Source: Mobula hypostoma
Taxonomy: Eukaryota
Direction: 5' to 3'
Assembly (NCBI RefSeq): GCF_963921235.1
Contig: NC_086107.1
Coordinates: 97,156,001-97,220,000, forward strand
Length of the DNA stretch: 64,000 nt
In this document: piece after piece, positions 1 through 64,000 of the stretch
Layout: every line of letters begins with the position of its first letter
Numbering within the stretch: position 1 is the stretch's first letter
Notes under the pieces: generated by a model
Database searches by the model: none
What the model was told of the DNA's origin: nothing
What the model saw: the letters and a program-made list of their open reading frames with translations, nothing else
Translations under genes and position numbers: made by a program

Positions 1-208
1 GAGCAGGTAAGGATGGCAGGATTCCTCCCCTAAAGGACATTAGCGAACCAGATGGGTTTTTACGACAATCAACATGGTTTCATGATAAACAGATTTTTGT
101 TTATTGAATTCAAATTCACCATCTGCCCAGATGGGATCCGAACTCCTGTCCCCAGCGTATAACTGGGTCTCTGGATTACTGATCCAGTGGTGATTACCAC
201 TGCGCCAC
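1..208 (-). mobile_element. tRNA-derived SINE, 5' part (runs off window edge)
   Basis: Minus strand begins TGGCGCAGTGG (A box) with a GAGTTCGGATCCC B-box-like motif; body is similar to the copy at 45530-45955. Confidence 0.75.
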
Positions 209-284
209 ATCATAGAAAAGAAACGTGGGCTCTTGTAGTCAAGCATTCTCAGTCCGGTGACCAAGAGTGCAGTCCACCCTAATT

Positions 285-800
285 ATTAAAAATTCCTGGC
301 TGCAATATATTCACCTTTGGCCTTCTTTAATTGCTAACGAGAAGATGATGATGAGGCAAAGCCTTTCCGGTGGAGACTCTCCCACAGTGATGTTGGGGTA
401 GGAGTTCCAGAACTGACACCCAGTTACGCTGAAGGGCCAGCAACATATTTAGAGGTCAGGTAGTGTAACTTGGAGATGAAATTGGTGGCAGTGGAGTACC
501 CATAGCCTTACTCTTCTTTCCTTCTTGGTGGTAGAAGTCAGAAGTTTGGGAATACGTCCAAAATATGTAATGCATCGCTGTAGCTACTGTGCACTGTTTG
601 ATGGTGGGAATGTTTGATAAGATCTCATTCAAGTAGGTTCCTTTGTCCTGGATGCTGTTGCAGTTGCATTCATCCAGCAAAGTGGAGAGCATTCTATCAG
701 ACTCCAAACTTGTGCCTTGTTCGCTCGGAATGACAGGAATTAAGTCAGGATATCCAGCCTCATACCTGTTCTTGGAGTCAAGTATTTGTGTAACAGGTCT
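285..800 (-). mobile_element. Degenerate CR1/L2-group LINE 3' fragment
   Basis: Similar to the better-preserved copy at 12440-13015. Confidence 0.6.
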
Positions 801-819
801 GATTGAGATACAAATGATT

Positions 820-1450
820 TAAACTTATTGTTGTTATCGGTATACACACTTAATGTGTAAATGCCATGAAAATTTAGTGTCTTGAAGCAGCACAGTACAC
901 AAGATAAGGACGAACATAAGTTAATTTAAGTTGTACACACCTTGCACATCTGCAAAGTAAACAACAAAATAAACAGAACAGTGCTGGTGCAAGATTGAGA
1001 AAGAGAAAACAATTATTGTCCTAGGTAGGGTTGGGGATCTTCATGTCAGTTCATGAACCTGGTAGCAATGGATAAGAAGCTGTTGTTGAACCTTGAGGTG
1101 TAGGTCTTCTGGCTCCTGTATCTCACTTTCAAGGACACTTCATCTCATGCTCTCGATATTTATTGCTAATTTATTGATTATTATTATGTGTTTGCTTTTG
1201 TATTTGCACAGTTTGTTGTTGTTGTCTCCTGAACATTGAGTGAACACCCAAGGGTGTGGTCTTTCATTGATTCCATTATGGTTATTATTCTATTATGCAT
1301 TTATTGAGTGTACATACAAGGAAATGAATCTCAGGGTTGTACATGGTGACATATATGTACTTTAATAATACATTCACTTTGAACTTTGACTACTACCCTT
1401 TGATAGCACTGAGAAGTTGAGAATCTCTGATGATGGATGCTGCCATCCTA
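820..1450. mobile_element. Nested Rex1/Babar-like LINE 3' fragments
   Basis: Minus-strand 3' fragment interrupted by a plus-strand 3' UTR (1130-1390) ending in a (CTTTGAA)-like tail; the host fragment resumes after 2090. Confidence 0.6.
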
Positions 1451-1452
1451 AA

Positions 1453-2088
1453 ATTAGATTAGATTAGATTATGAGGACACGCAGTCCTCTTTTATTGTCA
1501 TTTAGTAATGCGTGCATTAAGAAATGATACAATATTCCTCCAGTGTGATATCACAGAAACACAGGACAGACCAAGACTGAAAAACTAACAAAAACCACAT
1601 AACTATAACATATAGTTACAACAGTGCAACAATACCATAACTTGCTGAAGAACAGGCCATGGCACAGTAAAAAAGTTCAAAGTCTCTCGAAAGTCACACA
1701 TCTCACACAGACGGGAGAAGGAAGAAAACTCTCCGAGCCATGCCCGACCACAGTCCGACTCTGAGTCGTCCAAAAACTTCGAGCTCTGATCAGCCCTCTG
1801 ACATCAAGTACCGAGCACCATCTCTATCCGAACACTTCGACCTCAGCCTTGGTCGCCAGCAGCAGGCAAAGCCGGGGATTTTGGGGCCTTCCTTCCGGAG
1901 ATTCTTGATCGCACAGTAGCAGCAGCAGTGAACTGGGCATTTCAGAAATTTCTCCAGATGTTCCTCTGCTTCTCACGTCTGTCTCCATCAAATCAGAATT
2001 GTGCACGGCGTCCTACTTACAAATACGATATCATTTCACCGGAGAGGCTACGTGGGCTGCGTTGCGTCGCCATCTTCTCCTCCCGCCC
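1453..2088 (-). mobile_element. ~640-bp non-autonomous retroelement, copy 1 (AAGATGGCG head, (ATCTA)n tail)
   Basis: Near-identical to 43947-44580 and homologous to 5878-6530 and 26222-26880; no recognisable coding frame. Confidence 0.85.
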
Positions 2089-2189
2089 ATCACCTCGTTA
2101 TATATGTCCTCAATGTGAGGAGAGCTGTAGGCACATAGCCCGCTGTAGCCATGACTCCACTCTCTGTCAAAGCTGCCCCCCAGGATGCT

Positions 2190-2710
2190 GATGGTGGTGG
2201 TCCTGACAACAAGAGGACATTGAATATTGAGGGGAGCGGGTTAGACTCTGCCTTATTGGTGAAGGTCATTGTGTGGCAAGCTTAAAGCCTGCATGTTGTA
2301 AGCTGCTAATCAGTCTATGTTTTAAATGTGTTTTCTCCAGGCACGGTACTGTATGCTCAGTTTGCTGGGGTGCTGTGAATGAACTGCACACTGTGCAGTC
2401 ATTCTCACTTCTGACCTTATCATGGATGGAAGGTCATTGTTGAAAACATCTGTAGATTCTGAATCTGGGACACTGCCCTAAGGAACTCCAGTAGTTATAG
2501 TCCTGCCGTGATTCCCCCCAAAAGCTGCCTAGACGTCAAGGACAGTCACTCTTACATCATTCAGCTCTCTGGATCAAGGCAGTACTGAGGTCTGGAGCTG
2601 AGTGGTTTTGGCAAAATCCAGACCGATGTGCAGTGAGAAGGCTATCAAAGAGTAAGTGTTGCTTTGATAGCACTGTCGATAAGCTTCTGTCACTTCACTG
2701 CTTCCATTGG
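2190..2710 (-). mobile_element. Degenerate LINE ORF2 fragment
   Basis: Decayed LINE-like sequence recognised by eye only. Confidence 0.4.
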
Positions 2711-3279
2711 GCAGAAGCCACCCAGGATGTAACTCCCCAGTCAGCCAGCATGTGTAGGAAGTGGAGCAATATTCTCAGAAAGGGGCAGCTTGGCCTTCCA
2801 AAACCACCCTAATATTTTGAATGTGCTGATCTGAATCCTGGTGCACCATAGCTGACATAGATGCCCACTATAGAGGACGACCTCAGTCTTTACACTCCAG
2901 GCCAAGACCGTAACCCATGAGTGAAACGGCAAGGATAATGGAAACAATCAATGCATTTTGAAGTTCAAAGTTCAACGAAAATTTATTGTCAACGTACATA
3001 TACGGCCCTGAGATTCGTTTTCTTGCGGGCATACTGAATAAATCTAAGAGCTATAGCAGAATCAGTGAAAGACTGTACGCAACAGGGCAGACAATGAGCA
3101 AAAGACAACAAACTGTGCAAAGACATGAGAGAGAGAAAAAGGGATCAAACTAGAGTGGTTTAGTTGAACAATTAAGAGAATGTGCTCTTCCTGTTCCCAG
3201 AACAGGGCAGTACAGAAGAGCATTCAAGTACAAAAGGGACCATACCTCTTTTGGACTAACTACATAAGAGAATATCTTT

Positions 3280-3775
3280 TCTTAGTTAAGGGGACCAGAA
3301 GTGTGAGCTATACTCCAGATGCGGCCTCACCAACACTCTGCCCAATTGTAAAAGAGCTTTCCTATTTCTGAACTTCAATTCCTTTTCAATAAAGGCCAAA
3401 GCACCACTTTCTTGCTTAACAACCTGCTGCAGCTGCCTGCTAACTTTTTGAGAGCCATGCACAAGAGCACTTAAGGCCCTCTGTACTTCACTAATTTGTA
3501 GTTTCTCTCCGTTTAGATAATAATCTGCCATTTGATTCTTCTTATCGAATCTATGACCTCATACCTTCCCTCACTAAGCAACTTTTGCTGAGTTTTCACC
3601 CACTTAAATCTATCTCCTGCTGCAGAGTCACAACATTCTCATCACAACTTGCCACCCTTCCTCACGTTTTTGTCTTCAGCAACATTATACTCTGTCCCTA
3701 CCTGCAAGTCATTAATAGAAACAGTAAGTAACCAAGGGCCAAGACCTGATCCTTGGAGTACTGTGTTAGTCCAAC
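3280..3775 (-). mobile_element. Old CR1 LINE fragment
   Basis: ORF 3286-3531 translates to DYYLNGEKL...LVRPHLEYS, matching the CR1 ORF2 at 30929-32059. Confidence 0.85.
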
Positions 3776-3779
3776 CACA

Positions 3780-3912
3780 GACAAGAGACAATCTGCAGAT
3801 GCTGGAAATCTAAGCAACACGCACAAAATGCTGGAGGAACTCAACAGACCAGGCAGCATCTATGGAAAAGAGTACAGTCGTCATTTCGGGTCGAGACCCT
3901 TCAGCAGTACTG
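3780..3912 (-). mobile_element. Penelope-like element terminal fragment with decayed hammerhead motif
   Basis: Homologous to PLE termini at 25920-26025 and 59911-60015. Confidence 0.75.
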
Positions 3913-3959
3913 TATTAGTAATGGTTTTCCAACTTGAAAAATGCCCATTTATTCCAACT

Positions 3960-4820
3960 CTGTTCGATGGTTCAATGGTTCCATTTAATTTCAGAGAATG
4001 TATACAGTATACAACCTGAAATGCTTACTCTTCACAGACATCCACGTAACAGAAGAAAACCCCAAAGAATGAATGGCAGAAAAATGTTCCCCCCCCACAC
4101 CATTCCCACACACAAGCAGCAGCAAAACATCAACCCTCCCCCATCCGCTCCCCCCCCCACTTGTTCCAGCAGGAAGCATCAGCGCCCCACCATCCACCAA
4201 GCAAGCAATAGCAAAGCCTCCAAAGATCTCATGATCTACAGTCCAACAAACAACAGTCCATAATCCAGAACTTTAACATGCCACAGGCGCTCTCTCTGTA
4301 TCTCTCACTAACAAGAGTCAGAGAGGTGTCACCTTTTCCACAGCAAGAGGGAGACCAAACAGATCGCTGTTTCGATGTTACAATCTGAAGCGACACTTAT
4401 TTGAGCTCATCCGGCTTGAGAAGCAGCAGACTCTTCACCCTCCCACCCCCGCCGAGGGAGACAGAGCGTGATCGCCCGAGTGCAGAGGCCTCCGACAGCT
4501 GCATTGACTGTCTCTATGTTCCGATCTCTGCGGCGTTCCAATTGGCGACACTGGTGAGGAACTTATTAGTCCTCCAGGGGCCGCCCGAGGCTGCACCCTG
4601 CAGGTTCCAGGGGTGCACGTCTTCCTGGCCGCTCCTGGAACTATTGAAAATGCTAGGCGGCTTGGCATGCTCCAGAAATGCAGTTTGAGTGCAGCTGCAG
4701 ATCACGGACTCCAGTAGGACCCCAGCCACCAGGGAAAGAGACATTAAAGAGAAGGATTTAAGCTGTTTTGCAGATGAGCTTGAAAAAGTCACCCTCTGGT
4801 GTCAGCTTGGCTTCTCCCCA
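3960..4820 (-). mobile_element. Non-autonomous retroelement with (CATTGAAC)-like tail
   Basis: Tail repeats at 3960-3985; 3' part shared with 32420-32530 and loosely with 19258-19750. Confidence 0.55.
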
Positions 4821-5877
4821 GAAAACTCCGTTTTTTGTGATTTTCAATTTCAACACATGCCAGCAGATTTCCTCCGAAACTTTGAGCTCTTAATTTATGC
4901 ATCAGCCTTATTATGAGGCACCTTGCTTAATGTCTTTTGGCTGACGTTAACAAACACTCATCTTTTTCATTCCTAACAATTACATCATTAGTGTTAATTC
5001 TTAGATTGCCAAGGTGTTTTAAAGTCTCCTCTAAGAATGCAAATGATGAATTCTCTTGTGCTCTGAAAACAAGTGGAGTTCGGTGACCTAGACAATCTCA
5101 AAGTCAAAATCACAGGAGAAGTAAGTAAGAAATGCACAATGACAAGGGCAGGTGTGCTTTTTGTTATAGGGGGAAAAATGTTTGATAAATCAGGGATATA
5201 TACCCTAATGAGTCAATGGTATTTTAGTGGGTATTTTAAAATTAGACACCAGGTATAGAAGGGCGGATGAACCCTCTTGTAGGGTCAACGGCCATCTAGC
5301 AAGCACGTGCCGTGACCCCACTAACTGACTGAGAGGAACCATCATCATCCTATGGGATGGATAGCCAGAGAGAGAGAGATAGAAGACAACCAAAGGAATA
5401 CTCTTCAATAAGTTAAGAAGACTCTTGAACGTTGTTCATGTGTCCCTTACCAACACTGCTGCCTTTTCACCCTTGGAATCTCTGAATCTCAAGGGGACTT
5501 ATATATTCATGTGGGGACTCAAGAGCAGCCCACAAAATGCTGGAGAAACTCAACAGGTCAGATAGCATCAGTGCAGGGAAATGGACAGTCGATGTTCCAG
5601 GGTCAAAATCCTTCAGTCTATCAGCACCAGCTATCTTTACCATAACCACTACTGAGTCCCCAGGCGCTATGACAGAATGAATGGATTCTTCATTGTCACA
5701 TACTGCAAGTGTGTAATATCAAGCGCCACTACATCACAATTTGCTGTTTGAAAATGACACCAACACTGCTAAACACCACTTAGCTTGTTCTGATAAAGCT
5801 GCACAATATGAAGACTGAACGTTTGAATCCAGCCAAAGTACAGAACCATCACTCAATCTCTGCCCACCTATGTATAT

Positions 5878-6530
5878 ATTAGATTAGTTTAGATTAGATT
5901 AGATTATGAGGACACGCAGTCCTCTTTTATTGTCATTTAGTAATGCATGCATTAAGAAATGATACAATATTCCTCCGGTGTGATATTACAGAAACACAAG
6001 ACAGACCAAGACTGAAAAAAGCTGACAAAAACCATGTAATTATAACATATAGTTACAACAGTGCAAAGCAATACCGTAATTTGATAAAGAACAGACCATG
6101 GGCATAGTTAAAAAAAGTCTCAAAGTCTCTTGAAAGTCCCATCATCTCACGCAGACGGTAGAAGGAAGAAAAACTCTCCCTGCCATGAACCTCCAGCGCC
6201 GCAAACTTGCCGATGCAGCACCCGACCACAGCCGACTCTTGAGTCCGTCTGAAAACTTTGAGCCTCTGATCAGCCCTCCGACACGGAGCACCGAGCACCA
6301 TCACTGCCGAGCACTTCAACTCCGGCCCCGGCAATAGGCAAAGCCAAGGATTTGGGGCCTTCCCTTCCGGAGACTCTCGATTGCTGCAGTGAAACAGGCA
6401 TTTCAGAAGTTTCTCCAGATGTTCCTCTGTGCTTCTCACGTCTGTCTCCATCAAATCAGGATTGTGCACGGTACCTACTTAACAAATACCGATATCATTT
6501 CGGAGTGGTCGTGCAATATGATTTGCATGT
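5878..6530 (-). mobile_element. ~640-bp non-autonomous retroelement, copy 2
   Basis: Same (TAGAT)n end and body as 1453-2088; head decayed. Confidence 0.8.
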
Positions 6531-6917
6531 CATTACACCTCATGCGGCCCACACCTGAGAGTCTGTATAGTGCTATATTTTGATTAGTTAATAGGATAGT
6601 GTTGAACTTTCCCATGTGTCTCCTGCCATGACTGAACATCTCCACCAGACAATCACCAGTTTATTCCTGTTTTGGCCTTCCACCTTTCAACATACTCTTA
6701 AAATTACTGCTGGTTGAATTTTGGGAAAATACTGCTAAAACACACACCTTCCTTATTGCCTCCATTTACATAAATGGTTTGTAGATTCTTTTGTGCTGGC
6801 TCCAAGAAAAAGATCTCCAATTGGTCCCATTATTTCTCCACAGGCCTACAAATTCTTAATCCTTCAAATGTTTACTGAATTCCAAAGAATAAAAACGCAC
6901 ATGAAAATATTGGTTCT

Positions 6918-7648
6918 AGAAATGGCTAAATCCAATACCACCTACATTAGAAGATTGGTACGAAATTATCTTGGAAATATTTAAAATGGAAAAATTGACC
7001 TACTCCCTGAGAACTCAAAAAGAAACATTTTATCAAATCTGGAATAAATGGATTGAATATATAACCCCAATGCGAGCAGACTTTAGATGACTCTCCTAAT
7101 GATTTATATTGCTCTTCTCATCAACACAGTAATATTGCTAACGTAAACACCCCTAGTCTAAATGTTTGTTGTTGTTTTTTTTTGGAAAATAGAGAATTAA
7201 CACAAGTAAAGGGAAAGATTTGGGAAAGGGATAAAAAAAAATGAAAAAATTAAGTAAATAAGTACATAGGGATTGGATAATTATGTCTGCGGGCAGGAAC
7301 AAGCACGAACAAATTGGGATATAAACACCTACAATGGTTGGTATATAGGCTTGTATGCAACATTTTGGACCAGTGGAAATGGTCCAGAAGGGTTGTATGG
7401 AAACTATTATTACCATTTTTCTTAACAACTAATTTCATTACTTAGCCTAATAGGTTAGATTTACCACAGTACATAATTATCTATTTAAATGTTTATTTTG
7501 CTTTTATATCATCTCAATGTGTACTTAAGAATGTACAAATAATTGTAGTTTTATACATATAAAAAAATGGAAAAGGTTATATGTGTGAAAAAAGTACATG
7601 ATAATTGTGAACTCCTTATCCAAATAAAAATAAAATTAAAAAAAAAAA
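6918..7648 (+). mobile_element. 5'-truncated L1-clade LINE
   Basis: Encodes KWLNPIPPTLEDWYEIILEIFKMEKLTY...FYQIWNKW (L1 ORF2 C-terminus-like), then 3' UTR, AATAAA and poly(A); perfect 15-bp TSD GAAAATATTGGTTCT at 6903-6917 and 7649-7663. Confidence 0.85.
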
Positions 7649-8019
7649 GAAAATATTGGTTCTGGTGTATTAAACCTCGGATGGTTATTGATGGTTGGGG
7701 AGGATGCTTCACGGAAACAGTACAGAGCAGGGCACCTTGAGCTCAGCTTGCCCATGCCAACCGGGATGCCCAGCAAGAACATTAGGTCCTTATTCCTCTG
7801 CCTTTCCCGTATACGCATCTGTTCAAATGCACTTTAAGCATTGCAATTGTGTCCGTCTCCACCACCACTCTTTCTCGATATTCACACTCTCCATGTTAAA
7901 ACTGTACCCCTCAGATCTCCTTTAAGTTTCTCCTTGCTCACCTTAAACCTGCTCTATATAGTTCCAGAAGTTCCTGTCCTGGCAAAAATGGTTTTCACTC
8001 TGTTGTTTCTGGTTAAAGA

Positions 8020-8240
8020 CCTAGCACGGTAACAGGCCCCTCCGGCTTGACCAGCCCACACCACCCAATTACACCCATGTGACTAATTAACTTACTAACC
8101 TGTACGCAGGTGGGAGGAAACCAGAGCTCTTAGAGGAAACTCACGCAGTCACAGGGAGAACATTCAGATTCCTTACGGACAGCGGCAGGAATTAAACCTG
8201 GGACACTGGCGCTGTAATGGAGTTACACTAACTGTGCTGT
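8020..8240 (-). mobile_element. V-SINE (HE1-like)
   Basis: tRNA-like head plus V-domain (TCTCCCTGTGACTGCGTGAGTTTCC...TTTCCTCCCAC on minus strand). Confidence 0.75.
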
Positions 8241-8559
8241 TCCATTCTATGTACTGTATGCTCCTCAGCATTTTATAAATCTCCATAAAATATTGTAATT
8301 GTATCTGGCTCCACCAGATCTTCACTCACTACCCTGTGTATTAGAAGATTATCCTTCAGATCTCCTTTCAATTTCCCCCCTGACTTGTTCTCTTTAGTTA
8401 CAGACTCAGTTCCCCGGTAGAATAGATTCTGATTATCCTTCCATCTATGCCCTTCATGATTTTTAAAGCCCTGTACGGTCCAGTGAGAATAAACCCAGCC
8501 TAACCAATCTCTCCTTACAACCACAACCCACCATCCCAGGTGACACCTGGTGGACCTCT

Positions 8560-9300
8560 TAGAAACATAGAAAATAGGTGCAGGAGTAGGCCATTCGGCC
8601 CTTCGAGCCCTGCACCGCCATTCAGTATGATCATGGCTGATTATCCAACTCAGAACCCTGTACCTGCCTTCTCTCCATACCCCCGATCCCTTTAGCCACA
8701 AGGGCCCTATCTAGGGAGGGAGGGAACGTCGACTCAGACCATGAGAGGCCTGCGTCGGGCATTTTCATGTCTTACAAGGCGCAGATTGGAAGTCTGTGTG
8801 GGGCATCACTCCTCGCACAGACTAGAGCAATGTGTGATTAAGTGCCTTGCTCAAAGGCACAAACACGCTGCCAAAGCTGAGGCTCAAACTACGACTTTGA
8901 GATAACTAGACGAACGCCTTAACCACTTGGCCACGTGCCCAACACCAATATCTAACTCCTTCTTAAATATAGCCAATGAATTGGCCTCAACTGTTTCCTG
9001 TGGCAGAGAACTCCACAGATTCACCACTCTCTGTGTGAAGAAGTTTTTCCTCATCTCAGTCCTAAAAGGCTTCCCCTTTATCCTCAAACTGTGGCCCCTC
9101 ATTCTGGACTTCCCCAACATCAGGAACAATCTTCCTGCATCTAGCCTGTCCAATCCCTTTAGAATTTTATACGTTTCAATAAGATCCCCCCTCAATCTTC
9201 TAAATTCCAGAGGGTATAAGCCTAGTCAATCCAGTCTTTCATCATATGAAAGTCCTGCCATCCCAGGAATCAATCTGGTGAACCTCTTCTACACTCCTTC
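8560..9300 (-). mobile_element. CR1 LINE 3' fragment interrupted by a SINE
   Basis: ORF 8884-9195 (RGDLIETYKILKG...FFTQRVVNLW) and (TTTCTATG) tail, very similar to 30929-32157. Confidence 0.9.
8714..8945 (-). mobile_element. tRNA-derived SINE with (CCCT)n tail
   Basis: A box TGGCCAAGTGG, B-box-like GTTTGAGCC, CORE-like GTGCCTTTGAGCAAGGCACTT; TATCTA duplicated on both sides inside the CR1. Confidence 0.8.
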
Positions 9301-9735
9301 TCTTGCTAACGCATCCACCTGGTAATGTGGCAACCAGAACTTTTGAAATATGCCATCAGCAGTCTAACCATTGCTTTGTACTATTGCAGCATGATGTTTC
9401 AACTCTTATTTTCAATCGTTTGGCCAATGAAAGCAAATGCCTTTTTCATAAGCACAATAGAATCAATCAAAGACCACAGGCAATGGGACGGATAAGCAAC
9501 CAATATTGAAGAGGCAGCAAACTGTGCAAGAAAAAGAAAAATAACTAAATAAGCAATACCTATTGAGAACATGAGATGAAGAGTCCTTGAAAGTGAGTCC
9601 ATAGGTTGTTGGAATGAATGATGGGGGTAAGTGAAGTTCAGCAAAGTTGCACTCCGAGGTCTTCTCTGTGTATATGCACTCCTGAGGTCCCTATTATTTC
9701 CTCAACATGTCCTACCTGAATTTGACCACCTAAAT

Positions 9736-10154
9736 TGTGATGAGTTCTTTGGGCTTGTGTGGGATGCCAGAGGCATTGGGCTCTAAGGTTTTTAGAGCAC
9801 CTGAACTGAGTTATTGGTGTTTAACAACAGTTGCTGATCATTTGGATTTCCTTGTGATTTTCTCGAGCGAATCGCTGTTTGTAATGATGTCTCCTGGTGC
9901 TCTCGATTTAACTTGTTAAGTTTATTTTGATAGGCTCAGGGATTTCGTGTTACTTGTATTATTTAAGTGGACACCTGATTAGCATTAATCGCGGGGTCTT
10001 AGTTTGGAGAATGTTACATCTCGCAGTATCGCTTGGCCAGACCACCAATGTTCTTTTGGAATTCTAATGAATAAACTCTGGTCACTGTTTCCACATTAAG
10101 AGGCTGTCTTTCTTTTGCAGTTGGGTTCCAATATTGGCAGCGCACATTGTGTCA
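9736..10154 (+). mobile_element. Solo LTR
   Basis: TG...CA ends, TAAAT duplicated at 9731-9735 and 10155-10159, TATA-like motif near 9958, AATAAA near 10070; interrupts an old CR1. Confidence 0.65.
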
Positions 10155-10705
10155 TAAATTCCATTGCCTCACACTTATCTGGATTGATTCCATGTCACCA
10201 CCCTGCCCAACTTTTCAGCTGATCTATACACTTAACACCTTCCCTGCTGTTGAAAAAAATCTGCCGGATCTGCTTCCAACATCCCTTTAGGTCGCCCATT
10301 CCAAATTCTAACAAATGAATGCATGCAATATTAAAAATAATTCAGCCTCATCCTACTCCCTTCCCAAGCTGCCACACTCCTGTTTCATCCCTAAGTACAT
10401 GCCTTATGCTCACAGACTCTACTTAGCTCGCCAGTGGCTTAATCCAATTTATAAAACCATTGTCAGAATTTTGAATGATTTTCTGAAGGAGGTTATGTTA
10501 GCATTGGTATCAGTGGCCCATAAGCTGCATCGTTACATCAATCTGGACTGTGCAGGTGTAATGTATCTTTGTTTTCTATGTCACAGCCTAGTCCGGCCAA
10601 TTGCTGTAATCACTCTGAGTTCCTGTTACCAGGTCCCATTTGAAAATAATATTCCCTCCTTGATCCATACTCCAGGAAACCAGTTTCCTCAAATCTACAA
10701 AGCAG

Positions 10706-10900
10706 ACTTACTGACATGTTCAATCCCTCACGCGGTGCCCGAGGTCTCATTTCTCCCACGTTCCTTCTTAAGCATCTATTCGTTGCCCTTTGGCTGGCTG
10801 TGCGGGTAAATTCCCGGGTTGGGTTCCTGCCTGCCAGCTTCACAGCACGTGATCATCTCCCGACACCCGTCGCCCAGCACAAAATCAGCGCCAAATTCCC
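10706..10900 (-). other. Candidate host first exon (ATG TCA followed by GTAAGT donor)
   Basis: Unique CpG-retaining island; minus strand reads GAACATGTCA|GTAAGT. Confidence 0.3.
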
Positions 10901-11270
10901 ACCTGACCTACACAGTTACGAAGAAAGCACGACAGCGGCTATATTCCATTACGAGTGTTGGTAAGTCTCAAATTTCTATGGAGAGTGTTCTAACTGTCTG
11001 CATCACCGTCTGGTATGGGGACTGGGGACACTGTACAGGATTGAACTAGGCTGCAGAGAGTTGAAAGCTCGGTCAGCTCCACCACGAGCACTAGTCTCTG
11101 TAGTATCCAGGACATCTTCAAGGAGCCATGCCTCAAAAAGACAGTGTTTATCATTAAAGACCCTCACCACCCAGGACAAACACTCTTCTCATTGCTACCA
11201 TCGGGGAGGAGGTACAGGAGCCCAAAGGCTCACACTCAGTGAAGCAGAGGCAGCTTCTCCCCTCTTCCAT
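10900..11270 (+). mobile_element. Rex1/Babar-like LINE 3' fragment
   Basis: KKARQRLY...ESVLTVCITVWYG motifs. Confidence 0.75.
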
Positions 11271-11864
11271 ACAACATCAAGACATGATAAAAAAAGCCCC
11301 ACTAATAAAATAAAAATATGTAAATAATAGCAATAGTTATAATTAAGCAGTTGCTGCTCTTCGGAAGGGCCTGCTCTCTGTCATTGTGCTGTCTACTATG
11401 TAGTATTTCAGTGGGTTACATTTTGAGTGGTAATCTTTTCTAGGTCTATTTGTCTTTCAACGGTTTATTATAGAATGATGCGCAATCAAGGTTGAAATAT
11501 ACCCACACGAACAATAACCTTCATTCCAGAAATAATGAGACATAACTTTTCAGGTGAGCAGACTGCATATTATTGAAAAGTCTAGTTCAGTGAGCGCTGT
11601 GGTGTCAATCAGACATAATATCAACCTAATTGCCCTTGCCAGATTTGTGCATCCAATCCCATTTATGCACATCTCCTGAAAAGTAGAACACCACATTTAG
11701 GAAACTGGTACTTCACATACACTCTATCAGACATTAGCAGAGAGAGTGGGATCCTGAGCAGGTGGGGAGCCATTTAAAAACAAGTCTTGTTGGGAATTAG
11801 TCATGCTTCAAAGCAGCAGGTGAGAGAGAACAGGCTTTGAGCAAAGGGAGCTATTTAAAAACAA

Positions 11865-12084
11865 AAACAACAGGAATTCTGCAGATGCTGGAAATTCAAG
11901 CAACACACATCAAAGTTGCTGGTGAACGCAGCAGGCCAAGCAGCATCTGTAGGAAGAGGTGCAGTCGACGTTTCAGGCCGAGACCCTTCGTCAGGATGAA
12001 GGGTCTCGGCCTGAAACGTCGACTGCACCTCTTCCTACAGATGCTGCTTGGCCTGCTGCGTTCACCAGCAACTTTGATGTGTGT
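11865..12084. mobile_element. Fold-back mini Penelope-like insertion with hammerhead core
   Basis: Perfect 88-bp inverted arms (11902-11989 and 11998-12085); 13-bp TSD TATTTAAAAACAA at 11852-11864 and 12085-12097. Confidence 0.85.
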
Positions 12085-12439
12085 TATTTAAAAACAACAA
12101 TGTCTCGTTGGGAGTGAGTTTTACTTGAACCAATAAAAAGAAGCAAGGTTTAAGTGGAGTGGCCATTGTCTGAGCGCACCAGGGTTAGAGTGGTCAGGCT
12201 CCGGAATGAACAACTGGAGACTCCAAGTAATTTTCTAGTTTAAAAAAAAATTATCTTTCTTTGTCTATTGGTACATAGTTAGTGCAGTGAGATTGGATCC
12301 AGTGTTAGTGGTATGTTCCATGTGTGAGCTGTGGGAATTCTAGGAGACCTTCATTCTTCCTGATATCTATGTTATACCTGCATGAAGTGTATCAAGCTGC
12401 AGCTCCTTGGTGACTATGTTAAGGAACTGGAGTTTTGTT

Positions 12440-13015
12440 TTACTATTTATTCATTTACGGGATGTGGGCATTGCCAGATAAGCCAGCATTTGTTTCCCAT
12501 CCCTAGTTGCCCTTGAGAAGGTGGTGATGAGCTGCCTTCTTGAACTGCTGCAGTCCCTGAGGTGTAGGTACTCCCACAGCGCTGTTAGGGAGGGAATTCC
12601 ATGATTTTGACCCAACAACATTGAAGGAACGGTGATATGTTTCCAAGTCAGGATGGTGAGTGACTTGGAGGAGGATTTCCAAGTGGTGGTGTTCCCAGGT
12701 ATCTGTTGTTCTCATCCTTTTGCTTGGTAGTGGTTGTGGGTCTAGAAGGTGCTGGCTTAGGAACTTTGGTGTGTTGTTGCAGTGCATCTTGTAGACAGTA
12801 CTCACAGCTGCAACTGTTCATGGACGGTGGAGGGATTGGATGCTTGTGGAAGGGGTACCAATCAAGTGGGCTGCCTTGTACTGGATGCTGTCAAGCTTCT
12901 CAAGTGTGATGGAGCTGCACTCATCCAGGCGAGTGGCGAGTATTCCATTACACTCCTGACCTGAACCTTGTAGATGGTGGATAGGTAGATGGTAACTCAG
13001 GAGGTGAGTTACAAA
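12440..13015 (-). mobile_element. CR1/L2-group LINE 3' fragment
   Basis: ORF 12503-12805 ends SKSWNSLPNSAVG...FKKAAHHHLLKGN, a LINE ORF2 C-terminus; short 3' UTR. Confidence 0.75.
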
Positions 13016-14589
13016 TCAGTGACCTTCAGCTCAAATGGAAGAATGAGGAGGTGATAGATAGGAACTATAGGAAGATAGTCACCCCTAAGCTACAGGAGGT
13101 AGGTACCTGTCAGGAGAGGGAAAGGGAATAGGCTGCCAGTGCAGAATACCCCAGTGGCCATTCCCCTCAATAATAAGTATACCACTTTGGATACTGTTGG
13201 GGGAGGGTAAACTACCAGGTTGAAGCCACAGTAACCGGGTCCCTGGCACTGAGTCTGGCCCTGAGGCTCAGAAAGGAAGAGGAGAAGAGGGCAGAAGAGT
13301 ACTGCAGCATGATAGGGGATTCCACAGTTAGAGGAGTAGACAGGAGATTCTATGAACATGAGGGAGACACCCAGATGATGTGTTGCCTCCCAGGTGCCAG
13401 GGTCAGGGATGTCTAGGTGTGAATCCACTGCATTCTAAAGAGGGGGAGGGTGAACAGCTGGAAGTCATGGTACATATTGGTACCAATGACATAGGTAGGA
13501 AAAGGGAAGAGATCCTGAAGAGAGAGTATAGGGAGATAGGCAGAAAGCTGAAAAGCAGGATCTCAAGGGCAGTAATCTCTAGGTTGCTGCTGGTACCAGT
13601 GAGGGATGATTTGGCAGATGAACGTGTGGCTGAGAAACTGATGCAAGGGGCAGGGTTTCAGATTTTTGATCAATAGGATCTCTTCTGGGGAAGGGATGAT
13701 CTGTACAACAAGGATGGTGTCATAGAGGGGCACTGGTGGCAGACCCAAATGCAAGACACAGACACCGAAGTACGAAGAACAGGACTAGGCATGACAAGGA
13801 AGCAAGGGAAGAAGGGAAGACGGGACGTTAGACATGACACAGGCCCTGGACGAGACAAGGATTCAGAGCCTGGGCTAGGACTTGACTAGGATAGCGGAAC
13901 CAGGACATGGAACTGGGAACTAGGAGCCTGGGCTTGGACTCTGAGCCAGAGACTGGACAAGGACCCAGAACCTGGGTCTTGACTTGAGCTTGGACTCTGG
14001 AACTAGGTGAGGACATGACGAGGCTTGGGTTCTACGAGGTGAGGGTACTTCAAGGCTTGGGTATGGACTCCGAGCCAGAGACTGGGCAAGGACCCAGGAC
14101 CTGGGACTTGACTCGGGCTTGGGCTCCGGAACTAGGCGAGGACAAGACGTGGCTACAGGACGAGGAGAGGCAATAGGACTGGACGTGAGACTCCTGGACA
14201 GGACAAGGGAACTCCAGCACAGGATGGGGGATCTCCAGCACCGGGCTGGGCAAGGTACTCCTGGGCTGGGCAGGACACATGGACAAGAGGAGAACACAAA
14301 GCCATGGCTTAGACAGGACAAGGTTCTAGGATCATGGCGAGGACTGGACGAGACCTCAAATCCTTGACTTGGTCGAGGGAGAGACAGGAACGCAGAGCCT
14401 TGGTCGAGGGAGAAACAGGAATGCAGAGCCTTGGTCGAGGGAGAGACAGGAACATGGAACACAGAACTAGGACCCCTCCTTGGAAATAGGATGTAGGGTC
14501 GGGACTCATACACAGAATACAGAGCCAGGATCCCTCCTTGGGTACGGGACATAGGGCCGGGACTCATTACACAGAATGCAGAATACAAT

Positions 14590-14920
14590 GAGACAGTTAC
14601 TAACACAAGGTAGTGGCAGACAGCCAGACCTACCTAGCGAAGGTGTGGACACAGACGGTTCCCAACAATAGGTAGCATCAAACTGCCAGACCTTCCTAGT
14701 GAAGGCGTGGACACAGAGACAGATCCCAACACTAGGTAGCGGCAAATGGCCGGACGTACCTAGCGAAGGCGTGGACACAGAGACAGATCCCAACACTATG
14801 TAGCAGCAAATGGCCGGACCTATCTAGTGAAGGCATGGACACAGAGACAGATCCCAACACTAGGTAGCGGCAAATGGCCGGACCTACTTAGTGAAGGCGT
14901 AGACACAGAAACAGATCAAA
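14590..14920. repeat. Minisatellite, ~64-bp unit x5
   Basis: CTAGYGAAGGC-like starts recur at 14634, 14696, 14760, 14824 and 14888. Confidence 0.9.
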
Positions 14921-14984
14921 CAATGATAGACAGTTCCTTATCTTGCTCCGGCGATTGAACTAGACAGCAGTGCAGGCGAGAGTT

Positions 14985-15105
14985 ACAGGCAAGGCAAGGC
15001 TTCAGACGAGGCAAGGCGAGGCAAGGCTTCAGGTGAGGCAAGGCGAGGCAAGGCTTCAGGAGAGGCAAGGCAAGGCAAGGCAAGGCAAGGCAAGGCAAGG
15101 CTTCA
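14985..15105. repeat. (AAGGC)n-based microsatellite
   Basis: Read directly from the sequence. Confidence 0.9.
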
Positions 15106-15170
15106 GACGAAGCAACAGAAGGAAGGGATTCAGACAAGGGATATGGACAGGAACAATACAGCAACCAGAG

Positions 15171-16690
15171 GTTTCTTCTTCTTCTTCTCTGAGTTTTTAC
15201 GGCAGTTGGCATCCACATTGTTGCATTACTGCCATCTTCAGGATTTATTGTCCTTCACTGTCCATTCACTTTAAAGCCGTCTTTCCAGTCCTGTCGCCCT
15301 TAAAAAACTAAACAACCATTTCCTCCCCTGATCTCTCTCCCCACATTCCAATAAATCTTTTAACACTGTTCTCTACCAGTCCTATTTTGTGTAATCGTTG
15401 TAACATTTGTTGCCTTTCCTGTGCAAATTTCCAGCATGAAATAAGGATATGCTCTATTGTTTCAGTCTCCTGACGTAGATCGCAAAAACCTGTTGGATGC
15501 TTATTTATGATGGCCAGAGTGCCATTAAGGTTGCCGTGCCCAATTCTCAGTCTACTTATAATTACATGCTCCTTCCGCTTTACTCCCCTATTTCTTCCCA
15601 TATCTACTCTGTTCTGAATTGAATGTAAATGTCTTCCTTTTATTGCTCTATCCCAATGCTGCTGCCACTGTTGATTTATCCTTCTCCACACTATGCTCTT
15701 CCCCTCTGATTTTGATAGTTTAATATTGACCTCAATAGATCCTTTTTTGACGGCTGCTTTTGCCAGCCTATCTGCTGTCTCATTTCCCATAATACCCGAA
15801 TGTGCTGGAACCCACATGAATGTGATATTTTTGCTTTGTCTAGCCAGTCTTGAATTTGCAAACAGGATTTCATAAAGCAGATACTGGTGACCTCTAGCTG
15901 TACCCGCCTTAATGCTTGCAAGGGCCGATACAGAATCGCTACATATCACAAAATTATTAGAATCAACCTGCTCACTCCATTCTAGTGCTAACAATATGGC
16001 AAACATTTCAACTGCATATACACTCAAGCAATCAGGTGTTCTCTTGCTAATTTCCACTCGATAACTTGGTACAACAATTGCAGACCCTGTTGCACCTGTT
16101 TCTGGATCCTTTGATCCATCAGTAAAAATCTGTATACCTTTATACTTACATTCCCTATAACTATGATATTCACTGAGTATATCAGCCGTCTTATTACTGT
16201 GCTTAATCTTAAGCAATTCCAAATCTACAGAGGGAGTTTCTAATACCCAGAAAGGTCTGACAGGCCACACCACACTTGGACAAAACTCTTTATCGTATAC
16301 ACCCATATCTTTTGCTGTTTGCTCTCCTGTCCGGCCAAAACTTTCTTTTTGTGTCCTCTCCTTCTCCCGGCATGTCTGCAACACCCTTTTTGTAGGATGG
16401 CTATCACCATGCCCCCTTAAATTAATCCAGTAATTGGCCTCCAGCTGTTTACGCCGCAGCCCCAATGACATTTCATTTGCTTCAACTTGGAGTACACACA
16501 CTGGGGAAGGTCTAACCACTCCCAAGCACACTCTTAGAGCCCGAGCTTGCACGATATCCAGTTCTGCCAGCACAGATTTTGCTGCTGACCTGTATACAAT
16601 ACTTCCATAGTCTAATCTTGATCTTATTAATGCTACATAAATATACTTCAGTGATGCAAAATCAGCACCCCATTCCAATCCAGCAAGATC
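15171..16690 (-). mobile_element. 5'-truncated Nimb/I-group LINE
   Basis: RNase H-containing ORF2 remnant, GGCAGT...ACTGCC stem in the 3' UTR and (GAA)n tail. Confidence 0.85.
15308..16690 (-). CDS. Partial LINE ORF2: RT C-terminus, RNase H and degenerate CCHC
   Basis: ~460 open codons with ALIRSRLDYG, IFTDGSK, VEMFAI, CSDSVSAL, WVPAHSGIMGNETADRLAK and ETIEHILISC; no true start. Confidence 0.8.
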   Translation of the reverse strand, partial: DLAGLEWGADFASLKYIYVALIRSRLDYGSIVYRSAAKSVLAELDIVQARALRVCLGVVRPSPVCVLQVEANEMSLGLRRKQLEANYWINLRGHGDSHPTKRVLQTCREKERTQKESFGRTGEQTAKDMGVYDKEFCPSVVWPVRPFWVLETPSVDLELLKIKHSNKTADILSEYHSYRECKYKGIQIFTDGSKDPETGATGSAIVVPSYRVEISKRTPDCLSVYAVEMFAILLALEWSEQVDSNNFVICSDSVSALASIKAGTARGHQYLLYEILFANSRLARQSKNITFMWVPAHSGIMGNETADRLAKAAVKKGSIEVNIKLSKSEGKSIVWRRINQQWQQHWDRAIKGRHLHSIQNRVDMGRNRGVKRKEHVIISRLRIGHGNLNGTLAIINKHPTGFCDLRQETETIEHILISCWKFAQERQQMLQRLHKIGLVENSVKRFIGMWGERSGEEMVV

Positions 16691-16694
16691 CAGC

Positions 16695-18450
16695 AAGTTT
16701 TTTCAGATATATTAAGAGTAAAAAAGTGGATACTGTACTAGACTGCTGGAAAGTGACTCTGGAGAATTAGTAACGGGGGACCAAGAAACTACAACCAAAC
16801 TTATATATTTTCTTCAATCTACTCTGTGGAAGACACCAGCATAATGCCAGAAATTTGAGAGTGTCAGGGTGCAGAAGTGAGTGTGGTTGCTATTACTAAG
16901 GGGAAACTGAAAGGTCTGAAGGTAGATAAGTCACTTGGACCAGATGGACTACACCCCAGGGTTCTGAAAGAGGTTACTGAAGATATTGTGGAGGCATTAG
17001 TAGTAATCTTTCAACAACTACTAGATTCTGGCACGGTTCCAGAGGACTTGAAAATTGCAAAGTCACTCCACTCTTTAAGAAGGGAGGGAGGCAGAAGAAT
17101 GAGAACTATAGGCCAGTTAGCTTGACCTCAGTGGTTGGGAAGATGTTGGAGGTGATTTTTAAGAATGAGGTCTTCCAGGGCTCTTGGAGGGACATGATAA
17201 AATAGGCCAAAGTCAGCATGGTTTCCTTTTGCCTGACAAATCTCTTGGGATTCTTTGAGGAAGTAACAGGCAGGATAGACAAGGGACAGTCAATCAGTGA
17301 ATGCTGTTTACTTGGATTTTCAGAAGGCCTTTGACAAGGTGTTGCACATAAGGCTGCTGAACAAGATAAGAGCCCATTCTATTACAGAAAAATACTAACA
17401 CAGATAGAAGATTGACTGACTGGCAGGAGGTAGAGTGGGAATAAAGGGAACCTTTTCTGGTTTGCTGCCGGTGACTAGTGGAACCACTTCTTTTCACATC
17501 ATATATCAATGACTCGGGTGATGGAATTGATGGATTTGTGACCAAGTTTGTGGACAATATGAGAATAGGTAGAGGGGCAGATGGTGTTGAGGAAACAGAG
17601 AGTCTGCAGAAGGACTTAAACAGATTAGGAGAATGAGCAGAGAAGTGGCCGATGGAATACAATGTGGAGTAGTGTATGATCATGTACTTTGGGAGAAGAA
17701 ATGAAGGCATAGACTATTTTCTAAATGGGGAGAAAATTCAAAACTCAGAGGTGCAAAGGGATTTGGGAGTCCACCCATAGGGTTCCTGAAGGTTAACTTG
17801 CAAGTTGAGTCATTGGTAAAGAAGGCAAATGCGATGTTAGCATTCATTTCCAGTGGACTAGATTATAAAAGCAAACATGTAATGCTGAGGCTTCATAAGG
17901 TATTTGTCAGACCACATTGGGAGTATTGTGAGCAGCTTTGGGCCCTCATCTCAGAAAAGGTGTGCTGGCATGGAGAAGGTCTGGAGGAGGTTCAGGAGAA
18001 TGATTCAGGAATGAAAAGATTAACATATGAGGAGTGTTTGATGGCTCTGGGCCTGTGCGCTGGAGTTTAGAAAAGTAAAGGAGGATCTCATTGAAACCTA
18101 TCGAATATTGAAAGGCCTAGATAGAGTGAATGTGGAAAGAATGATGTTTCCTATAGTGGGTGAGTCTAGGACCAGAGGGCACAGCCTCAGAATAGAGAGA
18201 TATCCATTTAAAACAGAGATGAGGAGGAATTTTTAGCCAGAGGGAGATGAATCTGTGCAATTCATTGCTGCATTTGGCTGTGGAGGCCAAGTCATTGGGT
18301 ATATTTAAAGTGGAGATTGATAGGTTCTTGATTAGTCCAAGGTTACAGTCGAAGGTGGGAGATTGGGATTGAGTGGGATAATATTCAGCCATTAAGGAAT
18401 GGCAAAACAAATGTGATGGGATAAATAGCCTCATTCTGCTCCTATGTCTT
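16695..18450 (+). mobile_element. Degenerate CR1 ORF2 and 3' end
   Basis: KSLGPDGLHPRVLKE, YLDFQKAFD, KKANAMLAFI fragments with many frameshifts. Confidence 0.9.
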
Positions 18451-18454
18451 ATTG

Positions 18455-18940
18455 GCTGGAAGGATATTGTTTGCTGTTGTGTGCTGGGGCAGCAGGCTGA
18501 GGGTGGCAGACACCAACAGAATCAACAAACTCATTGGTAAGGCCAGTGTTGTTGTGGGGATGGAACTGGACTCTCTGACGGTGGTGTCTGAAAAGAGGAT
18601 GCTGCCTAAGTTGCATGCCATCTTGGACAATGTCTCCCATCCACTACTTAATGTACTGGGTGGGCACAGGAGTACATTCAGCCAGAGACTCATTCCATCA
18701 AGATGCAACACTGAGTGTCATAGGAAGTCATTCCTGCCTGTGGCCATCAAACTTTACAACTCCTCCCTTGGAGCCAATAGGCTGGTCCTGGACTTATTTC
18801 ATAATTTACTGGCATAATTTACATATTACTATTTAACTATTTATGGTTCTATTACTATTTATTATTTATGAAGCAACTGTAACGAAAACCAATTTCCCCC
18901 AGGATTAATAAAGTATGACTATGACTATGACTATGACTAT
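18455..18940 (+). mobile_element. Rex1/Babar-like LINE 3' end with (ATGACT)n tail
   Basis: LFAVVCWGS...ILDNVSHPL...SFLPVAIKLYN. Confidence 0.8.
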
Positions 18941-19257
18941 TGGTTTTATATTTTCCCAGATACATATTTATGCAAATCCCATATGTTCATATGAGACCCA
19001 TATCCCTTAATGGCCTTCCTATCGAAGACCTGCCCAAACACATTTTACATGTTGTATTTGTGTTTGTCTCTACGATAATCTCTGGCAGCACATACCAGGT
19101 AATCACTACTCCATGTATGAAAGATTACCCCTGAGATTTCCTTTAATTTTCTCTGGTCCACACTATTTCCAGAATCAACTGCCCTGCAAAGCAGATTCTT
19201 TTTATCTATTCCATCGAAGCCTTTCATAATTTTATAAAGCCCATCATGTCACCCCTC

Positions 19258-19750
19258 AAAGGTTCAAAGTTTCATTTATTATCAAAGCATGTATCCATAT
19301 ACCGTACAACTCTGAAACTTGCCTTTTCCAGATAGCCACAATAAAAAGAAAACATGACAGAGAGAAACATCAAACCCAACCCCCCCCCACAAAAAAGAAC
19401 AGCATCCCAATCATCATCCCCCCAAAACCCCCAACCCCCTTGCACAAAACAGAACAGGAGAATTGATCCCCAAAAGCAACCTCCCCCCCACCCACACAAA
19501 GCACTAACAGAACACAACAAAGCATCAAACCCAAACCCCTCCCCTCACACAACAAAACAGAAAAGGAATGGGCAATTAAAAAACACAGTATAAAAAACAT
19601 AAGTTTGAAAAGGTCTACAGCCCATAAATGCAACAGTCCAATCCATAAACGCAGAACTACGATACCATCCTATGATACCACCGACATTCATCGAAAGAGA
19701 GGGACACCACACAAGGTAGAGAGGCCTACCTACCTGCCACAGTGAGCCTC
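19258..19750 (-). mobile_element. Non-autonomous/3'-UTR retroelement fragment inserted in an old CR1
   Basis: Rex-like TTTGAAC tail, C/A-rich body; CR1 remnants on both sides. Confidence 0.5.
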
Positions 19751-20044
19751 CTATGTTCCAAAGAGAGTAAACACAGCCTATCTAATCTCTCTTTATAATT
19801 GCAGCCCTTTACTTCAGTCAAAATCCTGCTGAATCTCTTCGGTATTTTCTCTTTCGCTACATGATCTTCCTGCAGAATGATGACCAGAGTGTTTAGTGTA
19901 TGACTATGAAAACAAAATTCCTGGAGTTTCCTTTTTAATCGGGCAAAATCTCATGCAATCAAGTGCAATATGAACAAGGTTTTGCACACATAAAAACATG
20001 ACATCACAATCATAAAAACATGACATCACACACATAAAGCATGA

Positions 20045-20578
20045 CTACTGCTGTACCACTGAGAGCATACTCACCAACTGCATCTCAGTGTGGTATGGCA
20101 ATTGTCCCGTATTGGACCGCAAAGCACTCCAGTGTGTGGTGAAAACTGCCAAGCAGATTATCGGCACCCAATTGCCCACCATTGAGAACATCTACCATAA
20201 ATGCTGCCTGGGCAGGGTGAAAAACATTATCAAGGATGCATCTCACTCTATCCATGGACTTTTTACTCTCTTCCCATCCGATAGGTGCTACAGGAGCCTC
20301 CGCTCCCACCCCAGCAGCCACAGGAAGAGCTTCTTCCCTGAGGTTGTGACACTGCTGAACCTCACATCACAGCGCTAAGCAGTATTGCACCCATATTGTA
20401 CTGTCTCAGTACTTTTATATTTGTATGCTGTAGCACTTACTTCTTATTCGCAGTTATTTTGTAATTAACACTATTCTTTGCATATCTGGTCAGATGCTAA
20501 CTGCATTTCATTGGCTTTGTATCCGTACTCGGCACAATGACAATAAAGTTGAATCTAATCTAATCTGATCCAATCTAA
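20045..20578 (+). mobile_element. Rex1/Babar-like LINE 3' end with (ATCTA)n tail
   Basis: WYGNC...IIKDASH...LFTLFPS...SFFP motifs. Confidence 0.85.
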
Positions 20579-20580
20579 TA

Positions 20581-20995
20581 CGAGGGGTGATTGATAAGTT
20601 CGTGGCCTATGGTAGAAGGAGTCAATTTTAGAAAACCTAGCACATTTATCTTTCTCACATGTACACACTTAGTCAGCAGTCATGGAGCATACGGATCCCT
20701 TCTTTGTAGAAGTGGTCTACGGCAGGGGTGATTAATAAGTTCATGGCCTAAAGTAGAAAGGTATGAGTTATTAACTTCAAACTTACTGTACTTTCACTCA
20801 AAGAGTTGAACTGCACGTGTGTGTAATGAGAGCTGTATAACTCATCCACTTCTACAAAGAAGGGATCCGTATGCTCCACAACCGCTGGACTAAGTTTGTA
20901 CATGTAGGAGGGGACTATGTTGAAAAATAAATGTGCTAGGTTTTCTAAAATTGACTCCTTCTACCTTAGGCCACAAATTTATCAATCACCCCTCA
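20581..20995. mobile_element. Mariner-type MITE
   Basis: Long TIRs starting CGAGGGGTGATTGATAA, TA on both sides, no transposase ORF. Confidence 0.85.
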
Positions 20996-21500
20996 TAAAA
21001 ATCATGACATCACAACTCTTATATTCATTGCTTCAGCCTATGAAGAAAAGCCTTCACATGGTTTCTTCACTTTCCTATCCATTTTTGTCACAACTTTTAT
21101 GGAGCTGTGGACTTGTATCCCAAGGTCTCTCAGTACATACATTTTCCTGAGGTCCCTGCTATTTGCTCTGTATGCCCAAACAGAATCAGACCCCTAAAGT
21201 GCATTACATCACACTTGTCTGTATTAAATTCCATCTAGCACAGCACCACCAAGCTTTCCAGCTATCTGAGTAGCTCTACTCTTAGACAACTTTCTACACA
21301 GTCTACAGCTCCACCAGTTTTTCTGTAGTGCTCAACCAATTTCATAACTATATACAAAAACCAAATGCTGGAAGAACAGTGCATCAGGCAGCCTCTGTGG
21401 AGGCAGAAGAATTGTTGGTGTTTTGGTATGAGATCCTGCATCAGAACGCTAAGTGTCCTTATATTCTCATTCAAATAATTTATACATATATATATATATA

Positions 21501-22144
21501 TGTAGGCTCTCAGCATACTAGATGGACTGTTAACTGTTGATCGCTTATTACCAAAATGGCTTCTCTGAAGTGTTATATTAAAATGCCTTCTCGTAATGTT
21601 AACTGCTGAGCAAGAGGTTCTCTGTAACTGCAATGCTTGAGTTATATAGGGAGATAATGGAAATCGTATTTATTTGTTAGCCAATGGAAGTCATGTTCTG
21701 TTATCTTGTATATGTGTGCTGAGTTGAGGAACACGGGCTTTTTTCGGGAGGCGAGCAGAGAGGACGGACGTGTGAGGAACGGACGGTGGTTCCCAGGCAG
21801 CGAACGCCGGACATCGGGGGTTCGGATGGTGGCCGGAGTCTTGGAAGGACGTTGTGGATGGAATCGGAGGAGTGAGCTCCAACGTATTAAAATATTACGT
21901 GCACAAGACTGATAAGTTACTTATGTGACGCCTTTTCTGGTAGTTGTTTTTACTAACCCATCACCAAAAATTTGCTACAAAGTATAATTCTTTACTCGCA
22001 CTTTGTATATTGTTTCATATTTGTGTCGTGGCTGATCATTGGGTAACTCAAACTTTATCCGCACCAAAGCAATTGCACTGTTTGGCGGGGTGGACGGCTA
22101 TTCACCCTAGGCAACGGGGGGTCAGTGGGGCAAAGACCCTTACA
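21501..22144. mobile_element. Solo LTR (probably Gypsy)
   Basis: TGTAGG...CCTTACA ends flanked by TATA; splits an old minus-strand CR1 (~21030-22400). Confidence 0.7.
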
Positions 22145-23569
22145 TATATTACAGACTAAAAGGCCCAGCACTTCTGTGATACATTACCTGTTACAGCCTC
22201 CCAATCAGAAAAGCACCCATCCACCACTACCACCTTCCTCCTATCGCCCAGCCAGTTTTCCATCCAGATTGCCAATGCACTCCTGATTCCTTTTGCCTTA
22301 ACCTTCTGGGTCAGAATGCCATGTGGGACCTTGTCAGGAGCTTACTAGAGTTTATGTACTCCGTTTGCTGATCTGCCTTCGTTAATGTTTCATTCACCCT
22401 AGCTGTTTAGTACACTTGAAGACAGATTTCCAGAGATCCAGACAACTCATTGTTGTTGACTACAAAAATCTTGACTTCATTATTGAATTTCCCTGCTTGT
22501 TCCATCCTCAACCAAACTCTGCTAGAGTAGCTTTGTGTCTGGTGTGACAGACCTTTCTCTGAACTTTTCCACTGAGCTTTCTCACAAACTAGATATTTGT
22601 AGTGCAACTTAAGTCACAGAAAAAATCATTTTTCTTTATAAAATGTGGCTATTAATTTCCCAACCAAAGTAAATGCCAATCTTTGGTTCAAGGGTCAGTA
22701 AAGATGTTCCTCAGAAGCTTGGGCACTTGCAATAAGAAATGTGCCTTCAGACCAATAAATATCCATAAAACTTTGTCCAGAGTTGATCTAAGAGATAGCT
22801 TAGAACATTCAAGACTCAAAGCATCAGAAGTTTTCAGTTCCACATAAACTGTAAACATTAAAATGTTTGCAATCTTAAAAAACATAATGAACAGGAGGAG
22901 CAGGCTCTCCTAGATAATCAAGTCTTGACTTCAACATCAAACAATGCTCGTTGTTTCTCCATTCTTGTCGGCTTTCATGTCATTTAAATGCCTGCTAACC
23001 TCTGCCTTGAATATAGTCAGCGATACTATCTCCACAGCTGGGGGAGAATTCCCAAGATTTACAGCCCTTCAAGAGAAGAAATTCCGACTCATTGTTGTTT
23101 AAAATGATTGACTCTATTCTGAAACAACGCTCTTTTGTTCAGATACCCCTGGAATCAGAACCAGGTTTATATTACTGACATATGTCATGAAATTTGTGGC
23201 GTTATGGCAGCAGTACAATAGATAGAATATACTTTAAGTTACAGTAAGAAATTAAATACAATTATATATCTATCTATCTGTAAATATATATACACAGGTG
23301 TATAGTTGGCTGCATGGACACAATGTGCCAAATGTCCTGCTCTGTGCTTTACGTTTCTATGATTCTATAGAGGTTCTGGTCTTACATGTTAGTCTGTAAA
23401 TACCAGTTTACCAAAACAGTACCCCAAAGTGTTGCATTTGCCAGAGATCTTATTCAGAACGATGAGCAGGTTGGATGAATTTCCAAGTTAACCTTACAAG
23501 AGTTTATTTCCAGATCATCAATGGTGTTAGAAATCAGCCACTGATCATTCTGCTGAGGTGGAATCCAGG

Positions 23570-23695
23570 CTCTTTCCTGGCCCGAAGGGTCGACTGTTCA
23601 TTTCCCTCCGTAGATGCTGCCTGACCTGCTGAGTTCCTGCAGCATTTTAGTGTGTGTTGCTCTAAATATCCAGCATCTGCAGAATCTCTTGTGTC
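23570..23695 (+). mobile_element. Penelope-like terminal fragment
   Basis: GTCGACTG...AGATGCTGCCTGACCTGCTGAGTTCC...CAGCATCTGCAGA shared with other PLE termini. Confidence 0.7.
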
Positions 23696-24691
23696 CACCA
23701 AACTTGGTCACTGAAACAATGAGTGTTTTGAAGCAGGTTGTTTTTCTCCCAGATAGTAATTTGTTTCTCTATAAATACAAGTCACTGACCTGGAGAGCTG
23801 TGACACGTCAATGGCTACGGGCTCTAACCTGCCAGAGTGTTCTCAGCTTCAAATATGAGACTAATACTGAATGTGAGAACAAGAGCTCCTGGTATATTGT
23901 CAAGTTCTGCTGTCAGGATCTGGACTTATTCAAGTTGACAGAAAGATGAAACAAAAGACAAAGAATGTTTATACTTACACTGCCTCAACATGACCATTGT
24001 CTCAAGACCACAGTAAACTACTTTCAGACTGCAGTGACTCTTGATGTTTTGAAACACTCCCAAGGATATGAATTTCACCATTGTCAATGAAAATTCCAAA
24101 TGGATCTGACAGCATTCTAGGCTCTTAGGTAATTGCATTCAAAATGAATATCGCATGAATTAGAAGGAGAGCTAGGAGGATTAAGGATGGGAAAGGCCTG
24201 CTCTTGGGTAGCACTTTCGAGAATCACAAAAAGCCTCACAGCCAAAGAAATAATTTTTGAAGCTGGGACACAGCTCATCTCATCACAGAAACCAGCCGCC
24301 CCTCCATGGATTGTGTCTATAGTTCCCTCTGCCCCAGTAAAGCAATCGACATAGTGAAAGCCCCTGGCCATTCTGGATATTATTTTTTCTCTATCAGGCC
24401 GAAGATATGATATTTGAAAGTATGTACACTCAGCTCAAGGATAGCCTTTACTCTGCTGTTACAATACTATTGATTGGATCCTTAGTATGATAAGAAAGAC
24501 TTCTGGCCTCGCAATCTACCTCTTTATGACCTTGCATCTCATTGTCCAAGTGCAGCTGGTACACTTTACTCCGTAGTTTGCTTTTGTTTTACCTTGTTCT
24601 ACCTCAATGTCTGGTGTAGTGATTTGATCCATATGTAAGGTATTCAAGACAAGCTTTATTATGCACTATTATCGTGTCAAAATGTACATCT

Positions 24692-24925
24692 GAGTGTCAA
24701 AATGGCTGTTGTGACACGTCTAGTGTGGTAGTGCAGTGAGTGGTGGTTGTCACTCTCACTTTCAGTTTCCAGCACTGGCTAGCAGTCTTGCGAAGAGGAG
24801 AGCTGAATGTGTAAGTCCCTCCCTGCCCGTACACAGCCCCTCCGCCAGCAAGCCTCAGATAGTGCCTCCTCACTGGGGACACACGGAAACTGAACTCCTT
24901 TCAGACCCAGGCTCAACTACAGAGG
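24692..24925 (+). ncRNA. Candidate HDV-like ribozyme (decayed)
   Basis: P1 24692-24698/24878-24884, P2 24853-24863/24916-24925, P3 GCC/GGG around L3 TCCTCACT, P1.1 GG, P4 CTGAA/TTCAG. Confidence 0.55.
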
Positions 24926-25318
24926 ATGGGGAGGAGGTCTGGCCCCTGCTCACTTACCACCCAGGCTCATGGTGTGTGGACATGCCCCGGTGCTTGTGAT
25001 CCAGATCCCCAGCTATGGGTAATTAGCTCCACTGCCTCGTGGGCAGCCTCGGGAGAGACGAAGGCTACGGGAGTAAACCCAGACAGCAAATCCGGAGTGG
25101 AGACCCTAAGGCGGCTGGACATCATTGAACATCCTTCCGGCAGCTCCTGGAACCAAGCTGGTGGAAATTGCTTCGTAAGCTTTCCTTTGGACTACACTGG
25201 TGAGGCTGAGAGGGGCATATTGACAACTGGGCATCTCAGGATCTCCATACCTTCCACCCAGGCTTGTGATGATCACCATCACCCATTGTCCATCAAGACA
25301 GATGGATGCCAACCAACT
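24692..25318 (+). mobile_element. RTE-derived non-autonomous element
   Basis: RTE-like GGCTACGGGAGTAAACCC segment and AGACAGATGGATGCCAACCAAC end; second partial copy at 57280-57600 (minus). Confidence 0.65.
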
Positions 25319-25629
25319 TTTAGGCTCTCTTCTTCTCATGTCCTCAACGTTTACTGCTTAATTATTTATTATTATTTTTCTCTTTTCTTTTATATTTTTC
25401 AGTTTGTTACTTTTTTTTGCACAATAGTTGTTGTCCATCCTGTTGGGTGAGATCTTTCATTGATTCTATTGTGTTTCCTGCAGCTGCTATGAATGCCCAC
25501 AAGAAAATGAATCTCAGGGTTGCATATGGTGACATATATGTACTTTGAAGATAATCCTTTCACTATATTTCAGTGACAATAATAAACCAATTCCAAATAT
25601 TGTAAGCTAATATATTCCCACAATGTGTG

Positions 25630-26025
25630 TAATATATATTTTATATATTTTTTTCCCCACTTTTTTTCTCTCTCTCTTTTTTCTCCCTCTGTCCCTCTCA
25701 CTATAACTTCTTGCCTGCTCTCCACCCTCTGGTTTCCCCTCCCCTCTTCTCTTTCTCCCCAGAGTTCCCGTCCCATGATCCTCTCCCTTCTCCAGCCTGG
25801 TATCCCTTTTGCCAATCACCTGTCCAGCTCTTGGCTCCATCCCTCCCCTCCTGTCTTCTCCTATCATTTCGGATCTCCCCCTCCCCATCTCACTTTCAAA
25901 TCTCTTACTATCTCTCCTTTCAGTTAGTCCTGACGAAGGGTCCCGGCCCGAAACGTCGACTGTACCTCTTCCTATAGATGCTGCCTGGCCTGCTGCGTTC
26001 ACCAGCACTTTTTGTGTGTGTTGGT
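25630..26025 (+). mobile_element. Penelope-like element 3' UTR/terminal repeat
   Basis: Pyrimidine-rich tract and terminus homologous to the 3' end of the PLE at 59911-61038. Confidence 0.8.
25925..25962 (+). ncRNA. Minimal type I hammerhead ribozyme
   Basis: TAGTC CTGACGA A GGGT-CCCG-GCCC GAAA C GTC GACTG: intact core, stems I and II, palindromic minimal stem III. Confidence 0.75.
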
Positions 26026-26221
26026 TGAAGTGTGAAATGAGTTGTTTATAGGTTGATTGGACACCATTGTGAACTCCCTGCAAGGCCTCCTACTTTGGCC
26101 CATAATGACATTTAAAGGACACAGGAACCCTAAACAGAGAGCTCACTACTCCTGGTACTTACAACATATCAGATATGTATCGTTATATGTATATAACATC
26201 ATTGCATTAACAACATGGCTT

Positions 26222-26880
26222 AGGGAGAGAGGAGAAGATGGCGACGCGACGCAACGCGTGCAGCCGTTCCGAATGAATATCGTATGTGTAACTAGAGGAG
26301 CCGTGCACAATCCGGATTTGATGGAGACAGCCGTGAGAGTACGGAGGAACATCTGGAGTAACTTCTGAAATGCCTGCTTCGCTGCCACTGCTACTGTGCG
26401 ATCCAGAATCTCCGGAGACAAAGGCCCCAAATCCTCGGCTTTGCCTAGTGCTTGTTGCCGGGGCTGGGGTCGAGGTGCTCGGCAGAGATGGTGCTTGGTG
26501 CTTGGTGCTTGGTGTCGGAGAGGTGGTCAGAGGCTCGGAGTTTTCGGACGGAATCGGAGTCGGACTGTGGTCGGATGCTTCCAGGATGCTGCATCGGCAA
26601 GTTGGTGGCGCTGGAGGTTTACTGTCTGCGTGAGATGATGGGACTTTCGAGAGACTTTGAGACTTTACCGTGCCATGGTCTGTTCTTATCAAATTACGGT
26701 ATTGCTTTGCACTGTTGTAACTATATGTTATAATTATATTGTTTTTGTTAGTTTTTAAGTTGGTTCGTCATGTGTTTTCATGATATTATTCTGGAAAAAC
26801 ATTGTATCATTTTCTTAATGCATGTATTACTAAATGACAATAAAAGAGGACTGCGTGTCCTCATAATCTAATCTAATCTA
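26222..26880 (+). mobile_element. ~640-bp non-autonomous retroelement, copy 3
   Basis: GGAGAAGATGGCGACGC head and (ATCTA)n tail. Confidence 0.85.
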
Positions 26881-27079
26881 TTACCATGTAATGCATCAAT
26901 TCTGCACAGGGCCATTGTTTTTTAAGATGATTAAGTCTGAAAGTAAAGATGGACATCATTTTAAAACTGATTAGAAGTAAAGGTATTGAATTCAATGAAA
27001 AAATATTGTGTTCTGCCCAATTAGGTTCTGAATTATTTTTCATGACTTTTGAACTCAATGCCTCAACCAATAAAGGCAA

Positions 27080-27242
27080 ACATATGAAATAGGAGCAGGA
27101 GTCGGCCATCTGGCCTGTCGAGCCTGCTCCGCCATTCAATAAGATCGTGGCTGATCTGGCCATGGACCCATCTCCACCTACCTGCCTTTTCCCCATAACC
27201 CTTAATTCCCCTACTAGGCAAAAATCTACCCAACCTTGTCAA
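27080..27242 (-). mobile_element. CR1 3' end
   Basis: Typical CR1 3' UTR ending GGCCGACTCCTGCTCCTATT on the minus strand. Confidence 0.8.
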
Positions 27243-27269
27243 ACTCACCATATGCCTTCTTAACCACCT

Positions 27270-30200
27270 TGCAGGAGCCATATATCTGTTCTCTAACTCT
27301 GTTGCACATTTATTATTTATTATGCTCACTAGTCACATTAAGGGGGGTGTGGTAAAAGCGAAGGGAATAAGTTAAATATTCTTGTTTATTTCATGGCAGT
27401 ATGTAACTTGGGATCGGTGAAGGTCAAATCTTTTGCTGAGATAACACTCAATAATTCTTAATGGTATGTTTGCTAATTGCTAATAAAGGATCGAATAAAG
27501 GGTTCGACTTTGGGAGCAATCATTGGAGCTGTGGGTGCAACAGTCTGTACAGTCGCAGGCAAGCGGCAATTGGCTTGTTTTGATTTTGGATTAGTTTTGC
27601 TGCTACATTTCTGTCAACAAAAGTTTCAGCAGTTATACCAAATGAGCATCAGCATTTGATGTGTCTGAGAAATTAGAAGCACCACAGACAGCCTGGAGCA
27701 GTTTGTGGCAAGCAACAACCCTTCATTGATTCATGTTGCATGTTTTTGGGTTTGAAACACAGTTTTGAATGGTCATCGCTGCCGTGTCCAGCTGGGTTGG
27801 GCTGAAAAGCTGTATGGTGGTGTTTGCCTCAGTTGTTTGACCCTTGATTCTGTTGAAACGCTGAAGAATTGCATCGCTTCCATTGTTGAAAGTTGAATTG
27901 AAACTGCCATTGTTTTGTCTGGTTTGCGCACTTGTAAGACAAAATGAGTTCAGCGGGAAGCAGTGACCTTGAAGCTAAGATTATGAGAGAAACTTAATAC
28001 TGGGGAAAGTAAAATATTTACAAAATCATAGGACAGTCTGTGACTACATATAAAGAAGATGAGTAATCGGATGATGATGTATGCACTGACAATGGCGTGT
28101 CTAATGTACATGCAACTCGTTCTGCAGCCAGTAGCAAAACATTCTGTGTGTTTGGCACCACATTAGCATGAGTAGTACAGTGGCTGATTTAGCAGAGTTA
28201 TACACAAGGCAACAAATATTGAGGGATAAACATGCTCTGGAAGGAAAAAAAATGGAACGGCTTTGAAGAAACCAGGAACAGATGGAAGTGCAACTGACGA
28301 TGAAGATGGAAGAGCTTAAGCTGCAGGAAGAAACTGCAGCCAAGATAGTCAGAATTTAAGTGCTAAGGGCTTCAGGTGCTGTGAATGCTAAACATGCTCC
28401 AGCAGGACAGTTCTGTGATGAGAGTTCCTATGTTGACATGGAACAGGGGAAGTCCAACATACTCAATATCAAGGTGAATACCTTTAAGAAACAAAGGAGC
28501 CATGAGTTTTCACCCCAAGGGGTAGTTCAGGGTGTTCACTCTCAGCCTGCACCAAGGAATCACTCTGAGCCGATGCCATATCCAATAACACAAGGTGCTC
28601 CAGAAAACATTGTTCTACGGTATGGAGATGCTCGTGTTTCAGATGGTAAAGGTCTAAATGCCGAGCTGGAGGCCATAAGGACGTGAAAGGAAATAACAAG
28701 CATAGTGACGCAACAACAATGCATTGCATCTCTACCTAAAAGAGAGATTCAACTCTTCGATGGCAATCCATTGCAGTCCCATTCCTTCATGAAAGCTTTC
28801 AAGAATATCATTGAAAACAAGACTGATAATTATAGTGACTGTCTCTCTTCTCTTGAACAGTTCACTGGAGATTGTCCAAAAGTTTCCAGTGGGCCAGCGC
28901 GGAGCAAAGATATCTAAAGGACCAGGCTTTAACCTCAGGAACATTTTGGTGATGAGCACAAAATTGCAGTGGCCTACAAGGAAAAGGGTCTTTCTTTGCC
29001 ACATATCAAATCAGAGGACGCGTAAGCTCTTCAAGATGATAGTCTTTTTTCTTAGAGGCTGTTGCAATGCCATGGAAAACAGAAGTGGAACATACCTGCT
29101 GATAGGAGGATTGTCATAAATAAATTGCCCGATGATCTTTGAAAAGAATGGAGATGGGCGGTCTGTAAACCGCAAAAGAGGCACAACAGTAAGGTTACTT
29201 TCACTGACATTGTTGATTTTATTGAAAAGCAAGTGAAGATTGCTGCACATTCAGTGTTTGAGAAAGAAATACATTGCTAAATCACCAACCGTAGGCAAAT
29301 GTGTGAACAAAACTGGGTCACAAATTTCTTCTTAAGCTAAGGGAAGCAGCTTTCCAACTCCTGTGACTACTGTGGAAAGTGAAACTGAGCCCAGAGCTGA
29401 TAAGAGGGATGCAGATTCGAAACAAGCCATGAATGAAACAAACACAGCAGTAAGTAACACCCTTGTAACTAATGGGGGCTGGTGATCATGATTGTAAACT
29501 TCCTATAATTCCAGTTCGGGTGAAGTCTAAGAGGAGTAACAAGACTGGTTTTATCCTTTTGTAAATCAAGGAAGTACCACAGTGTTCTGCACAGAGAGCC
29601 TCATGAACAAGTTCAACCTGACAGGAAAAAGAACGTGCATCCTGCCGAAGGGTCTCGGCCCGAAATGTTGACTATTTCCTCTTTTCCATAGATGCTGCCA
29701 GGTCTCCTGAGTTCCTCCAGGAATTTGTGTGTTTTGCTTCTCTTATGCATGATAAGTCAAGAGAAGATCGAGCACAGCTACGCCATTTCAGGATTGGAAG
29801 AGGCTGGCTTAGATAATGAAAGCTATTATGAACTGCCTGACTTGTATACACAAGAACGTATGCCTGTCCGCATAGGGAATATTCCTTGTCAGTGAGATCT
29901 TCAGGAATGGTCTCACTTGAAGCATGTTTATTTGCCGGAAATTAAGTCAGAAATTGAGCTACTGATAGGGGTGAATGTTCCCGAGGCACTGGAGCTGTGG
30001 CAAGCGATTTGCAGTGTTAATGATGAACCCTATGCAATCAGCACAGTGCTGGGTTGGATTGTTAATGGATCATGGAAAGGAAACTGTGGTGGTGGAAGAG
30101 ACTACACTTGTCCAGAGCTGACAGTGAATGGGACCTCAGTTTTTCACTTGGATAAGCTTTGGTAGCTGAGATTCAAGACAGAATTTCCTGATTGCAGTCA

Positions 30201-30703
30201 AGAAGGACAACCTGGGTTGGCAGGAGAAGATCATAATCCAGGACAGACTGCTTACCAAAATAGGACGTTGAGATTTTGTGTCTCTTGTGTTTGGCAGCAT
30301 GTAGTTGTAATCATCCTAGTATAATAATTGGGGAGTTGAAATGTAGGAGCCATGTATCTATTCTCTCCCATGTATTGTATTCTGTGTTGTGCATTTATTG
30401 TGGTAACTAGTCACATTAGAGCAGGGTATGGTAAAAGCGAAGGGAATAAGTCACGTATTCTTGCTTATTTCATGGCAGTTTGTAGCTTGGGACCGGCAGA
30501 GGTTGAATCTTTTGCTGACCACTGAGATAGCGCTCAATAATGTGTAACTGTAGTTTGCTGTTGCTAATAAAGGATCGAATAAAAGGTTCTACTTTTAGAG
30601 CAATCATTGGAGCTGTGGGCGCATCACACAAGTATGAAAGTCCGTACGGTCTCAGGCAAGCAGCAACTGTTTTGCTTTGTTTTGGATTACTTTTGCCACT
30701 GCA
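27270..30703 (+). mobile_element. Internally deleted BEL/Pao LTR retrotransposon
   Basis: LTRs 27270-27607 and 30342-30703 (TG...CA), TSD CACCT/CACCC, PPT-like ATTGGGGAGTTGAAA; gag-like SLPKREIQLFDGNPL and protease-region IELLIGVNVPEAL...PYAISTVLGW. Confidence 0.85.
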
Positions 30704-30928
30704 CACCCTGTCATCCTGTGTAGCTACTTTCAGGGAGCTATGAACTTGGACCCCAAGATCCCTCTGCTCTTCAACACTGTTAAGGGTCTTGCCCTTTTTA
30801 CATTTGATCTACCAAGGTACAACGCTTCATACTCGGACAGGTTAAACTCCATCTGCCATTTCTCTGCCCTATGTCCTGTTGTATTCTTTGCCAGTCACCT
30901 AGGCTATCCACAGCACCACCAATCTTGT

Positions 30929-32059
30929 AGAGTGGATAGGGGAGAACCAGTGGATGTGGTATATTTGGATTTTCAAAAGGCTTTTGACAAGGTCCCACAC
31001 AGGAGATTAGTGTGCAAACTTAAAGCACATGGTATTGGGGGTAAGGTATTGGTGTGGGTGGAGAATTGGTTAGCAGACAGGAAGCAAAGAGTGGGAATAA
31101 ACGGGACCTTTTCAGAATGGCAGGCGGTGACTAGTGGGGTACCGCAAGGCTCAGTGCTGGGACCCCAGTTGTTTACAATATATATTAATGACTTGGATGA
31201 GGGAATTAAATGCAGCATCTCCAAGTTTGCGGATGACACAAAGCTGGGTGGCAGTGTTAGCAGTGAGGAGGATGCTAAGAGGATGCAGGGTGACTTGGAT
31301 AGGTTGGGTGAGTGGGCAAACTCATGGCAGATGCAATTTAATGTGGATAAATGTGAAGTTATCCACTTTGGTGGCAAAAATAGGAAAACAGATTATTATC
31401 TGAATGGTGGCCGATTAGGAAAAGGGGAGGTGCAACGAGACCTGGGTGTCATTATACACCAGTCATTGAAAGTGGGCATGCAGGTACAGCAGGCGGTGAA
31501 AAAGGCGAACGGTATGCTGGCATTTATAGCGAGAGGATTCGAGTACAGGAGCAGGGAGGTACTACTGCAGTTGTACAAGGCCTTGGTGAGACCACACCTG
31601 GAGTATTGTGTGCAGTTTTGGTCCCCTAATCTGAGGAAAGACATCCTTGCCATAGAGGGAGTACAAAGAAGGTTCACCAGATTGATTCCTGGGATGGCAG
31701 GTCTTTCATATGAAGAAAGACTGGATGAACTGGGCTTGTACTCGTTGGAATTTAGAAGATTGAGGGGGGATCTGATTGAAACGTATAAGATCCTAAAGGG
31801 ATTGGACAGGCTAGATGCGGGAAGATTGTTCCCGATGTTGGGGAGGTCTAGAACGAGGGGTCACAGTTTGAGGATAGAGGGGAAGCCTTTTAGGACCGAG
31901 GTTAGGAAAAACTTCTTCACACAGAGAGTGGTGAATCTGTGGAATTCTCTGCCACAGCAAACTGTTGAGGCCAGTTCATTAGCTATGTTTAAAAGGAAGT
32001 TAGATATGGCCCTTGTGGCTACAGGGGTCAGGGGGTATGGAGGGAAGGCTGGGTTCTGA
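30929..32059 (+). CDS. Partial CR1 ORF2 reverse transcriptase (no true start)
   Basis: [32 protein letters not shown] motifs in one frame. Confidence 0.85.
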   Translation, partial: RVDRGEPVDVVYLDFQKAFDKVPHRRLVCKLKAHGIGGKVLVWVENWLADRKQRVGINGTFSEWQAVTSGVPQGSVLGPQLFTIYINDLDEGIKCSISKFADDTKLGGSVSSEEDAKRMQGDLDRLGEWANSWQMQFNVDKCEVIHFGGKNRKTDYYLNGGRLGKGEVQRDLGVIIHQSLKVGMQVQQAVKKANGMLAFIARGFEYRSREVLLQLYKALVRPHLEYCVQFWSPNLRKDILAIEGVQRRFTRLIPGMAGLSYEERLDELGLYSLEFRRLRGDLIETYKILKGLDRLDAGRLFPMLGRSRTRGHSLRIEGKPFRTEVRKNFFTQRVVNLWNSLPQQTVEASSLAMFKRKLDMALVATGVRGYGGKAGF

Positions 32060-32157
32060 GTTGGATGATCAGCCATGATCATAATAAATGGCGGTGCAGG
32101 CTCGAAGGGCCGAATGGCCTACTCCTGCACCTATTTTCTATGTTTCTATGTTTCTAT
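30929..32157 (+). mobile_element. Young 5'-truncated CR1 LINE
   Basis: Uninterrupted RT frame, 3' UTR and (TTTCTATG)n tail; inserted into an older antisense CR1. Confidence 0.95.
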
Positions 32158-32839
32158 ATCATCTGCAAACTTACTAACCCACCCACCTACATTTTCATCC
32201 AGGTTATTTCTAAATTAGTTGAAATAAGCTCTGTAACTCCGAAGGTCTGCATCGCAAAAAGAATTTCTTCATCTCTGTCCCGAATTGGTGACCACCTCTG
32301 TCTTGATACCATGCCCATTACTACTTAGTGGAATATTAGTTCAGCATCAACCTGGCCAGGCTTGCCCAAGGTCTGTCCAGATGAAGAGTTTTGCAACAGT
32401 ATGTTTTTTAATGGAATAAGTACATTTAATGTCAGAGCAATGTATACAATATGCATCCCGAAACTCTTTTTCTTCAAAAATATTCACAAAAACAGAGGAG
32501 TGCCCCAAAGAATGAATGACAGTTAAAACTCAGAGAGGCAGAGTGGAGTCAAGATGGCGCTAAATGGCGACTCCTTTGTTTGCATCTTCGGAAACAACTC
32601 TATTTCTATCTTTGATATCTCCTTTTCAAGGTTCTTTTGAAGACCCTGACCTGGAGTTACACTCTGACCTTGGTTCTTTGCAGGAATGGAACCTGCTCTC
32701 AGGGCCTCACGACCGGCCGCTTTTTGGTATCCCAAGGAATACACTGGGTTTCAAATTTATTTTTATTACTAACATAAGGTTTGTTGGAGGAAAGCTAAAT
32801 ATGATTAAAATTAAACAAAAATAATCTCCTTAAGCTTCC

Positions 32840-33065
32840 GGAGACCGTAGTGGTTAGCACAACGCCTTACAGTACCAGTGATCCATGGTTCATTTCCCGC
32901 CGATGATGTAAGGAGTTTGTACGTTCTCCCTGTGACCCCATGGGTTTCCTCCCACAATTCAAAGGAGTACTGGCTCGGGGGATTAATTGGTCATTGTAGA
33001 TTGTCCCGTGATTAGAGTAAGGTTAAGTTAGGTCTTGCTGGTCAGCGTGACTCAAAGGTCTGGAA
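32840..33065 (+). mobile_element. V-SINE (HE1-like)
   Basis: GTAGTGGTTAGC head and V-domain GGAGTTTGTACGTTCTCCC. Confidence 0.75.
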
Positions 33066-33555
33066 GGGCCTTACTAAAATCCATATAGATCACATCCACT
33101 GCACTACCGTCATCTATATGCCTGGTCACCTCCTCAAAGAACTCTATCAGGCTTGTTAGACACGATCTGCCCTTCACAAAGCCATGCTGACTGTCCCTGA
33201 TCGGACCATGATTCTCTAAATGCCCAGAGATCCTATCTCTGAGAATCTTTTCCCACAGCTTTCCCACCACAGATGTAAGGCTCACTGGTCTATAAATACC
33301 CAGACTATCCCTACTACCTTTTTTGAACAAGGGGACAACATTCACCTCCCTCCAATCCTCTGGTACCATTCCTATAGAGAACGAGGACATAAAGATCATA
33401 GCCAGAGGCTTAGCAATCTCTTCCCTCGCCTCATGGAGGAGCCTGGGGAATATTCCATCAGGCCCCAGGGATTTATCCATCCTAATGTATCTTAACAACT
33501 CCAACACCTCCTCTCCCTTAGTATCACATGCTCCAGAACATCAACCTCACTCATA
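33065..33555 (-). mobile_element. CR1 ORF2 fragment
   Basis: ORF 33052-33507: KSLGPDGI...YRPVSLTS...QHGF...YMDFSKA. Confidence 0.9.
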
Positions 33556-33656
33556 TATTTAAGAAGGATGCATATATTTAAATATATGCAATGTATATAT
33601 TTAAGAAAGGATGCATATATTTAAAAATATATGATGTATATATTTAAGAAAGGATA
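33553..33656. repeat. AT-rich ~42-bp tandem repeat, ~2.5 copies
   Basis: ATATATTTAAGAA(A)GGAT recurs three times. Confidence 0.8.
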
Positions 33657-34059
33657 TGGAACATTACCAAAACACTATGAACGAATCAGCTTGAAACTGA
33701 TAGGAGGAAAATAATTGAATCCTCACTGAAGCGAGATCTAGAAAAAATATTCAGAAATCAAACTATAATAACATGGATTTTCAAAGTGGGAACTCTTACT
33801 TGAGGAACCTCATAGGGTTCTTTGAAGTTAGAGAGAGTAGGATAATGATAGAAGACGAGATTAACCCTGACTTGATTCTGTAATGTTTTGGTAAACAGAG
33901 TTGAAGAAAGTAATGGAATGGAGAGTTATCTAGCTGTGAAATAAAATGGGACAAAAGTTAATGGCTGTTTTTATTCATTTTCAAGATGTAGTTGCAGGTG
34001 CTTGAGGGTATGCAGTAGCCAGCCATTTCTTGAACCACTGCAATCCTTTACAGTAGATG

Positions 34060-34305
34060 ATTATTCTAAGACAGCATTTCAGTTGAGCTGAGGGATCTCC
34101 CAGGTGTTCTGGGCAAACATTTACCTTGTAACCAGTGTGAAGTGAAATAGTTATCTGTTGATCTCACATTGAAGCTTCTGGGAGTGTGCCATATGCAGAT
34201 TGATGTATTGCCTTCATTAACAAAGCGACTCCACATCACTGGCCGTAAAGCACTTTGGCAACTTGTGAGACGGGCACCATAGGAATGCAAATCGTTTGTT
34301 TTTTT
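34060..34305 (+). mobile_element. Ancient Deu-domain SINE remnant
   Basis: Decayed match to the Deu-SINE 3' region (TGGCCGTAAAGCACTTTGG...AATGCAA); similar minus-strand remnants near 23950-24280. Confidence 0.5.
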
Positions 34306-35254
34306 GCTGAATTTTTTAGTCTTTCTTGTGTTCACTTGCAATTGAATGAATGGTCTAGCGGGACCCAGATATTCAGTCGAACTGTTTTTAGCTGCAAGAG
34401 TTATTATAAATCCTGTGCTCAATGCAGTCTTAAAACAGCATTTCACTTCCAAAGGCACTACTACCAGTGCTGAAATTACAAGGCAATAAAACTTCCCTGC
34501 TGTTTTCAGTTTTGCTGTCTCTCATCATAGTGTGCATTAAACCACAGGACAGAAGATGGGTGTGGGAAGTCCTATGCTGAGCTTAATGGTCTCGGCCGGG
34601 CTGTAGTGGAAGCCAGCCTTGGTTTAAAAAGCTGCAGGGTTTCAAGCTAATTCTCCCTTCATCATAGGAACAAAGGAAATCAAACAGGAATAGCCATTCG
34701 GCCCCTCACTCATGCCCTGTCTTCAGTAGGATTATGACTGATCTTTTTACTGCAGCAGTCTTTCCTGGACTATCCCAGTACTGGAAAAATAATGAGTGGA
34801 GCAATGTGTCTGACGCAAGTTCAATTATTTTCATTTTCTATCATGTCTATCATCACACATTGCCCAACATAACATTACAATGCAAGAAAGATGTCCCATT
34901 CACAGGCTGAGGACGTCTTGAAGCATTTTACCCAGTTCTGGAAATATTGCAACATAGGGAACCAGAGTATGCAATTGTTGCACAGTACACGAGACAGCAC
35001 AGAGGAGACTCAGTAGGATGTTGGCTGGAAGGAGGCACTGGAGAGGCTAGATCTTATTTTCCTGGAGTGGATGAGGTGAAGAAAAGACATGGTTGAAATT
35101 ATGATGGTAATGGATAAGAGTAGACTCTTCTTCCTTATCAGAGATGAATAAAACTCGAGGACATTGACTTAGGTTCCCATCCGCCTGGGTTAATGTTAGG
35201 GGTGTGTGACATAAAAAAGATTGGGAATGCCTGATTTAGCAAAAGGGGGAGAGA

Positions 35255-35890
35255 CATTATACTTTATTGTCGCCAAACAATTGATACTAGAACGTAGAAT
35301 CATCACAGCGATATTTGATTCTGCGCTTCCTGCTCCCTGGATTACAAATATTAAATATTAAAATAGTAAAAATTAGCAAATATAAAAATTTAAATTATAA
35401 TCATAAATAGAAAATAGAAAAATGGAAAATAAGGTAGCACAAAAAAACCGAGAGGCAGGTCCAGATATTTGGAGGGTACGGCCCAGATCCGGGTCAGGGT
35501 CTGTTCAGCAGTCTTATCACAGTTGGAAAGGAGCTGTTCCCAAATCTGGCCGTACGAGTCTTCAAGCTCCTGAGCCTTCTCCCAGAGGGAAGAGGGACGA
35601 AAAGTGTGTTGGCTGGGTGGGTCGTGTCCTTGATTATCCTGGCAGCACTGCTCTGACAGCGTGTGGTGTAAAGTGAGTCCAAGGACGGAAGATTGGTTTG
35701 TGTGATGTGTTCACGATCTTCTGCAGCTTCTTTCGGTCTTGGACAGGACAACTTCCACACCAGATTGCGATGCACCCCAGAAGAATGCTTTCTACGATGC
35801 ATCTATAAAAATTAGTGAGGGTTTTAGGGTACAGGCCAAACTTCTTTAGTTTTCTCAGGAAGTAAAGGCACTGGTGGGCCTTCTTGGCTT
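35255..35890 (-). mobile_element. Rex1/Babar-like LINE 3' fragment inside an old CR1
   Basis: IIKDTTHPANTLFVPLPSGRRLRS...SSFPTVIRLLN. Confidence 0.85.
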
Positions 35891-36099
35891 AGATAGGATC
35901 TGAGAGGAATCTTCTTATCCAGAGATTGGTGAGGACCTGGAACGTACTGCGAGAGTTGCAAGCAGAGACATTGACTCCGCTTAAAGGAATGTTGAAATGA
36001 ACTGTTAAATTACCAAGCATAATAGGCTATAGTCCAGGTGCCGGATGCTGAGATGAATATGGATGGGGTTTCTCTGGTTACCACAGGCATGGCAGTCTG

Positions 36100-39000
36100 T
36101 TTCCATTGAAACTCATATCAACCAGATTGTGAGATGGAAATCCACTTCTAGCTGCTACTGCTAAACGGAGAAGACAACGTGATTACTTGGAGACGATTGA
36201 ACACAACTTTAAGAGTTGTGTTTTTTGTTTCACGGACTCTTGTTCCTCCCATTCCGGAGACAGCGATTCAGATTGACGGGCCCACAATATACCGGCAAGA
36301 TAGGACTACTGCTTCTTTTATAACCAAAGGCTGGTGGGGGCGGGGCGGTGGGTTTGCTGCATGATAAATTCCTCATGGTGTACAAATGTGGAAGTGCTGT
36401 CCCAGTCTTGTTCACCAGACCTGGAACACCTCGTGATCAAGAGTCACCCATTTTACCCGCCACAGGATATTTCTGTGATCATTTCAGTAGTGGTGTACAT
36501 TCCACCTCAGCCAATGTCAGACAGGCTCTAGATGATCTGAGCAATATGATCAACATGCATAAAACAGCAAACCCTGATGTCTTCACCATCACTTTGGGGG
36601 ATTTTAACCAGGCCAGCTTGAAAAAGTCACTAAATAATCATCATCAGCAAATCACTTGTAGCACAAGAGGAAACAACACACTGGACCCTGTTACACCACC
36701 ATGCTATTCCACACCCACACTTCGGAAAGTCTGATCACCTGTCTGTACTTCTCCTGCCTAGGTATAGGCAGAGACTGAAGACTGCAGCACCAGTAGAGAG
36801 GACCAGGAAGGTATGTACAAGGGAGGCACAGGAGTGCTTATAGGACTGCTTGAGTCAGTGGACTGGTCTGTATTCAGGGATTCATCTTTGAATCTGGATG
36901 AGTACGCCACAGTTTTCACTGACTTCATTAAAACCTGTGTGGACGAGTGTTTGCCTACGAAAATTACTGTACATATCCAAATCAAAACCCATGGATGAAC
37001 CAAGAGGTTTCTAGTCTACTGAGGGCTGGATCTGTGGCATTTAAGTCTGGCAGCCCATATCTGTACAGGAAAGCCAGGTATGACTTGAACTGGGCTATTT
37101 CAAGAGATAAGAAACAGTTGTGAGTGATGAATAAACTCTTGTTGGACTTCCAGCTGGGTACAGGTATTGATTATGACCGACATTTCGATGACAAATTCTG
37201 CCACCTTCATTAGGGATGATGCTGGGCACGTCTAGTCCGGTGGTATTTATACCCCCGTCATCAGTCCCTCCTGATTGGTTGGTCTTAATCCAATCAGGTT
37301 TCCGCTCTCCCACCTTGTTTATATTTGAATTCCAGTTCTTAGAGCAAGACCTTTGTCTTCGTGAAAATTCTTTTCCTCTAGTTTTATTTCAATGGCTTCC
37401 TTTACCAGGCAGTCCCAAAAGCCACTGGCACGGCACAGAAGTAGTACTTCTCTATATTTCTATATTACTGAAGAAATGCCGGATTAATTCCATCCACAAA
37501 CCCAAGAGAAAGCTGCTTATGCAGGTGAACGATGACCTGGGGCTCAGGTTAGCTGGCATTTACAGGATTCCCTGTGAATGTGGAACAGTGTATATTCGCC
37601 AGATGGGATGCATCGTGGAAACCCGCATCAAGGAGCACAGGAGGTGTATCCATTTGGATTACCCGGAGAAATTGGCGGTGGCAGAACGTTGCATTCACAA
37701 TGGCCATAGGTCGATTTTGATGGTACAAAACTACTGTGCCCTGCCAATGGCTTTTGGGACCGCCTGGTAAAGGAAAGCCATTTAAAAAACTAGAGGAAAA
37801 GAATTTTAACAAAGACAAAGGTCTCACTCTAAGTAAGAACTGGAATTCAATTGTAAACAAAGTGCAAGAGTGGAAAACTGATTGAATAAGGACTAACCAA
37901 TCAGGAGAGACAGACCACAGGGGTATAAATACCACTGGACTAGACATGTCCAAGCATCATCCCTGATGAAGATGGCAGAGTTTGTCATCAAAATATCGGT
38001 CATAATCGATACCTGTAGCTGGCTAGAAGCCCCAGAAGAGTTTATTTATCATATATGCTGGGAAAGCAGTAGACTTTTTGTCAATTCTGGGTGAGGTTGA
38101 ATGTGACGTTGGATGAACGTCAACCCTGGCAGGGTTAGCAGGCCATTACTTCCTACAAAGCAAAACCCAACATCATGAATGGCAGTGATGCTTCACTCCC
38201 AGACAAGCTCAATGCTTTTTGCTCTTGCTTTGAAACGGAGCATATAACTACAGTTTCAAGGATCCCTGCTGCACCCAGTGACCCTGTGATCTCTGTCTCA
38301 GAGGCCGATGTCTCCTTTCAGGGGGGTGAAAGGTGACAGGTACCAATGGAGTACCTGGTAATGCTCAGAAAACTTGTGCCTACCAACTAGTGGGAGTATT
38401 CAAAGATATTTTTATTCTCTCACTGCATTGGTCAGAAGTTCCCACCTGCTTTAAAAGGGCAAGAATTACACCAGTGCCCTACAAGAGAAAGGTGAGCTGC
38501 CTTAACGAGTACCGTCCATTAGCATTCACGTCTATGGCGATGAAATGCTTTGAGAGGTTACTCGTGGCTAGAATCAACTCCTGCCTCAGCAAGGACCTGG
38601 ACCCACTGCTATTTGCCTATCGCCACTATAGGTCTAAGATGGACACAATCTGAATGGCTCTTCACTGGGCCTTTGATCACCTGAACAATACAAACACCTA
38701 TGTCAGGATGCTGCTCATTGACTATAATTCAGCGTTTAACACCATCATTCCCACAGTTATGATTGATAAGCTGCAGAACCTGGGCCTCTGTACGTTCCTT
38801 GGCAACTGGATCCTCGACTCCCTACTCGGAAGACCACAATCAGTGGGATTGGAAATAACATCAACACCTCGCTGACAAAGAACACTGGCGCACCTCAGGG
38901 ATGTGTGCTTAGCCCACTGCTCTACTGTCTCTATACCCATGACTGTGTGGCTAGGTATCGCTCAAATACTATCTATAAATTTGCTGATGATACAACCATT

Positions 39001-39255
39001 GTTGCCAGAATCTCAGATGGTGATGAAAGGGTGTACAGGAGTGAGCTATAATGGCTAGATGAATGGTGTCGCAGCAACAACCTTGCACTCAACCTAAGTA
39101 AGACCAAAGAGCTGAATGTGGACTTCAGAAAGGGTAAGACAAGGGAACAGAAACCAATCCTCATAGAGGGATCAGAAGTGGAGAGACTGAGAAATTTCAA
39201 GTTCCTGGGTGTCAAGTTCTCTGAGGATCTAACCTGGTCCCAACATATCGATGCA
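36100..39255 (+). mobile_element. Degenerate Rex1/Babar LINE (APE endonuclease plus RT)
   Basis: [42 protein letters not shown] and KFADD fragments; interrupted by a PLE. Confidence 0.9.
37128..38081 (+). mobile_element. Penelope-like element (family 2) with inverted 5' copy of its 3' end
   Basis: GIY-YIG remnant GIYRIPCECGTVYIRQ...RIKEH; 37128-37430 is the inverted copy of ~37740-38050; degenerate TSD. Confidence 0.85.
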
Positions 39256-40920
39256 TCTTTAACCACAGAATCAACCTGCGCAGCTGCTTTGAAAGTCCTA
39301 TAGACTCGGACCCAAAGATCCCTCTGATCCTCCACACTGCCAAGAGTTTTACCATTAATGCTATATTCTGCCATCATATTTGACCTACCAGAATGAACCA
39401 CTTTACACTTATCTGGGTTGAACTCCATCTGCCACTTCTCAGCTCAGTTTTGCAATCTATCAATGTCCCGCTATAACCTCTGACAGCCCTCCACACTATC
39501 CACAATACCTCCAACCTTTGTGTCATCAGCAAACTTACTAACCCATCCCTCCACTTCCTCATCCAGGTCATTTATAAAAATCACGAAGAGTAAGGGTCCC
39601 AGAACAGATCCCTGAGGCACACCGCTGGTCACCGACCACCATGCAGAATATGACCCGTCTACAACCACTCTTTGCCTTCTGTGGGCAAGCCAGTTCTGGA
39701 TCCACAAAGCAATGTCCCCTTTGATCCCATGCCTCCTTACTTTCTCAATAAGCCTTGCATGGGGTACCTTATCAAATGCCTTGCTGAAATCCATATATAC
39801 TACATCTACTGCTCTTCCTTCATCAATGTGTTTAGTCACATCCTCAAGAAATTCAATCTGGCTCATAAGGCATGACTTGCCTTTGACAAAGCCATGCTGA
39901 CTCTTCCTGATTATATTATACCTCTCCAAATGTTCATACATCCTGCCTCTCAGGATCTTCTCCATCAACTTACCAACCACTGAAATAAGACTCAGTGGTA
40001 TAATTTCCTGGGCTATCTCTACTCCCTTTCTTGAATAAAGGAACAATATCTGCAACCCTCCGATCCTCCAGAAGCTCTCCCGTCCCCAGTGATGATGCAA
40101 AGATCATTGCCAGAGTCTCAGCAATCTCCTCCCTCACCTTCCACATTAGCCTGGGGTACATCTCTCCGGTCCCGGCGACTTATCCAACTTGATGCTTTCC
40201 AAAAGCTCCAGCACATCCTCTTTCTTAATATCTACATGCTCAAGCTTTTCAGTCTGCTGCAAGTCATCACTACAATCATCAAGATCCTTTTCCATAGTGA
40301 ATACTGAAGTTAAGTATTCATTAAGTACCTCTGTTATTTCCTCCGGTTCCATACACACTTTCCCACTGTCACACTTGATAGGTCCTATTCTTTCACATCT
40401 TATCCTCTTGCTCTTCATGTACTTGTACAATGCCTTGGGGTTTTCCTTAATCCTGCCCACTAATGCCTTCTCATGGCCCCTTCTGGCTCTCCTAACTTCC
40501 TTCATAAGCTCCTTCCTGCTAGCCTTATAATCTTCTAGATCTCTAACATTACCTAGCTCTCTGAACCTTTTGTGAGCTCTTCTTTTCTTCTTGACGAGAT
40601 TTATTACAGCCTTTGTACACTACGGTTCCTGTACCCTACCATAACTTCCCTGTCTCATTGGAACGTACCTATGCAGAACTCCACACAAATATCCCCTGAA
40701 CATTTGCCACATTTCTTCCATACTTTTCCCTGAGAACATCTGTTCCCAATTTAAGCTTCCAATTTCCTGCCTGATAGCCTCATACTCCAATTGAACGCTT
40801 TTCTAACTTGTCTGTTCCTATCTCTCTCCAATGCTATTGTAAAGGAGATAGAATTATGATCACTATCTCCAAAATGCTCTCCCACTGAGAGATCTGACAC
40901 CTGACCAGGTTAATTTCCCA
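39255..40920 (-). mobile_element. CR1 ORF2 fragment
   Basis: ORFs 39471-40100 ([23 protein letters not shown]) and 40146-40505. Confidence 0.92.
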
Positions 40921-41222
40921 GCAGTTCGGCATAGACCTACTTCTGTGCTGTATTGACTTTATGACTTCCAAGAGCTCTGATTGGTTGAACCTACCAGAGA
41001 TTGTGTCTCACAAAAAAAAGATAAAAGCTGGTCAACAGTGAGGAAACTTCCCAACCATGAAAGGCAACAGTGTATACAGAGGATTATTATCCCATTATTG
41101 GGTATACAGTGCTACCCATTTAAAGAGTATATTCATTTAACCTGCCACCTATCACCACTGAAACAATGAGAGTAGAAGGAAGACATTGGTCACAAGCAAT
41201 GGATAAATGCTGAGCTCAGTCT

Positions 41223-41850
41223 CATCAGAATCAGAACCAGACTAAAGTTTAACATCACCAGCATATATGCCGTGAAATTTGTTAACTTTGTGGCTGCAGT
41301 ACAATGCAATACATGATAAATATAGAAAAAAACCTGAATTACAGTAAGTGTATAAGTGCATATTACATAGTCATATTAAAATAAGTAGTTCAAAAACAGA
41401 AACTAAAATAAAACTAATGAGGTAGTGTTCATGGGTTCAATGTCCATTCAGAAATCAGATGGCAGAGGGAAGAAACTGTTCCTGAATCACTGAGTGTGAG
41501 CCTTCGGGCTTCTGTACCTCCTTTCTGATGGTAACAATGAGAAGAGGGCATGTCCTGGGTGGTGGGGGTCCTTAATGATGGACACCAACTTTCTGAGGCA
41601 CAGCTCCTTGAAAATGTCTTGGATTCTGCAGAGGCTAGTACCTATGATGGAGCTGACTAATATTATCAGTCTCTGCAGTTTACACTGATCCTGTGTAGTA
41701 ATAGCAACCCCACCCCCAAATCAGATGGTGATGCAGCCTGTCAAAATGCTCTCCATGGCATATCTGTAGAAGCTTGAGTGTTTTAGATGGCAAACCAAAT
41801 CTCCTCAAACTCCTAATGAAATATAGCCACTGTCTTGCCTTCTTTATACT
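41223..41850 (-). mobile_element. Rex1/Babar-like LINE 3' fragment with (ATTCTG)n tail
   Basis: KKARQWLYFIRSLRRFGL motif; tail at 41223-41240. Confidence 0.8.
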
Positions 41851-44660
41851 TCTACTTCCATCTACCTGCACCGGGACTATAGCCTTCCATACCTCTACCA
41901 TCCATGAACCTGTCGAAACTTCTCTTAAATGTTGAAGTTGAGCTCCACTTGTGCTGGCAGCTTGTTCCACACCCTCAGAAGCCTCTGTGTAAGGATTCCC
42001 CTCATGTTCTCCTTAAACTTTTCATCTTTCACCCTTAACCCATGACCTCTGGTTGTACTCCCACCCCACCTCAGTGGAAAAAGCCTGCTTGCATTTACTC
42101 TATCTATACCCCTCATAATTTATCAAATCTCCTCTCAATGTTCTATATTCCAAGGAATAAAGAAATAACTTATTCAATTTTTCCTTATAACTCAGGTCCT
42201 CCAGATCTGGCAATATCCTTGTAAATTTTCTCTGCCCAGTTTCAACCTTTCCTGTAGGTAGGTAACCAAAACTGCACACAATACTCAAAATTAGGCCTCC
42301 CCAATGTCTTATACAACTTCAGCATAATTTACCACCTCCCGTACTCAACACCTTGATTTACAAAGGCCAATGTTCCAAAATGGACCTGTATTCCCAGATC
42401 CCTTGTTCTACTGCACTCCTCAGTGTCCTACCCTGGTTGCTTCTACCAAGTGCGAAACCTCACACTTGTCTGCATTAAATTCCATCTTCCATTTTTCAGC
42501 TTATTTTTCCAGCTGGTCCAGATCCCATTGCAAGCCACGATAATCCTTCTGGCTGTCCATTACATCCCCAATCTTGGTGTCATCTGCAAATTTGCTGATC
42601 CAGTTAACCACATTATCATCCAGATCACTGATATAGATGACAAACAGCAAAGGACCCAGCACCGATTCCTGTGGCACTCTACTAGTCACAGGCCTCCAGT
42701 CAGCGGGATAACCATCTACTACCACTCTCCGACTTCTCCTACAAAGCCAATGTCTAATCCAATTTACTACATTATCTTGAATTCCAAGCAACTGAATCTT
42801 CCTGACCAACATCCCATGTGGGACCTTGTCAAAGTCCTTGCTAAAGTCCATGTAGACAATATCCACTGCCTTCCTTCATCAACTTTCCAGGTAACTGCCT
42901 GGAAAAACTCCATAAGATTGGTTCGACACAACCTACTCCACATGAAGCCATGTTGACTTTCCTTAATCAGTCCTGTCGCTTAGAATACCTTCTAATAATT
43001 TTCCCACTACTAATGTCAGGCTCACTGGCCTATAATTTCCTGGTTTATTTTTCGGGTCTTTCTTAAACAGTGGATCAGCATTGGCTATCCTCCAATCCTC
43101 TGGTACCTCGCCTGTCGTTAAGGATGATTTAAATACCTTTGCTAGGACCCCAGCAATTTCTGCACTTGCATCTCGCGCTATCTGAGGGAACTTCTTGTCA
43201 GATGCTGGGGATTTATTCACCCAAATTTGTCTCAAGACAGCAAACACCTCCCCCTCTGTAATCTGTACAGGGTCCATAAAGGTGATGCCACTTTGCCTCA
43301 CTTCTACAGACTCTGTGTCCACCTCCTAAGTAAATACAGATGCAAAAAAATTCATTTAAGATCTCCACCATCTCTTTAGGCTCCACCTGTCTCATTCATT
43401 AATAGCAGATTACGTATCGCACGTTCTCTTGTTGGCACTTCTATGTACTGATTAACGAAACTTTCCTAAACACATTTGACAGACTCTATCCCATCCAGTC
43501 CTTTAATGGTATGGGATTTCCAGTCAATATGTGGAAAGTTAAAATCACCTACTATAACAACCTTTTGTTTCTTGGAACAGTTTGCGATCTCTCTACAAAT
43601 TTGTTCATCTAAATCCCTCAAACTGTTGGGTGGTCTGTAATATAGCCCCATTTACGTGGTCATACCTTTCTTATAGCTCAGTTCCACCCTTAACGCCTCA
43701 CCAGACGGGTTCTCTATTCTGTCCTGACTGAGAACTATTGCGATATTTTCCCTGACTAGTATTGCCACTCCTCCTCCTTTAATTCCTCTTGCTCTATCAT
43801 ATATAAAACAACGGAACCCCGGAATACTGAGTAGCCAGTCCTATCCCTCTTGCAACCAAGTCTCATTAATTGGTACAATATCATAATCCCAGGTGTTGAT
43901 CCATGCCCTGAGCTCATCTGCCTTTCCTTCAAATCTTCTTGCTTTGAGATTAGATTAGATTATGAGGACAGGCAGTCCTCTTTTATTGTCATTTAGTAAT
44001 GCATGCATTAAGAAATGATACAATATTCCTCCGGTGTGATATCACAGAAACACAGGACAGACCAAGACTGAAAAACTAACAAAAACCACATAATTATAAC
44101 ATATAGTTACAACAGTGCAACAATACCATAACTTGATGAAGAACAGGCCATGGCACAGTAAAAAAGTTCAAAGTCTCTCGAAAGTCCCACATTTCACGCA
44201 GACGGGAGAAGGAAGAAAACTCTCCCTGCCATGCCGGACCACAGTCCGACTCTGAGTCGTCCGAAAACTTCGAGCTCTGATCAGCCCTCCGACACCTGAG
44301 TACCGAGCACCATCTCTATCCGAACACTTCGACCTCAGCCTCGGTCGCCAGCAGCAGGCAAAGCCAGGGATTTTGGGGCCTTCCCTCCGGAGATTCTCGA
44401 TCGCACAGTAGTGGCGGCAGCGAACCGGGCATTTCAGAAATTTCTCCAGATGTTCCTCTGCTTCTCATGTCTGTCTCCATCAAATCAGAATTGTGCACAG
44501 CGTCCTACTTACAAATACTGATATCATTTCACCGGAGAGCTGTGCACGCTGCGTCGTGCTGCCATCTTCTCCTCCCGCCTGCTACACATCTCAGGACATT
44601 AGTTGCACCATGATCAACCTTTTGGTTCCTGACTTTATCTGAGGTCCTAACAACACAACA
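41850..44660 (-). mobile_element. Degenerate CR1 ORF2 (endonuclease plus RT)
   Basis: YYRPPNS, VGDFNFP, YRPVSLT, DFSKDFD and FADD fragments. Confidence 0.9.
43947..44580 (-). mobile_element. ~640-bp non-autonomous retroelement, copy 4
   Basis: Near-identical to 1453-2088; inserted near the CR1 ORF2 start. Confidence 0.85.
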
Positions 44661-45529
44661 CTGTTCTAGTTCCCATTCCTCTGTAACTCCAGCTAACTCT
44701 CTGTTAGCTATTTCCTCTGATTACTAGCATAATTACGGTCTCATCATCTAATTCCCTTCATTACCAGTAACTCTGGTAACCTTTACCTATCGCACTGTGC
44801 ACACTCGCAGTTTCAACAGATTACATTTCAACACAGTTTGTAAAGCAACTTAGAGTCCAAAGGTATGCTGACACCCTGCAATCAGGTCAAGGAAATAAGG
44901 ATAGGATGCTCCTCTTGACTGGTTTCCATGGTCCATAATGGAAAGACCGTCTGCATGGACACCAGTTGATGAGGGGTTAGGTCTAACTCTGAAACAATGT
45001 TGGTTGAGTAGTCCAACTGGCCAGCATTTGGTAAGGGGTCTCTTGGGTGAGGAACTCAAAGCTGAAGACAGTGGGGTTGTCTTAAACAATTTAGGAAACT
45101 TAATACCTTCCACATCATGGTGGATCTCAGTCCAAACCCTGCTGCCTGCATCCTGACTCGCACCAAGACCAAGTAAACCAATTCACTGAGCTCTGAGATC
45201 ATGCAGTCCTCAGTGGGGCATGGATTCAGTTTTATGTAGTTTCCACTCTTCTTCCTAATCCCACAGAGAGTCTCCTACCTTTTTCTCCATAAATTCCTTC
45301 AATACAACATAACCTAAAATCTTTACTTGTCAAATTCAGATCCCTTGAGCACTGGTCTGTTGACAGCCGTGCCTTCATCTCTGGAGTTCTCTCTCTCTGG
45401 ACTTCTCTACTTCTCTACTCCTCTCCTCCCTTTGGCCCAGTATTAGGTAATCCACTCTGGTATTACCATATATAGTTCACAACAGCCCTTTAAGGCATTT
45501 AACATGTTAAAAGTACATTTTAACTAAAT

Positions 45530-45955
45530 ATTCATTTACAGGATGTGAACTCCAAGGCTATCATTTATTGGTTATGCTTAATTACCCTTGAGAAAGTGGT
45601 GATGAGCATTTGTCTTGGGTCATTTGTACCAATACAAAAGAAAAGCTTGCTAAGCCATTTCATAGCCAGTCACATCACAATGAGTCTGGAGATATGTTGG
45701 ACCAGGCTAGGTTGAGGACAGCAAATTTCCTTCCCTAAGGGACACAAGTGAACCAGATGGGGTTTTATGACAATCTGCTAGTTTCATGCTCACCATTACT
45801 AATGCTATCGTTTTAATTCCAGATTTATGTAATTAACTGAACTAATTAACTGAAGTTAAATTCCACAGCTGCTGTGCTGGGATTTGAACTGATGCCTCCG
45901 GATATTAGCCCAGCCTTGTGTATTGCTAGTCCAGTAACACATGGCTCTGATGCCA
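45530..45955 (-). mobile_element. tRNA-derived SINE with LINE-derived tail
   Basis: Body matches 1-208; tail matches the LINE 3' end at 12450-12545. Confidence 0.7.
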
Positions 45956-46331
45956 TATATAAAGTTCTCATAAGGTTGTCTGTCTTCTCATTTTTACAAG
46001 AACCCCACGTCTAAGTTATTAAGAGGATCTCAGATACGCTACGCATCTGTCTAACTACTCACCCTGAAGCACACAGCACAGGGGTTTAAGAGGCACATGG
46101 AAAAGAGAATTCACAGATATCCAACTCATTCCTGACTTCTATGTCAGATCCCATTAATGAAGTAACATCACATGTCGAAGTGCAGAGCGAGCTGATCAGA
46201 AAGGAGCTAAGCTATTCTTTGGGGAGCGACTGCAAGGGCCCAAGGTTGCAGACTATTGTCTTATGACTGATAGCAGTCTCAGCCAGCGTGGAGAATTCCT
46301 GAGATAAACGAGCTCTGACAGAGATGGCCTT

Positions 46332-46345
46332 GTTGCCATAGCAAC
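46332..46345. promoter_or_regulatory. RFX X-box motif
   Basis: GTTGCCATAGCAAC fits the consensus GTNRCCATRGYAAC, in apparently unique DNA. Confidence 0.5.
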
Positions 46346-46553
46346 GTTCAACTTCAGCTTTATGACAGAGGGACAACTCTACCTGTTGCTATCAGAGGAG
46401 GAGCAAATTTCTGTAATCCTGACAATACTGGCCTCTGTGAGTTCTCCATCGAACCCCTTCACACTAAAGTGGATGTTTAACCAATCTAATTCTCCAGCCT
46501 CAATAAAAGTTAGGCTGAAAATTGAAAATGTATACAAGATTGAGACAATTAAT

Positions 46554-47483
46554 CTTTCCATCAAAGCCACCTAATCTACCCAACTTCCAACTGAAGCATT
46601 TTAATTCCCCCTGTTGGGAGGACCACAGGATGATGGATCACATACCCATCAGATTGATGTCCACCATCATTTGGGCCCAGATTTCTAACCAAGTAGAGGT
46701 CAGCAAAGTCCTTCCTTGCATGTGAAGCAGGTGGATGGTCCTAACTTATCAGTTCTCCTTTGGTTATTTACTCCAGATTTACTCATCAATGTGAGATTGC
46801 TTTGGAATAGCTAATCGAATGAAGCAGTTCCTCCCTGATCTCCTTTCAACCTGTCACATGTTTCAGTCCCTTGCCTTTACACTGTAGGATCCTTTACCCA
46901 CTGAACCTCCCCCACACTGCAGTGGTACATCTTGTAGAACTGGTGTCTTACATCTCTAGTGACCTGAGTTTAATCCTGATTTTGGATGCTGTCTGTGTAA
47001 TTTCCACGTGACCACATGGATTTCCTTGGGGTGCCCCAGTTTATTCCCACGTCCCAAACACCTGCAGCTTGATAAATTAAATGGGAACTATAAATTGTTC
47101 CTGGTGCAACCATGGGTGATTGAACCTGTGGGAAGCAAGAGAGTTGAGGAGAAAGTGGGGAAATTAAAGAAAAAGGAGTTAAGATAAGATTAGTCTAAAC
47201 GGTTCTTCATGGCCAATTGGAACAATGCTCTAGCTCTCTATGACTCTGAGTAGTCTTCACTGCTTTTCTATGCTAACTAATTCCTTATTCCACTAACCCC
47301 TAGATATAAACTTTCCATCAAAGCCACCCAATCTACCCAAATTCCAAGTGAAGCATTTTAATTCTACCTGTTGGAGGACCACAGGATGATGGATCACATA
47401 CCCATCAGATTGATGTCCGCCATCATTTGGGCCCAGATTTCTGGCCAACTAGGAGTCAGCAAATTCCTTCCTTGCATGTGAAG
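46554..47483 (+). repeat. Direct duplication of ~174 bp (46554-46727 and 47311-47483)
   Basis: The two copies are colinear and highly similar. Confidence 0.9.
46915..47110 (+). mobile_element. Degenerate V-SINE
   Basis: Decayed head and V-domain (GTGACCACATGGATTTCC...CCCACGTCCCAAA). Confidence 0.6.
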
Positions 47484-47794
47484 ATGGAGCACCATTGACA
47501 AAGCATGAGCTGTCTAATTTTAATCCCTACATTCTGAGGTAGATCAAGGTAGAAGGGAAAGGCACTAGGCCCACAATGAAGATAAAACTTTGACTATACA
47601 TTTATTTCTTCACCATGGAAATATTCTCCAAGACTGAGCAGGAAAGACATATCACAAACCTTAACTATGATGTTATACTACCCTTGCCATCCTCATCCCT
47701 TCTAAAGTCCACTCACATGCCAACCTCAGTCCCTGTCCTCATCATTAGGGAGCTGCCATCTTCCTCAGCAAAAGCACAAGCAATAGCCCTCCAA

Positions 47795-48410
47795 TGCGTT
47801 GACTCAATCATGAAGCAGCCACGCCAGCATCTCTACTTCATGAGGAATTTGAGGTGATTCGGTAGGTCACCAAAGGTTCTTGCAAGTTTCTATAGATGTA
47901 CAAAGGTGAGCATCCTGGCTGGTTACATCACAGCCTATACAATGCCCAGGTTTGCAAGAGGCTGCAGAGTCATAGACCCAGCCAACTGTATCGTAGGGAC
48001 TGCCCTCCCCACCACTGAGGATATCTTCAAGAGGTGGTGCCTCAAGATGGTGACATCCATCATTAAGGACCCTCACCACCCTGGACATGCCCTCTTCTTT
48101 TTACTGCCATCAGGGGGAGGTACAGGATCCACGCTCAACCATTCAATAACAGCTACTTCCCCTCTGCAATCAATTTTCTGAACAGTTCACAGGAGCCTGA
48201 AGACCCACACTCAACAATTCAGAAGCAGCTCCTTTCCCTCTGCCATAAATTTTCTGAACTGTCCATTTATGAACAACCAGGAACTCATTATTCCTTTTTT
48301 TACTGCACTATTTATTGTGTAATTTATCATAATTTTTTATTTTTGTGCTGTACTATTGTTGCAAAACAACAAATTTCATGTCACAGAAGACAGTGATAGT
48401 AAACTTCATA
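47795..48410 (+). mobile_element. Rex1/Babar-like LINE 3' fragment
   Basis: IIKDPHHPGHALFFLLPSG; duplicated segment at 48125-48265. Confidence 0.8.
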
Positions 48411-49075
48411 CTTGCCAGCACTGAAAAGATGAAGAGCTGAAATTTGCAAAATGTGTTTTAATGCTGAGACTTCATTTTTTTGAGTGTATTTAACATTGCA
48501 GTCCAAAAGAAGCCATTTCCATTTTATCACATTGAAAATGCTGTTTTTGCAGTCTTGGGTAAGAATTTTTCATACTTACCTAGTTGTTTTTTGGAATTGT
48601 GCAGTACAAAAGGAGGCCTCTGCCCATCATTCCTGTGTTGACTCCTCGAGAGAGCAAACATATCAGTCTCACTCCTCTGTTCTCCACAGCGAGTATTTCC
48701 TTCTTAAACATTAACCTAATTCCTTTTGAAAGTTGTTATTGAACCTGTTTCTCCCATCCCATCAGAGAATATACTCCCAATCATAAAACATCATTCCATC
48801 AAAATACTTTCCTTCCTGTCATTTCTTGTGCTTTTCTTTTCAATCGTTCGACATTAAATCTGATTATTATCCAAGCCATTTGTCAAAGAGACCCAGCTTA
48901 TTGAAAATGGAAGAATGTAGAGCATGTTTCTGAAAAATATCTCTTTTCTCATGGAATGACAGCGATTTATAATATAGCAGGAGGCTGTTCTGACACTATT
49001 TGGAGTTCAGAGACTATAGAAGGTGACAGGACTGAATGAGATGGGATGTGTTGGGGATTGTGCAAAGTTATAGAG

Positions 49076-49154
49076 TGGGGTTCCCAACTTTTTTTATGCC
49101 ATGTATGCCTACTATTAACATAAGAGGCTGTAGACCCCAGGTTGGGAACCCCTG
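49076..49154. mobile_element. hAT-Charlie-type mini MITE
   Basis: TIRs GGGGTTCCCAAC/GTTGGGAACCCC; flanks TTATAGAG/CCATAGAG; related decayed copy near 35170-35235. Confidence 0.7.
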
Positions 49155-49505
49155 CCATAGAGGGATTTGAGCTCAAGATAGATAACTTTAAAGTCACAAA
49201 GAAAACTCTCAGTTCTCTATTTAAGTGCTGGCCAGATCTACACCGAAATTTGCTCTTGCAGCCTTAGCAGCTTCGCAAACAGTCTCTTCCACTCAGAGGT
49301 CAGTGCTTGCAACTTACTGAGAGCCCTGGCCACATCCAGCTTGCTGGAAAACCCCAAAACAGAGAGGAAGGCATCCCTGTGACTGCTGCGTTTCTTTACT
49401 CTCCTTTGTTTGAAAGTAGAATCGGAATGGTACAAATTCAATTTAAAGAACTTTAAACATGCCTCTGTTTAAATAATTCACACATATATAACTGGTTAGG
49501 ACACT

Positions 49506-49568
49506 GAATAATTGATGCAGATTTTAATACTTATTCAGCACTAAGTTTGAAATCTGCATCAATTATTC
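49506..49568. repeat. 63-nt hairpin with perfect 19-bp arms
   Basis: GAATAATTGATGCAGATTT / AAATCTGCATCAATTATTC. Confidence 0.9.
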
Positions 49569-49959
49569 TAATCGTTAAACCTTGAACTTGGAGAAAATAT
49601 TCAGGTTTGATTGAAGACACAACCCACTGATATTTTACATCAAGGGATATGTATCAATTTTCTCTCGCCATTATCAAGAGAGTGGAATATTCTCCAACAC
49701 AATAATTAGTGAAGCTTTGTAGCATCTTTGCTGACAGTTAACATTTGCAAGCTGTATTGAGGTAACATGAAGCAAGCTTTCCTTAAATAAGAAACTCCAA
49801 ACTATTCTCTGTAATATATTAACATTCAGGGCCATTGTATACCTTGTAGAGCAGGAATTGATTAAAAATATTCAAGGGCTGTTACTTACTATGAGTCAGT
49901 TGAAAATTTTCAGCTTCAATCTGCGATCCTGAGCACGTGGGGGAACACAACAGTTCAAT

Positions 49960-50475
49960 CAACACACACAAAATGCTGGAGGAACTCAGCAGGCCAGGCA
50001 GCATCTATGGAAAAAGGTACAGTCGACGTCTCGGGCCGAGACCCTTCCACGAGACTGGAGGGAAAAAGAACCGATGTAGATTGGGATACCATTTTGCCGA
50101 GCACCGGAGTCTGCCAGAAGAAGCAGGATCTCCCAGTGGCCACCCATTTTAATTCCACTTCCCATTCCCATTCTGATATGTCAATCCATGGCCTCCTCCA
50201 CAGTCATGATGAGGCCACACTCATGATGGAGGAACAACACCTCACATTCCATCCAATTTTGCTCTTGACATGTGTATTTTGGCTTTAATCTCCAAGACTA
50301 GACTCCAGTTTTAATTCAGTAAACACAAGAGATTCTGCAAATCTGGAAATTCAGAGTAAGAAACACAAAATGCCAGAGGAACTCAGCAGGTCAGGCAACA
50401 TCTTGGGAAAGGATTAAAGAACCAATGTTTTGGGCCAAGGACCTTCACAAAGGGTCTCCAGCATTTTGTGTGTCG
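49960..50475. mobile_element. Penelope-like fragments with inverted junctions
   Basis: Minus-strand terminus fused to plus-strand GIY-YIG C-terminus (QDLPVATHFNS...EEQHL); second terminus at 50320-50475. Confidence 0.75.
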
Positions 50476-50861
50476 TCTGCATTAGTGAATGTCATTTCTG
50501 AGACACGTAGACCTATGATGTGTCGCAGAAGCCAAAGGATGGGAGAGAAGTAAAAATTTTAGAAGAATTAAAACAGAAACTCCATGCGCTTCTAGAAAGA
50601 TCAAGCAGAGGCAGAGGAGAATGGGCTATCAAGTTCTCCCGGGACAGGGTTGAAGTGGGTAACTAAAGGTGAGTAATAAAATTATTCTTAGGACTGGTTG
50701 GATGGGCAATTAACCCCCACACAAGAATTAGGATCAGCGATTTGTAATGAACTCGCTCTGGAAGAAATGTAGAAGCTCAAGAAGGTGGCACCCTGCCACT
50801 TTCTCAAGGTGGATTGAGCAATAATGCTGACCTTACCAGTGATGGCACATTCCAAGAAGTA

Positions 50862-51005
50862 GACTCAGTGGCCATATTATTAGGAACATCTGTACACCTG
50901 CTCGTTAATACAAATATCTAATCAGCCAATCATGTGGCAGCAATTCAAGGCATAAAAGCATGCAGACAAGGTCAAGAGGTTCAGCTGTTGTTCAGATCAG
51001 AACAG
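50862..51005 (+). mobile_element. Tc1-like transposon end fragment
   Basis: ACTCAGTGGCCA..TTATTAGG terminus, also seen near 56095-56120. Confidence 0.65.
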
Positions 51006-51119
51006 GGAAGAAATCCCAGAGCCTGGGCAGAGAAATTCCGGTGCTCGTTCAACTGGGCTGGGTGTGGGGTTGGATTGTCTGGGCATTGAGTTGATCTGAA
51101 GAGCTGGAGAGCGGCTTTG

Positions 51120-51389
51120 GGCTGGGCCCAAAGTGAGTCACTGGGTGTCATGGTCTAGGCCCAGAGCGACTTGCTGGGTGGGGAAATCTGGGCCCAGAGT
51201 GAGTCGCTGGGTGCCGTGGTCAAAGTGAGTTGCTGGGCGATGAAATCTGGGCCCAAAGTGAGTTGCTGGGCGATGAAATCTGGGCCCAAAGTGAGTCGCT
51301 GGGTGCGGTGGTCAAAGTGAGTTGCTGGGCAATGAAATCTGGGCCCAAAGTGAGTCGCTGGGTGGTGTGGTCTAGGCCTGGAGTGAGTC
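51120..51389. repeat. Irregular minisatellite (GTGAGTYGCTGGG...GAAATCTGGGCCCAAA)
   Basis: Mixed ~22 and ~32-bp units read directly. Confidence 0.85.
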
Positions 51390-52035
51390 TAGGGTTGCCA
51401 ACTTTCTCACTCCCAAATAAGGAACAAAGGTAGCAGTCAAATACGGGACACTTGTGTTTACCCTGAGAAAGACTACGATGACCATGAAGCCTTGCGGGGG
51501 CATGTGTGTGCGAGCATGCGTGTCTTTTGCATATGTGATGTATGCATGTCATTCGCATACGTGACGTGCACGAGTGTCGTTCGCATATGTGACGTGCACG
51601 AGTGTCGTTCGCATATGTGACATGCGCATGCGTGTACGTGCCGATTTTTTTTCTACATATCGGTTTTAGCTTAATCTTCCCGATTCTGTTCAGTGAAACT
51701 ACACTGTACATACATTATTTCTACTTTATATAGGCTGTGTATTTATCACATCATTCCTGCTTTTTACTATATGTTAGTGTTATTTTAGGTTTTATGTGCT
51801 ATTTGGTATGATTTGGTAGGTTATTTTTTGGGTCTGGGAACACTCAAAAAGTTTTCCCGTATAAATTAATGGTAATTGCTTCTTCGCTTTACGCCATTTC
51901 GACTTACGAATGGTTTCATGGGAACGCTCTACCTTAGCGGGGGAAATACGGGATAAGGGCGGTCCTGTATGGGACAAACCAATTTAGCCCAATATATGGG
52001 ATGTCCCGGCAAGTACGGGACAGTTGGCAACCCTA
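51390..52035. mobile_element. Non-autonomous hAT transposon (Blackjack-like termini)
   Basis: Perfect 14-bp TIR TAGGGTTGCCAACT; perfect 8-bp TSD AGTGAGTC at 51382-51389 and 52036-52043. Confidence 0.92.
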
Positions 52036-52444
52036 AGTGAGTCACTGCAGCAGGGTCCTACTGTGAGGTACGATTTGCTGTTTAGATAATTTAAACACTG
52101 GCCCAGATCAGAAGCAAGAGCTGATTTTGCTTGCTCTTTGCGCTCTTCGCTCCTCTTTGCAGGGTGCCAGAGCCCATGGCTGTTCCGTCATCGGGTCAAT
52201 TTAAACACCAGCCCAGATAGACTGAAAAGACAAGGAGTCAGACGGGATGAGAGCCAATTTCACTCGCCCTACTTGATGGTCGTCTCCATGGCACTGAGGC
52301 TGTGAAGACTGCCCCGGCTGCTGTGCCCCATGCCTGCTAAAAAGGTGAACTGATCAGTGAGGCTTTGGGCCTACTTCAGGCTGCTCTGTGGTTCGGATCT
52401 GAAGAGTCAGCTTTGGTTTGGATTGTTATTGTTTGCTTCAATTG

Positions 52445-54000
52445 ATTCGAGCCAAGACCCTTCATCAGGACTGGACAAAAATGGTGAGAAGTCAGAGTAA
52501 GAAGGTGGGAGGAGGGGAGGAAGAAGTACAAGGTGGTAGTACAAGGTAGCAGGTGATAGGTGAAACTGGGAGAGGGGAGGGGTGCAGTAAAGAGTTGGGA
52601 AGTTGATTAGAGAAAGAGATAAAGGGCTGGGGAAGGGGAAATCTGATAGGAGAGGACAGAAGGCCATGGCAGAAAGGGAAGGGGGAGGGGCACCAGAGGG
52701 AGGTGATGGGCAGGTAAGGAGATAAGGAGAGAGAAGGAAATGGGAATGGGGAATGGTGAGGGAAGCAGGAGTCCATTATTGGAAGTTTGAGAAATCGATG
52801 TTCATGCCATCAGGAGGCTACCCAGATGGAATATAAGGTGTTGCTCCTCCAACCTGAATGTACCTCATCACAGCAGCAGAGGAGGCCGTGGGCTGACTGA
52901 CATGTCAGAATGGGAATGGGAAGTAGAATTAAAATGGGTGGCCACTGAGAAATCCTGCTTTTTCTGGCGGATGGAGAGTACATGCTTGGTGAAGCAGTCT
53001 CCCAATCTACGTCGAGTCTCACCGATATATAGAAACACTGGATAGAGTACATGACCCCAACAGACTCACAGGTGAAGTGTCGCCTCACCTGGAAGGATTG
53101 TTTGGGGCCCTGAATAGTAGTGAGTGAGGAGGTGTAGGGGCAGGTGTAGCCCTTGTTCTGCTTGCAAGGATAAGTGCCAGGAGGGAGATCAGTGGGGAGG
53201 GATGAATGGACAAGGGAGTCATGTAGGGAGTGATCCCTGCAGAAAGCAGAAAGTGGAGGGGGGAGGGGGAGGGAACGATGTGCTTGGTGGTGGGATCCCA
53301 TTGGAGGTAGCGGAAGTTACGGAGAATTATTTGCTGGATGCGGAAGCTGGTGGGGTGGTAGGTGAGGACAAGAGGAACCCTATCCCTGGTAGGGTGGCAG
53401 GAGGATGGGGTGAGGGCAGATGTGTGCAAAACCGAAGTGATGTGGGTTAGGACAGCGTTGTTGGTGGAGGAAGGGAAGCCCCTTCCTTTGAAGAAGGAGG
53501 ACATCTCCTTAGTTCTGGAATGAAAAGGCTAATTCTGGGAGCTGATGCAGCAGAGCTGGAGGAATTGAGTGAAGGATATGGCATCTTTACAAGTAACAGG
53601 GTGGGTGTAGTCTGGGTAGCTGTAAGAGCTCCTTACCTGCCTGTCACCTCCCTCTGGTGCTCCTCACCGTTTTCTTTATTCCATGGCCTTCTGTCCTCTC
53701 CATCAGATTTCCCCTTCCCCAGTCCTTTACCTCTTTCACAAATCGACCTCCCAGCTCTTTATTTCACCCCTCCCTCTCTCCTGGTTTCACCTATCACCTA
53801 CTACCTTGTATTACCTTCTCCCCTCCCCCCACCTTCTTACCCTGACCTCTCATCTTTTTTTCTCCAGTCCTAATGAAGGGTCTCGGCCCAAAACGTCAAC
53901 TGATTACTCTTTTCCATAGATGTTACCTGGCCAGCTGAGTTCCTCCAGCATTTTGTGTGTGTGTTGCTCAGATTTCCAACATCTGCAGATTTTCTCTTGC
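52445..54000 (-). mobile_element. Penelope-like element (family 1), 5'-truncated, with inverted terminal copy
   Basis: RVPLVLTYHP...PGTYPC...FTCESVGVMY frames at 52810-53504; inverted 3' UTR and terminus at 53630-54000. Confidence 0.88.
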
Positions 54001-54002
54001 TT

Positions 54003-55900
54003 GAGTTACTGTCTTTGCCTGGTCTCAGCGATGCTAGGCCTTCGGAACTAATGGACCACATGCTGTCTCTCCTGGGAAATCACCTTCCTTGTTTCATTTT
54101 GAAAGGACTCTACATGCAGCAAATACCTTAACAAGTTCGCATAGCCTTGCTAATGTACCAATGAAAGACCACGGGGAGCTTGCTAAAGTGGCTGATAGTC
54201 CACACTCAGCGAGGAAATAGTGCATCTTTCCTCCTTCTTTCTCTACCTCAATAAGCCCAGTCAGCAAGACCCCCAACGTAAGGATGCCCACACCAGCTGG
54301 GTCTGTGTTTCTACCACGTTCGCAATGGTACAAATACTAGGAAGTGCCAACCACCTTGCAGCTTCAACAGTGCCAGCGCACCGGGACATCAGAAGTCCAT
54401 GAACACCACGGGTTCCGGCTGCCAGGGTTGTCTTCTGTTCATTATGGACACCCTTTCAGGGCGACACTTCCTGTGTGACGTGATTACTGCCGGCATCGCC
54501 TATTGATGAGAAGACCAAGAGCAAAGGAACCTTACCAACAACGGCAGGATCAAGACTTGTAGGACATGACGGGTGAAGCCCTTCTTCAGTGGGTGACATT
54601 ACACATGGGACTTCGTTCAGGCTAAAATGGCTAGACCTCTGCTCGGTGCAGGTTTCCTGTGTGCTCAAGGACTGCAGCCTGTGTGGAGTGCCAGTGGGAA
54701 AAAAATTAACTGTCATGTCCAGGCGCCCTTGGCACCTGTTCAGGTCCCTGACGACAGCTTGACCTTGTCCTGTGGACCTTTTTGGTCCTCTTCTCCCCCC
54801 CCCCCCAACGGTTTCACACACCACCTTACCACAGTGGGCTGTACCACCGGGTGGCTAGAAGTCGTCCCTCTAGCATCGATAATGGCCACAGAAGTGGCTC
54901 AGAGATTCATCAGCTTCTGGGTTGCTCATTTTGGCATCCCATCTGATATTTCCTCCCACTGTGGTCCTCAATTCAGATCAGGCCTTTGGTCTGTGATGGC
55001 CCAGAAACTCAGCGTTAGGCTACGTCACACCACGGCGAATCACCCGGAGTCCAAAGGCCTATGCGACTGGTTTCACCACTTCTTAAAGGCTGCTCTGAGA
55101 GCTTCCCTATGGATGAGTGTGGGCATGACCATCTCCCGTGGGTCCAGCTGGGACTCAGAACAGCTCCAAAAGAGAGCTTGCAGGCATCCAGGGCCGAATT
55201 GGTGTACAGACAGCCATTGTGAGTGCTAGGTGATTTTATCCTTGACACCATGACTGCCAGGTTGGCCTCTTAACAGCATGCCACCCTCCTCAGTAAATTC
55301 AATTCCTTTGCACCTATTCCTACCTCTCATCATGGCGTACAGCACTCTTGGGTTCCTGTTGACTTGAATTCTGCTTTGTTTGTGTTTGTCCACCATGATG
55401 CCCACCAACTTCCCCTTAGGCCCCCTACGCGATGGCCTGTTCTGCATTGTGAAATGGAGCAAAAAGACTTTTATCACATATAAGAGGGGTAAACCAGAAT
55501 GTGTTTCGGTAGATCACCTTAAGCCAACCCACCAATATTTGAAGGATTCCGCTACCATGTCCCTGCTGTCACGACAGGACCATGAGCATGCCAACACACC
55601 TTTGGACGAGACAGAGGCATCTGCTGTTCCTCCACCCATGGAACATAGGAACTGGGCTCCAGACAGTCTCACAAGGCCGGTTTCGGTGAGCGGGGGGGGC
55701 GGTAAGCCTGTATTGGGTAACATAATTGGTGGAATTCACAGCCACTGACATTGAGTTGGGGTTCACTTTAAGAGGATGCTCTGACGTGATGATGTAATTA
55801 CTGTACGTAAAGTACTTTTTCCACGCTCCGTGCTCAGTTTTGGTGTTCGGTAAATGACTTACTACGGTTTCTCTTAAGCATAAAATGTCTCCGCCATTTA
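54003..55900 (+). mobile_element. Degenerate, internally deleted Gypsy LTR retrotransposon
   Basis: gag-like RPSELMDHML, protease-like LFIMDTLSG, integrase WVAHFGIPSDISSHCGPQF...HTTANHPESKG, VSVDHLKP, G-rich PPT near 55690. Confidence 0.8.
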
Positions 55901-55914
55901 GTTTGTGAAAACCT

Positions 55915-56125
55915 ACGGGTGAAAATGCCTTGAGAGAGGTCAGGGGAGAATAGCCAGACTGGTTCAAGTTGATAGGAAGGCAACAGTAACTCAAATAACC
56001 ACGTGTTACAACAGTAGTGCACAAGAATATCTCTGAATGCACCACATGTCAAACCTCGAAGTGGATGGGTTATAGAAGCAGAAGACTTCAGTACTCTCAG
56101 TGGCCACTTTATTCGATACAGGAAG
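55915..56125 (+). mobile_element. Tc1-like transposase remnant
   Basis: Translates to ARLVQVDRKATVTQITT, a Tc1 N-terminal-like segment. Confidence 0.65.
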
Positions 56126-56347
56126 ATAGAATAGAATTGGATAGGATGGGGATAATGTGATTGCCTTCTCAGGGACCAGTGTCCAACACCGTTTGTTGCT
56201 TGTCAATCATCCCAACACAAGAAAATCACTGTTGGAGTTCCTCAGGACAAAATCATCAATGACCCTCCTTCCATGTTTGCTGAAGATTCCACAACGTTCA
56301 ACGTTCATTTGCAACTTCTCAGCAAGCAGCTCTTCCCTGCGTGCATG

Positions 56348-56565
56348 AGGCAGCACAGTGGTGCAGTTGTTAGCCTAACGCTTTACAACACCAATTTCCC
56401 GTCGCTGTCTGTACGGAGTTTGTACGATCTCCTCGTGACTGAGCAGGTTTCCTTCAGGCTCCGGTTTAGACGTACAGGTTAGTAGGTTAATTTGGTCACT
56501 TGGGTGTAATCGGATACCACATTCTCATTGGCCAGAATGGCCTGCTACAATGCTGTATCTCTAAA
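56348..56565 (+). mobile_element. V-SINE (HE1-like)
   Basis: GGCAGCACAGTGGTGCAG head, V-domain and CR1-like tail. Confidence 0.7.
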
Positions 56566-56829
56566 AATAGTTTTAGCCCCATCACCTGTTAGGTGGCAAG
56601 TAACATTCATGTAACAAAAATGCCAATCAATTTGTCCAACAATAGTCTAACCTCTTGATATTCAGCTGTATGACTATCAGTGTTCTACGGCTCACATCAC
56701 TAGCCAGAATCTCAGCTGAACCAACCAGCTAAATACAGTAGCTAAAAGAGAAAGTCATCAGAATGAAAAGACCTTAGTTTACAAACCCAAAGTTCCCTCA
56801 AGATGGCAGCAAAGTAGAATAAAGAAGAA

Positions 56830-57720
56830 AGCAAATTGGAAACAGGCCCTTCTTTAGCTGGAGTGTAGAATATAAGAGCACGGAGGTTTTTGTGCAACTT
56901 TCTAAAACACTGTTCAGGCCACAGCTGGAATGTCATGTGCAGTTCTGGTCACATTATTGTGGAAAGGATGTGACTTCAGTGGAGGGTGTTCAGTGGAGAT
57001 TCACCAGGATGTTGCTTAGGATGAAAGATTGGATAGGCGAGATGTAATTTCCTTGGAGCAAGGACACTGAGGAGGGAACTTGATAGACGGGTACAAGATA
57101 GCGAGGAGAAAAGACAGGGTAGGTGGTAGAAAGCCTTTTCCTTTAGCAGAGCTGTCTAAAACCAGAGGGAATAAGTTTAGGTTAAGAAGCAAAAGGTTTA
57201 GAGAGGATCTGAGGAACAGTTTATCCATCTTTGTGGCTGTATTCTGAAATGCGAACCTGAGAAGGTGGTGGAAACAGGTAGTTGGCATCCATCTGTCTCG
57301 AAGGACAATGAGTGATGATCATCAACACAAGCCTGGCCGGAAGGTATGGAGATCCTGAGATGCCCAGTTGTCAAGATCCCCATCTCGGCCTCACCAGTGA
57401 AGTGCAAAGGAAAGCTTATGAAGCCATACGTTTGACACAAGCTTGGCTGCAGGAGCTGCTGGAAGGATGTTCAATGACGTCCAGCCGCCTTAGGGGCTCC
57501 ACTCCGGATTTGCTGTCTGGGTTTACTCCCGTAGCCTTTGTCTCTCCCGAGGCTGCCCACAAGGCAGTGAGTCTACTTACCCACAGCTGGGGATCTGGTT
57601 CACTCCTTGAAGTAGGTACTCTCACAAGATTTAAGAAGCATTTGGACAAGCACATGAATCACCAAGGCTTTGTAGACCATGGACGACTAAGTGCTGGTAA
57701 ATGGGATTGCTATGACTTAG
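56830..57720 (+). mobile_element. Old CR1 3' fragment
   Basis: Decayed RPQLE..VQFWS and FTRML segments; interrupted at 57280-57600. Confidence 0.75.
57280..57600 (-). mobile_element. RTE-derived non-autonomous element, 5'-truncated copy
   Basis: Reverse complement of ~24995-25318. Confidence 0.75.
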
Positions 57721-57849
57721 TAGTGAAGGTGTCACCACTTTCATCAAAGCTCTAACTTAAATCCACTGTGATTCCTAGTGGCAAGAATGGGTAAGAAGAA
57801 TCCTCTTGAGGAAAATCATTTTAGTTCTGTGAGTGAGGCAGGAGGAACA

Positions 57850-58230
57850 GAAGTTCTGCAGATGCCAAAAATCCAAAGCAACACAAACAAAATGCTGTAG
57901 GAACTCAACGTGTCAGATAGCATCTATGGAAATGAACAAGCAGTCGACAATTTGGGCTGAGACCCTTCTTCAGGACTGGAAAGGAAGGGGGAAGACGCTA
58001 CAATAAAGAGGTGGGGGTGAGAGGAGGGAATCTGAAAGGAGAGGAGAGTGGACCATAGGAGAAGGGGAAGAAGGAGGAGACCGAGTGGAAGGTGGGAAGA
58101 GGTAAGGGGCCAGAGTGGGGAAATGAAGAAGAAGGGGGGAAGGAATTTTTTTCACCAGAAGGAGAAATCAATGTTCATGCCCTCAGGTTGGAGGCTACCC
58201 AGACGGAATATAAGATGTTGCTCCTCAACC
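57850..58230 (-). mobile_element. Penelope-like 3' fragment
   Basis: Terminus plus EEQHLIFRLGSLQP C-terminal coding remnant. Confidence 0.75.
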
Positions 58231-58904
58231 ACACTTTATGCCTTTGTGATGGGAATCATCAGGGATAAAGATTTTTCTCTTCCACAGGGCCCTGCAGAAA
58301 ATGTCATCATCCAGCAGTGGGCTTTCAGTTTAATGTCTCAGATCAGCACTTCAGAGCTGTACCCCGGATTTTATTATTACAGGATTTGAGACCACAGTCT
58401 TCTGAAGAAACTGTGGACCTCTCCAAGCCTCTGTGGCCTTTCAGCAGGTGATGAAAATACAACTTCCCATGCAGCTCAAAGACGAGGGAAGATCAGCGAC
58501 CTTCTAATCCTCTTCTCCTTTTAAATCCCATTCCTATTCTCGGAGGCTCATGGCAAGTGATGAAGGAAGCTGCTTGGGCTGCTGAAGCAGTCCGCTCTCT
58601 GTCTGAGCATCAGCATAATCCTTCAGGGATCAAGGTATTACCACTCCGATCTCTGTGATCCAGACGCTGTCTGGAATGACGCCAGTCTGGTGACTGGAAA
58701 GACAAAACCCTTGCACCCTGCTTTCGGAAAACAAATCACAGAGCGGGGAGTGGGATTCTGGAAGAAGACCATATCAGCCCATCACCTCTCAGGTGGCCAT
58801 AACAGGGGATTTGATTTGAGACTGTCAGATTGGAGACTTCAAGATTTATTTATTTAATATATTTGTTTGTTTGTTTGTTTTTAATTGAGATACAGCATGG
58901 AGCA

Positions 58905-61900
58905 GGCCCTCAATGATAAGTATATAACTTTAGATTCAATTGATGGGGACAACCTTCCAAGGGGAATCACAGTGACCGGATCTCTGGCACTGAGTCTGGT
59001 GCTGTGGCTCAGAAGAGCACAGAGTGAAGAGGACTGCAGTGGTGATAGGAGATCCCATAGTCAGAGGTACAGAGACGAGGTTCTGTGGGCACGATAGAGA
59101 CACCCAGATGGTATGTTGCCTCCTTGGTGCCAGGATCAGAGATGTCCCGGATCATGTCCATGGCATTCTCAAGGGTGAGCAGCCAGAAGCCTTGGTACAT
59201 AGTGGCACCAACGACGTAGGTAGACAAGGTGAGAAGGTGCTGAAGGGAGATTTTAGGGAACGAGGGAGAAAGCTGAGAAGCAGGACCTCCAGCATAATAA
59301 TCTTTGGAGTGCTGCTGAGGAGCTGGTGCAGGGGGGTAGGAAGTCAGATTTATGGATCATTGGGATCTCTTCTGGAGAAGGTATGACCTGTACAAAAGAG
59401 ATGGATTACTCCTGAACCCAAGGGGGTCCAATATCCTTGTGGGCTGGTTGGCTACAGTTGTTTGGGTGGCTTTAAACTACAAACATTTGTAATTTTACTG
59501 AAGGATGGGAACCAGAGTGATAGTGAGGTGGTTGGTTTACAAAAGGGGGCAATGTGTAATGAGATTCCTAGCAATGAAAGGCTGATGATGGGGCAATATT
59601 GCAGTCAACAGGATGAGTTGCAACGTAAAAGCTGGACAAAATCAAAAAGGGTGAATAAAGACTGAAGGTGTTATATTTGAATGCGTGCAGTATATGGAGT
59701 AAGCTAGATGAACTTGTAGCGCAGTTATAGATTGGCAAGTATGATGTTGTAGGCATCACAGGATCATGACTGAAAGATTATTATAGCTGGGAGCTTAATG
59801 TCCAAGGATACACATTGTCTCGGAAAGATAGGCAGGAAAGCAGACAGGGTGGTGTGGCTCTGTTGGTAAAAAATGAAATTAACTCATTAGAAAGAGGAGA
59901 CATAGGAAGAGTAACACACATCAAAGTTGCTGGTGAACGCAGCAGGCCAAGCAGCATCGGTAGGAAGAGGTGCAGTCGACGCTTCAGGCCGAGACCCTTC
60001 GTCAGGACTAACTGAAGGAACAGTGAGTAAGGGATTTGAAAGCTGGAGGGGGAGGGGGAGATCCAAAATGATAGGAGAAGACAGGAGGGGGAGGGATAGA
60101 GCCAAGAGCCGGACAAGTGATAGGCAAAAGGGGATACGAGAGGATCATGGGACAGGAGGTCTGGGAAGAAAGACGGGGGGGGGGGACCCAGAGGATGGGC
60201 AAGAGGTATATTCAGAGGGACAGAGGGAGAAAAAGGAGAGTGAGAGAAAGAATGTGTGCATAAAAATGAGTAACGGATGGGGTACGAGGGGGAGGTGGGG
60301 CCGTAGCGGAAGTTAGAGAAGTCGATGTTCATGCCATCGGGTTGGAGGCTACTCAGACGGAATATAAGGTGTTGTTCCTCCAACCCTAGTGTGGCTTCAT
60401 CTTTACAGTAGAGGAGGCCGTGGATAGACATGTCAGAATGGGAATGGGATGTGGAATTAAAATGTATGGCCGCTGGGAGATCCTGCTTTCTCTGGCGGAC
60501 AGAGCGTAGATGTTCAGCAAAGCGGTCTCCCAGTCTGTGTCGGGTCTCGCCAATATAAAAGGCCACATCGGGAGCACCGGACGCAGTATATCACCCCAGT
60601 CGACTCACAGGTGAAGTGTTGCCTCACCTGGAAGGACTGTTTGGGGCCCTGAATGGTGGTAAGGGAGGAAGTGTAAGGGCATGTGTAGCACTTGTTCCGC
60701 TTACACGGATAAGTGCCAGGAGGCAGATCAGTGGGGAGGGATGGGGGGGACGAATGGACAAGGGAGTTGTGTAGGGAGCGATCCCTGCGGAATGCAGAGA
60801 GAGGCGGGGAGGGAAAGATGTGCTTAGTGGTGGGATTCCGTTGGAGGTGGCGGAAGTTACGGAGAATAATATGTTGGACCCGGAGGCTGGTGGGGTGGTA
60901 GGTGAGGACCAGGGGAACCCTATTCCTAGTGGGGTGGCGGGAGGATGGACTGAGAGCAGATGTATGTGAAATGGGGGAGATGCGTTTAAGGGCAGAGTTG
61001 ATAGTGGAGGAAGGGAAGCCCCTTTCTTTAAAAAAGGAAGACATAGGAAGATGTTGAATCATTGTAGATAGAGCTAAGGAACCGCAAGGGCAAAAAGACT
61101 CTGATGGGAGTTGTATACAGACCCCCAAACAGTGGTCTACAATTTAAAATAGGAGATAGAAAATGCACACCAAAAGGACAATGTTACGATAGTTATGGGT
61201 ATTTCAATAAGCAGGTAGATTGGGAAAATCAGGTGGGTGCTGGATTCCAAGACAGGGAATGTCGAGAATGGCTAAGTGATAGCTTTACAGAGCAGCTCAT
61301 GGTTGAGCCCACTAGTTTATCAGCTATCTGGATTGGGTGTTGTGCAATGAACTGGAATTGATTCGAGAGCTTAAGGTAAAAGAACCCTTAGGGGAAAGTG
61401 ATCATAGTATGATTGAATTCACCCTGAAATTAGAGAAGGAGAAGCTAAAGTCAGATGTATTACAGTGGAGTAAAGGAAGTTACAGAGAGGCATGTTGGCC
61501 AGAATTGATTGGAAAAGAATATTGGGAGGGATGACAGCAGGGCAGCAATAGCTGGAATTTCTGGATGCAATTCAGAAGGCACAGGATATATACATCTCAA
61601 GGAGGAAGAAGTATTCTAAAGGCAAGCTGATACAACCATGGCTAGCAAGGGAAGTCGAAGCCAACATAAAAACTGAAGTGAGGGCATATAATAAAGCAAA
61701 AAATTATTGGGAAGTTAGAGAATCTGGAAGCTTTTAAATGCCAACTGGAGGCAACTAGAAAGTTATTAAGAAGGTAAAAATGGATTATAAAAGTAGGATA
61801 GCCAATAATATTAAAGAGGATATCAAATGTTTCTTCAGATACGTAAAGTGTAGAAGAGAGATGAGAGTGGATATCAGACCGCCGGAAAACAATGCTGGAG

Positions 61901-63605
61901 AGGTAATAATGGGGTCAACAAAAGAGCGGGCGAACTGGATAAGTATTTCACATCAGTCTTCGCTGTGGAAGACACTAACAGTATGATGGAAGTTCCAGGT
62001 CAGGAGTCATGAAGTGTGTGAAGTTACCATAACTAGATGAGAAGGTTCTTGGGAAAGTGAAAGATCTGAAAATAGATAAGTCACCTGGACCAGATGGTGA
62101 ATACCCCAGGATTCTGAATGAGGGGGCTGAAGAGATTCTGGAGGCATTAGTAATGATCTTTCAAGAATCACTAGATTCTGGAATAGTTCTGGAAGACTGG
62201 AAATTGGAAATGTCATTCCACTCTTCAAGAAGGGAAATAGGCAGAAGAAAGGAAATTATAGGCCAGTTAGTTGGACCACAGTGGTTGGGAGGATGTTGGA
62301 GTCGATTGTTAAGGATGAAGTCTCAGGGTACTTGGAGGCACATGATTAAATAGGCCATAGTCAGTGTGGTTTCCTCAAGAGAAATTCTTGACTGATAAAT
62401 CTGTTGGAATTCTTTGAAGAAATAATAATCAGGATAAACAAAGGAGAATCAGTTGATGTTGTGTACTTGGATTTTCAGACGGCCTTTGACAAGGTGCCAC
62501 ACATGAGGCTGCTTAACAAGTTGAGAGCCCATGGTATTACAGGAAAGATTCTAGTATGGATGAAGCAGTGGCTGATTGGTGGAAGGCAAAGAGTGGGAAT
62601 AAAAGGAGTTTTTTCTGATTGGCTGCCGATTACTCATAGTGTTACACAAGGATCTGTGTTGGGACTGATTCTTTTTATGTTATATGTCAATGATTGGATG
62701 ATGGAATTGATGGCTTTGTTGCAGAGTTGCAGATGATATAAAGGTAGGTGAAGGGAAGGTAGTTTTGAGGAAATAGAGAGGCTACAGAAGGACAGACAGA
62801 TTAGGAGAATGGGCAAAGAAGTCGCAGATGAAATACAGTGTTGAGTAGTGTATGGTCATGTACTCTGGCAGAAGAAATGAAAGGGTTGACTATTTTCTAA
62901 ATGGAGAGAAAATACAAAAAATATGAGATGAAAAGGGACTTGGGAGCCCTTGTGCAGAATTTCCTAAAGGTTAATTTCAGGTTGAGTCTGTGGTGAGGAA
63001 GACAAATGTGATGTTTCATTTCCTGTGGACTAGAATATAAAAGCAAGGATGTAATATTGAGAAGTTATAAAGCACAGGTGTGGGCCCCTTATCTAAGAGA
63101 GGATGTGCTGAAACTGAAGAGTGTTCAAAGGAGGTTTACGAAAATGATTTCAGGATTGAACGGCTTATCATATGAAGAACGTTTGATGGGTCTGGCCCTG
63201 TATTCACTGGAATTGAAAGAGTGAGGGGTGACCTCATTGAAACCTATTGAAAGGTGAAAGGTCTTGACAGAGAGGATGTTTCCTATGGTGGGAGTGTCTA
63301 AGACCAGAGGACTCAGCCTCAAGATAGAGGGGCATCCTTTTAGAATGAAGGTTAGGAGGAATTTCTTTAGCCAAAAGTGGTAAATCTGTTGAATTCACTG
63401 CCATAGGCAGCTGTGGAGGCTAAGTCTTTATGTATACTTAAGACAGAAGTTAATAGATTCTTGATTGGTCAGAGAATGAAGTGTTACGGGGAGAAAGCAG
63501 GAGATTGGGGCTGAGAGGAAAAATGGGTCAGCCATGATAAAATGGTGGAGCAGACTTGATGGGCCAAATGGCCTAATTCTGCTCCCGTATCTTACGGACT
63601 TGTGA
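58905..63605 (+). mobile_element. Near full-length degenerate CR1 LINE (ORF1 esterase, ORF2 endonuclease plus RT)
   Basis: VIGDPIVRG/CCLLGAR/HSGTND; LYLNACS, VVYRPPNS, KSPGPDG, LDFQTAFD; CR1 3' UTR near 63530-63600. Confidence 0.92.
59911..61038 (-). mobile_element. Young 5'-truncated Penelope-like element (family 1, Neptune-like)
   Basis: Cys motif CKRNKCYTC and GIY-YIG (GVIYCVRCSRCG / YIGET...RFAEH) with one frameshift; AGACATAGGAAGA duplicated at 59898-59910 and 61039-61051. Confidence 0.92.
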
Positions 63606-63609
63606 TCTT

Positions 63610-63860
63610 TTGGTCTTCCGGTCCTCTGGGCCACTCCGCCCAGCAATCCCCCAATTTAATCCTCGCCCAATCATGGCACAATTTACAATGGTCAGTTAAC
63701 TTACCGACTGGTACGTCTTCAGACTGTGGGAGGAAACAGGAACGCCTGAAGGAAACCTACTTGGTGAATGTACAAACCCCTTACAGGCAGTGGTGGGGAA
63801 TGAACTCGGGTCACCTGAACTGTAAAGCATTGTGGTAACCAGTACTCCACCATGCTGCCC
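63610..63860 (-). mobile_element. V-SINE (HE1-like)
   Basis: Minus strand GGGCAGCATGGTGG head, GAGTTCATTCC B-box-like motif and V-domain. Confidence 0.75.
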
Positions 63861-64000
63861 TGTTATTAGGCAGGGATGCTCTGGAACAGATGTGGGTAAA
63901 TGGATACAGGACATTATGATCAGCGTAGCAGCGATTATTGGCCTCCCCTTTCACTGGAAATGGGTGACATCTCTCTGCCCACTGTTAGTGAGAGAGAGAT

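Follow-up and report, generated by a model that had tools for sequence, protein, structure and literature searches.

The first ~234 nt of a repeat family in the genome of Mobula hypostoma probably descend from a genuine HDV-like self-cleaving ribozyme, which the founding sequence of the family would have carried and which would have made its 5' end; comparison of the copies gives this reading a somewhat better than even chance. One copy lies in the window, the whole stretch of 64,000 nt that was analysed, and this window copy is with high probability an old and inactive fossil of the family ribozyme. Taken alone, its resemblance to HDV is no better than chance, whereas at the level of the family the resemblance is above chance.

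A search of the 3.48-Gb, 200-contig genome with window:24600-25400 returned 3555 first-look candidates, and the best 40 of these 3555 were scored at 84-88% identity, with a query span of ~95 to 716-718 in all of them. The 39 scored matches other than the window copy start at query positions 83-108, which places the element start at ~24694 of the window and bears out the apparent element start named by an earlier reading made from the letters alone (the sequence-only reading hereafter). Since 40/40 scored matches stop at the same two boundaries, the element was delimited as window 24694-25317 on the plus strand, where the search and the alignments identify a full-length copy of a ~630-bp non-coding retroposon family. 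Identity to the majority sequence of the family is 90.0% for the window copy and 79-95% for the family copies overall.

The element closes with the tail CCAACCAAC (25309-25317, plus strand), and in other copies this place is taken by a (CCAA)n-like microsatellite of variable length that is followed by the target-site duplication. Among 57 unique copies, a script search detected such duplications, 9-14 nt long, in 26, of which a few are probably spurious. All 32 sampled genome matches to the family 3' end (12 to the 3' 140 nt and 20 to 62 nt) turned out to be the same element, 5'-truncated at various points, and a second copy in the window (57273-57603, minus strand) is likewise 5'-truncated, lacks the ribozyme region and matches 24996-25321 at 87.9%. 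A convincing ORF was absent from the frames of the family majority. Dispersed copies, common ends, target-site duplications, 5' truncation, a repeat tail and the absence of coding capacity are the marks of a non-autonomous non-LTR retroposon copied by a LINE enzyme, and the family was therefore classed as such.

A 174-aa ATG-led ORF at 24926-25450 (plus strand), which starts directly after the putative P2' strand, was rejected as an artefact: CpG decay produced its ATG, for which the family majority has ACG, and the ORF also overruns the element end and has no Pfam match. At the 3' end, folds into a stem-loop differed among copies, with z-scores from -2.4 to +1.5, and no claim is made for such a structure. 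A different repeat family abuts the 3' end of the element at 25316-25564 and occurs again at 1125-1378 and 9450-9594, with 67-70% identity among the three. Contigs from four sequencing runs of two organisms were also searched with L007:1480-2160, a locus with a family copy, and 158-352 contigs per run matched the family at >=80% identity, so the family is abundant in the material of two organisms. In these contigs of uncertain kind (RNA or DNA), family copies were many, yet no starts, ends or new core variants were found.

All of the ribozyme segments listed by the sequence-only reading were found in the window copy, on the plus strand and at the positions given for them, when the sequence was read directly. 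The P1 5' strand (24692-24698) reads GAGTGTC in the window copy and TGGTGTC in the family majority, and its canonical pairing with P1' is confined to GTGTC (24694-24698). J1/2 (24699-24852, ~154 nt) forms a closed multi-helix domain in the family, and its outer helix, GGTTGTTGT with ACAGCAAGCC, joins P1 and P2. The P2 5' strand (24853-24863) is CCTCAGATAGT in the window copy and CCTCATGTAGT in the majority, which gives 10 pairs with one bulged A. P3, L3 and P3' (24864-24877) read GCC (24864-24866), TCCTCACT (24867-24874) and GGG (24875-24877) in the window copy and GCC, TCCTCGCT and GGC in the majority. They are followed at 24878-24886 by P1', GACACAC (24878-24884), and by GG (24885-24886), the 3' side of P1.1, which pairs with the CC of L3. 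P4 (24890-24910) has the majority sequence CTGA-AC-TCC-TTTC-GGA-C-TCAG with 7 pairs; the letters of the shorter P4 drawn before, CTGAA (24890-24894) with TTCAG (24900-24904), are present as well, and amount to an alternative pairing of the same stretch. J4/2 (24912-24915) reads CTCA in the window copy and CTGA in the majority, with the candidate catalytic C at 24912, and the P2 3' strand ACTACAGAGG (24916-24925) completes the motif.

The window copy forms 23 of the 29 pairs of the HDV model, and forcing the model on it costs ~15 kcal/mol (-57.5 against -72.3 for its own optimum). The hairpin GTGTCA/TGACAC (24694-24717), which had been pointed out as a competitor of P1, is present and belongs to this minimum-energy fold. 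A G-to-A change in L3 and a G-G mismatch in P3 break the L3/P3 arrangement typical of HDV ribozymes, and two mismatches in P2, two in P4 and a G-to-C change in J4/2 complete the damage; together these defects support the earlier guess that this copy is inactive. The same L3 G-to-A change abolished cleavage in the Nasonia R2 ribozyme, as described in PMC3774820. At gathering score, Rfam 15 had no match in the window, and within 24400-25400 relaxing the threshold to E<=10 brought up nothing of HDV type.

A different picture emerged from the family majority. Alignment A1 comprised 26 full-length copies, including the window copy, which were selected by overall likeness to the window alone. From P2 through P2', 7 positions set the window copy apart from the majority of the 25 other copies, and at 7/7 of these the majority lies closer to the HDV model: two P2 pairs, one G-C pair of P3 and two P4 pairs are restored, so that five of the differences turn a mismatch into a pair, L3 changes from A to G and becomes UCCUCGCU, and J4/2 changes from C to G and becomes CUGA. 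The majority core thus reads P2 CCUCAUGUAGU, P3 GCC, L3 UCCUCGCU, P3' GGC, P1' GACACAC, GG, AAA, P4, G, CUGA and P2' ACUACAGAGG; it forms 27 of the 29 model pairs and runs through the nested double pseudoknot in the order P1, J1/2, P2, P3, L3, P3', P1', P1.1, P4, J4/2, P2'. The 3-bp P3, the U...G and the C(s) for P1.1 within L3 and the G(G) after P1' are all in place, and the stretch GCC UCCUCGCU GGC is the same as in the printed HDV sequence. Deriving a family consensus had been suggested as a check on the motif, and it restored P2, P3, L3 and J4/2; P1 remained unrestored, because the two pairs adjoining the cut are mismatched in most copies.

The fit holds across individual copies. Over the 26 copies, 84.5% of cells are paired, and sliding the partners by 1-3 columns lowers the share to 34.5-37.8%; the two P1.1 pairs are standard in 25/26 and 21/26 copies. 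A C-N-R-A sequence adjoining P2' is the J4/2 motif that contains the catalytic C. The majority CUGA fits this motif, for which HDV has CGAA, and the position corresponding to 24914 is G in 25/25 other copies and C in the window copy. Inside the core, only the CpG pair of the P4 loop varies by >=15%, in a sample of which half was chosen for an exact core. Counted over the genome, the 19-mer of the majority core occurs 153 times and the 27-mer 35 times, with 0 occurrences of the reversed controls, and the variant 19-mer of the window copy occurs 3 times.

A generic HDV core descriptor was then applied. It required P3 to have 3 bp, L3 to measure 7-8 nt and include CC, P1' to be 7 nt long and run into GG, and C-N-R-A to adjoin a P2' of >=6 pairs abutting P3. 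The descriptor had 0 matches on both strands of the window. In the fetched loci, 204,294 bases in total, it had 19, every one at the ribozyme site of the family and 0 elsewhere; nine of these came from the 29 loci L002-L030, which were unselected for the core, and ten from loci chosen for an exact core. The descriptor fails on the window copy itself and succeeds on copies of its family, at that one site. A purely accidental likeness of a single decayed repeat, meaningless for the family, would account for the failure of the window copy against both Rfam and the descriptor. Such a coincidence is barely credible against the 7/7 core differences that the majority improves, the 153 genomic occurrences of the 19-mer and the confinement of the descriptor to one site in 204 kb.

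Two further checks gave no support. The covariance models of Rfam 15 returned no HDV-type match at E<=10 in the window, in 19 better copies or in the 96-nt core of the L007 copy; the 154-nt J1/2 and the narrowness of the models may explain this. A covariation score as high as that of the family was reached by 96 of 500 shuffles, and there was no covariation beyond that of the shuffles. The copies are neutral decay products of one source, so covariation is not expected among them, and the fold gains no support from that side. A search for a second family with the same P3 and L3 and another P1' gave 9 genome matches, all of which were mutated copies of the same retroposon family.

In the near-majority copies at L007 and L009, the 234-nt RNA that runs from base 1 up to and including P2' folds at minimum energy, with no constraint imposed, into a structure that holds the P2, P3 and P4 of the model. 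With 15-100 nt of downstream sequence added to the L007 copy, the model lies 0-3.1 kcal/mol from the optimum (P1 and P1.1 excluded, as nested folding cannot hold them). RNAalifold on the 26 copies placed a 9-pair helix, columns 23-31 with 181-190, after P1 and before P2, where it closes the J1/2 domain. A closed and structured J1/2 of this kind speeds up large HDV-like ribozymes such as drz-Agam-2-1, as described in PMC4908430. Competing helices were also seen, namely a hairpin GUGUCA/UGACGC at the 5' end and a pairing of CCUCCUCG with CGGGGAGG just downstream. At majority positions ~24-27 (the region of 24714-24718 in the window), copies read TGCG, CACG, CGCG or TGTG, which fits an ancestral CGCG; given this ancestral state, the founder also had the 5' hairpin GUGUCA/UGACGC in competition with P1.

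A recognisable full 5' start was present in 56 of the 78 copies examined, with GTGTC intact in 34/56. The two bases ahead of GTGTC were TG in 27/56, with T at -2 in 33/56 and G at -1 in 38/56, and no conserved sequence was seen upstream of TGGTGTC in the copies examined for the 5' start. Among the 26 copies with a target-site duplication, its edge lay within -2 to +2 nt of GTGTC in 17. These fixed starts and duplication edges imply that the family RNA began at a fixed base, which is where an HDV-type ribozyme would cut; in the copy alignments and by their duplications, full-length copies begin ~2 nt or less from the predicted cut, as the sequence-only reading had anticipated. The conserved 5' end TGGTGTC is 7 nt long, the same length as P1' before GG, which sets the register without a free parameter. 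Many duplications had G, GG or TGG as their last bases, a hint of microhomology with an RNA beginning UGGUGUC.

An 11-nt repeat was observed next to this start in the window copy. The sequence GTGTCAAAATG (24694-24704) occurs a second time at 24674-24684 (plus strand), 20 nt upstream of the element start; by my own estimate, a repeat of this kind within 30 nt is far beyond chance, and it may be a junction duplication or the result of a template jump at insertion. The upstream repeat would supply a second P1 strand.

P1 itself is the weak point of the model. Its pairs 3-7 are standard in 20-26 of the 26 copies, and pairs 1 and 2, at the cut, in 7/26 and 2/26. The majority accordingly has five Watson-Crick pairs, GUGUC/GACAC, with the two cut-side pairs mismatched, and a perfect GTGTGTC was seen in 2 copies only (L043 and L098). 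P1 can also be drawn with 7 pairs by bulging an A and placing a U-G wobble at the cut, at a loss of ~1 kcal/mol in stability relative to the 5-pair form. As described in PMC3774820, mismatches in P1 are uncommon and linked to loss of cleavage in vitro, and one active R2 ribozyme has a P1 of 4 nt.

One way round the irregular cut site would be a real ribozyme with another P1. An internal GUGUGGU (majority ~33-39) can pair with the active-site end of P1' through 5 contiguous pairs, one of them a G-C at the cut, and a wobble, and the resulting cleavage would fall ~32 nt (31-38) within the element. Unlike the terminal P1, this internal strand offers canonical pairs at the cut site. I consider this very improbable. 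The first ~38 nt are kept in the copies, with the full 5' start in 56/78, so the transposing RNA was not cut at ~32, and by my own estimate a 5-nt match is expected by chance about once per two tries in 150 GT-rich nt.

A more serious rival holds that the motif is a relic or look-alike and that the start of the RNA was set by an internal promoter, of the Pol II initiator type or of Pol III; I regard this as unlikely, but as a reading with real points in its favour. The mismatched cut-side pairs of the majority P1 are among these, as is the extra or ambiguous G ahead of GTGTC in many copies (the G at -1 noted above). A G ahead of the element start could be a cap that was copied by the reverse transcriptase, as described for L1. 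The damaged-core copies are a third point: the window copy and the L002 copy, ~340 kb upstream of it, have ~20 derived changes in common, unrelated flanks and the usual 5' end. Four of their common changes harm the core, namely the L3 G-to-A and a single change each in P2, P3' and P4, and the combination of common derived changes with unrelated flanks means that at least one transposition occurred from a source with a damaged core. A subfamily with these four changes still made copies with the same 5' end, which favours a promoter. The common changes mark the window copy and L002, as a candidate grouping, as a minor subfamily. L094 and L095 have only the L3 A and the P3' G in common with the two.

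As to the promoter itself, the majority carries an A-box-like TAGTGTAGTGG at ~position 37, with one mismatch to the box consensus, and is without TTTT. An A box at +37 is too distant from the start for a type-2 promoter, however, no B box was found within 2 mismatches, and TTTT was absent from 1560 of 5000 shuffles too. ARAGORN found 0 tRNA in 10 copies, and no tRNA-type Rfam match was obtained at E<=10 in 19 copies. A tRNA-derived Pol III SINE was rejected on these grounds, there being no tRNA head by ARAGORN or Rfam, no B box and the A-box-like motif only at ~+37. Against a look-alike stands the low probability that chance would produce a core in HDV order, a 15-nt identity with HDV and a complement of P1' exactly at the first bases of the family. 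A promoter and a ribozyme occur in one 5' segment in L1Tc, a precedent described in PMC3383444; by analogy, a Pol II start within the element and a ribozyme could both be present here.

In the mode of propagation that follows from the preferred reading, a genuine ribozyme in the founder, a source copy would be transcribed within a longer RNA, from a transcription source that I infer. The ribozyme would then cut directly 5' of P1, leaving an RNA that starts at the first base of the element with a 5'-OH. The reverse transcriptase of a LINE would prime at the (CCAA)n-like tail and copy this RNA into a new site, and the insertion would leave target-site duplications and, often, a 5'-truncated copy. 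Catalysis is the proposed step in this scheme, and the putative LINE partner its proposed enzyme; the family with its ends, duplications and truncations, and the fit of its majority to the model, are what was observed.

The sequence-only reading had described the element as RTE-derived and copied by an RTE. Its picture of a non-autonomous element that a LINE mobilises and that opens with an HDV-type motif is supported, and the attribution to RTE is not supported: 30/30 loci with an exact core and 32/32 matches to the 3' end, a small sample drawn from the best 40 per search, were the short element itself and no LINE. Two apparent links to a LINE were rejected. At L051, similarity to the family is lost past ~200, and this proved to be a family copy broken up by other sequence; no RT ORF was present over 9 kb. 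Of three copies that break at position 507, two were mutual duplicates, and the upstream sequence of the third was unrelated. The window also contains retroelement-remnant ORFs (RNase H, two of reverse transcriptase and a weak integrase core) at 15308-16696 (minus strand), 30677-32059 (plus), 39471-40100 (minus) and 54627-55229 (plus), none of which carries the 3'-terminal 19-mer of the family.

It is established that non-LTR elements and some few of their non-autonomous derivatives carry HDV-like ribozymes at the 5' end (R2, RTE, L1Tc/NARTc, SIDEs), and a shark/ray retroposon with such a ribozyme would therefore extend a known theme. I found no publication linking HDV-like ribozymes to cartilaginous fishes; the supplements of Ruminski 2011 and Webb 2009 may bear on novelty. 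What would be new in full is a high-copy, SIDE-like retroposon of a vertebrate with its 5' end made by an HDV-type ribozyme whose cut site is unusual, with U instead of G and, next to it, a bulged A and a reversed U-G wobble or else two non-Watson-Crick pairs, and whose 15-nt P3/L3 core is that of human HDV. This full combination is a speculative proposal that I would hold to be doubtful. If active, such a ribozyme would widen the P1 rules for the HDV ribozyme class and serve as a natural test of the smallest number and the greatest irregularity of pairs that P1 can have, besides giving a vertebrate example with a large structured J1/2. It would also offer delta-type agents a possible origin for their ribozyme in a vertebrate retroelement, and the 15-nt core in common with HDV bears on the origin of deltavirus ribozymes. 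For annotation, a ribozyme would explain one exact 5' end in thousands of copies without a recognisable promoter.

Several known systems parallel the family. R2 elements are non-LTR elements whose 5' ribozymes (Eickbush, Burke and Eickbush 2013, PMC3774820) resemble that of the family in their HDV-like fold and long J1/2; in active silkmoth R2 ribozymes J1/2 measures 216-498 nt, and the distance from P1 to P1' reaches >700 nt (as described in PMC3774820). A variable P4, a conserved CCUCCUCG core and variation at the 5' junction are also common to both in the published descriptions (PMC3774820; the core also PMC5035012), and CCUCCUCGUGG / CCUCCUCG is the most conserved motif of R2 ribozymes (PMC5035012). 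R2 as described in PMC3774820 is autonomous, inserts only into 28S rDNA and often has 28S bases in P1, whereas the family is non-coding and dispersed, with duplications of 9-14 nt. The closest concept is that of the R2 SIDEs and the R2/R1 hybrid SIDEs (Eickbush and Eickbush 2012, PMC3414825), which combine a 5' HDV-like ribozyme with the 3' end of a LINE; the hybrids indicate, by the account in PMC3414825, that a ribozyme module can use the machinery of another LINE. SIDEs are there described as rare, confined to Drosophila rDNA and of known parents (PMC3414825), whereas the family is high-copy, genome-wide and vertebrate, and no parent LINE was found among the sampled loci.

Three other systems match in part. 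In trypanosomes, the autonomous L1Tc and the non-autonomous NARTc share the 5' HDV-like ribozyme Pr77-L1TcRz (PMC3185411, PMC3383444), which is described as a compact 77 nt and works within polycistronic transcription, unlike the family. RTE-clade elements (Ruminski et al. 2011, as cited in PMC3774820 and PMC6765202) are promoter-less non-LTR elements with 5' HDV-like processing and microsatellite-like tails; in the sampled loci, no RTE or other LINE with the ends of the family was found. Large HDV-like ribozymes such as drz-Agam-2-1 (Webb et al. 2016, PMC4908430) have a large and stable peripheral J1/2 domain that pinches P1 and P2 together, as in the family. The likeness is one of architecture; the activity of drz-Agam-2-1 was measured, whereas that of the family is predicted.

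The HDV genomic ribozyme itself, in the 84-nt synthetic version described in PMC10711553, differs from the family in several respects: J1/2 is 3-4 nt in HDV and ~154 nt in the family, HDV has a G-U wobble at the cut where the family has U and G next to 5 canonical P1 pairs, P2 is longer and bulged in the family, P4 is unrelated, and the one is a circular RNA agent and the other a genomic repeat. The order of elements and the junctions are nevertheless the same as in the family majority. In both, P2 abuts P3, P3' abuts P1', a 7-nt P1' is followed by GG, and J4/2 reads GGC-N-R-A beside P2' (PMC10711553). The 15 nt GCCUCCUCGCUGGCG, which span P3, L3, P3' and the first base of P1', are identical between the family majority and the HDV ribozyme as printed there (PMC10711553).
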